A stretch of 58,635 bases of DNA, filler included, from Sphacelaria rigidula (lineage: Eukaryota): the NCBI GenBank assembly GCA_964200075.2. It is 5 parts of 5 records of this genome, joined end to end, with 100 filler letters (N's around TTAATTAATTAA, not from the genome) between each part and the next. Parts side by side here need not be neighbours in the genome. Positions count along the whole stretch, not along the records: positions 11,749 to 23,396 come from CAXNAA020004666.1; 4 more parts are not named here. The stretch is one strand, 5' to 3'. Below the pieces are notes generated by a model. The model did no database searches, was not told the origin of the DNA, and was given only the letters and a program-made list of their open reading frames with translations. Positions 1 through 58,635 of the stretch are shown piece after piece (the stretch's first letter is position 1; each line of letters begins with the position of its first letter). Made by a program: the position numbers and the translations under genes.

Positions 1-15
1 CTACGTCCTGGCATT

Positions 16-74
16 GTAGGGATGCGAGGTCAATGGTCGCATGACTATGGCATGCATGATCATGAGTACACCCC
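16..74 (+). mobile_element. LINE 3' end stub (variant ...GGGATGCGAGGTCAATGGTC...GAGTACACCCC)
   Basis: Near-identical to 35245-35300 and related to the 3' end of the LINE fragment at 5176-5676. Confidence 0.6.
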
Positions 75-651
75 ATACAATTGGTCGAACTATGGATAGC
101 GATCGATGATCTCATATTCATCGATGATGACACACAACACAACCATAGTCATTTTGGATGCACAGCAACTCCGAGTGCTTTGCATATTCAATAAGCACAA
201 AAAAAACGCAAACTTTATATTTACACATAACCGCATGTCTACATGCAGTGAGCGCGGATTTTTGTTTCGAAACGATGGCATGCCGGGCCAGGAAAGCAAA
301 AAACAAACAAACAATTGTAAACAATAGAACGAAAATAAAAAATAAAGAACAACGAAAGAAGAAAAAGAGAGGAAAAAAAAGAGAAGGAGAAAAAGAGGAA
401 GAAACAAATAACAAGGAAAAAACTGAAATTCAAAGCAAAATTTAGTTGAATAAGAAAAGGAGAAAATAAGGAGAAGCATCAGTGTCAGTCCTTCAGCGGC
501 AAACCCTTGGATGACAGGACATGCGAACAGCGAAGAAAATTTAAACTCGTTATAATCGACCCACTACAAGAGAATCGTTTGGTCTATCATCCGGTCTTTT
601 CAATCCCCGTACGAGTGGAGTGCACTCACTAAATGGGACGACGACACTCAC

Positions 652-803
652 GTTTCCCTGAACCCCCCCCCCATCCCTCCAGCGTCAAGTTCCACTGTTC
701 TTTCTTTTCATCCGCTGCTACGTCCGAGGCTGTTTCCACGTGGGGAGATGCCTTGAGGACGACAGAGTTGTGGTTGGACGGGGGCCTTAGCGGAGCTGAC
801 AAC
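652..803 (-). CDS. VPS13-like gene, internal exon (LSAPLRPP...WGGGSGK)
   Basis: ttaccag acceptor and GTGAGT donor; phase-2 entry matches the 1784-1825 exon; frame open. Gene probably continues beyond the window start. Confidence 0.55.
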
Positions 804-1783
804 CTGGTAACGATAACGTCCGACACATTGAAAAAAGACGACGAAAACGTTGAGATCTCCAATTATAAATTCTGCTTTCGATTTTCAAATTTGACTTCAA
901 TTTTCGATTTCGAGGGGACGATAAACGTCCCACATCACGACAAATAGAGTATTTGTCAATTTCAATCTCGATTCCGACTTCGGTTTCGTTTTTCAAATTC
1001 AATTATAGATACCGACACCAATTTTAGTATCAGTTTCGTTTTTCAATTTCAATCTTCACTTCCGACTGGAAGATAGCGTCCAGATAACGTCCAGCACCAA
1101 GAAAAACAACACACTCATTGTCCATTGCGATATTCGATTCACGATATTCGACTTCAACACCAAAATACAAACATCAACCTATAATGGCACATCAATCATC
1201 ATGTTCATGTTCTACACGCAGCACAGTACACAGTAGGGCGGTGCACCGCCGCCGGAATGTTTGATGCCAGCGGTCGATACATATCGTATCGAACACCGAA
1301 AAATCGGACGGGTAGGTTGGGCGATAGTTTGCGTGAGGGGGGTGTTAATACAATTTGGGCTAATTCTGATGAAGAAACGAAGCGAAAGCGTCCCAAATTT
1401 TCTTCCTCCGACGGCCTGCACACCGTGTACTTAGAGCACCAACCGATACAACTCGACATACGATGAAAAACAGGAGCAAAAACATGTCAGCAAAAAGAAT
1501 TATGTAGCCTAGTTTCAGCTCCGTGATGACAGACTGCGGTGTACAGTAAGAAGGCAGCGCATGTTGACCGCACACACAAACACACGCACCTAATGAAAAA
1601 TCTGCTACATACATACCGCAACTGCACGTTAACTGAAGTTCCTTGTCTTGGAGTTACTTCAAACATACGAATGGGGTCGTCCTTGCCATACCTTTAGCAA
1701 AGGCAAAGGCAAATGAAAAGACAAATGCAGATGAAAATGAAAAAAGACCATACAAGACAAAACAAGAAGCATCCTCTACTTAC

Positions 1784-1825
1784 TGCCCTGAGCGGTTCAC
1801 GGAGCGTATCACCCGCCTCCTGGGG
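1784..1825 (-). CDS. VPS13-like gene, 42-nt exon (DPRRRVIRSVNRSG)
   Basis: Pyrimidine tract plus tag acceptor, GTAAGT donor, phase 2/2 consistent with both neighbours. Confidence 0.45.
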
Positions 1826-3412
1826 CTACGAGAAAAACGAAAAGCCTCGAATATCTTGAAAAAAGTATGGGGGCGATGACGATGCCGGAAGCTGTGTTGC
1901 CGCCGAAACATTCGTTTGTCGCGGGAGGAAAGAACGAATCCTTCTTTGAACGAAATGTTTTGTAGCAGTAGCGGTGCGTGCGGAGTCTTCTTTACGTGAA
2001 GAAAAATCGACGTTTGCGTTTGTTTGGGTCATCTTTCAAAGTCGCCCCCGGTGATGGACATACTTCTGAGTGATGCCACGATATTTTAGAAGGGGAGGGG
2101 GGGAACAGGTTGATTGCACGAAAAACAGGGGCTCTCAGGTGTATCAGATGACCTAACCACTCGCGGCGCGTTTGTATTCGGGTGAAAATGATGTGGAGTG
2201 GTATGAATGAGCGTATCTTATTGGCAACATGGGCAATCGAACAACCGTTGCTGCTTTCAACGACAGGTTGAGGTGGAATTCATGGAATAAATGACCCAAA
2301 ATACCCTCCCGCGCGCGCTTCCCCTGTATCGCAGCATCCTTCTTTTCTTGTAGCTAAGCTACGGGTTTCGCCCAATCGAATGTGAAGTAGTGAATTCTGG
2401 TTTGTCGCTTCTCAACACGAGAGCCTTTTGACGACGGGGGTCCGTATCATAATCGTACCAGTCGTTCTCCTCTGGACGAACACAGAAACGCCCATGTACG
2501 TACGTACGTGCACGACCATCAAGATTCTCTTTGGTTTCTGAAGAATAACTTCATGCCATCACTCATGTCACTACTTTTACACATTTAGCCGTATCATCTC
2601 AGTTTATACCGATGATTTCGGATAATTAATCAACCGTGTCAATCTTAACAGAATTCACGACATTGCACACAATCCCCTTAAAACAAACAAAAGTCACGTC
2701 TACGCATCCTCTCCTTTCGTTTCGGAGGAAACTAGTGAACGATAGAAAAGTAAAACATTACAACAAATTGACACAAACATTCACGGTTATGACGAATCAG
2801 AGTTCATACGAGTTGACTCCCGATGAAATGAGAGGATTCAACAATATGCCGACTGTTGGTCCCGCATGAACCCGAGGGTGGATAACAAATGCAGTGGATT
2901 CATCTCCGACGCATTACGGATGGAAGAAAAGTACGCGTGATTCAAGGCCCATGAAATGAGAGGATTCAACCATGTGCCGACTCTTCGTCCCGCATGAACC
3001 TGACGGTGGGAAACATATATACGGGCCGCTCACCTCGCACAAATCACACATGTTATGGATGTACATACCATTCACGCCTAATGAAATTAAGAGTGGGTGG
3101 CATGTACAATCAATTCATTCCACATGAACAACAGGGGATGAATACGCGCCCATGATTTACCCCGTTTGAACGGAAGCTAGTAAACAGGTACATGTGACGG
3201 TGTACTGCACGAGTCACGAGCTCAAAACCTGTATAAATTACAAATGATGTACGAATCGTATGATTCAATCGCTGACATGGTGAACATGAGTTGAAAATCA
3301 CGATGTTATTGGTCCTAACCGTGAAAACTTTGAACTGCGTCTACATATAAATTCATCCTCCACACTTGAATATAGCATCTCCTTTGTTTCAAAACACAAA
3401 GACGGCACTTAC

Positions 3413-3592
3413 TCAGTAGGCTTGCGTGTCTTACGCGACTTGCCCGGCAGCGTTGGCAATGCAGGGACTGCGTCATCCTCCAGAGTCACCGTAACGCCTA
3501 CGCCCAGATGGTTCTCGATGGCCAGGAGGCGAGAGCCATCGTCCTTTCGCTTACCATCCCTCAACTCCGTGTACACAGATGTCGACGAGTAC
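3413..3592 (-). CDS. VPS13-like gene exon (RYSSTSVYTELRDG...LLAIENHLGVGVTVTLEDD...)
   Basis: cag acceptor, GTAAGT donor, phase 2/2; 'IENHLGVGVTV' resembles the I-x-N-x-x-G motif that follows the EPW repeat in VPS13 proteins. Confidence 0.6.
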
Positions 3593-4526
3593 CTGTCCAT
3601 GGTGTGTGGATTTCAACAGCAACAAGAGATTTAAAAACGAGGAAGTGGATACCGTACGAGCTGGGCCAGCTTAGACACGAGTTTAAGCTCTCAAAGCAAC
3701 ATCTCGTTGACACGGACGAGTTGGGCCATGATCCGCATATTGTACTCATCGTCCAACCAAGGAGAGGGTGCCCACATGCCCAAAAGTTTGGGCCCATATT
3801 TTGTCGTTGATTAAACCCCATGTCCTGTCATTCCTATACCGTACGGAGATAGCGTCCATACTAAAATCTCTATGAAACCCCTGCTCGATGCATTCAGCGG
3901 ATGAAGACGAATTATTGTGTAGGCATTCCCTGTAGCACGAGGAGGCGATAGATACCCTCACCTTCACATAATTCGTGATCTATCACGAGATATGGCGCAC
4001 ATGAGTTTTCATACTAAAATCAGTATATTACAAGCAGATGCACTAGATTAACTTAACCTGGATATCGCGTCTCAGTGAGTTATGCTACGAAATTTCGTAT
4101 GGAGAAGCGCTAGTGCATAATAAAGATTACGAACACAGCTTTTTCATTTTTTTCGGGTTTTTTCTTTATTTTTTCTGGGGTTTTGGGGCAATTTTGAGGA
4201 GAAGTGGACACTGCTTTTGGGCCCCATCTCAATTTTTCAGCTCAACTTCTAGAATTGTAATCTAGAACTCAGGATAAAGAACCACAGAGGTATGCAGAAA
4301 AAAAAAAATGCTCCCTCAGGCGTTCTCGTATAAGATTGGCGGTTTCCGTACTTAAACGCCCTAAATCAGTGTAGGAATAATAAAAGTCAACCTGACCCGC
4401 TTTGTTTCGTCAATTATATGCCCTAGCCACGGTCCACACAAAGTTTCGACACACAAACACCAAACGTGCGCCGGTGAGGGGCCTGCAAAATACTGTTCCG
4501 AATGTATTCTGATCACGTCACCGAAC

Positions 4527-4797
4527 GGCCCATTGTACGGCCAATATTTAGAGTTGGACTCTGAAATTCGGTATAGACAATGAATAGGGCATAATAAAAA
4601 TAATTACCAGTGCACACAAGTTTTTTTTCATGAGTTAGAGGAAAAAAAAATCAATTTTCAGGTATCAGTAAAATGTCCCCAACTCATGAAAAAAAAAAAA
4701 AAACTTGTGTGCACCGGTAATTGATTTCATGATGCCCTATTTATCGTCCATACCAAATTTCAGGGTCCAACTCTAAATATTGGCCGTACCATGGGCC
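4527..4797. mobile_element. foldback/MITE-like element with ~110-bp inverted arms
   Basis: 4527-4636 is the reverse complement of 4681-4797 (GGCCCATTGTACGGCCAATATTTAGAGTTGGA...CATGAGTT) with scattered mismatches; no TSD seen. Confidence 0.75.
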
Positions 4798-4959
4798 TGC
4801 AAGCTTCAAATCCGCTTCTCGGCTGGCCCAGCTCGTGGGGCATAGGGCAGTTCGGTAAAACTTAGCATCTCAAGCACCCTGGAATACTCCAGTCAGCATT
4901 TGTACGTTCAGTGCATACTCCCACGCACCCTGCGGGTAGTTGGTACCACGAATACCCTA

Positions 4960-4990
<31 letters not shown>

Positions 4991-5150
4991 CAAGGAGAGG
5001 AGGAGGGGGGAGAGAAGAGGGGAGGGGGAGGGAAGAGGGGGAAAAAAAAAAAAAAAAGAGGANNNNNNNNNNCCGGAGAAGCCCCACGCCGTCAAGTGGC
5101 GCCCCCCCACTCCCCCCCCGCCCCCCGCCGGGAGGGTGTCCCTCCCAACC

Positions 5151-5175
<25 letters not shown>

Positions 5176-5181
<6 letters not shown>

Positions 5182-5676
5182 GTTGTGGGGAACTGGGATC
5201 AGAGGAAACATGTGGAGAATGGTGAAGAAGATGACAGAATGTACCAAAAGTGCTATGATGCTAGACGTGGAAACATCGAAATATTTTGATATTTTACAAG
5301 GAGTTGCACAAGGATGCACGTTATCATCCACTCTATTCAAGGTACTCATTAATGACCTGATAACAGCAATAGAGGACCGGGACGTGCTAGAGGGGGAAAT
5401 GCGGGGCGTGAACGAAGGTGACATGAAATCATTTGATGCACTGCACGGTAGGGAGAAAACGTTTGTTATACTAGGGGATAGATGGTGGCCAGAGACGGCG
5501 AAACAGGACGGGGAAAAGATACGTGAACGGTTTTTGTGTGATGTGTGGAAAAACGTAATGAGCGCCGGGATGTTGGAGGTGTCTCCAGTAGGAGCAGGAA
5601 CGGTGCTCCGTCTCGAAAGGGATGCGTTGTCACTGGTCAAACGACTAAGGCAAAAAACAAATAAGTACGCCCCCCC
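5176..5676 (+). mobile_element. 5'-truncated, internally deleted non-LTR retrotransposon (RT fragment fused to the element's 3' end)
   Basis: KLWGTGIRGNMWRMV...FDILQGVAQGCTLSSTLFKVLINDL is a LINE RT QG segment; it jumps to C-terminal sequence (ILGDRWW) and the 3' UTR ending GTACGCCCCCC. Confidence 0.85.
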
Positions 5677-6310
5677 TCCCCCCCCCCTCCCCTTCAATGG
5701 CAGGTTCATGAGTACCCCTCTGCCTTCCCCCCCTTCTCGGGATGTACTCGTAGTTTTTCAAGGGATCAATCATTCCCCCCCCACCCCCCCACCCCCCCGG
5801 CGTACCGTATTCGCCGGACCCTTTGGCATCACGGATTGGATCAGCGCTCCCGTCCACCGCACATGGGACTCCCGACAACTTTTCAACGACGGAAGCCGGA
5901 TCGATTATGCCAAATGAAGACCGCAGTGCTTTCTGTATACCGTTTGGGATTTTGAACCCGCAACATGCTGTCCTGTACTTACCCATTATAAACCGACGGG
6001 GCGCGGAGGTGGCCAAATGGTCTGTACTTATCGACCACTTTTGAAACGTCAAACGTTTCACGTGAGAACAGAAAAAAAGAAGAAAAAAATATGCAAAAAA
6101 AAACATCACAATAAAAACGCATATGGCTTTGTTCGAGGGATATATGTACACACATACATCTGTATGTTTTTTCATTTGTGCTTTTGAAATCATAAATACT
6201 CGAGGAACAAAGAAAAAAAAGAAAAAAAGCGGTATTTTGCAAAGGCCCTCGATCGAACTGTACCGCAACAACCCGCAACTGTCACCTTTCGCTCTCTACC
6301 GCCATCTCAC

Positions 6311-6457
6311 CGCTTCTTGTGATGTTGTCGAGTTTCAAGGATCGTTCCCACGAGCATCGACAGGCCCGTGGTGATGTTCAACACCATGTGACGCTCCGCT
6401 TTCATCTCTCCTCGCAGTGCTTTGGAACCCCGCGGATCGCGCATCTCGATACTCATG
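6311..6457 (-). CDS. VPS13-like gene exon (SMSIEMRDP...HMVLNITTGLSMLVGTIL...)
   Basis: ttgcag acceptor, GTGAGA donor; joins in phase 2 to the upstream EPW exon, giving EPWSMSIEM...VLNIT. Confidence 0.65.
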
Positions 6458-6541
6458 CTGCAAGCCATTGTAAAAAGAGCGGGTAAGACCGGATGGAATG
6501 CCCACGTAGGGCACAGGGGCGGGGGGGCAAAGGGTGGGGAA

Positions 6542-6610
6542 GGGCGTAGTCATTTGTTGCCTGCCTTAGTCGTTCGGTCATTGACCACGCATCCCTTTCG
6601 AGACGGAGAC
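6542..6610 (-). mobile_element. LINE 3' end stub, same family as 5176-5676
   Basis: Reverse complement of CTCCGTCTCGAAAGGGATGCG...ACTAAGGCA...TACGCCC, with G-rich flanks. Confidence 0.75.
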
Positions 6611-7355
6611 TGGCGTGGGGGGGGGGGTCACATCCTCAAGACGAGACGAACAGCAGGACAGGAAGCGGCGCGATTCTGATAGGCTGGTAGGGTAGATGAT
6701 ATAATAAAATAGGTAGAGATGGAAGGAAGTGAGAAATAGATGTGGAAGCTTGCATCGCTTTCGATACTGCATCGCTTTTGTTTCGCGGAAGAAGGGGGTT
6801 GTCATTTTTCAAGTATGACGAAACCATACGCTTCAAATGTATGAATAACATCAAGATATATACTTTCGAAAGAGTGAAAAAAAAGGGAGAGAGTGGGGAC
6901 GAGGACAGGAATGAAGGTAACAAAACAATTGAAACGCATATACTTTTTATTGATTGACTGTGGCACTGTAACTGATCGCCCCGGGATCCAGCCGTAGTGA
7001 TATGGTGGACTGTACCCACGATGAGACAAATATGCAACAATCGCTGGAGGAAGGTGAAAAAAAAAGAGGAGGGTGAAATAGACAAGAGTAGACAAAAAAA
7101 AAAGACAAGAGGGAAAAAAAAAAGAAACAAAATATAGGATGCGTATATACATGTACCCATATATCGCAAAATAATTATTCAGACACGCCGCATACTCCAA
7201 CTACGACACGGACATATGCAGCAAGAATACCCCCCCGAAAAACACCAAATGTCAAAAACAAATGCGCATACAACTTATATCAGTTCTCGTGGAACGAACC
7301 TTCGCTGCTGTCACACTACGCTACCTCAACCCCCCACGCACACAACCTCCCTCAC

Positions 7356-7984
7356 CTCCACGGCTCGAGGAAGTGCTCGCTCCGCTGTACCCGAGGGTTG
7401 AAGTACTTCCCCTCCATCCCGTATGTCGCTTGCATGCTCAAGCTATCCCCGGACCCCAGCACATCGGTCGACGCCACATGCTCGTAGTCGAGCATCGCCA
7501 GCAACCCCGGCTTTTCCTGCAGCGTCTCCGCCACTTCCACCACCCCCGCCGTAGCCTCGCCGTCGGACGCGTGTTTTTTTTTCACGGGAGCGGGCAGCGC
7601 ACACACATTGCAAGCATAGTGCAGTCCATCGTCGTCTGCCCCGGGCCCCTCTTCCGTCACCACTTTCCCTTTGCAGTCCTCGCGCGCACAGTCTACCTCC
7701 ACAAAGATTACATCTCTTGCACTACTGTAGCTGTCGCTGTAGCTGCCGTTGTAGCTGCCGCTGCCGGAGGTAGGGTCGCCAATGTTGCCATCCTTCTTCG
7801 CAGGGTTGCTGGGGCTGCTGCTGCCTGTGATCGTCTTGTTGTGTCCTGCCTTGTCTTGGCCTGGAAGCGGGAGCATGAACGCTATCTCGAACGTTGGGTC
7901 CGACGTGTGGTCATCGCCCGTGTTTTCCAGGCGGTGAATGTCCTCCATCTGTAGCACCACCCCCTGCTCTACGAGTATGGTCAC
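7356..7984 (-). CDS. VPS13: VPS13-like gene exon (VTILVEQG...MEGKYFNPRVQRSEHFLEPW)
   Basis: ccgcag acceptor, GTGAGG donor, 629 nt open; 'KYFNP...EHFLEPW' matches the VPS13-family Y(F/Y)N...EP(L/I)(L/I)EPW motif as recalled, not searched. Confidence 0.65.
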
Positions 7985-8371
7985 CTGCGGATTTGACCGT
8001 GCGGAGTGGACGCAAAGAACGCGCGCGGGGGTAGGGGGGTAGGGGGGGGGGGAGGGTGGCATACTAGTGATCTTGCTTGCCATAGTCATATTACCATTGA
8101 CCTCGCATCCCTACGAAGCCGACGGAGAACGCCGGGTTTTAGCCGGACCAGGCTCGCAGTCACCAAGCGCGAAGCGCTGTGATGTGTTCGGCGAGTCGCA
8201 TGAAAGAGTGAGCTGCAACCTGCTCAGACTATTCGACCCTTGTTGTCGGACACTTCCTTCGTTTTGTTGTGTTTTCTTCTCTTCTGTCTTCTTCATAGTC
8301 TACTCCGTTAGTCTGTTTCACGTTTACTTGCCCATTGTTCGGGTGAGGGTTTCCATTTTTGTGTTTTTTCT

Positions 8372-8446
8372 CGGGTACGTCCATCATGTCACCACGGCTG
8401 GATCCCTGGGAGATCAGTTAAGCTACGACAATCAACAAAAAATCAA
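8372..8446 (+). repeat. dispersed retroposon 3' end with (CAAT)n-type tail; other copies ~6950-7020(-), 11160-11260(+), 30450-30635(+), 32855-32955(-), 37385-37443(+), 43760-43820(-)
   Basis: Shared core CA(T)GT/AGACCACGGCTGGA...CAGT... followed by CAAT repeats. Confidence 0.65.
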
Positions 8447-8905
8447 ACTGCGCTCGTATTATAACTTTGGCGGTCACCATTTCTAGGCAGTATACAAATA
8501 TTATGTCGATAATCCTTGTACGACCTCCGATGACGACGATCCTACAAGCTTCGGAAAGGAGACCAAGCCCACCATGAGAGCCAACATATATACATGCCAC
8601 CATATATAATATAATACCGATAGCCCTTGTACGACCTCGGATGATGGGGATCCTCCTGGCTTCGTCAAGGAGACCAAGCCCACCATAAGAGCCAGCAACA
8701 ATGTCAAGAATGCCAGAAGCACGCACGAGAGCCAACAAGGAAAACGATCGCGCGCGCCCACTGCACGCTTTCATCGCCCTCTCGTCCTCAAAACCTCGCC
8801 CTGCACATAACTACTACTCATACCGATAGCCGTACACCTCGAAGCACCACAGCTACACTTCAGGCCACACCGCGCTCAAACCACCCGCCTAGCCACCCCC
8901 ATCAC

Positions 8906-9508
8906 CTTGAACCGCAGTCGCGGCTGCTTGGTGCCGTCTGCTCCAGCGCCTTGCAGGCCCGACCTCCCATCCCCTCCTCCGCTCAGCGCGGAAAACGTGG
9001 CCACCTTCAGCACCGCACGTGCGGCATTACCGGCTTGCTTGTCCGCCTCCTTCGCGATGGTCGCCAACCCGCGACTCGCCTCGCCCAACCGATACCTGGG
9101 CTCGAGCTGCCAGGACAACTCGCCGTCGGCATCAAGCCCGCCCCCGCCGACTCCTCCCGCCGTCAACGACATACTGCTGCCTGAGCTGCTGCCGGCAATC
9201 GATCCCCGCAACCCTGGGTTACTCCCGCCAGACCCACTAGTCTGGCGCTCGCCGGTGCGCAGTCGTCTCGCAAGCGCATCGCGACGCCGGCCTCGCTGTC
9301 CACTCCGGGAAATCGCACTAGCGCCGCTTACACCTCGGATTGATATCGGCGGTACTGGTTGTCCTGCCTTCAACAAGACGATGTAGGGTAACTCCCCTTG
9401 TGGGGACGGACCGAGCCGGACGGGCCCCGTCGGTATCGCGGCGGAGTAAACGCGGTAAACGTGCAGCGTCGAGCCTGCGCCGTCCTCTCCCGGAAGTATG
9501 GTTTCGAT
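8906..9508 (-). CDS. VPS13-like gene exon (IETILPGEDG...PRLRFK)
   Basis: cacag acceptor, GTGATG donor, 603 nt open, phase 0/0. Confidence 0.7.
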
Positions 9509-10445
9509 CTGTGCGGGAGGTCATGGTAGGGGGGGGGGGGGTCATGTGATTTGATGCGTAGGACGCTTTGTTCCAAGATTTCACAAACACTTGAGCAGTG
9601 CGGCACAACAGAAGGGAATGGTCTTTGCGGTAGTGCCACACACAGTTGTATATGTACAGAGTCTTTACGTGACTTCAACGGCAGCCTGTGCCTGAGATAC
9701 TTTTACCCCGACTAAGGCTGGAGGACTCTCATCCGCGACAACTACGAGACACATTTTCAACACGGGGGAAGGGGGGGAACTTTCAATAGTTCAGATCTTG
9801 ATTTGAGATCGTGTTTCAACTCCGAATTCGCTTGATTGCAGAATCACAAGGGTAATTAATTCACTTAGTTTGATTCCCAAGCTGCGAAGGCATGCGAACT
9901 TTTCCCGACTTGATTGTACAGTGTGGGGGGTTACCTTGCAGCAAAGTCACGCAGAGGGGTCCCGCGGCCAAAGGGTCAAATAATACAACTATCTAGAAAC
10001 CGTATATACACCATATCCCATCCTTCGCAGCTCTAAAAATCAAGAGTTGATGCGAACTAGACCGTCGTATTCCGATTATTTTAAGCAAGAAAGGTATTGT
10101 TGTATCGAGCAGCAACGCGATCATACTAGAACTGCAAGGGCAGGTCGACCAGGGTTTTTTCACTTTACTCAAATTGGGGTGGGGTGTCAGGATTGGTACC
10201 CAAAAAATGACTGGAAAGCGACCCCCTCACGCCCTATCTCAATACACGTACTTCAAGGACGACTTTCAAAATACCCCGCACTTGAGTATACTCTACTCGA
10301 CCTGCCCTTACAAAACTGTATATATACAATGTACAATCAATATATATACATACATATGCGTGTGCATACAAGCATCGCATGCACACCGCTTGCGTGTCCC
10401 TCTCTCCTCGCCCTCTTGCTCACACAAACACACACACACACACAC

Positions 10446-10835
10446 CTTCATGTTCGACTTGATCAATCCAAGCTCAGTCGCCCACGTGGGCAACTCCTGC
10501 GCTCCTTCCCCGAGCCTACCAGTGTCATCAACCACGCCACCGACAGAGCCCATCCCGCCGGCCGTAGCAGATGCATCGTGGAAGCACACAAACAGTACGC
10601 AGGGGCGATCGACGGTCATGTCGAGACCGGGCAGCACCGACTGGCCTGGACGCAGCGAGCGCCGTTTGTACCCGAACGCCGGCACTCTGACGCCCGTCAC
10701 TACACCGGCGGAGACAGCGGCGGCAGACGCGGTGCCAGGTAATCGTGGAGGCGGCGCTAGGTCCTCGGGCAGGCGGTGGATGCGCATCCCGGAGAGTTTC
10801 GATGTAGAGAAGGAGTATTGGCGACTGACACCGTG
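10446..10835 (-). CDS. VPS13-like gene exon (HGVSRQYSF...LGLIKSNMK)
   Basis: caccag acceptor, GTGTGT donor, 390 nt open, phase 0/0. Confidence 0.7.
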
Positions 10836-11307
10836 CTGGTGAGGGGTGACGGGTGTTTTGCATGATTGAGATTGGGTGAGAAAATAAACGAAACAATGAA
10901 AAAAAGAGAGCGAGTACGGGCGGGGCGCGGGGGGGGGAAAAAGAGGTGTACTCATGATCCTGCATACCGTGGCCTCGAGACCATCGAGGAGTGAAGCGGA
11001 GGTGTCATTGCTCAGCACACGAAAAAATTGAGTTATCATAATGATTCTGTACATGAAAGCTGTTGTGGTCGTGGGCGGTACAACGCTGGCAACGCCTGTC
11101 TAATGTCAGGAGCAAATTTGTTCCGTTGCTGCTTGAGTAGGTACCTGATATGTGACCTACATTCATGTGACCACGGCTGGATCCCTTGGCAGATCAGTGA
11201 ATGCACAACAATCAATCAGATGAATCGAATCAATCAAAGAATCAAATCAATCAGATCAATTGAAACCACTCGAAGGAGAGAGGAGGACGAGAACTGTCGC
11301 CATGTAC

Positions 11308-11358
11308 CGGGTGTAGACTGCTGCTGCCCAGTAGTGTGCCGCCAGCAGGTGGGAGCGG
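11308..11358 (-). CDS. possible further small exon of the same gene (PLPPAGGTLLGSSSLHP)
   Basis: catccag acceptor, GTACAT donor, phase 0; short, with weak support. Confidence 0.3.
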
Positions 11359-11648
11359 CTGGATGAAAACATCTCACTCTGCACCCCTCTTCTTGCTCGG
11401 TACGGGTCCGTGGTCTCAAAGGATCAACCCATCTGTCCCCCGGTAGTGGCCACACGTCAAGTAATCTCGTTCGTGTTCCATCAATTACATACCGCCACCT
11501 TTTTGTTTGTCGAGACAGACCACTTTTCACGTGAGCGTTTTTTTTAATCGAAAGTTGTCAAAGCTCGGGATGACAACTTGCTGTGTGTGTGTTGTTGTGT
11601 TGTCGTCCCATTTATTCTGGGCGCCAGTCTACCCCTTTCGGGATATGT

Positions 11649-11748
11649 NNNNNNNNNNNNNNNNNNNNNNNNNNNNNNNNNNNNNNNNNNNNTTAATTAA
11701 TTAANNNNNNNNNNNNNNNNNNNNNNNNNNNNNNNNNNNNNNNNNNNN
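11649..11748. other. artificial contig linker N44-TTAATTAATTAA-N44
   Basis: Six-frame stop linker flanked by Ns. Confidence 0.97.
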
Positions 11749-12321
11749 GTACACTACTGTTCGCTGAACAGTAGTTGGTCTGTCGTAAGGACAGTGCTAC
11801 GACCACGAATTATTCCAACAGAGCCCAGCTTTGGTTTGCGTTCTCCCATCGGTCTCCACGTGAGAGAGGCCGAAAACCACCCCCGTAACGGTAGGAGATA
11901 TACAAAAATCAGAATATAGGGAAATATGGTTAGGTGCCATACGTGCAGAACTGAAAGGGCATGAAATTGCAGGTACATTCTCAGGAAAAGAAATTCCCAA
12001 AGGAATAGATGTCATTACTGCGAAATGGGTGTTCAGTTGGAAAACCGACGCTAACGGTGCAATTACTAAAGCAGTGGTGAGACTTGTAGCGCGTGGATTT
12101 GGCCAGAGATTCGCGGTTGACTATTTTGAGACGTTTGTGGCCACCCCAGCCATGACACCAATAAGACTGGCCATGGCCGTGGCAGTGCAGAGAGGATGGC
12201 CACTGTATCACTTCGACGTTACCCAGGTCTTTGTACGAGCAAAAATGCACATGAATGTGTTCATGAAGCTCCCAGACGGGTGTGGCCCCGTGACGGGTGG
12301 TACGGTTAGACTCGAGAAATC
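11749..12321 (+). pseudogene. Ty1/copia pol, RT N-terminal part
   Basis: AKWVFSWKTDANGAITKAVVRLVARGFGQRFAVDYFETF...HFDVTQVF...RLEKS is typical copia RT. Confidence 0.93.
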
Positions 12322-12575
12322 CATTTTGCTTCGGCTCAAGAATTCTGGTATTATGTGTTGTCCCATTTCTACGTACGGCAGTGTCTCACTAGAATTACCA
12401 GATATTAAAATATCTGCAACCAAAACAAATCGAACTCAATCCAGTATGCACTCGGTGCATTTTTTGTCCCCATCAACTCATCAACCACTACATACTGTTA
12501 AGCAGGCTGACCCGAAACTCGACGCTGAAGATTATGTTATTACTATCCCCTGCGAAGCTATCCGCATCTTCCCCT
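12322..12575 (-). repeat. split direct repeat B2 (3' terminal)
   Basis: Direct copy of 12949-13201 with about 20 substitutions. Confidence 0.9.
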
Positions 12576-12665
12576 ACTGTTACGGTAGTGCTACTCCGCA
12601 CAGTCACCTATCCACTTTTTGCACCCTGGTTACACCCCTTCTTGAACGACGGGGCAGCGGGTTGG

Positions 12666-12951
12666 AAAGTCGATCGATCCTCTGCGAAGCGCGCTAGTTC
12701 TTGCCTACTTCTCCCTACTTGTGCTGCTTATACCAGTAGGCCGCTGCTGGATGAAGGCTACTCCTTGCTGGTGAGAGTATCTGTACTCGTGTGTGCGGCA
12801 ACCTAGCTGCGATGGCCAACTTTCCGACTGGCAGCGGCGCTGCAGCTAAGAAACAAGGACAGGCAACGTACCGCGTTTCTGTACGTACGTCCCATATTGT
12901 CAGAATTCGTACACGCCTCCGCAAACACCGCTTTAATACTGAACGCTACAT
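12666..12951 (-). repeat. split direct repeat A2
   Basis: 286-nt direct copy of 19540-19825, 3 substitutions counted. Confidence 0.95.
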
Positions 12952-13201
12952 TTTGCTTCGGCTCAAGAATTCTGGTATTACGTGTTGTCCCGTTTCTACG
13001 TACGGCAGTGTCCCACTAGAATTACCACAGATTAAAATACCTACAACCAAAACAAATCGAACTCAATGCGGTATGCACTCGGTGCATTTTTTGTCCCCAT
13101 CAACTCATCAGCCACTACATACTGTTAATCAGGCTTACCCGACGATCGACGCTGACGATTATGTTATTACTATCCCCTGCGGAGCTATCCACCTCTCCCC
13201 C
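12949..13201 (-). repeat. split direct repeat B1
   Basis: Abuts A2 through the shared CAT; copy of B2. Confidence 0.9.
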
Positions 13202-13272
13202 AATAGGCGAGCCTGATTGACAGTCGGGTATCTTGTTAGGCCCTAACCTTGAATATCTGGCTACCCTACTCG

Positions 13273-14400
13273 CTATTCCCTTAGCGCGACGGAGACGCCC
13301 TCTGCGCCCTCCCCCGCCTCCCTGGCATAAACCACAAACGCCCTCGACTTCCACCGTCTTGCTCGTTGAATCTGTAGTTCGGAGTTTCCTCGAGCCGCTA
13401 GTTGCGTGGCCCCACCAATCCTGCCTGGGTGTAAAGCGTATTCGGACGGATCTCTGCCCGCACGGCTGACCATGGTTCTTAACGCGGTTACTGCTTCAAT
13501 CCGAGATGCCTTCCATCCCCTCGGCGTGGCTCTCGTGATGAGCGGTGCATGGCCTGGCAGTTGTGGGTGCACGTCCAACAGGTCCAACAGCGGCTCGAAC
13601 GCGCCCGGCGGTACTCCGCCCGATCGCACCGAATCAACGATCCTCGTTCTCGTAATGATGCAACCTGTGTCCTTTTTTGGTCGGATTTGGAGGCATCGAA
13701 GTGAATCTTCACTTGGTTTGCAAATACGCGGTTCGCGAAGTCTAACTGTACGTCTTCCCGGAAAAAAACTGATGCAATTGCTGGTGAAGCAGAATTCTGG
13801 ATGGACGGTAGCGTTGGGGTACGCCCACAACTCGGATGCCCTGCACAGCAAAAAATACGAGACCGCGAGATCAAGCCATATGACATGACCCTCATCCGGG
13901 TCCTCGGTTATTGTCTGTCGCCGTTGTTTTAGCAGTGCCCAAGTCAACGGCCGCCTGATGTGCGATTTTCCTTGAGTCGAGGCATGAGCTCTATCAATCC
14001 CTTTTCCTACAGCCCGAATCCTGCCGTGCGTTGTAGGTAAGTCCCATCCGACATACACTTCGTGAAAATACTTGATAGCGGCGAGGTGAACTCTTATGGT
14101 GGATTGTTGGTTGTTGTTGTGTACAAAACGTCGCATAGCCATGAACTCGGTCAGTGCATTGATCACGTCGTCCGGTTCGTCGTTTACAGTCATTCAAGGT
14201 GATTTTCCCTGTGCATAGCGCATCTTTTCCCACGCTTCAAAACGCGCTTTATATGTCCTGTAGGTGCTATCCCCAACGCCCCCCAGCACCAGCGCCTGAA
14301 CTAAACGCGCTACTCCCTCCCTGCTGTGCCCCCCAGTTTCTCCTGTTCCCGCGTTCACGGGGGGGGGAAAGGGGTGGGGGGTGAAGTTGGAGGGTGGCAT
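13273..14400 (-). pseudogene. tyrosine recombinase of the Ngaro element (stop and frameshifts)
   Basis: N-terminal STYRTY...TIRVHLAAIKYFH; catalytic LCRASEL (R), SKSDQ (K, shifted frame), HPGRIGGAT (HxxR), RRWKSRAFVVY (W...Y). Confidence 0.92.
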
Positions 14401-14612
14401 GATGTCTTATCCAGTGGCCCCATGATCGCCTCTGTCGTATGCGGGGTGGCTTTAATTTTTTGCATGTACTGTTGGTGACTGAGTACACCTATAAATCGAT
14501 ATATGTATATATATACATACATACCTGGGTTGCGGTTGTTTTCCGATGATGGTACTTTTTTTTCGTTGTTCGATTATTACACCGTCACCTAACTGGGTTC
14601 CATCATGCGCGA

Positions 14613-16400
14613 TCACAGCGTTTTGTCGTGTCGGACGGTGATATTTTTGGTTTTTAGGGTGGTGTGGAAGATGCTATCTCGCCGTGAACCGATGGCTTGT
14701 TCTGACCAGTTACTGTCGTTGGTGTGCTCTCTTACTCGTCTGTCTAACTCCGCCCGCGGCCAGCGTGAAATTCCATCTGCGAGTACGTTTTGGGTCCCTT
14801 GAATGTGTTTTGCCTCGTGGCTCCACCCCCCCGTGATTTCCAGCCTCCCGAGGGTTCTCATGAGTAACCCTGCGCGTTTATCTTGTGCGCCCCCGCACCG
14901 GTTGACCCACGTGACTGCCGCTACGTTGTCTCCGCACATTAATATCGGGTCACCCTGATTTTCGGGTTTGTCGTTTACCAATTCGAGCATGATCCAAGCG
15001 GTGACTACCATCCCCAGGAGTTCCAAGAGTTTGATGGTGATCGTGCATGTTTGGCAAAGTTGAGCTTTTCTTTTGAGTTCTGCGGTAAGTTCCGGTGGTA
15101 AGTCGTATCTACAGTATTTTTTTTTTCTGGGCAGTAACCCCCTGCGGCTTCGAAGCTTGCGTCCGAGAGGTAGTGTCGGTGGGCAGGTCGCTTTACTATG
15201 AGGTGGCAGGGTGCACTCAGAGACTCACCATGCTGAAGGAGTTTGGCCTCGATGGCCCACTTCCAAAAATTCAGGTCGGCGTGAAATTCTTTTCCTACCT
15301 CTACTATGCGGCTCTGGTCGTCTCTCGCACTAGAATCGTGGAGCCCCGCATGTCGCAGCGTCCTCCATGCGAAATACTTTCCTGGTCGCATTGCGTAGGT
15401 GAGGTTTCATAGCTTCCCTGCCAGGCTCAATATTTCTCTAGCAGTCGCTGAACGTCGAGTGGGGGGTCCCTCGGTTAGTAACGTCTGTCGGAGCGCCTCA
15501 ACCTTCTCGCGGGATACTGAAACCCGCATAGTGTGCGAGTTAATGGTTAGGCCCAACGCCTCTTTCTCTGTATCCCAATCGGTACACTTCCCAGGGGCTA
15601 GAATCGGTGTCTCGCCTTCTTCTCCGGTGCCGAGGAGTCTGAAATGATCGGAGGCGAGGGACGCGGACGCGATCAAAGCGCTCGTGTCGTCATCGGAGTG
15701 CTGTACGCGAATCTGCAGATAGTCATCTGCGTACACTGACGTGAAGAAATTATCATGTAAGCCTCCTGCTGGGCGTGGGATGGTCGTAGAATCTTTTGGA
15801 ATTGGTGTGGGGTCCCCGGTTTCCCACCTATCGACTATCTTTACGTGAGCTGTCATCTCCTTGCTTTCTGGTAATAAAACCGCGTTTTCAATGTTCGTGT
15901 TGAAGTGGGCGTGTTCTGCCGCCGATACCAACACTCACCAGAAACCTGGCGAGCATGGCCAGCCGAACGTGAGCCGGAAGTCACACACGACCAGGTTGTC
16001 CACAACGTAGCCGAATTGATGGGCGTAGTCTGGATCTATCCTCGCACCACGGAACGCATCCGATACATCGGCCTTTGCCATTAGTATGCATTTTTTGGGG
16101 TATTTTTCTCGCAACGAAATGAGCTCTTTAAGGAACGTCTGCAGTGCTTCTTCGCATAAACAGGCCGGCACGTCTTCAGGGTTTGTGTCACCGTTCAGCC
16201 CTCCTTTTCTTTTCCGAGTGCCTTGCGTGTCGAAAGACAAATCGTTGATTATGCGGACTTTGTGTGTGGTTGCTGCTCTCAGGGGGGACAACCGCAGGTT
16301 CGGGATTTTTCGGGCGGCCGACTTTCCGACTATCAGACACTTTCCCCTACGTACGTCATCTCCCAGTTTTCCCCAAAATTTTGGTAGTTGATCGTGGGCA
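14613..16400 (-). pseudogene. DIRS-type reverse transcriptase and RNase H (in-frame stops, frameshifts)
   Basis: KVRIINDLS, KADVSDAF, LTFGWPCSP, YADD; RNase H LSDAS, ELLG, GDNVAA, HIQGTQNVLADGISR. Confidence 0.93.
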
Positions 16401-16629
16401 CTACTGTGGTTGCCATACTGTAGTGCGCAGTCGAGGTTTCTTTTGTGGGGGGTGCAGTGACTGTCGCACCGACGGGGACACCTGTGGCTACGATAGTAAC
16501 GAGCTCGTCTGTTTGCGGGAAACCCTTGTTCTCCCCAACTTCCTGATCTCGTGCGGGTCTACCGGCGGCGTGACTAGCGGTCCCCCGATAGACCTCGCGA
16601 CATCCCCAATGCGTCCACCGTGTTTTTTT

Positions 16630-17931
16630 TTAGATGCGCGTGCAGATATTTGCGAGTCTGTACAATATGTCTTCCTTTTTCTTGGCTACCCTACCTGCTT
16701 TTTCCAACTCTCCTTTTTCTGAGTACCACAGCGCTATTAGTTCAGCGTCAGACTGTCCCGACTCATCTCCACCGTTAAGAGGCGGCACCGTCGCCGACCC
16801 GCTAGACTGAAAACCAACACATGATACACCTGTCTTCTGTCCTACACAGGACGCGGAACTACTGGCTCCTTGATCCGTTGAGGAATTAATAGCGGGGCAG
16901 CTGGCCCCTGGTTCGCCGGAAGGGTAGCTGGCCCTGTGTTCACTAAGGTGGCAACTGATACTACGATCACTGGTAGAATATCTGTCCTCGTGTTCACTGG
17001 AGGGGTAACTGGCCCCATGTTCAGTGAAGGGGTAACTAGCCACATAGTCAGACATGGGGTAACTGGTCCCATGGTCACTACTAGGGTAACTGGCCCCACG
17101 GTCAATGAAGGGGTACCTGGCCCCACGGTCACTACTGGGGTAACTAACCCCACGGTCACTACTGGGGTAACTGGCCCCACTGTCGCTGCTGGGGTAACTG
17201 GCCCCATGATCACTTAAGGGGTAACTGGCCCTATGATCGTTCAAGGGGTAACTGGCCCCACGGTCACTGACGGGGTGACTGGCCCCACTGTCACTGAAGG
17301 GGTAACTGGCCCCATGATGACTTAAGGGATAACTGGCCCCATCATCGCTCAAGGGGTAACTGGCCCCACTGTCACTGAAGGAGTAACTGGTCCCATGATC
17401 ACTTCAGGGGTAACTGGCCCCGTGATCGCTCAAGGGGTAGCTGACCCCACGGTCACTGAAGGGGGAACTGGCCCCATGGTCACTAAAGGGGGAACTGGCC
17501 CCACGGTCACTGAAGGGGGAACTGGCCTCACGTTCATGAATGGCGTAACTGATCCCTGCTGCATGAAAAACTGGCGTGGCTTGTTCTAATGTGCGAGGGG
17601 TTACTGTTGTCGGCAGTGCTACACCGACCGCCTGTGAAAGCGAAACTGAGTGGGGTTCTGTTAGCTGGTGGGTTACGCGATCGTGCCCTGAGTTAACTGA
17701 CGTGACAAGCTGCCGAAGGTACACTGATACCCCGTTCCCTTCGTAACCCTGATTCCCCATGTGTTCACAACCCCGGTCGCGAGGCACAGCTACCTCTGTT
17801 TGCTCTCTACATCTCTCACCATGAAACACGGTCGCTGGGACCAACGCAGGTGAAGGTACCCCGATAAGCCCCACGGACTTAGAGGCGTCCGCAAACATCG
17901 TGTTCACGTCGCTACCCGCTTCTCCTATCAA
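16630..17931 (-). pseudogene. ORF upstream of RT containing a 9-aa repeat (SDHGASYP(F/L/S)); one in-frame stop at ~17404
   Basis: ORFs 17404-17931 and 16630-17352 are in the same frame, separated by one TGA where other units read TTA/TTC. Confidence 0.6.
16897..17555. repeat. 27-bp minisatellite (GGGGTAACTGGCCCCAYGRTCACTNNN), about 24 units
   Basis: Directly visible tandem array. Confidence 0.95.
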
Positions 17932-17964
17932 TGTCGGCCCTGCCGGTGGGCAGAGCCCGCGCCC

Positions 17965-19533
17965 TCATCCGCCCCCGTTTCCTCTCCCGCCGGCGGCGCT
18001 ACCCCCCCTTCCCCCGCCGCGCCCTCCGTAGCTGTGTGAATACCGTGCTACCGGGGCCGGGGCGGGCGCCGATTGCTGGTGTTGGTGAGCAGGCAGTTTT
18101 TGGACCCGAGTTGGTGCCTGCTGTGCCGGGGTTGCCGGAGGCTGCGGGGGCGGGGGCGGTGGTGGTGTCTGGGCCGGCGCTGTCGGCGTCGGCGTAGCCT
18201 GCGCCTGCCCGGATGCCAGTGGGGACACGATATCGTGAGAGAACCTGCAGTTGTTGCGCGTGCACGGTCGGTTCTGCCAGTGTTAAACGCAAACATCCTT
18301 CGGAGTCTGCCACTGGACCTTTCTCTGCACGAAGGTCGGCGGGGTTCCCGCCGGCGTGGTGTTGCTCGAAGAGGGGGGCGCTGGGGGGCCTGCCTGCGAC
18401 GTCGCTTTCCGTTTCTTGTTGGGCTATACCTCGCCGACCGGCCAGAACGCGGACTTCTCGACGAGGTAGTTGGGCCCGTCCCCGGTGACGAGGGCTTTCA
18501 GTTTTGTAAAAGCCGGCGCCGCTATCGGCTCCCCCGTCATCGACGGCGGAACTACGGCCGGGTACGTCCTCCGGAGTTGTTGTGCCTGAAGTGCCACCCG
18601 GAAGAAGAACTCCTCTATGCCGGTGTCCATGGCTGTTAGAAGCTTGTCGCGGACCGTCGTTCTATGTGGGTACAGTGATGTGTAATGGTAATCTGTATAC
18701 TCCCTTACTTGCTTAGCTACTGATTCAAACTCCGACTGAAGGGCGCGCGTGCGTGTCTTGCATAACTCGGGAGCGTGCTCCATGGGGGTGAGCAAAACCG
18801 TGAACAGGTACGCGACAAACGTGTGAAAACGCACATCAGCCAGCATGTCCATGGGGGTCGAGCCTGGTGGCACCGGGTTTTTAAAGCCCATTGTCTTGAA
18901 GTTGGCCAGGGTTTGCAGCGGGTTGGCGGACGCGTGCGTAACGTGAGCCACCTTCTTGAGCGTGAGTTGTTGTAGGTGGAAAGTGAGATATTCACTCACG
19001 TCAAAGCCTCCCCTCAGGAGGAAAAACATAGGCCCAGTGGTGGCCCGCCACGAGTCGACGGCACGTTTGGCATTTGCTTTTATACCCGCCTGTTCAGCTG
19101 CGGTCCGTTGTGCCGCCGCTTGCGCGCCAGCCGCTGAAACCTGCGGTTGTGGTGGTTGTTGCCACCCGTTCCCCATCTGTAGCGGTGGTTGCTGTGGGGA
19201 TGCCTGCGGGAGTTGTAGCGGCTGCGGCTGCTGGTTATTCTCGACAGCCTACAGGCGATTGGTCAACTGGGCCAATGCGGCCAGCATGTGCTGCTGGAAC
19301 ACCTGCTGCGACATGACGGGTGCTTGTAGTACGCCCTGAGGTTGTTCGACTGCCGCTGCTGCTGCCCGTGTGGGTTGGTATGCCCTGCCATCCCTTCGCC
19401 GCCTTGGTGTGCTTGGCTCCCGCCGCCGTCTATGGGAGGTCCACCGGCCCCCACCCCAGCCATGCCGTCTCCCGTGTGGTGCCAGATTTTCATCTCCACC
19501 TGCTTGAGCCGCGCCCCCGCCAATGCCAGACAT
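17965..19533 (-). pseudogene. gag-like ORF1 of the Ngaro element (frameshifted)
   Basis: ATG 7 nt after A1; Q/P-rich N-terminus, globular core (18424-19176), P/Q- and RGG-rich C-terminus; position typical of ORF1. Confidence 0.7.
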
Positions 19534-19539
19534 TATGTA

Positions 19540-19825
19540 AAAGTCGATCGATCCTCTGCGAAGCGCGCTAGTTCTTGCCTACTTCTCCCTACTTGTGCTG
19601 CTTATACCAGTAGGCCGCTGCTGGATGAAGGCTACTCCTTGCTGGTGACAGTATCTGTACTCGTGTGTGCGGCAACCTAGCTGCGATGGCCAACTTTCCG
19701 ACTGGCAGCGGCGCTGCAGCTAAGAAACAAGGACAGGCAACGTACCACGTTTCTGTACGTACGTCCCATATTGCCAGAATTCGTACACGCCTCCGCAAAC
19801 ACCGCTTTAATACTGAACGCTACAT
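19540..19825 (-). repeat. split direct repeat A1 (5' terminal)
   Basis: Copy of 12666-12951. Confidence 0.95.
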
Positions 19826-21034
19826 ATACGGCGTTTCACAAGCAGGGAGACAATGGTCCCTCCTTCTGAACAAAACATTGATGACGGATGCGGGGATGTC
19901 ACGAAGTAAGGCTGACTCGTCTGTGTACAAAACAGGAAGGAAGGGGGAGTGTGTGTGTCATAGACTAATGCCGAGATAGCCCCCCCACAAAAAGTGCACC
20001 GGAGACCGGCCGACAAACCGGCTGCGATCCCATTACTGGGCTCGTTTGCAGCAATTTCGCCCACGCGGGAGCCGTGTAGCAGTTCGAAATCAGCTATAGT
20101 GCCCACATGAGTCGCGTCGTGCAGTACCAAACCAGCTCTAACAGAATTTGCGATCATCGCCTTCGTGCACGTTTTTGGCCGGTTCGGGGGGGGGGCTATC
20201 TCGGCAGCAGTCCATACTCGTTGTACATGTAGACGACCCTAATTGGGGGTGAAACAAAAAGAGTGCAGATAGTCTGCGATATCCCAAACAAGAGATTTCC
20301 GACGAATAACCTTGGTGAGGTTCAATGGTATATGGGGTGTACCATAGAGAGGGATTGGAAGACAGGTACTATGTACATGAATCAGACGACCTTTATCGAC
20401 ACCATGCTGAAGCGTTTTGAAGTTACGGGTTTTTCTGACATTCCTGCCTCAGTATCAGCGGACTTAGGACCGGTGAAGCAAGGAGACAAGGTGGTGGATA
20501 GACCATACCGGAGTACCGTAGGAGGGTTGATGTGATTGGCTGGGGTAACCAAAGCCGACATAGCAAATGCAGCCCGGAACCTGGCTCGTCAATCACATGG
20601 CTCATGTGAAAGACACTGGCGAGGGGTGTTGAACGTTTTAGCGTACCTCAACATAACCAGAAATTACGGTCTGACTTTCAGTTCAAGGAAAAGTATACCC
20701 TCAGTCTATTGTGATTCTGATTATGCAAAGAAAGAGACAGACAGGCGACCAGTTTCCGGGGTAGCCGTCATGTACGGGGGGATATCAGTATCGAGAATTA
20801 ATTGAACGCAACACTGCTTTACCCTGTCAACTACCGAGCCGAGTATGTAGCTATGGCAGAAAGGGCGAAGGAATGTATGCTTGTCAGGTAAGTACTGTGT
20901 TTCCTACGACCAAGGGTTGTGTCAGGACGACAAGTGGAGTATGACATTGCTCTCTGTGAGGACAACTAGGGGGCCTAGGCCCTAGCCGACAATCCTCTCA
21001 GCTCAAGTCGTAGTAAGCATATCGACGTGAGGTG
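19826..21034 (+). pseudogene. Ty1/copia pol continued: RT C-part and RNase H (interrupted by a MITE)
   Basis: IYGVSQAGRQW, ILVVHVDD, YRSTVGGLM, VYCDSDYAKKETDRRPVSG, LSTTE, SKHIDVR. Confidence 0.93.
19963..20212. mobile_element. 250-bp MITE, TIR GACT..TGCCGAGATAGCCCCCCC, 4-bp TSD CATA
   Basis: TIRs and CATA duplication visible; excision restores copia VCVILVVHVDD. Confidence 0.9.
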
Positions 21035-21283
21035 TGTGGCGAAATCACGCCGTCACGTTGAGTAAATAGTGATGATTGAATGATGAGTTGGGATCTGTAG
21101 TGATGATATGGATGATGATATGGACACAGGGGTGACACCCTGGTGTGATTTATGGAGCCGCCTGGATGGCACTCCTGAATGATGAGAATGTTGTAAAGGC
21201 TGACGACTGGAACTGAGGCCAGTAATACTAGGGGGTGCCTCAACAGTAGTGATCCAACAGTGCCTCCACTGGCTGGCGTCACA
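21035..21283 (+). repeat. 5' LTR of gypsy element 1 (TGTGGCG...CGTCACA)
   Basis: Begins where copia KHIDVR breaks off; TG...CA with short terminal IR; shares motifs and length with 55536-55781. Confidence 0.7.
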
Positions 21284-21595
21284 ATATCGATATTAGTGCT
21301 AGCGCTGGTGCTGGTGTTAGTGCTAGAAATCTGCTGAAAGGACTTCGGCGGAAGGAGTTTCGTAGCTGTGGAAACCTGATAACCCACGGACGCGTGGAGA
21401 GGGTTCCAGCTGAGGCAGCTACAGAAAGGCAGCTGGACTGTGATTGATCCAGCCTGGAGACTTGCTGAAGCTGCGTGCAGCGAGAGTCTGGAGGCTCCTA
21501 CGACTGTGTGGTGCGGCGACGAAGCAAGGAAAGTGCAAGTCGCGAAGATCCGCTGGCCTGCAGAGGTTCGGAGGTAGCCGATTACAGCTACAGCT

Positions 21596-23396
21596 TTGGC
21601 TTCCGCCTCACGAGGTACGTCCACCGTGACACCAGTGGTCATGCGGGAAGAATTGCGACCTCTCCAATACGGGGACAGGTACTCAGAGAGTGCATCTCGC
21701 GCTTTTTATACAAAATACTTAGAGTACAAGAGGCGTGTGGAGCACGCTAATGCAGGGGGTGCCGTGCGACATCAGATGGTGACTATGGCACAACAAGTGC
21801 CCACTCATGTACAGAGAGTGTTCGCTCGTTTGGAACATAATGAGGGCACTCTCACCTCGCCGCAATTGGTTGCGGCGATCAAAAAGCATGCAGGTCATAC
21901 GGCGGGCGCCGAGGTAGACCTGACCCAAGCGTCCGCGGCCGTGGCGAAAGCTGTCGCAATGGGTTCTCGGGAGAAAGCGATGTTGGAGCGTGTGGAGCCC
22001 ATCTTGGCTAATTTTGAGAAGTACTTCACAAACAATCCGAAGGTAGAACTAGTATATCGTTTCCCCGATGGTGAGTTCATTTCTGGCCCGGCAGCAGTAA
22101 TCACTAAGGCGTTGGTGGAGGGTTTGGCACCGGAAATTTTCAAGCAAGCCGTGCTTGTCAAGCTGAAGCACCAAACAGATTGGAAGGACGACACGTACCT
22201 GGTGATGAGCACCGTCGTGGCCGCGGCCAAGGAGTGGCGGAAAATAGAGGTGTTCGGCCAGTCGTCCACCTCTTCGCCGAAATCTTTGCGCAACCATGGC
22301 TCGAAATCGGCTGGTCGCGCCGCGATTATTACTTGCCACCGCTGTGGCCAGGTCGGCTATTACGCGCGCGATTGCCCAACGTCTTCCGGTGGAGAGTCTG
22401 GGCAGTCTAGTGCCGCGCGTCATCAGCATCGTCAGCACAAGGGCAAAAGACGAGGTAATCGTGGTGGCGGCGGCAGATCCTCCGGCGGTGGAGGGTCGTA
22501 GGCGAGCCCTCAGCAGCAGCAGCAGCAGCATGGGCCTGGCTCTGGATCTGGCGCCGCCGTAGGTGCTGTTGCTTCACAGTGGGCGGCGCAGGTAGACCCG
22601 ACTTCTACAGGGTCGAACACTACTCCGGCGCCGGTGGTGGCGCCGGCGGCGACACCGGCGGCCGCGCCAGGCGCGACGCCTGTTGACGCGCTGGTCGGAG
22701 GGTCGCCAAATTCTTGGTTTGCTGGCTGGGGGGTGTACCCACCGGCGGTGCCGTTTCAACCTGCCGGGGCGTCTTCGCCTGCGCAGCTTGCGCAAGTGGC
22801 GTCAAGTGGGATTAGCGGCGCATAGGTCAGCGGAAGAAGTTCCCGCGGAGCTTGCCGACAGATACATTCCGGCGGAGTTTTGTCTTCCGAATCAACGGAA
22901 GCGTGGAGCCATTGTGGTTTGGTCTGTGTTGGATTCCGGCGCCCGTTTCACTAGTCTTCCGGTGCAAATGGTTGAGATGCTGGAGCGACAACTACCGGGT
23001 GTGTCGCTGCGCATTCCGTTTTCGGTCGGGGCGCGAGAGGCAGTGACCGCGTCAGGTCAGCTTGTTTCAATCACGGAGCGTACAGTTCTGTTGCAGCTAG
23101 CCTTCAAGACTGCTTGGGGGCTGGTGCCGTTGCCTCCGATCTCGTTTGCGATTATGCCAGGGTCGGATGGCGTTGTTCTTCTGGGGTCGCCGACGCTACA
23201 GGATCTAGGAGTCGACCCGTACGCGCAGTCGTGGGACTCCATCAAGACGCAGCTTTCTCCGCCTGGTCCGCACGTGGAGACGACCGCCTTTTTGGGCAGT
23301 CGTCGCGTGAGCTTGTCGGTGGATGCTTGTCAAGAGACTGGGAGGCAGGTGATCGAGGAGCGGGATGCGGCGGTGGAACGCTTGGTAAAGCGCGGC
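21596..23396 (+). mobile_element. Ty3/gypsy element 1: gag (zinc knuckle CHRCGQVGYYARDC) and aspartic protease (LDSGA), cut by contig end
   Basis: Motifs; collinear homology to the element at 55979-58635, whose protease is followed by RT (gypsy order). Confidence 0.85.
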
Positions 23397-23496
23397 NNNN
23401 NNNNNNNNNNNNNNNNNNNNNNNNNNNNNNNNNNNNNNNNTTAATTAATTAANNNNNNNNNNNNNNNNNNNNNNNNNNNNNNNNNNNNNNNNNNNN
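23397..23496. other. artificial contig linker
   Basis: N44-TTAATTAATTAA-N44. Confidence 0.97.
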
Positions 23497-23683
23497 ATTG
23501 CACTATCTCATCAAGCTTTCGAAAATGAAAAACGTCGCAGGGTGAAGTAGAGCTGAAGGGTTTTGTGAAATGTACTGTTTTAAGAGTTGGTCTAATTGAC
23601 CCGCTTGCACGGGAGCGTTCACACGTAATCTTAGTTGGACACATACTGTGCCATCTACCAAACTGCACTGCACTGTTGTATTG

Positions 23684-23992
23684 CGTCTCGCCCGTAGTCG
23701 GGCCCTTTGTTCATTTCTACTTGGCGTCGCGCGTCGAGTTGGAAAGCCGGGTGCCACCCCCTGAAGTCCGAATGGCCACCTGCGGCACCGGATCTTCTAA
23801 GGTTAGCCATATGTACATATTTTCCTCTTTATTATTTATTCCTGTTTTGCTTGTATCGCGTTTTGTGAGTTTTAGTCCGGGCCTACTTTTATTTTTTTAT
23901 TTTTTGCTAGCCTGTGACCACGGAAGGCGTCCGCATCAGATGCCCAGTACGAATGTACCGCGCAGATATGCGAACGATTTTTAATGTGAAGA
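23684..23992 (+). repeat. dispersed ~300-bp repeat (probable retroposon 3' part); second copy 50505-50800, short reverse copy ~55090-55128
   Basis: GTCTCGCCCGTAGTCG...GCGCGTCGAGTTGGAAAGCCGGGTG...GCCTGTGACCACGGAAGGCGTCCGCATCAGATGCCCAG shared; followed by CAA-type microsatellite. Confidence 0.8.
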
Positions 23993-26028
23993 CAACAAGA
24001 ACAACAATTGCTCGATCCTATGGTGTGGTGTGCTGTACGGTGTAGCACTGAAATGCTGTTACGTACTCTCATACACGATGGTACTGTAGGGTAAGATATT
24101 GGGCTGACTGTTGTGAAATCAGTCGATGCACTACCCTAAATTTTCCCCTGTCCCTTAGGTGGCGTCGTTCATGGGGTGCAGATCATAAGTCCCCAACGGA
24201 GGTGCGTACGACGTTTTGTGATAGTTAGGTTCATTGAAATGATGAAGTCATGGAAATGCTCACAGGGGACAAAAAATCGTAGGCGTGGTTATTGAAAATA
24301 TCTAGCCGAAACTGCTCACATTTCGGGAATATTTTGGGAATGTTTTCAGAATGTTTCAGAAGTGTCCGTTTTCTTGTAGAATTTCTACGTTAAATCGCCC
24401 GCTACCCACCACAACCACGATGTACTCTCTCGTACACATCGCCCGCGACGTAAACGGGGCGCTACAGTATCATTGAGCAGACGTTACGCCATGGCCGTGA
24501 GGGTAGCGCTGGCCTTTCCGCCAGGCAACTCGAGGTTCCTTAATGGCGCTCTAGGTCCGCTCACCGAACCCTACGGTGTAGGCGCCGAGTACCCGACACA
24601 ACTGCAGAAAAACTGCAAAACTCAGAAAGAAGACATCGAGGAGCTCAATCTCTCAAACAAACGTTGGAGTGGGCGACCGTGGCTTTTTTCTCAAACAAAG
24701 GCCGCGGCGCCGCGGACGGTCAACAACCTGAATCGGTATTTTTTGTACGTTTCATCCCCCACCGGCGCACATAATAAGTGCGGCCATTCCCGGGCCAACT
24801 GTGTTTTTCGGCCATTCGCCTACGTAGGGTAGTGCGCACAAGGAACAGGCCTTCAGCTGAAAAAATGTCGAAAGTTTCATGAGCATGATCGCTATATGCA
24901 CAAGGCGAGCTTAAGGGTCCGTGTAAACATGACCGACTTCATTTCATTTATGGCACAGAGGAAGGACATAAAGCACTAACTGCGCTCTGTATTGCGCTGT
25001 GAAATCTGCTCACATCATCCACGTACCTACTGCACGCCCTCTTCACAACATGAAATATACCACACTGTTCACGCAATGTCAATGTCGGAATTAGCCTGTT
25101 CGCATGAAGCAAACTGGACAAAAACCTATTTGCCACAGGCCGCTGGCAGAACTACGTGGGTGAAAAAATTCAAGAGTAGCTCTCGGCCGTCAGGGGATAT
25201 TAGAAGGTCAACATGTAGTAGTGCACGAGGTAGACTAGGTAGGCGTTTGGTTTTTGCGGCACCCATGCATTTGCCGCCGCTGCCCGGTAGTCCAGTCCAA
25301 GTGGTGCAGCCGACACCAGTTCATTCGAAACAATGTGCGGGTTCAATTCTCGGCAGACGCTATCCGGTTTTCATCTGATATCCGACAAGTACTGTTAGAC
25401 ATGCTAATCGAGGCCAAAACATCTAGGAAATGATTCAAAAAGTGTGTAGCATCTTCCTGTTGGAAAATCGCACAAGCCAATGAGATGGGAATGATCCCGC
25501 TCAGTTAAACGGCGAGGAAGCGAATGGGCCGCCCGGTCGGCTGGGAAAGAAGCGCAGAAGGCCATTTACACCCATGACAAGCACACCTCCCTGCTGCATT
25601 GCATCGCCCGTACGGTCTGTTTATCATTCATTTTTGAACTGTGACAATGCAACACAGATGACCCACCCTGAGGGTGCCCGTCTGTATGGGTCGAGCCAGA
25701 GCAGATCGAAATCGCACAGTATAGGGCAGCAGTATAATGCTTTATACCACAGTACGGTGTTGTCTTGTCTCTCCCACCCGTTGCGTTCGTTCGGTTTGTC
25801 GACTGGTATCACCCACTAGGGATGAGATTGCACCAAGCCCTCCGACACCGTCATCCCTTCCTGCCTCCAGTTGCAAAAAAAAGTTCTTGGGCTGCGGTGA
25901 GCATTCGTTTTTGAAGCAAATAGTACGCCAACACAAACACAACTGACCCATCATGAGGTGGCTGCTGTCTGTGTAAATAGACAAAACCGAAGTGCACCGT
26001 ACAGCACAGCACAATCAGTACGGTACAA

Positions 26029-26551
26029 TGTTATTTTCTCTGTGCCCCCCACCGCGTCCCTCCCTTCTTCTGTGGGTATCGTCGCAGTGCTGCCCTAGAA
26101 GCGAAAGGGGGGATACGACGTAGGTAATGTGAGTGTTCAGGGGGGGGGGCATGTGCTCGATTTCGGCTTGTGACCTCCCTCCACGAAGGATGAGGGGAGT
26201 GAAGAACACGTCTGGGCGACCTCTTTGTCGGAAAGGAGTATCGGTCCAAGTTGTGAGTGGGATTCGAGAGTATCGGATTACTCCTTTGGAGAGCGTCACT
26301 CTTCCCCCCCGCTCTCGTAAAGTGACACTTGATCGCCAGGGTGGTGTCTAGTGTTCACGTTTCAAGTAAAAAATCTCTGGAGACGGTCGCCTCTTCATGA
26401 AATAACCGGCTCTACAGTTGATCTCTCCGACGGCCGGTTGGATCATCTAGGTTTTGCATTCATTTTTCAAGTGACAAGTATGTCGATACAACATATGCCC
26501 GACCCTGGGGTGAATGGAGGGTGAGTTACACCTGTCCGTGTATGCACGACA
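26029..26551. mobile_element. possible solo LTR
   Basis: TGTTA...CGACA flanked by direct 5-mer TACAA (26024-26028 and 26552-26556). Confidence 0.35.
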
Positions 26552-28803
26552 TACAAGCTCAAGTCGCAGCGGACGGAGGGTGTAGAGGCGGTACGGCGAA
26601 CATGGCGGTGCCAGTACAATCGTCACCATAATGTTGTTTACTCCATACACGCCATGCTCTTAACCTTGGGTTCCTTTTGTGGCTGTGTACAGAAGCGGCG
26701 GGGCTCTCTTCAACAGAAAATGTCTGAGTGTATCATATTTGCACATGCGCACGCACCTAAGTAAAGTTACTCCGCGACCGATTTAAACCTGCTCTCGACG
26801 TTTGCCCCGGAGCCCCTTTTGTATTTATTGGGGACGGTGCGTTGCTCAGGACATACTCCATTGAGGGATAGGTTTTATCCGGGCGGTTCTCCACGGTTAC
26901 GTGCGCGATTCGAGCGCCGTTTGTTGCGTTGGGTGCTCACAACCCCAATGCATTGCACTACAGCCCCCATTTCAGGGCGCGTCCCGCGTTCGGATCAGTA
27001 AGCCGCAAATTACATTCAAATTATATATATATTTCAGGTTTAGAGTGTACGCCTTTAACACAGGAGAATAAGACCGCGGCTATGAGCTGCGTGTGGATAG
27101 TCAGTAACAGGGTGTAGGGTGTGAACAGGGAGGGTGTTGCCTGCGCGCGATGAACCCGTAGAGGGATTTAATTGTAAAAGCAAGTGTGTTTGAGCGGAGC
27201 ATCACAGGACATGAAAGTACTTTTTTTTTTGGCCTGTGACCGTTGTGATTACCCCGAACAGCCCATCCACTTTTTTTGCCCTGATTAGCATGTCTAAGGC
27301 CGTGTCTTATCAAATGCTATTCGACTCGAAAACATGCGGTCGAATCGAATTGGTCGCTACGAGGCCGTATCAGATACGTCCACGGCGTTCATGTTCCCAG
27401 ATGGCTTCAAGTCCATTTTATAATTGGTTGCGCGCAACGGACAGGATCAAAAACAGAAAAAGCTTAGCTTTTTAGAGCGAAACGAACGACGGAATTAACG
27501 AAGGGGTATGTGACTTCTGTGTTGCAGACAACCGTGCCAGATACTATCCTTTCACAAAAATACGCAAAACCCAGTTCATTCGCAGCTACCTACTCAACCG
27601 TGCGGCATAGATCATGAACTGAGCGCAGGGATATATACTGTAATCCTACGGTGATGGAGGACCGACACACCACACGTTTGGCATGATGTTTTTCTTCTTG
27701 TTCGCGAAAACTTGGGCATCTAATTTTGTGGTAGGGTGCACCGACTGAGTCGCGTGTTGGGGCGGGCGATCGAATTGCCAACGCGCTCATGGACAGGAGA
27801 GGCGGTGCAAAACTGCTCGTATTTCAAATCTGCACTGTATCCTCCTGTATGCAGAGAGTCAGAAAGCTGTGCTGTCTGTATGTCGCGTTGCCCGCTTCTT
27901 TTCCACATCGCGCCCGCATGCTGTGCGAAACAACACACACTATCTACCATCTACACAACAACTGTAACTGTAACAGTACAGGCCGTCACTGTTGTACAGT
28001 CTGTACTGTCTGTACTGTCTGTACCGTACTATTTAAGTAAAGAAGTACCGTTTCACGAAGTTCACTCAGCGTTTTCGATCCAAAGCGTACAAATTCGCTC
28101 GGACCCAGACATAGCAACGCGAAGTGGGTCAGTTCCGCCGCAAGAACTCGTTCGAGTCGAAGAAAATTTGATAGGACACGGCCTAACTGTAGCTGATTTC
28201 TGTCTTCGAAAATGTAAGGGTGAGTGTAGCAAAGGAAGTTGATTTTACGAGAGTCGACGTGGTGCGGGAATTCTGATTTCATCCGCGATTCCAATATGTG
28301 AGGGGTGTACCGGAGAAGAGACGGGTCGATCCCTTGAGACCACGGTATCATCCTGAACGAGGGAAGGGATTCAACATTTGACAACACATGTATCCATATA
28401 AATAAATATAACGCCCATCAAGCGTGACGCGCAGGCGATACCTCCTACCAGCCCTCTTCAGCTTATCCTGTCTTCCCTTGGGAGTGTTATTCGCATGTTG
28501 TGCACCAGCACAACCCATACGAAGCATGCGAGCACAGTGCAGCAGCCGCTCCCGACGCCGGCTGCTCGCTCATCTACGGGTGATTTCAGCATAGTCCACA
28601 ACGTTGCCTTGTCCCTGGTCGCCGCACACGCTCGTCCATATTGTGTTTATTTTTATTTTTTCCCAATGCACCAATCCGATGCATGTGGAAAACGACACAT
28701 TTGGAGCTGTTTGTTTTAAACACTACGCCCGGCCGCACGCAACGACCTCCCCACCCCCCCCCATTTTCCCGTGCGATGAACACGCCTGCATCATATGTAT
28801 CAG

Positions 28804-29126
28804 CTCCGAGGCATCACACCTGCTGCAGCGCAACAGCAACTCGCTGCGGCAGCCTCTGTATAGCGGAGCTGAGAGGGATGTGTCTTTCCGCGATAATGCG
28901 GCGCGAACGCCCCTGGGGAGCGCCGCCCCATCTCCCATGTTGCAACAGCAACTTTCTAGAAGATTTGGGGTCAAGCCACCGGCGCCCCTGGAGAAGCCCG
29001 AGGATATGAAGAGCAGGGTGTGGCTCTATGCATTGCTCGGTGTGGTGGGCTACTTGTGCACGGGGGTGATCGTGTACTCAACCGTATCTGGCATGGGTGT
29101 GCTTGATGCCCTGTACTTTTGCGTAG
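28804..29126 (+). CDS. K+ channel (TPK/K2P-like) exon with TM1 and start of pore helix (...LDALYFCV)
   Basis: cag acceptor, GTGAAG donor phase 1; hydrophobic TM and DALYF pore-helix motif. Confidence 0.85.
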
Positions 29127-30073
29127 GTGAAGAATCGTGGTGGTAGCGTACACTTGATCCGCACCGGTGTCGTACTGTAGAAATTGCGTATAGTACGTTT
29201 CTGTGTTGACTCTTCCGTAGTCGTGGAGGGCCCTCACCATGCAAGACTTGTGCATACATACTTTGTATGTGGGGAGCGTTCAAAATACGCATGCGCAATT
29301 AAAGTATGACGCCTTTTTCTTTCTTCTCGTGAACTGAGTGTGCTGTAATTTCATCTTGACATTCCGTATCGGGGGTCTTTACCGCAAAAGTCGTGCACGA
29401 GGACATGAGTGCCAACCTTCCACCAAACACTTGATGTTTGCCAGCGGGTTAAAATGTACTGCAGTAGAACAACCTAAAACAACCCCTCAAAATAGTTATC
29501 CTTTCAAGATCTGAGGACGGTTCTCCCGAAAGTACAGCCTGTTCAAGGGCTGGCCGTTACAGTTTTTCATGACTGATATTATTAAAGACCGAAATACGCG
29601 TGGCCAACGCGTGGGCGTTAGAGCGACCTCGATCACTCTGGTTCGGGCCGAATGCGTGTATGTAAACACCACGCTGAGGGTAGCATACGCGATGTCCTGG
29701 TCGTTGGAGAGTTTGTTTTGCGATTTACTTTCGATTCCTGGTGTGGTGATGCCACTTCAAGGACACTGGGAGCGTGCATCACGATGATCTTCAGTTCTTG
29801 AAAGGGCTACTGTCATATATTTCCCATTATGCTGCTGCTTGATCGCAAATGCTTATATATTGTCAATCTGCCGTGCATTTAACCGCCTCTCTTTCAGGGG
29901 GTGGGTCTGTAGTCTCCAGGAAACCAACCTTCCTCTCCCCCGGCACGTGACGTTTCATGTAGTCGACGGCATTTGATATTGACTATCAGCACTTCAGCAC
30001 TCCCGCAGCCCGTCAACTTTTCAACTTCTATATTTTTGCTCTTATTTTTGTTTATCTTGTCTCCCGAGATCAG

Positions 30074-30216
30074 TCACGCTCACCACAGTGGGATATGGCG
30101 ACCTGAGCGCGCACAAGACTGGGACCAAGATCTTCGCATGCTTCTACATTTTGGTGGGGGTGGCCATGGTGGGCGCCTTCCTCGCGCAGCTGGTGGAAAT
30201 GTTGCTGAACCGACAG
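30074..30216 (+). CDS. K+ channel exon with selectivity filter VTLTTVGYGD and TM2
   Basis: In-phase splice gives YFCVVTLTTVGYGDL...KIFACFYILVG; donor probably GC at 30217 (alternative GT at 30235). Confidence 0.92.
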
Positions 30217-30492
30217 GCGAGCATAATGAGAGCGGTGGTTATTTTTTGTCCATTCAGTAAAATCTCTTCTCATGTTGAGTTCGCGTTCAAGTTTTGAGAG
30301 GGAAGGTTTCCTTATAACGAAAATCATACAATACTATGGCGTGTACGATCGTGGCGGAAGCGTGCATTCATTGCTAGTACACGTTCTGTTCGACTTTTTT
30401 TTTGTATGTTCCTTCTTTTCTTCAGCGAGTACTTCAGCCTAGCTTTTCTTGGGTTCGTCTATCATGAGACCACAGCTGGACCGCTGGGGGGG

Positions 30493-30561
30493 GCGTACTC
30501 ATTTGTTGCTTGCCTTAGTCGTTTGACCAGTGACCACGCATCCCTTTCGAGATGGAGCAAC
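30493..30561 (-). mobile_element. 69-bp LINE 3' stub with 12-bp TSD CCGCTGGGGGGG, inserted in a (CAAT)n-tail repeat
   Basis: TSD at 30481-30492 and 30562-30573. Confidence 0.85.
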
Positions 30562-33259
30562 CCGCTGGGGGGGCAGTTGAAGTACGACAACCAATCAATC
30601 AATCAAACAATCAAAGAATCAATCAATCAATCAATCGAAATACATACCAACAACTTGGGCATGGCACATCACGAAAGATTGAGAAAGTAACGCGTGGTAT
30701 ACCATAAAAAACGGAGGGTTCCTCGTCTTTTCCTTGTACCTACCGTGTAAATAATGATCCGCTGCATCACTATGCTGCCATGGTAATCGTGGAGGTGGCG
30801 TTATCGCTACCTTAATCCCTTGGGATTCGGACGGTGTTCGGCGACTGTGGCCGTGTAACCAAGCGTTGAAGTCCATCCACCGTGATCCTTACTACTCGCT
30901 GTTGAGTGTGAATTTCGATGTTGTCAATGCCAGCGTCCCGTCGTTCTCGTCTCTGCTTGTCCCAGCTTCAACAGCCGTAAGAATCAGCACGCTACCGTCG
31001 ATATCGCACGCCCAACGGTTCGCCAGTGTAGGTACTGATTTGACATTCGTAGAGCGAACGGTTCAGTAGGCGGCCGTACTTTGATATGTGTTGTGCATGT
31101 GCACTTGCACTGGCGGTACGAATATAATGCTTGAGGACATGGTCAGAGTCTGAGAGAAGGAGATGGCTCTACATCAAGTATGTTGTGCGTTTTAGCAATG
31201 TCCTTACTTCACAGGAGAGCTACCTACTGTTTCGAGATCTGTCCGATCACTGAATGGGAGACCATACCACAGACACCGTGTTCCCGAAGCTTGGGTATGC
31301 ACCAATGCATACGCCCCGTTTGCACGTTCTGCCACATACACCCTTGATGTGCCCGTGTTTGGTGAGTGTGTCGCACCTTGGGTAGTGATGGTTTTTGGCT
31401 GGCCTTGACCGCAACCCTCCTGAAGGCACACGAGGTGATTGCGCGTTGATGTATATCCATGTTTTTGGCAATGCGGAACGCCTCGTTACCTCAAGTTGAA
31501 TGCACAAAAGCTCTTGTAAACGTTGTCCTCGCGGGGTAAATATTGATTCGGAGCGCACCAGCCTTATGATATCGTGTTGGTATTAGTATGGCCTTTCATC
31601 CTCAGAAGCGTCCGCACATAGAATAACGCACCAGAGCTTGAAATGACCGCGATTGTCTCTCGGCTCTCTGGTTGTTCGTGCGTGACTGTTTCGGCGTTTG
31701 CGGATAGCGCGGGAAGTCATGGGTACTCCTATACCCGCAGGCCAGTTGCTCTTGGCCAGTGACTCCATGAAACAGAGCGTTCGTACTGAATTGGACTTCC
31801 CTTAGTTTTTTCCTTATATAGTATATATATATATATATATAGAATATTCCGAACTCACGAGCGTGCAGCATTCTTTGTAACGAGGCGTCCACGAGCTTCA
31901 GTGCTGATTTTAGTGTCCGAGCTCCTCCGCATCCACCCCGAGAGATAACTCTTCGGGCCAATGCCAATGTTAGGGGTCTATTGCCCGGATTTGTGCTAGA
32001 GTTTGGGTCGGGGGGTACACAAGCGTTCGAGACCGTTCGGACGGGCGCATGATTGCGGTGGTCCTGCAATGTTTCCGGCGGTTTATACTGGAACGAGTGT
32101 GTTATATCCGCACCCGCCCGCACACGACCTTCTGTATATATTTTGAAATTTTGCAGTAATAATAGTATATTCAAAGTATAGGATCTAAAGTAGGTGATAT
32201 TTGGCGATGTAGGCACAACATCTGCGTTTACTCTGCAGCTCAGTGGTGGAAACGCTCTTGGCAGCAGTGCCGGCGGGGGTTCGATAGCTGTGTAAGCTGC
32301 TCTTTTTTGCTCGTCGGGCATGAGTAAAACACTGTTCCTGTAAACCGGGAGTCCTCGGCATGTGAGTGTTTACTGTAGGTGGAATATGAAATTCTAGATG
32401 TACAAGACGTCGGTATTGGTTCGAACCCTGCGTCGGCTACATGATCGTTGCTCGTGGTGCGTGAGCAGAACACTGTTCTTCACACCGGGAGTCGAGTTCG
32501 AGTCCTGAGTCGAGTATTTTCTTCCTGCTGGTGGTGCCGTAGAAGAACACAGTTTTTCTACACCGGGAGTCGATTTAGTTTTCCATTACAATCTTCGCGC
32601 ACTTTTCCTCATCGTTCATATCCGCGGTCCGATTCCTCATCGTCTCGAAAATTTTGTTCCCATCATCATATTATCCCTTCCCACTTTCCTGTAAACAAGC
32701 ACAAAAACCTCGAAGGCATCGGTGCGAGCAGAGGGAATGCTACGACATATCGACCGTTGCCCTCTTTCTCAGTCGCGCTGCAAATTTTTTCCTATGCACT
32801 TTTCCTCATCGTTCCACCCGCAATCCAGTACTCTTTATCGTATTGTTTCTTCCGTATGATTGATTGATCGATTGATTGATTGATTTGATTGATGATTGTC
32901 GCACTTTAACTGACCACCTATGGGTCCAGCCGTGGTCGCATCATAGACGTGCCCAAGAGAACCAAAACTGAAACTCTCCTTCAAGAAAATCAAGGAGCAG
33001 AAAAAAGTTGAGCAAAACGACATAGTAGACTCAGACGTAAAAAATGTGATGATGATGAACAAAGAAAATATCAACGAAAGCAAAGCACAGAAAGAGATGG
33101 CCGACCTGAGAAAAAAAAGGGAGCAGAAAAACAATGGAATCAAGTAACTGAAAAAAAAAAAGGGAAAATCCTAAGGGATTCGGGGCAGCAGACTAGATAC
33201 AGACACACCAGTGGGCACCGCAGCGCCACCGACTAAGAACATAAAATTGTAACCGAGAA

Positions 33260-33529
33260 TCATTTCTCACCAGAGCATGGCAGGGCAAGAATACCGCGAC
33301 CCTCCAAGAAGGCGGGCGGGACCGGGGCGCTCTAATGCCTTAGGTACCCGCTTTTGCTCGTCGTTCATACCCGCAATCCTGGAGGAGTTTACGTGTATTT
33401 TTGTTTATATGCAAGATGAACATTTCGAAAGAGGATCTATCCTCACGAGGGCTTGGCAAGGCGAGAATACCGCGACCCTCCAAGAAGACGGACGGGACCG
33501 GGGCTACCGCCCCGGTCCCGAACGGCTTG
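33260..33529 (+). mobile_element. two tandem ~100-bp Helitron-like elements (33260-33360, 33436-33529)
   Basis: A|TC start, GC-rich subterminal hairpin CGGGACCGGGGC/GCCCCGGTCCCG, end CTTG|T or CTCG|T. Confidence 0.5.
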
Positions 33530-34557
33530 TATAAATATATATTTTCAGTTGTTCTCTTGTGCTCGAGTACCGTTCAACAGGTCTCACCTTTTCTGTACCG
33601 TGGGTTAGTCTACTATGCGACAATGAATGAATGAATGGATCATTTAATCAGTAAATCGATGAAAGAGAGAGTAGTCCACACTCCTAGAAAAATATGCTTT
33701 CAAGCGTCGTTTTGTGAGCTTGGTGTGTCATAGAGTATGACGATCAGAAAACCTCAAAAAAGTGTCGCATCGCTATGTTCGCCGACACTCGTGCCTATAG
33801 GTAGCTATACATCTCTTGAGGTGAGCAAATGCTCGTCCTCAAGACCAACGAGGAGAGCATGATCCGGAGAACCTGCTAACAGCCGTTGGTTCTCGAAAGG
33901 GTTGCGAAGATGGTGAAGCTGACTTTTTTTTTCAAATTCGAGAATCGATTAAAACTACCCGGTGTGCGTGACGGGCTGGCGATTGATTTATTCTCATAAT
34001 CGAGTGGACGATTATGGTGCGGCTCCCGTAGCCCATTTTCGTTTCACAATGGCTACGTTATGCCTGCCTCCGGGCATCTTTCTCTCCCGTATTTAGTCGA
34101 TTTTCGGTCGCCTGGTTGTTTTTGCAAGAACAAAAGATACCGGAAAAGCACAGAATCGAACACGGAACTAGTTTCTTCGGTTCAAGTTGGTTCCCAAATG
34201 TCGCTGCACCATGTGCTGTCGTTCGTCGAAGGTCAAACACTCTGTGTTTTTGCCTGTTTTCAGCTGAATGGTGCTAGTCTACATGGGTTGATTGATTTTC
34301 GAATTTCACCAGTGCAACATTTTACTGATTGTTGGAAGGCATACCCTTTCAGTCAGTTTGTGATATTGCGAAAACAAACGCCACCGATACACTCGGAACA
34401 GATGATACTGGCGTATCTGAATAGGTGGGGCCACTTTCGGATTTGAAAGCATGACGTGCTTCATTCGTTGGGAGGAGCACACTACCTTGTCTTTTGTGTT
34501 GAAGTGCTGTATTTTCGTGTTATTTCTATTTCCGTCGATCTTCGCCTTTTTGTGAAG

Positions 34558-34680
34558 GAACAAATGCTTCTCATGATTGTGGACGAGTTGGCGGACATGA
34601 CGGATGAACAGGAGGCGACCAACGCCAACACGGCAAGCAATGGGCTTGGTCAGAGCAGATCAGGTTCTTCCAAAATCAAG
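34558..34680 (+). CDS. K+ channel exon, cytosolic linker (EQMLLMIVDELAD...SSKIK)
   Basis: Pyrimidine tract plus aag acceptor, GTGACT donor, 123 nt phase 0/0. Confidence 0.7.
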
Positions 34681-35090
34681 GTGACTGCTGAGCGTGAATG
34701 TACGTGCTAATCCATGCCAATATTAATAGTATCTGGGCGCACTATTGTACTCACCTTGCGATTTTGAAGCATGATTATACCGGATCGTTTTTATTTTTAA
34801 TTTCACGGGCATGTTAGTTGTAAGACGATTCTGTAGTAGTTGCACTTCAAGCAGCTGATATCTCCGAGTATCTTAGTTGTCTAATCTGTATCGCTCGCGC
34901 TTTTGTGAACGTTTGCAGCTCTTGCATAACCAGTTGAACGTATCGCAAACGGGCTGTTGGGCGGATAGTCGACACAGGTTTTATTGGAGTGACGACGTCG
35001 GTAAAAGCAGGAAGATTTGGGGTTGAAAAGACTGGCCCACGCGCCTTTTTTGCTTTTTTCTGTGTCCTCTTTTCACCCCCCCCCCCCTCC

Positions 35091-35144
35091 TTGGTCAATG
35101 GTCAAACGACTAAGACAAGCAACAAATGAGTACGCCCCCCCCCC
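35091..35144 (+). mobile_element. LINE 3' stub between C-runs
   Basis: TGGTCAATGGTCAAACGACTAAGACAAGCAACAAATGAGTACGCCCC. Confidence 0.8.
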
Positions 35145-35244
35145 NNNNNNNNNNNNNNNNNNNNNNNNNNNNNNNNNNNNNNNNNNNNTTAATTAATTAA
35201 NNNNNNNNNNNNNNNNNNNNNNNNNNNNNNNNNNNNNNNNNNNN
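35145..35244. other. artificial contig linker
   Basis: N44-TTAATTAATTAA-N44. Confidence 0.97.
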
Positions 35245-36452
35245 GATGCGAGGTCAATGGTCTTATGACTATGGCATGCATGATCATGAGTACACCCCCC
35301 CCTCCCCCCCCAGATATCTCAAGGATACATATTGAATCTTGCCACTTGATGAGCTCGATCTGCCGTAAAATTTTGCTCCATGCGAAGTGTATCTTGCGCG
35401 AAGGCAAAATCCGAACGGAGGTGAAGCAAGAATGTGTGAACGTACTCGCAATGAACGATTTCGGATCGGACTGTTCGAGCGCGCTATTGGATTCTGAGAA
35501 GATCTTGATGAACATCTTCAGGGTTCGGCCGTCTGTCATACTTATTACACTCTGAATTTTCAACCAAACATCGAAGCTCGTACGCCATGGTGTTCGGGGG
35601 ATGTTCTTGTCCAGTGCATCTCACGTAATAGACGAAGGTTAAGGTTGCTTTGAGATCCCCGGTCGTTTTACCTGATTGAGAGGGCAAACAAAAGGTGGGT
35701 ATGCAGCCTTATTTGCTTGTATCCTTTCTCGTAGACGTACTCTCACGACACGCAACACACCCTCATCGAAGGGGTGCACCTCAACCGGAAATCACTGTGC
35801 CTAAAAAGCTTGGGAAAGAATATGTATACTGGCATGAAGTAAACCTTTCTCCCAAAAATCATACCAGGAGCAATTTTTACCTGATCATGAAAAAAACATG
35901 TTTAATTCCAAGCGTCCCGATATCATACTGACGCCCTCAAACCCTCGAGGAGAAAACGTCAATTTGCGCCCTCCCCAAAACCCGCAAAACTGTATCATAT
36001 GTTGGCACCTCAATGATGTGTGTCCTGGCGGGTGTTATCTCTCTTTGCATAGTATCGTGCACCTGGTACGTTGCGGTACCTCTATCTTGAGCTTTGCGGA
36101 GGTTGGGGTGGAGGATTCTGTGAGTGTGTGTGGAGGGAGTGGTTTCTTTCATATCATGCGCCACAGAACAATGGAGAATGACTCCATCTATTTCGCGAGC
36201 GCACGATATTCACCAGATGGGATCCCCTCCCTCATCCTCACTTCCCTCGACCTGCCCCCCGAAGCATCAAATGACTACGCTCGGAGCCTTGGTGTCTTTC
36301 TTCGAGTGTAAGGAGTTCGTTGATGCAGTGACTTTGTGACCTAACCCCGCACCGAGAGTAGGGCGTCTTGCATCTAGAGTTCTCCGAACTGTCGCCCCTT
36401 TCGCCTCCGCTGCGTCCTCAGTATTATCGCGCATATTGCCCCAAAGCCGATC

Positions 36453-36819
36453 GCCCCGGTGGCTCAGTTGGTAACCGCAGAACCTTCTGACGGTTGGGTC
36501 GTGGGTTCGAGTCTCGGTGCAGTCACACGATCTGGGATTCCTTCTCACACAGTCCTCAACCATGGAGAGCGGCTATGTCGTGGGTACACAAAATTCGACT
36601 TGATGGTGGACGAGGGAAAGGAACTGCTGAACCCCTCTCGCGACAAAAAAAAGTCAGGCACCGCAGAAGGAAGGTGGACAACTAAAACAAACAAAAAAGG
36701 AAAAAGAAAAGACTCCTATGTTGATCTTCCTCCTGTGTGACCCCGGCTGGTGCGCCCACATATACCGAAACGTGTAGACCGGCGTTCAGGATAAATGGGA
36801 CGACAACACACACACACAC
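36453..36819 (+). mobile_element. tRNA-derived SINE with (CA)n tail
   Basis: A-box GTGGCTCAGTTGG, B-box GGTTCGAGTC; body shared with 37742-38105(-), 47098-47394(+) and 11580-11648(-). Confidence 0.85.
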
Positions 36820-36952
36820 TTGCCCCTACAGATGATTGTATCCTAGCAATGATTGCATCTCCAACGTTATTGTCAGATTTACTCATCGTCGCCTGAAGCA
36901 TCAGCTGTACGGCAATCGTTGCCAGATCCGAACGGCGGATATCGTTCGCCAG

Positions 36953-37212
36953 CTTGAGGAACTACGTCCTCTACAAGTGGCGTCGGTACTTTCCCATCAG
37001 TCATAGTAAGAACTAATGCGTACGAAACTGTCGACAGTGACGCTAGCGTGTTGTTGATCAAATCTGGCTTCAGACGGCTCACCTTGAGGAACTACGTCCT
37101 CTACAAGTGGCGTCTGTACTTTCCCATCGGTCATAGTAAGAACTAATGCGTACGAAACTGTCGACAGTCACGCTAGCGTGTGGTTGATTAAATATGGCCT
37201 CAGACGGGTCAC
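36953..37212. repeat. ~130-bp tandem duplication
   Basis: CTTGAGGAACTACGTCCTCTACAAGTGG...CAGACGG occurs twice. Confidence 0.9.
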
Positions 37213-37741
37213 CCGGTGCCTCACTGATGAACCTGTAGTAGGTAAGAAAATACTGTGGAAAATTCATTGTCTGGGTGGCCCAGTACTCCCTGCACGAGAG
37301 ATGGAATGGACAATGATCTAGGCAGGCAAGGGGCGAGGGGGCAAGACGGCCCCGCTCTGTTTAGTCACCTTCGATACCTCTACCTCGTGAACACGGCTGG
37401 ATTCGTAGGAGACCAATTCATGCGCCATAACCAATCAATCAACCGGTTACGAACTGATACGGCAGTAACAAGATTATTCAGGTGATCTCCGAGTGTTGTT
37501 TATCTGACTTTTCAACGGAATTCGTTCACAAGATTCGTATTGCTAATTGCCTGTATCTGCGCACTCAATCTTCTCCTGCGATGCCAATGGGGATTGAAGG
37601 CACGCTCCTTACATCACAGTAGCCGAACGGCCGGGCTCAGGACGGTCGCACACTGCAGGATTTCTGTAGATTGGAGTATCGCTGTCGTCTTTGTACAAGT
37701 ATTGGTATGACTGTGCGATGTAGTCTACACTAGACGATTGG

Positions 37742-38105
37742 ATTGTTGTGTTGTGTGCTGTCGTCCCATTTATTCTGGGCGCCAGTCTACACCTTTCGAT
37801 ATATGTGGGCGCATCAGCCGGGGTCACACAGGAGGAAGGTCAACACAGGTGCTCTTTCTTTTTCGTTTTTTGTTTTTAATACCCCACTTTCCTTCTGCTG
37901 TGCTTGCCTTTTTTTTTTAATCGCGAGAGGGATTCAGTAATCCCTTTCCCTCGTCGACCGTTAAGTCGAATTTTGTGTACCCACGACATAGTCGCTCTCC
38001 ACTGCTGGGCATGGTGTGAGAAAAGATCCCAGATCGCTCCGGGGAATCGAACCCCACTACTCAACCGTCAGAAGGTGACGAAGTTACCAACTGAGCCACC
38101 GGGGC
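37742..38105 (-). mobile_element. tRNA-derived SINE, same family
   Basis: Reverse copy with GCCCCGGTGGCTCAGTTGG head and GGTTCGATTCCCC B-box. Confidence 0.85.
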
Positions 38106-38332
38106 GACCGATGCTTAGGAGTACGGTACGATAATGTTGATGAATAGTTTACTACATTCGCACCCATATCCTTCAGGCAAATAATCGGCGCAACACCTTA
38201 CGGCGAGTCAGTTGTTCTATGCAACTGTACAATATTTCGCCGCTTGTCGACTACCCACCACTATCAAGGTTAGTTCACCACTTGGGAGTGAGAAATTAGT
38301 CAGAAATTTATAACTTTGAACAAACTATAATA

Positions 38333-38356
38333 CTAACCCTAACCCTAACCCTAACC
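38333..38356. repeat. interstitial telomere-type repeat (CTAACC)4
   Basis: Directly visible. Confidence 0.8.
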
Positions 38357-38795
38357 CCAACGACGGCACAACGAGAACACTCGAGCGAGGGGGTGGAGAG
38401 CAACACCTAGGCAAAGGGTGCGTTGCCAGACCTCGAATCGGCGCCCGAGGCGCCGATTCCGGCAAAAACGCCTTCTGCGCAAGCTAGGAGCACGCTTAGA
38501 GCATAACCCCATGAAAGATCCGGATTTTTCTGTCCACACTAAAATTAAGTCGAACTATCTGAGAAATTTCTCACCCTCCCAAGTGATGAAGTTTACTGCC
38601 ATATCTACTCCATGCCAGCCATACGGTGCAGAACAGTCACCCCAGCATGCAACATTTCGTACTGGCTGTGTTTATCAGGGCGAGATTTGCCAACCTCGAT
38701 TCACCTCTCAAGGAGAACGTCACGACAGCAGACGGCACCCGACGGTGTCAACCTGTGCCATGATCAGGTGATCGCCGTGAACTATAGTACATCAA

Positions 38796-39256
38796 CCCTC
38801 AACCCTTTTGGGACCGTTTCCCCCCACAATCGTGTGTTTGTGGCAGATGTCTATTTGTCTGGTTTTCAAGTCAGAATGATGCCAATTCACACTTTTTTGT
38901 GAATTCGCATCATTTTGACCTGAAGACAAAACTAGTGCACGCCTGCCACTAACACACGACTGTGAGGAAAAAGTGGGAAAAATTGCCACGAACATAGCAT
39001 TGTGGGGAGTCCGGTCCCAAAAGGGTTCAAGGGTCGGACGAATCAATGACTCGTCCGGAAAATACTACCCTTAGGTTTTGTTTTCAGCGTTGCAACCCAG
39101 GTACGCACAGCCCAGGCACGTGGAATGCTGCAAAAGTTGCGTGGAGACCTGTTTGACCAGCGGTCGACTTTCCCCCTCTCTTTCGAGGAATCAGGTCTAA
39201 GAAATCGTGGATCTGGTGGTTTCAACCGGCGATGACTCGTCCGAACCGTGAAAAGG
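38796..39256. mobile_element. nested piggyBac-like MITEs (inner 38803-39025); partial reverse copy of outer element at ~45715-45925
   Basis: Inner TIR CCCTTTTGGGACCG...CGGTCCCAAAAGGG with degenerate TTAA; outer TIR ...GGTCGGACGAATCA / TGACTCGTCCGAACC...AGG|TTAA. Confidence 0.6.
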
Positions 39257-39260
39257 TTAA

Positions 39261-39360
39261 CCCTTAGACCGCGAACGTAGGCCATATGGACCATGCATAT
39301 ACGTTTTTCGAGCGAAATTTATGCCGATTCAACAGATGAACTACTTTCGCTGTCCAAGGG
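39261..39360. mobile_element. 100-bp piggyBac-like MITE with TTAA TSD
   Basis: TTAA|CCCTTAGACCGCGAACGTAG...CTACTTTCGCTGTCCAAGGG|TTAA, 17/20 TIR match. Confidence 0.85.
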
Positions 39361-39770
39361 TTAAGGAAGCGATGTTCCCTAAACAGTGTCTGAAGTCGGC
39401 TAACACCATTGCGTGAGCACACCAAGAGAAGCGGTTCCACCACGAATGACCAACAAGCGGGACATTGAAGTTCTTGTGAGCGTACCCCAACATTGACGCA
39501 TTTGCGCGGACTCGAGTGGGTCAAAGTCTTCTCACCCGTACGCACTTCCAAAGTGAGTAATTATATATATATATCTACTACTGCGTTGCAAATAACGCAC
39601 AAAATGCCAGCTTTTCAACAGGTTTGATTTTCCTGAGAACGTTCTAGGCCTTAGAAGGGGTTCATCTTGGCGACGCAGAGAGGGGACCAGCACGTGTGCT
39701 ACTATGGCACAGTATACACTGTGGGTGGGCACCGTTCACTGTTTCCTCTCCTGTCGCGGTTACCTTGCAG

Positions 39771-39930
39771 CTATGAAGACGCGGTCGAAGATGCCGAATC
39801 TGCAGAGGGCAAATGGAAGGGCAACATGACAGCTGCGAAGTCCGCTGAAGCTGTCGAGTCTCGCGGTACAACGGCGACGAAACGGGAATACGAGCTGGCA
39901 CTGAACGCCTTTTACCGTCTCGCTCGTGAA
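39771..39930 (+). CDS. LRR-protein gene, exon (YEDAVEDAES...AFYRLARE)
   Basis: ttgcag acceptor, GTGAGT donor. Confidence 0.65.
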
Positions 39931-41069
39931 GTGAGTATAAATGCATCGTGTGCCGTAGAGCACGGCGCATACGCCCGCCGGGTGACTTATGATGAGCGTC
40001 GTTTAACAAAAAACTGTTGACCCGGAGGTGGCACAGTATGTTGTTGTTGTTGTTGTTGACGTTATCAACAAACACTATTGTTGTTATCATTGTCTTTTTG
40101 TTTACTGTTATTTATTGAATATTTTATCTATATATGCAATAACAATAAATTATGATTCTATCACTACTTTAGTATTATTGCGTGCGTGCGTGTGTGTGTG
40201 TGTGTGTGTGCGTGTGTGTGTGCGTGTGTGAAATACTGCGAACCCCGGTACAGTACGGAAAGTACTGCTATAATGCCAAAAACAGTAGAAAAGTCATCAC
40301 TTGGGGTGTTGTTCAGGGGGTGGTTTATCGCAAATGTGTGAAAAATACAGTATTCTTTCTGTGCACATCGTCGTGCGCGTTAAAGGGTAAGGTACGGCGG
40401 GCGACCCTTCACAAGAAAATAGTTCGGCTGATTTGAGAATTCCAACAGTCGCTCTAGTTGGATTCTGCCTTCGTTTAATGCACCGAATTTACACCTGGTA
40501 GTACCACCACATCCCGTCGGACAAATCCACATGATATCGGTACAATAGTCAGGGCAGACGTTATGTGTCTAGATCTGGACATTGCGGGGTTTTTTTTTTG
40601 TGTTTTTCCGTCACCCTACAACGTGGAAACCTGAGAACAGGTTTTGGCGAAACTACTCATAATTCAAGTCAATGTCGACGGGTTGCAGAATTATGCACTG
40701 ATCCAAACCTCGATACTGAAGTGCCAATCAAACGGGTAGGGAGAGACGGATCGGATCCTCGCGACTGCGGACTCGTGTCGAGAACGGGTAGGTAGGGTGT
40801 TAGCAGTACGACAAAAGCAAGCCCTCGTCTTTTTTTCTTGCTACTGAACAGCTTTCGGCGTCGTGGATTCTAGCCGCCACTGATTGTTAAGCGATTTTGT
40901 TTTTCTGAGAAACGATATAACTAGGCGTACTTCTGGTGGATTATGCGACCTCAACATTATGAAGATAGCTTACCCACCTTCGCCGAGAGTATTCCGCGCT
41001 TGAGGGATGTCTATGTATACGTATGTGTATAATCTCCCCTTGCGCTTATATTTGCGCTGTCGGATGCAG

Positions 41070-41291
41070 TTGGGCCTACCCTCGAGTTTGGAGCAAGAGC
41101 GAAGAAATCGAGAAATGAACGTGGCTTCTGGTGAGCTTCTCCCAGACGAAGGTCCGTTAGGGGAATCGGGAGGGGAAGATGAGGTACAGGCAGAAAAATA
41201 TAGGCGAGAGCAGCGCGTCGGGTCTGAGACAGCGGCGTTGAGGGAGCAAGGAAAACATTCCCCGGAGGCGTTGGCACTGACAGATCACGAG
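41070..41291 (+). CDS. LRR-protein gene, exon (LGLPSSLEQE...LTDHE)
   Basis: cag/GTGCGT, 222 nt phase 0/0. Confidence 0.7.
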
Positions 41292-41592
41292 GTGCGTCAG
41301 CCGCAAAAACAAATCTACAAACAAAAAATCTACGCGCGCAGATGAGGTACCTCCTCACACGCTGTAGGCTAAGCGACTTCTACGGTAGTACTTGGCTCCT
41401 AAGTGCTCTATCCCTCCCATCATGCCACGACGCAACGACGGGGACACGAGGTAAAAACGCATGCGTGGCGCTCGTAACCTTCTGTAGCGTCTGGACTATC
41501 TCCTTAGGGTCAGCGTTTATGTAAGATTCCCGCCTGTGCTGCCTTCGACTATCCTCATGTCATGCCGTCGCGGGAGTCTCGCACTACTGCCG

Positions 41593-41703
41593 AACCTCCA
41601 TCTGGGATATCGTATCTATCTGAAATATCGGCATCCCCGCCAGATGGACAACCCAGACGAATCTCATATCTGAGATGGATCTCTCATATCCCAGATGGAG
41701 GTT
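41593..41703. mobile_element. 111-bp MITE-like element, 18-bp TIR AACCTCCATCTGGGATAT
   Basis: Perfect inverted termini. Confidence 0.7.
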
Positions 41704-41798
41704 ACCCGAAAGGCCAATATCGCGGCCGTCACCCTATTTCCAACCCGAACACATTTTCACGTTCGCATTTGTTCTCCTCTTTCGTACTCGGCACCCAG

Positions 41799-41910
41799 CA
41801 CTTACACGACACCGATATGGAATTTCTGCTACTAGATGAGAACTCCAGCGCAACTGCTGGCGGTTCGGTCGGTGGGCGGCCGGTCGCCGGTATAGCGGGA
41901 AGCGCACCGG
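41799..41910 (+). CDS. LRR-protein gene, exon (HLHDTDMEFLLLDE...); frame stays open to an alternative donor at 42191
   Basis: cccag acceptor; GTAAGC donor gives the phase 1 needed by the next exon. Confidence 0.55.
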
Positions 41911-42701
41911 GTAAGCCATCGGTGACCTCCTTCTGCAGCGCGGATGCATGTAGCGTTCGGAAAAACATGACGCGGGCAGGACGCCTTCTGATCGGTGGGT
42001 CCAATGACACCCGAAACGCGTGCTCGATTACTGGCGGGGCCGGTGATGGAGCCCAAGAAGGAGGGCAGGTGTGGAACGGGGGAGACGTCGCCAGCGAGCA
42101 AAATGCGGGACTTAACTTGATCGCCGATATAAGCCCTGGTCATCGCGAGCGGGCTACACCAGATCAAGACAGCAAGCGCGCGGTGGAGGAGGTACGATAA
42201 TCGGCCACTAACGACGGGAAGAACTCAGTGAGTGGCAAAGGGTGCAGCTGATGCGGCACACAGAGATAGCGAGGAGGTGGTGGGGATAGGCTGAGGACTG
42301 GTCGTAAGCGTACGCACCACTTCTTTTTTTTGCGGGGTGGGCATAGCGAGGAGTCGGTATCAATAGTACACTATTATTCACGAGTGAGCACAACTCCGTT
42401 TGATTTCAAACTACACACGCGTCCTGATGGTCAGGTCGATTTGCATATCAGACGGGTCACCGGTGGAACCGTACTCGGCACAGTCGTTTAAAAGGGACAT
42501 AGATATGGGGCACCATCGCGGGCAGATGTGAAGACGGTGTACATTTTCAGCGGTGAAGAACCATACTCGGCACAGTCGTTCAAAAGGGATATGGATATGG
42601 GGCACTATCGCGGGCAGATGTGAAGACGGTGTAAATCTTGAGCGGTGAATAATTTGACTTTATTGTCGCAGCTGCACGTGACTATCTACTTGACCCTGTA
42701 G

Positions 42702-42868
42702 GACATCTCTTGCCCCTGTCGAAGGAATCTCTTCGAAAAGGTGACGACAATGCGGTGGGGGGTGCTCGCGATGCAGATCGGAACACGTCGACGCCTCCAA
42801 CCTCCTGTTCGACGGCTCCGGTGCCCGTCAATAACTTCGACAGCCGCGAGATTTTCGCCATTTACCAT
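42702..42868 (+). CDS. LRR-protein gene, exon (HLLPLSKESL...REIFAIYH)
   Basis: tgtag acceptor, GTACGT donor. Confidence 0.55.
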
Positions 42869-43154
42869 GTACGTGTGTGAAAGAAGAGGCCGGTCAACTT
42901 CTCGCAGAAGGAATTCGAATTACTGTACAGACGAAAGAGGAGGACCGAAAGTAGTGCGAGACGATTGTTGACGGCATCATTTTTTGCGGCCTTGGTTTCT
43001 CTTGATCCCCAGTACATGTGTTGGTGCTGTTATTGAGGTAACATACAGAACAGTTGAGTAGTGAGGACTCATGGGGTCATCCAGTGCGATTGAGAGCGGA
43101 GGTGGCCATGTTTTCCCGTATGTTTCCGGCGCCACTTCTTGTGTCGATTACCAG

Positions 43155-43309
43155 GAGCGAGATTTACGGCAGAGACCAACAACGTCTCGCAGCGAATATG
43201 TACGGGCCTGTGTCGAGCATTCTCTCTCTCCCATCCCGGTCTTCGATCACCTGCAGCCAATCCGAAGCCGCTTGGGTGGTTCAGACACCACCATTCCAGG
43301 AGAACGGCG
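43155..43309 (+). CDS. LRR-protein gene, exon (ERDLRQ...SEYVRACVEHSLSPIPVF...)
   Basis: ccag/GTGAGC; Y..AC....P.P motif of the kind that precedes the LRRs in LRRC74-like proteins (recalled). Confidence 0.6.
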
Positions 43310-43316
43310 GTGAGCG

Positions 43317-43582
43317 GACACTTTCTACGATAGCACCCCCCCCCCCCCCTCAGAAAAGTGCATGGTTTGGGGAAGCAAAAACTTCACGTGAATCGAAGTG
43401 GAGAAAGCCGAGCACAACGAGCAGCTGGGAATTCCCACGCTTGGGTTCGTTCTCGCCGATGTTACCAATATGGGGCGCTTCATGCCGCCTGAACCCAAAC
43501 ATCAGGCGCTGTATGGCCATTTTTTTCGTGAAACGTTTGGGCTGCTTTTTTTTTGGGGGGGGGGGCAATCGTAGAAAGTGTC
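43317..43582. mobile_element. 266-bp MITE, TIR GACACTTTCTACGAT(A/T)GC.CCCC, 4-bp TSD AGCG
   Basis: TIR and TSD visible; reverse copy at 51486-51710. Confidence 0.9.
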
Positions 43583-45276
43583 AGCGATTGGAAGCCAAGC
43601 ACTACGTGGAGCGCTAGAGCATTGCATATATATATATATATATATCAACGACACAGCAGCAGCGGGCAGCGCTCGTAGCACTTCCTCACTAAGGTCGCTC
43701 TTGCCAACTTTTTCGCTATATTCTTCTCTGAGGACGGCTAAACCTGGTGCTATTTTGTATTGATTTTTGTTATTGATTATCTCACATTAGCTGATCGCAA
43801 CAATCCGGCCCGTGGTCAGGAGCAGTATTAAAGAACATAATAAAAAAAGAAAAAGAGGAGAGAAACAGAAAGAGACAAAAGCAACAGCTACAGAAAAAGA
43901 AATCATAGTGTCTTGTCCCCGTGATAGCGGCGCACTCACTCTCCACGAATCTCTGAGTTTCGTTCTGATCCATGTACCACGCAAAATCAACAAAACTCCG
44001 AGTGTACTACTTACTGTATGTACATGTAATTTACGCACGTCATCGTTTTTTTCAGTGCTTTCGGGTCATTCGTTTAAATACGTTGAACGTTTCAGCAATC
44101 CTGTGGTTGCGTACCCTAGCGTTTGTCGGGCGGGAACATGGGGCTCCGGAAATGTCGAGGATAAGTGTTACCTCCACCGTCACGACCCCATCGGCTACAC
44201 TTAAATGACACCCGCTGCGACATGGGCGTCAGGAAAACACCAGAACGGCCGGAAGATCACGGAGAGGAAGGTGGCGACGCCGAACGCACACCCGTATTTG
44301 GACTGGATTTACGCAGGTGCGGCTGTCGTACCGTGCGGATAGTACGGCGAGAGACTACTGCAATGGACGGTAGAGAGCAGATGGCACCGCTTTACAGGCG
44401 TGGCGTGGCGTGCCGTGCATACGCGATACTCCCGCCTTCTTGTCCATACCTCCTCAAGCTGTTATCCCGCTCGCTATGTTTGTGTGTGTTTGTGTGTGTT
44501 CTTTTTTCGGTATGAAGCACTATCACCCCCTCCTCTCTTTCTTGAGGCTAGTCGATGTTCTCTGGGGACCAACGCATGTCTACCCCGGTACTTGACCTGC
44601 GTGGCAATTTGCCATTTAGGGTTGGATCGACACTACTGCAACTTGTCGACTGTGGCGGTGGGCGTTATCTATTTGCTCTTTACGTTTCGCTGGAGGACAT
44701 GCGTACAATCGCTACGTTTGTTATTGCACGATGAGATCGAGGAACAATTAATGTATGACTTTCGCCTGGGGCTACAAGAGAGCTAGCTACACAAAGGATA
44801 CAATAGGAAATATTTGATGACCGGTCGAAGAAATAAATGCTGAGTAGTTAGCTTGAGATACTGTACGAGTGAGGATTAAACGTTTTGTGGTATGCTTTAC
44901 ATACAGTGTATATATACTGTACACCTAACCGATTGCGAGCGTAGCAGCGTTCTGCAGAACGTTCCCTGTGCGTACATAATTGTAAGGGTAGACTACGCAA
45001 CAGCAAGCAATATGTATATATATATATATATATATCCAAATTCGCCTGACCGTATCACGGCGTGCAAGATGACGTTCACTTTTTACGTCGTGGCTTCGTA
45101 AACCTTGGTGAAGAATATCATCGGGACTGAGCTTGAGCGGCTCTTGAAATAGAAAACGCACTCGAAACATTCAAAACATGTTGTAAAATGGACTTTTTCC
45201 TCGGGTCGTTATCGGACGAGCCAGGGATATCTTATGAGGCTGAAAAAAATCCTCCCATCCTTCGCAAAAACATCAG

Positions 45277-45491
45277 CTATGGGCTAGGGCCGAAGCGCTC
45301 CCTGGCGTTGGCGGCGTTCCTGAGAACGTTCTGCTCGGTGGAACTCCGATCCTTCGACATAGAGGGTTGTGACGTTCCGGAGTCAGCGATGGTCGCTGTG
45401 CTGCGAGCGTTGAGAGGTGGAAAGGGCCTCGAATACGTGAATATTTCTGCAAACACGATTAAAAGGGAGGATACGGCGCACTGTGTGTCTG
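45277..45491 (+). CDS. RI-like leucine-rich-repeat exon (YGLGPKRSLALAAFL...LEYVNISANTI...)
   Basis: LxxLxIxxN/C LRR pattern; cag/GTGAGT. Confidence 0.85.
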
Positions 45492-46562
45492 GTGAGTTTC
45501 TCGTCGGAGGATGTATCGTATCGTGAATTGGGGATGCGGTACAGCGGTTAGCGTATGGAGATGAACGTTTCAGGAAAACGCAATTGATGCCAGCGACTTT
45601 ACTGCAGGAGAAGTTGCAGTTCGGCGTGCTCGAGCGAGATGACCTGGTTGTTTTACCTATTTCGGCACGGTAGAGTTAGAGTTGCAGGCACTTCCGGTGG
45701 CAGGAATCAACAATTACACGATTTGGACGAATCACCGCCGGTTCGAATGATCAAATCCACGATTTTTCAGGCCTGATTTCTCGAAAGAGAGAAAAAAGTC
45801 GACCGATGGTCAAAAAGCTTCCCAACAACTTTCGCGCCATCCCGCGTGCCTGGGCTGCGCGTACCTGGGTTGCAACGCTGAAAACAAAACCCAAGGATTG
45901 ATTCGTACGGTACGAATCAATCACACTAAAATCAAGTAATTCCCCGAGGAATCATTTATTCACCCAACCCGTGAACAATTACCCCTGTGCAAAAAGTAGC
46001 GGGAAATCAGGAGAAGGACGACAAATGATTTTTCACTGTTTTTCACGTCAACTCCCTGGTTGTGGCAGTACAGCTTATCATCCTCGAATGAATGTGTGTG
46101 CTTTTTGCGGAGGACAGAGGCAACCCGCCTCAAAATTATTACGGCACTGGGGGCTTTTGGTTTGTGCTCCCTATGAAATATTACAACGCCAAAGCCGCCC
46201 TGTGTCCGAGTGTGCGGTATCCGTCAGGCAGCGCGATCAGAAGTGGACGTTGTGGTGTCTTCATGTGCATACGTAGCATGGTGATTCGAGAGGATACATG
46301 GAAGATCCGATTTCATCGAACCGTAGCGTGAATACCTCAACGACAGTGCATGACTCCTACTGTTGTTGTTAGCGACAACATACTCTTACAAGATGGCACC
46401 GAGTCAAAAACAAATTCCACGTTGCTCGTCAGGAACACATGGCTAATGCTCACCGCTACCGACGTATATATGCAACTTTTTCACGACGGATGCACTTGTT
46501 TTTTTTTCCTCCCTCACGTCGACCTTTGCCTTCACCACCCCGCCCGCTCTTGTCTGTCGTAG

Positions 46563-46715
46563 CTCTGCTCGATTACCCCACTTTCCTCGACACGCTGAAG
46601 CTACGGGGGTGCGCCCTGTCCCTGGTGGCGACAAAAACCATCATGTATCATTTGCAGGACAGCTCCGCACGGCTCAGAACGCTTTGTCTCGCAAGGAACG
46701 GCCTTGGCGGAGCAG
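46563..46715 (+). CDS. RI-like LRR exon (LDTLKLRGCAL...LRTLCLARNGLG)
   Basis: Two LRR consensus matches; tag/GTAAAT; phase matches previous exon. Confidence 0.88.
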
Positions 46716-46891
46716 GTAAATCCAAAACGTTGGGGTTGTGTTTCACTTCACGAGACAGCCAAGCCTGTGTGACGTCGCTCGCAGATGCTTCGGCTCGTCA
46801 TTGTTACGCGCGTCGAGTCGCAGATCAAAATTCTGTGTGACGTGGCCGCGCTTTAGAGTTCTTGGGGGGAGAGGGAGGGGGAGGGGGAGGG

Positions 46892-46991
46892 NNNNNNNNN
46901 NNNNNNNNNNNNNNNNNNNNNNNNNNNNNNNNNNNTTAATTAATTAANNNNNNNNNNNNNNNNNNNNNNNNNNNNNNNNNNNNNNNNNNNN
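46892..46991. other. artificial contig linker
   Basis: N44-TTAATTAATTAA-N44. Confidence 0.97.
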
Positions 46992-47097
46992 GTACCGGGG
47001 GAGAGATAGGTTGATTCCTTGAGACCCCGGACTCATCCCGAGGAAAGGGAGGGGTTCAAAGTGTGCGTGAAAATGAAAAAAAGAGAAAAGAAAACAA

Positions 47098-47350
47098 ACC
47101 ATGCCCGACAGTGGAGAGCGACTATGTCGTGGGTACACAAAATTCGACTTCACGGTCGACGAGGGAAAGTGGGAGCTGAACCCTCTCTATATAAAAAAGT
47201 AAGGCAAGCACCGCAGAACGAAGATGGAGAACCAAAACAAACAGAAGAGAAAAAACTCCTGTGTTGGCCTGCTTCCTGTGTGACCCCGGCTAGTGCGCCC
47301 ACATATACCGAACGGTGTAGACTGGCGTCCAGAATAGATGGGATGACAAA

Positions 47351-47394
<44 letters not shown>
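47098..47394 (+). mobile_element. headless copy of the tRNA-SINE with (CA)n tail
   Basis: TGGAGAGCGACTATGTCGTGGGTACACAAAATTCGAC... shared with 36453-36819. Confidence 0.8.
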
Positions 47395-47397
<3 letters not shown>

Positions 47398-49198
47398 CAA
47401 CCTACCCACAATTTGTTGACAGTATTTGAGGCCGTACCCAATCTGCCCAAAATGCAGGTATTGCTGAGAGTGCTCACGCAATATTTGGGTCGAGTGTTTA
47501 AGGTCATCCCCAATCTATCCAAACTTTCGAGAGAGATTTTGACGCCGTGCTCGATCTACCCAAAATTTCGGCAGAGTATTTGCGGCCGTACCGTACGCAC
47601 CCAAACCTTGGGTAGAGTACATGCCCGAGCATTTTTCCCGAGCGCTCAGAAGTACGTATCCACCCCGACCTGCCCTTGAAGCACTTGAGAAAAGGTTGAG
47701 CCCCGGAATGTCCGTGGTGTGGAAGTATATGTGGCGTCTGAATAGGGAGGGCGTCACCTCAAAGCACGACTGCTTCAGGTCAAGGATGTGAGTTAACATC
47801 AAGTGTATTCCGAGAAACGAAGAAAACTTGACAATCTAGAGCAATATGTCCTTGTACACCCCGAACACTTTTCGGAGGCTAACACCCCCCCCCCCGCCCC
47901 CCGTTCAGAACCCCTATCAGTCAGGTTAGCCGTGGGGCGCGAAGCTCTTCTTGTTTGCTTATACTTTTGCACTTAATAATTATGTTTAATATGGGGGTCG
48001 TTTTTTGTTTTTCGCAATGGTGTTTCATACCACCACGCGTGCTAGACGCGTGGCGTTGGCACCTGCGGCGCTGCTGCAACCTGCGGCAGCCGTGGCTTAC
48101 CACTAGTCATTATTATTAGTAGTAGTATCAGTATTATTAGTAATATTAGTATTAGTTAGTAGTAGTATCATTATTACTATTACTATCATTATTATCCTTA
48201 TCATTACTTCTATTGTTGTTTTTGTTCTAATTGTTGTTGTTGTTGTTATCCTATTTATTATTAGCGTAATGCCACCCCGCTCCTATGCTGCAATCAAGTC
48301 GGGTGGTGTCCGGATTTTCCATACTCTATCCAAGTCACAAATGATCCTTATCGAAACACTATTTTATACACGTTTTGTCTACGGAATTGGACTGCACCCT
48401 TTGTCCGCAAACTGCCCGTTTTTTTGTTTTGTTTTGTTCTGCTTTTGCAAGTGAAAGTGATGGCGATTCATCAGATGATGAGACCCTTTGATGGGAAACT
48501 GTCCGGTTTTTTCGCATTTGTTTTGTTATACTTTTGCAAGTTTTCCCTCACATGTCCAAGAGTTTAGTCGTACTGTACACTTTAGGGAAAGTCGCTCTCC
48601 AATTGTACTATCTTGAACCCAGCCTTTCCTGGCAAGATCCATGTATCAGCACAGCGCGTTGAGGGTGCCTCCAGTTCGGAAAACACCGTGCAGACGCCAC
48701 CGTATTATAGTTTATATCATTGCTTAAGTGTACCTCTACAGTTGCGCTGGTAACCGATCAGCTGCTTGCTCAAAAAGACGACACCCACATTTACATGCAT
48801 TTTTGCACCAAATTAGCAGACCATCACCATGCAACCTATTCTTCTCGTACGTGTCCAAGAGTTCACTCGCACGGTTCACTCTCGGGGAAGTAGCTCTGTG
48901 AATGTACTGAAATGAACCCAGGTTTTCCTAGCAAGGTCCATGTATCAGCGCAGCGCTTTGAGGGTGCCTCCAGTTCAAAACACTCACCGTACAGGCAGCA
49001 CAGTATTACAGCGTATATTATCGGTTGAGTAGCTTCACAGTTTGCAGTTGGACCCCACTACAACAAAAGCGCAGAAATACAAACTCTTTTTTTCCTTGCT
49101 ATAGAAAGATTCAAAGCTGCAGTTTCACCCACAGGTTCTATCCGCATACAGGCTGGTTCAGATTGAACGCACAAAATTTTGACCCCGGGAATTCGTCG

Positions 49199-49462
49199 CG
49201 CCGTTTTTCGAGTTAGACCACGAAATTTTGCACACATATTCTGGAAGGCAGTATCTAAAATTCGAAGAGAGTTATTTTCTTTATATTTTTGTGTCGAGAT
49301 AGCCGGGATCTGACTCCCCCCCTCGATCTAGTACTCCAGCCGGGACCCCGAATAACCGGCCACCAAGACAAAAAAAAACGAAAAACTCGTCTCTTCGAGT
49401 TTTAGATACTGACGTCCAGAACATGTGTGCAAAATTTCATGGTCTAACTCGAAGAAACGGCG
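49199..49462. mobile_element. foldback/MITE-like element with ~75-bp inverted arms
   Basis: CGCCGTTTTTCGAGTTAGACCACGAAATTTTGCACACA... has its reverse complement at ~49388-49462. Confidence 0.7.
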
Positions 49463-51485
49463 TGAGGAAATTGCAAAACGTGCGCTGAAGTATATAAAAG
49501 TCCGTGATTTCTTGATTAAGGTACAGAACAGCCCTTTTGGGGGGTTGTTTGCACGGTAAAAGACCCAGCCGATTCAGTTTTTCGAGTTGAGCAATGAGAA
49601 TTGGTACACATGTTCCTTGGGATACCACCTAACCCTACGATGTCAAACGTTTGGTGTTGGGGCATTCTCTACCGGTTTCCTGGGGTCTTTATGCTGGTAT
49701 CCCCGGAAGCCGGTAGAGAACGGATACACTTTGAAATCTTGCCAAGAATACAATTTCTCCATTTATAACATCAATACCTACGGAGCTGCCAAGTTTGAGG
49801 ACGATCTGAGCTTTTCTCCAACGGATAAAAGGGAAATCGTTACGAGGTCCCGTTGGTCGTTCGTACGTGTCATGAGTGGAAATTAGACGACGCCAAAGCT
49901 CCATATCACCGAAACATTACGGTTTTGGGGAGAATTCGACCCCGTTGGAGCCGTTTTCAAATCTATTTTTCCTGTTAGATTCCCAAGCTGATGACGGTTA
50001 CTACGATTTGAACCATGTGGAGATTCGGTGGAAATTGGGCTTGGAATTCGTGTTTCCAATTTCGGAACAATTTGAAAGGCGCTGATCGGTTGAGACGTAT
50101 TTTTGTCCATAGCGCCACCGCTGTAGCCTTGAACAAAAATCTGGCTATGTCACCCTTTTTGTCTGTTCATTGCGGTCAGTATGATACCACTTTCATGTAT
50201 ATTGGCTGGGTATTGCGTTCGTCATCAGCCGAAGTCAAAAGTTTGTGCGTTCAATCTGAACCAGCCTGTACTGTACACGATTATTTTTGCATGAACTCAC
50301 ATGTACTGTCGTACCACGGCGCATATCACTTTTCTGCCCGTCCGTGATTATCACAGCGTAGTCCACCTTCCTACAACGCAAACGTGTTGTTGCAAGCTTT
50401 CATTGCGAAGGTAGTGACACACGGAGTTGTATGGCGGGGGTTGTCAAGCTATGCTTAATATCACAGCTCCCGAGAGATTTGGTTGGTGGTATTTGGGGCC
50501 TTGGGTCTCGCCCGTAGTCGAACACTATGTTTACTTCTACTTGGCCTCGCGCGTCGAGTTGGAAAGCCGGGTGTCACCCCCTGAAGTCCGAATGGCGACC
50601 TGCGGCACCGGATCTCCTGAGGTCAGCCATATGAATTATGTTTTGTTTGTATCGCCTTTGGTGAGTTTTAATTTAGTTTTTTAGTTTTTATTTCCCCAAA
50701 CCTTATTATAGGTAGCTAGCCTGTGACCACGGAAGGCGTCCGCATCAGATGCCCAGTACGAATGTACCGCGCAGATGTCGGAACGGTTTTCAATGTGAAG
50801 ATGACAACAACAACAGATACATTATTATTAATATCATCATCATTGTGATGATTATGATTATTATTATGACTATTATTATCAAATATATTATTGGCGTAAA
50901 TGTCTCCGCGCTTGGTACTGGAATCAAGTAAGTCGTGTCGTCTTTGGGCCCACACTTTATCCAAATGATTGAATGATCCTTCTCGGAACAGTATTTTACA
51001 CCAAACGCTCGAACTGAAGAAAAAAAAACTGTCACTCATCTGGATCGCCCTGCACAAACAGGTCGAAAGATGACCCGTGGTAAACGGTCAAGTTGTATCT
51101 TTACCCATAGAATCTGAAAACCCGGTAGTCTGGACACTACAGATACGACGCACTGCACCCATGAACAGTAATTCAGTGTTTTTCGTCAGCATCGCAAAGC
51201 ACTGTACTGTCACTTAACCTGGACACCCATCGCCAAACAACGGGGGGTCCGACGCACGTGCGCTGCTGTCGGATGCTTTGTCACCTTACTGCCGGGTGGT
51301 TGTTCCCGCCTTGGATTTGAAAGCGATTTGTATATTGTTTGCTGAGCGCCGAACGTTCCCTGGGAAAGAGGTCGCTTTCCGTTCCAGATTTGAAGCACAT
51401 CGCACAGCCCTGAGAAACAGTGTTTACATTGCACAGCCCCCAGGGATAGTGATGCACAGCACTTCAATGTTTTTTGCCAGCATAA

Positions 51486-51710
51486 GACACTTTCTACGAT
51501 AGCCTCCCCCCCCCAAAGCAGCTAAAAGTGTCACGAAAAAAATGGCCATACAGCGCCTGATNNNNNNNNNNGGCGACATTGGCTAGAACGAACCTAAGCG
51601 TGGAAATTCCCAACTTCTCGTTGTGCTCGGCTTTTTCCATTTCGATTTACGTAAAGATTTTGACTCCCAAAACCATGCATGTTTTGGGGGGGGCTATCGT
51701 AAAAAGTGTC
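51486..51710. mobile_element. MITE (reverse copy of 43317-43582), 4-bp TSD ATAA
   Basis: ATAA|GACACTTTCTACGATAGCC...GGCTATCGTAAAAAGTGTC|ATAA. Confidence 0.9.
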
Positions 51711-52757
51711 ATAACAAAGCACTGTACAGCGAACCTGGACACCCATCGGCCAATAACGGGGGGTCCGACGTACGTGCGCTGCTAGAACGTAGCACAAGCA
51801 GGCCGAAAGATGATCCGTGGTGAACAGTCAAGTTGTATGTTCACCAATAGAATCTGAAAACCCGGTTGTCTGGACACCACCAGTACGACTGCACCCATGC
51901 ACAGCGATCCAGTGTTCCGTTTTTTTGCGTCACGGACCACCACCACCTACCCTGCACACCCATTGGCCAATAACGGTGGGTCCGACGTACGTGCGCTGCT
52001 AGAACGCAGTGTGAGGTGCGCTCTCCGCTCTCACCTATCTAACCAGCTGAACTGTGTACCACTTCGGTGGAATGTTGATCCCTATACTCCCTTGCGGATC
52101 TGTTACGCTACGTATGTACTTTCTGTAATACCCACCATCTCCGAAACACAAATATGCCTCTATGTCAAGAAGACGGTCCACGACTCCGTCTTGCGCGAAT
52201 TTTGTTGCGCAAACACTGCTGGTCCTCATCCACCACCACTCCAAACGAATTTTCCGTCAAATAAAGGCTGCTGTGTGTATATATATTATAGCAAGGGTAC
52301 CGCTAATGCGCATATATCATCAAGAAAATGCAACCTAATGCACTCATCTGTGCGTGTTTCTTTCGAGAATTCAAGCACCCACGTGAACGGCTGACGGTTT
52401 TGTATGTACCATACAACAGTAGCAGCACCACAGTGTGTACAGTAGTGCAATAGCTCCCTTGCGGGATTGGATGGACACTGGTGATACAGTAGTACGGCGA
52501 GAGTACTGAAGGAGAGGAGTGTTGACAGTATCTCTACCATCTGTATGTACAGACAGTTCAATAGCGGACACACCGTCGCTATTCTGGAAGTAGTACACTG
52601 CTGGTTGCCACCCGTGTCGGATAACCGAACAGCTGCTTGCTCGAAAAAACAACACCCAGATAGATGTAGCTAGCATGCCATCTTCATGCAACTCCGTCTT
52701 TTCCCACATGATGAAGGGTTCACAGACTAGGGGGTTTTGTGGCATATGGATACGAGT

Positions 52758-53310
52758 ATGTACTTTCGAGCACCACTGTGAAATCAAGACATGTGCGGAC
52801 AAATATATCTGCATGGTGTGTGTGCCGCACTGTATCACGATGATAGTGTACTGGAAACAATGCTGTGCGAAGGTGTTGGCAGCCCACAAGCGTGTGCGAT
52901 ACGTTCACCGGCGGTCTTCGTGCGATGTTGCTGCTGCTGTATTTGCCGCCAGGTCGTGATGACCCGTGTCTGCATGTGTGAGCTGGTGCTTGAGCACAAA
53001 CATGCTCACGCCCTGTCTTACATGCTGTTGAGCCATGCAATGTACTGTAGAGCACCACTGTAAAATCAAGATATTTGCGGGCAAATATCTCTGTGCGTCG
53101 TACGTGTCTCACATTACCATGATGATAGTGTTCGGGAACAATGCTGTGCGGAGGTTTTGGCAGCCTACAAGCGTGTGCGATACGTTCACCGGCGGTCTTC
53201 GTGCGACGTTGCTGCTGCTGTATTTGCCGTGAGGTCGTGGTGACCCGTGTCTGCATGTTTGAGCTGGTGCTTGAGCACAATCATGCTCACACCCTCTCAC
53301 ATGCTGTTGA
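52758..53310. repeat. ~283-bp tandem duplication
   Basis: GAGCACCACTGT.AAATCAAGA...CATGCTGTTGA occurs twice. Confidence 0.9.
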
Positions 53311-54909
53311 ACTGTCACTGAACTCTGGTGTGTTTAGGCCTCGCCAAGACGGTTTGGTCTCCGCTGGAACTGCCTGAGCTACCACCGCACTGCAGTGTTC
53401 GTCGCTGTAGAAAATAATCGTGGTGGTAGGCATGAAGTGCTGTCTGTACGCGGTTGAAAAGTTCATGGTGTGCTGGCTGCTTCATCTTCCGTAAAACAAA
53501 CGAGGCGTTGCCCACACCCATAATTTTTTTGGTGTAGTTGCGTTGTCGCTGTGCTGTTGAACGTTCGAACCCTCTTCGAACATAGTTGGATCTGCCCTGG
53601 AGAGTGCCTCAACAGCTGTACTGTTGTCGTGTTCCGGTCTGTACAGTGGAGTGGGCGGACTAAATGTTGGCTATACACAGTTGGAAAAATCACGTGGTAC
53701 CTGTAGAGCTGTTCACTCTGTCTTTTTCGGCACTTGACCCCTAAACCGCGAGTGTAGGTCACCAGCTGGATCGGCATCAATTTCATTTGAAAAAGTTTGC
53801 GTGATCCAGATGGGCTACCCGTACCGCGGTCTAATAGGGGCTAACTTCTGAGTGTCTATGGGCCAGTCATACGATTAGACGGCGTGGTGGTTTATCCATC
53901 AGGATCATGCACAGACGTTTTTCAAGTGAAATTGATGCCATGTCAACAAATGACCTACTCTCGCCGTCAAAAGGCGGGTGCTGTGATCGAGTACAGTAAG
54001 ACAGACAAGTCAGGTGCGTGCGGGTTGGGACAAACAAACTGGGCCAGCACTGACTGACGGCTGTGTCCTGAGCGATCGGCAATTGTTCATGGTCCCAGCT
54101 GTCTGTCTCGCAGCGGCGGAACGTGTGGATCAATTATCAATCAACAGCGAACTGATTTTATGATTTTAATATCGAATAAACTTTTCGAATGAAATATCAA
54201 CCCGTAGACACTTCTTATACGATCGAGTAATCAGAAAATGGATTATTCGAGAACTGCTCTTCTTGAGCTATTCATCACGGCTTTTGGGGAGCATACGGGC
54301 CTTGGCAGAATATGGGCCTTGGCGGAATTTGGCCCCCCTCTGGCAGACTTGTTACGCTTCCCAAGTGCATGCTAGCGCACATTCCCGATTTTTCGTCGCC
54401 CACTTCACTTTTGGCCGAATTCCCGAGTTTTTCTGCCGCCCCAAGACACTGAAAACTGGTCGTTGTTGGGGCAGTCATTTTCGAAAGTGATTATTAAAAA
54501 AGCGATCATCACTTTCGATAAGACCCCGCCTAAGGGCGCGTCTTCGGAAACGTACGGCCGCTACACGCGGCCATTCGGCTACACCCATAGAAATACTCTA
54601 TCGCGATTTTCATCCTCTCGAGGGTAAAATACCCTCTAGAGGATGTTTCATCCCAACGTGTGGTCATAAACGAACCCTCTGGGGGGTATATGATGCTCCA
54701 ATGGCTTTTGAGGTCGGAATCCCTCGAGAGTATCCTCAAAACTCCTCCGGAGGGATGCGCGGCCCTCCTGAAGCAAAAGAACCCTCTGGGGACGTTTCAT
54801 CCCACGCCTTTGCGGGCCGCGCACCCTCTGGAGGCGTTTCATTCCTCTGGAGGCTCGAAACAATAAGCGGAACAGGGTATTTTTGGGGGTAGCCGAACGA
54901 ACGCGTGTG

Positions 54910-54910
<1 letters not shown>

Positions 54911-55006
<96 letters not shown>

Positions 55007-55048
55007 GATGTTGATGTTGATGTTGATGTTGATGTTGTTGCTGTTGTT
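54911..55048. repeat. (GTT)n / (GTTGAT)n microsatellite
   Basis: Directly visible. Confidence 0.97.
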
Positions 55049-55535
55049 TTCACGTGAAAACTGTTCCAATATCTGTGCAGTGATAATCTCTACTGGATAT
55101 TTGATGCGGACGCCTTCCGTGGTCACATGAACTACCCAAATCAAGGTATGAGGGAAAAAACAAAAAGACGAATATATATATACATGTATATGATCGGACC
55201 CGGGAAATTCACAGACGCGATACAAAATAAAATGAAGTAAAAGTGCGGTGAAAAGAAGAAATACGAGCTGATGGCAAGTTACCTTAACATAAATGGCCAA
55301 ACACACGTACTGAGGAGATATTAGAAAGGGGAAAGAAAGGGGCCTGACGACATGGGTCGCTCTTCGTAAATTTTACCATGACCTTGCAAGGACGGGCGGT
55401 GTCGACTATATCCATACATGAACGTCAAAAAAGAGTCTGTCCGGACTATTATGATGGTTACGACAGGCCAGCGGGGTTCGAAAACATCGCAAATGACCAC
55501 CGCCAGGTGTTTCATAGCAATAGTATGATGTCAAC

Positions 55536-55781
55536 TATAGCCAAATGATACCAAGCCGCAGGTTTCAGTATGATCGCATGCATGATTGGAGCGGTGGCAG
55601 GAGACAGGGGATCCTCGATTAATAACCTTCATCTATTTGGCCCCTTCCTGTTTAGCTCTTGATGTGGTCTGGAGAGGGTCACTCCGTGATAATAACAAGT
55701 GAGAAGAAAGGACTTGTCGAGCACGAGGCCAGTACTACTGGAGGAGTCCCTCGTGGATAGTCCTCTTGTCCAGAGGCTACA
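55536..55781 (+). repeat. 5' LTR of gypsy element 2 (TATAGCC...GGCTACA)
   Basis: Terminal IR (TGTAGCC with one change); shares CACTCC.TGA and GAGGCCAGTA.TACT with LTR 1; similar length. Confidence 0.6.
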
Positions 55782-55978
55782 ATATCTAGATATTATTCTT
55801 CCGGCACTGTATTAGAGGAGTTTGGCTGAGGAAAGAGTGGCCTGCAGCTGAGAGCCAGTTTAGCCCGCAGACGGGAGGAGACCAACTTCAAGCGCACAGC
55901 CGTGGGAGACGCTCCGTAAGCTGGAGGACGCACAAGCCAGGCAAGAGTCTCTTTGTGAAGTGTCTGAACCATTAGGAC

Positions 55979-58635
55979 ATGGCTCAAGCGGCGGCAGCGC
56001 CACTGGTGTTAGGTGAGCCGCTAGACCCGTCAAGGTACGGCGAGGTGTGGACGGAGGAAGCGTCAAAACATTATCCATCCCAAATATCTTGACTACATAC
56101 AGCGTTTGAGTCTCGCAAATTCCCAGGGGATCGTGAGGCATGAGAGGGTGAGCATAGGTCAACTCATCCCTACCAATATTCACCGATGCTTCGAAGATAT
56201 GTACAAGGACCGTCGGACTATGACCCCCGACGAAAAGCTTGATGCTGTGAAGCAGCATGCCGGGTACACGACAACCGGCGGAAAGCATGACGCTGCGCGG
56301 GCTGCAGCAGACCTGCGTAGAGTTCTCATTATGTCACAAAGCAGTGGAAAATCTGTCAAGGACAGTGCGATGATGGTCAGTTCAGCTATGGAAAGGTTTT
56401 TCTCAGAAGACCTGATGGTGCAAGCCATGTACCGTGCGGAGGACAGGAGCTGCTCGCCAGGCCCGGGCGAGTTGGTTTCCACAGCTTTGGTAGACGGGAT
56501 TTCGCCTCCGGATTTCAAGGCATATGTTAGAGGTGTACCAACTTATGTTGACGGCTGGGAAAATAACCCGACGGTGGTGTTCAACAAAATATTTGATGCC
56601 ACCGAGCAGTGGAAGTTCATTGAAGCACGTAGCTGGCGCGATTCTGCAACAAGTGCAGGTGGTATGCGCCGCAAACAGCAACAGCAGCAGAAACAGCAGC
56701 CGTCTTCGCGAGCGTCGTCCACTCGCGCGTGTTACAACTGCGGCGACACCGGACACCTGATTAAGGATTGTCCAAAGCCTCGCGATCAAGGCGCTGCACA
56801 GGGCAATGCGCAAGATTCATCACGATCTCGGGGCGGTCGTCACGGTGGACGGGGCCGTGCCACTCACAATCAGGGACGCGGGCGCGGCGGCCGCGGCGGC
56901 CGCGGTAGCAAGCAATCGGCGGCGGATGGTGGTTCTTCCGCTGCTGTTTCTTCCACTACGTCATCAGGTGGTGACTCTGAATCTTATGGTTCGTCCGTGT
57001 CGGGGCGGACAGTGTACGTGGGAAATGCAAATAGTTCGGTGGGGAGTGCTGGAGCGAGTAGTTCGCAGCCCCTCGGCCAGGCAGGATCCGTGTCTGGTGC
57101 ATCTCTTACTGCTGCGACGGCTGTAACAGTGCCGTCTGCATATTCGGCGACTTGGTCTGGTTGGACGAACGATTCGCAGCTATCGATGCCGAGTGCTGGA
57201 GGGCAGCCCTGGCGTCAGGTGACTCTTGGTACAGAACAGGGTTCTTCGCCAGGCGTGGTACCTGTCGATCGCAACGCTGAATGCTTACGCTCAGATTTAT
57301 CCTTGCCCGGTTCTGTAGGTTCGTTCATGGCCCGCGTTATTCTGGATTCTGGGTCCGCGCTCACGTCGATCGGTGTGACGTTGCTAGAGCAAATGTCTTC
57401 GCAGTTTGGCGTCGCTCAGCATCAGATTCTATTCGAAAACGGACCACAAACGGCGCAGACCGCCACGGGTGCTCCCGTGACGGTTACACATCAAGCGGTG
57501 CCAATTACTGTTCGCGTGCGTACGCCGTGAGGGGCTGTGCAGTTGCAGCCCATTGCTTTCGCTGTCATGCCCGATAGGGACAACGTGGTTTTATTTGGGA
57601 TGGCGACGATGAAGGAGCTCGGGATTGATTTGTACCCGCTGGCGTTGGATAAGTTACGCCCGCGTGCTGTACCGGTGCAAACTGGCGTGGAAAATCCTAA
57701 CTATCTTGCTGCAAGGCGTGTGATCGTTTCCGTACGGTCATTTCAGAGCGCCAAGGAGGAGGAGGCTCCTGCGGATGAAGCGGTGGAGCGCTTGGTCGAT
57801 GGGGGGGCCGACATGTTTATGGACTCAGCGGAGGAAAGAGGTGCCTGAAAACGTGCGCTAGAGGATAGCGTGCAGCAGGCCGAACAGAAGGGCCTGAGCG
57901 CCGATGGCGCACATTGTCTGCGTGATATCTTGGCTCGTCGCGTGGATAAATTTCGTCGTGCGCTGCGTGGTGATTCGCCAGCGCGCGTAGAGCCCATGAG
58001 GGTGAAGTTCAAGCCACATGCAACTGCTGTGGAGGCCATACCCCGACGCGACGATCCCGTGACGACCGGTTGGTTTGCCTCATGCATCGCGGCTTTGGTG
58101 GCGTTTGGTTTGGTGGTAAGGAGCATCCAGGCTGTGTGGGCGAGTCCGGCGATGGCGGTGCCGAAGAGGGCACATTCCGTTTGGTCAGCGCATATGAGGC
58201 GGTGAACGCGCAAGCGGAACAGTCTCCGGGGGTGATGCCAAGCCAAGACGACATGCGGGAGTTGCTGGGAGCCCAATGCTTCGGCAAGTTGGACCTACCA
58301 CAGGAGTATTGGCAGATGCCTATGGTGCCGGAGGCTCAGGAGATCCTCACGATCGTCACACCTGACGGTTTGTTTACGCCAGGTACAGCTCGCTCAGTGA
58401 AGGTTCCTGCCGTGCCTGTTCATTATGTTGCCGTGTACAACCCGTGTGATGCCGATGACTCGCTGCCCTCGTTAGATGCCATTCGTACCGCGCAGCGTAA
58501 ACATTCGGCGACGGTGTTCACTCTTTTCCTACGACTTTCGGTCAAGCTACTTTGGCTAACGATGGTTTGCTCCGCGTGAGTGTTGGCAGTAGATATGTTT
58601 TGTGGTTTCCGTCGGATGATAAGGCTCTACAAACT
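55979..58635 (+). mobile_element. Ty3/gypsy element 2 (decayed): gag with CCHC knuckle, protease, truncated RT
   Basis: CYNCGDTGHLIKDC, ILDSGS, WASPAMAVPK, FGKLDLPQEYWQ...TPDGLFTP; then an apparent deletion of most RT/RNase H at ~58381. Confidence 0.9.

Follow-up and report, generated by a model that had tools for sequence, protein, structure and literature searches.

A palindrome of changing sequence in the place of the primer-binding site in a Gypsy lineage of brown algae and other hosts, and its possible role in priming between packaged RNAs

Gypsy elements of the brown alga Sphacelaria rigidula carry a short perfect palindrome where a tRNA primer-binding site (PBS) would be sought, and this palindrome overlaps the 5′ LTR at its end. 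Five families of one lineage have five different perfect palindromes of 10–16 nt at this place. The symmetry is conserved and the sequence is not. Palindromes of at least 12 nt start at 74 of 58,263 positions of the analysed DNA (0.13%); a 12-nt palindrome by itself is unremarkable, and its fixed position across five families is what exceeds chance. As the likeliest of several readings, we tentatively propose that the palindrome is PBS and primer at once, and that a co-packaged RNA might prime reverse transcription through a palindrome duplex.

The window, i.e., the whole stretch of DNA analysed here (58,635 nt with filler; assembly GCA_964200075.2), consists of five contigs joined by spacers. 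Its family A copy lies on contig C4666 of an assembly of 244 Mb in 27,214 contigs, and a family B element is found on contig 5 (Table 1). The window element is a chromodomain Ty3/Gypsy element of a brown alga. Elements of this lineage measure about 5.7–6.3 kb and contain, in this order, a gag knuckle, protease, RT, RNase H, integrase and a C-terminal part resembling a chromodomain; a G-rich tract lies three bases upstream of the 3′ LTR. This full order was taken from intact relatives and other copies; the window copy is incomplete, with its RT and 3′ LTR outside the window beyond the contig end at 23396. Domain order, TG...CA LTR ends and target duplication are those of Ty3/Gypsy (Metaviridae), and the integrase downstream of RNase H excludes the Ty1/Copia arrangement. 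The intact relatives P0016 and P0004 have a single gag-pol frame of about 1650–1700 aa. A chromodomain was found in P0016 (Chromo, E 7e-5) and in family D (E 1e-7), and weakly in family A (E 0.008). Named relatives of the family RT occur in Ectocarpus, Scytosiphon and Sphacelaria. Family A LTRs start with TGTGACG, which reads TGTGGCG in the window copy, and end with CGTCACA. In family B, protease and RT start were identified by eye, the RT-region frame being without a Pfam match.

Table 1. Positions of the Gypsy features in the window
Feature	Position	Strand	Remarks
5′ LTR, family A Gypsy element	21035..21283	+	249 bp; start from homology of 30 copies, end from 3′ LTRs
Final 10 nt of U5, present in inverted form after the palindrome in relics L216 and L217	21274..21283	+	
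12-nt perfect palindrome in the place of the PBS, first base is the last LTR A	21283..21294	+	AATATCGATATT
Leader with TAGTGC-type repeats	21295..21340	+	local hairpin, or modest pairing with U5 around the palindrome (predicted)
gag frame with CCHC zinc knuckle, decayed copy	21578..22501	+	zf-CCHC E 0.0018, below curated cut-off
Protease region, family A copy	22596..23396	+	Asp_protease_2 E 0.015
5′ LTR, family B element	55536..55781	+	family start TGTAGCC, end GGCTACA
Perfect 14-nt palindrome, first base is the final A of the family B LTR	55781..55794	+	AATATCTAGATATT; contig 5
Decayed gag-protease and RT start, family B element	56025..58635	+	zf-CCHC E 2e-7

With a slash marking the LTR end, the site reads A/ATATCGATATT in family A, A/ATATCTAGATATT in family B and A/ATAAACGTTTATT in family C, whose RT is 60–63% identical to that of A. 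Family D has CA/ATAATATATTATTG, with its LTR end fixed by a 3′ LTR in locus L184, and family E has A/TTAGCTAAT in two diverged elements. Families D and E come from metagenome contigs, and their RTs are 44–48% identical to that of C; across the families, identity to the RT of C spans 44–68%. Counted from the outside inward, pairs 2, 5, 6 and 7 change on both sides between families. The central four bases differ in all five families and are always self-complementary. The first-pass annotation had noticed that the symmetry survives a 2-nt central indel in the contig 5 relative, and this now extends to five different palindromes. In an RT tree, A–E form one group with a FastTree support of 0.79, or 0.88 with two further metagenome RTs added, far from three other Gypsy RTs of the same genome; the tree sequences do not include the RT of the control element L212 mentioned below. 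Twelve metagenome loci were considered, of which L183–L185, L187 and L188 were informative, and the LTR check left out L186, L189 and L190. No LTR pair was found in L191–L194 (30–33% identity), and viral contigs contained no relative of the family. Matches in GTDB genomes were two short contigs that lack the 5′ LTR region. L181, L182 and protein P0004 represent a Gypsy RT of brown-algal type on contigs that carry a bacterial MAG label, where it probably reflects algal contamination.

A 12-nt perfect palindrome at this position of the family A copy had been claimed beforehand and is present. The LTR end CGTCACA, however, does not run straight into it as had been stated: CGTCACA occupies 21277–21283, and its final A, the terminal base of the LTR, is also where the palindrome begins. 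The same 1-nt overlap is seen in contig 5, at 55781. LTR ends were fixed with two-LTR copies, a check that the annotation itself had suggested. In 24 of 25 LTR pairs the 3′ LTR ends on this CA, with unrelated flank beyond it; the single exception is a tandem element. These pairs were kept from 33 rows, eight having been dropped as mirror duplicates (two) or mis-paired (six). An exact 4-bp target duplication flanks nine of the 25 pairs and a match at three of four positions another eight, and 5-bp duplications were found in none of the 33 rows. The single-base phase of the palindrome to the LTR end is thereby fixed by 3′ LTRs for families A, B, C and D; for family E, which offers no LTR pair, we inferred the LTR end. 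Target sites of 4 bp are biased to G..C in the 5′ flanks of families A, B and C: among 68 sites, G occupies position −4 in 36 and C position −1 in 45. At L133 (G000:C3161) and L187:3100–3520, tandem elements have one LTR in common, which places a palindrome after a 3′ LTR.

Conservation within families had been proposed as a check in the first-pass annotation. Among the best 30 copies each of families A, B and C, the palindrome is perfect in 18, 16 and 17, respectively; G-U pairs preserve it in 7, 3 and 4 more, and in 5, 11 and 9 it is broken. A flank-anchored search gave 147 family A junctions; by hand count 43 of the 100 listed are perfect, and the others differ by a few bases. Identity is 95–96% in the palindrome vs 92–96% in the flanks, as expected for copies that decay after insertion. 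From this it follows that the within-family data tell us no more than what the master state is, namely the palindrome. One family C variant, A/GTGAACGTTTACT (L111, G000:C20710), differs on both sides at pair 2 and looks compensatory; being a single copy, it was not counted. Mirror-image variants among the family A junctions are expected from strand-symmetric mutation and are uninformative on mechanism. A family A subfamily with a different U5 yielded 357 matches at up to one mismatch vs 73 in the reversed control. Many of these matches lie at the ends of contigs, a pattern suggestive of a recent burst of near-identical LTRs.

If the primer were an element RNA ending in the palindrome, its plus-strand copy should read LTR, palindrome, inverted U5, a junction that a tRNA or Tf1 primer would not predict. 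A search for LTR end, palindrome and inverted LTR end in succession returned three places, one of which (L218) was rejected as an ordinary copy with a one-base deletion. The other two, L216 and L217, are independent relics, both from one family A subfamily. L216 consists of one whole LTR, the palindrome and 10 nt of inverted U5, followed by TCACA. An exact 4-bp duplication encloses this relic within a tandem repeat of the host, and the empty site is visible in neighbouring units. L217 has an LTR with a different 5′ half, the palindrome and 9–10 nt of inverted U5, and continues with about 135 bp of antisense pol. Normal copies of the subfamily have an ordinary leader, and the inversion is thus not a subfamily trait. 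The inverted piece of L216 matches a commoner U5 variant at 10 of 10 positions vs 9 of 10 for its own LTR, a one-base difference that means little at 5–12% divergence from the subfamily copies.

The integrase-type end of L216 together with its exact 4-bp duplication points to formation before integration. Combined with the equal stub length of both relics, these features would favour an origin during reverse transcription. Such junctions are the footprint to be expected if plus-strand DNA had been copied from a primer in which the element's U5 end and palindrome are joined. The two relics favour a priming role over a pure dimer signal. In family B, the relic searches gave zero and three places, of which two were checked and proved ordinary; the 24 places of family C were all read as ordinary junctions, two after further checking. 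A looser search led to 34 places, with partial coverage of 18 of them, and the 20 stretches examined were ordinary copies or unrelated DNA with the exception of L237. There, at 368–390 on the minus strand, a family A LTR truncated at its 5′ end leads into the palindrome, then GT and CCTCACA, and after these into unrelated DNA; this may be a third relic.

Predicted energies favour a duplex of two molecules over a hairpin: the palindrome duplex was calculated at −9.1 to −14.4 kcal/mol for the five families, the palindrome hairpin at 0.0 kcal/mol in four families and −0.8 in D. Two packaged RNAs would pair via the palindrome in an antiparallel duplex of 10–16 bp. By analogy with the cleavage of an RNA duplex in Tf1, the RNase H of the element might then cut one RNA at the 3′ edge of this duplex. 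RNase H cleavage in Tf1 self-priming was reportedly described by Levin in 1996. The 3′ end left by the cut would be base-paired to the final LTR A of the other RNA, which is the required minus-strand start. At second strand transfer, a site symmetric through its centre would be needed for the plus-strand copy of the primer to pair with the minus-strand copy of the site. Full symmetry of the site would thus be a consequence of the primer being the site itself. Palindrome-paired packaged genomes, of which one is cut to prime the other, could quite possibly constitute a fourth LTR priming route, with separate origins in Gypsy and in fungal GalEa Copia elements, and L216 and L217 would then be fossil copies of a primer of about 20–21 nt (10 nt of U5 plus palindrome). 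The first-pass annotation had named tRNA-independent priming, by hairpin or between molecules, and a dimerisation signal without ranking them. We agree insofar as neither tRNA nor Tf1 priming fits; the energies lean to a duplex between molecules and the relics to a priming role, although they do not establish a single mechanism. The relics are only two and from one subfamily, and DNA fold-back at the palindrome may produce such junctions without priming.

Among the alternatives, known primer types can be compared with the site directly. In agreement with the absence of a TGG-starting PBS noted before, TGG is absent from the first 8 nt in all five family representatives, and from the 100 listed of the 147 family A junctions. 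The control L212, a young Gypsy element of a different type from this genome, shows TGG one base past its LTR; it is the one control among seven Gypsy stretches with an LTR pair. The suggested tRNA search gave best contiguous matches of 6–7 nt vs shuffled means of 6.6–6.9, and matches with G-U pairs were also within the range of shuffles. Half-tRNA priming would call for a complement of about 10 nt or more to an internal tRNA stretch; no match exceeded chance in the set of 58 tRNA genes (22 counted as nuclear, with only 11 nuclear anticodon types), and half-tRNA priming is unlikely. A host RNA primer, be it a tRNA half, an intron-containing tRNA or another small RNA, with incidental symmetry would require several different primers, all self-complementary by chance, which makes this very improbable, even if the tRNA set is incomplete and half-tRNA priming exists in Copia lineages (excerpts of PMC6317226). 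An idea that family A bases behind the palindrome pair with a tRNA-Ile half was dropped, as B–E lack those bases; the set contains no such gene. The transcript 5′ end as primer, in the manner of Tf1, is known from other chromodomain Gypsy elements (excerpts of PMC6317226 and PMC4600332). It would need a complement inside the LTR, and we confirm that none is evident: the longest Watson–Crick match in the own LTR is at most 5 nt in family A, 6 in B and 7 in C (30 copies each, shuffled means 4.7–4.9), which is chance level in 90 of 90 copies, and likewise in D and E with 4–6 nt (two slices one base off). A 7-nt own-LTR match with one G-U pair recurs in family C, and in family A a single copy of 30 reaches 12 nt when G-U pairs are allowed; Tf1-type self-priming nevertheless appears highly improbable.

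Three further explanations keep a function for the symmetry. The RNA could be cut just behind the palindrome and its 3′ arm fold onto its own 5′ arm, helped by pairing between U5 and leader, with central symmetry kept for second strand transfer. Such a hairpin primer in cis predicts the same relics as intermolecular priming, and a fixed U5 stub would be natural if RNase H cannot cut near the hairpin. U5–leader pairing indeed is stronger than in shuffles in all five families (median z −1.4 in A, −2.2 in B, −1.6 in C, −1.8 in D, −2.3 and −1.6 in E), and the family D palindrome is predicted to cap a long stem that spans the LTR end. This pairing is, however, modest: many copies fold local hairpins rather than a U5–leader duplex, and no crossing pairs are predicted in 4 (A), 10 (B) and 5 (C) of 30 copies each. 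Moreover, the isolated palindrome lacks a stable hairpin in four of five families, and that of A would give a 4-bp A-U stem; we regard the cis hairpin as rather unlikely. Alternatively, the palindrome might be a dimerisation or packaging signal only, with priming from another site or primer. The stable self-duplex would suit this role, as would a palindrome that is mostly unpaired in predicted local folds of A (window copy), B and C, and Ty3 dimerises via a short palindrome (excerpts of PMC11381356). A pure dimer signal would leave the LTR end without a primer site, has no need of single-base phasing to the LTR and does not predict inverted-U5 relics, and we consider it unlikely. Finally, the symmetry might act on DNA: it could serve in strand transfer, help to form cDNA ends or bind a dimeric protein, and the relics would be ordinary fold-back errors. 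Palindromes promote template switching, and there is partial complementarity between U5 and the normal leader. A site bound by a protein would retain its sequence, but the five sequences differ. In neither relic is the leader resumed; the inverted U5 piece breaks off after about 10 nt in each, and in L216 an integrase-type end is combined with a target duplication, so that a role at the DNA level seems quite improbable.

The nearest counterpart of the site is found outside Gypsy. In the fungal Ty1/Copia elements GalEa, a Conserved Hairpin Site, CHSeq1, was proposed to replace the PBS, and no model was found to fit (Donnart et al. 2017, excerpts of PMC5445492). As in GalEa, the elements described here have no tRNA PBS, a palindrome extending over the 5′ LTR's final A and no complement in the LTR. 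In contrast, GalEa is a Copia lineage of fungi with 10 nt and a 5-bp target duplication (same excerpts), and here Gypsy elements of brown algae and other hosts have 10–16 nt and 4 bp. A second, inverse copy with one mismatch, CHSeq2, lies 12–41 nt downstream in GalEa according to that text; no equivalent was found here: in 93 of 93 sequences the best downstream match has 2–5 mismatches of 9, as is also the case for shuffles. With Tf1, Tj1 and Tcn1, where the primer is the 5′ end of the same transcript and the PBS is non-palindromic (excerpts of PMC4600332 and PMC6317226), the elements would share independence from tRNA and a primer of element RNA released by RNA-duplex cleavage; they differ in that the complement in the LTR is absent. 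The Ty3 dimer palindrome likewise is a short self-complementary stretch near the 5′ end that is able to join two RNAs, with 6 nt at nt 391–396, far from the LTR end and additional to a tRNA PBS (PMC11381356, in part). The parts seen of a survey of plant LTR elements list whole tRNA, half tRNA and Tf1 self-primer as three primer types (PMC6317226), and Skipper, without PBS, has a polypyrimidine stretch (PMC5006619, in part).

By description alone, the brown algal Metaviridae ECR-1 and ECR-like resemble our elements in a single ORF, C-terminal chromodomain, 4-bp duplication, LTRs of about 250–270 bp and a length of about 6 kb (excerpts of PMC11541908 and PMC12477816). Three chromodomain Gypsy lineages are given for Ectocarpus in the consulted portions of the ECR texts (PMC11541908, PMC12477816, bioRxiv 10.64898/2025.12.07.692804), and a term search of these portions located no PBS or palindrome passage. 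In five PMC12477816 supplements, the sole palindrome match concerns an EnSpm DNA transposon, and the excerpt of PMC5348765 contains no text on PBS. No palindromic or self-complementary PBS in Gypsy or brown algae was found described in the literature outside subscription journals, Repbase reports, ECR sequence files and preprint supplements. The first-pass annotation had left open whether the site was known: no description emerged for Gypsy or brown algae, but the precedent in fungal GalEa Copia had been missed. New here are a Gypsy lineage with GalEa-type geometry, five covarying sequences and inverted-U5 relics; the geometry itself is already known from GalEa.

The GalEa palindrome has been without a mechanism since 2017, and the Gypsy case makes the question concretely testable, with both sequence and length of the primer predicted. 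If priming takes place between two RNAs, dimer formation would be a condition for reverse transcription, and the element would be independent of host tRNAs and tRNA fragments. It would also be explained why LTR finders based on a tRNA PBS miss such elements.

Other repeats were seen along with the lineage. An open frame of 2075 aa belongs to a Gypsy element of another lineage (L209:2097–8321), with no LTR pair within the stretch examined. In the window, a decayed Ty1/Copia RT–RNase H frame, recognised from motifs by eye, occupies 20293–21030 immediately upstream of the family A LTR, and the family A Gypsy copy thus lies in or beside a Copia fragment. On the same contig, an array of 27-bp tandem repeats extends over 16840–17598 within a long minus-strand frame.
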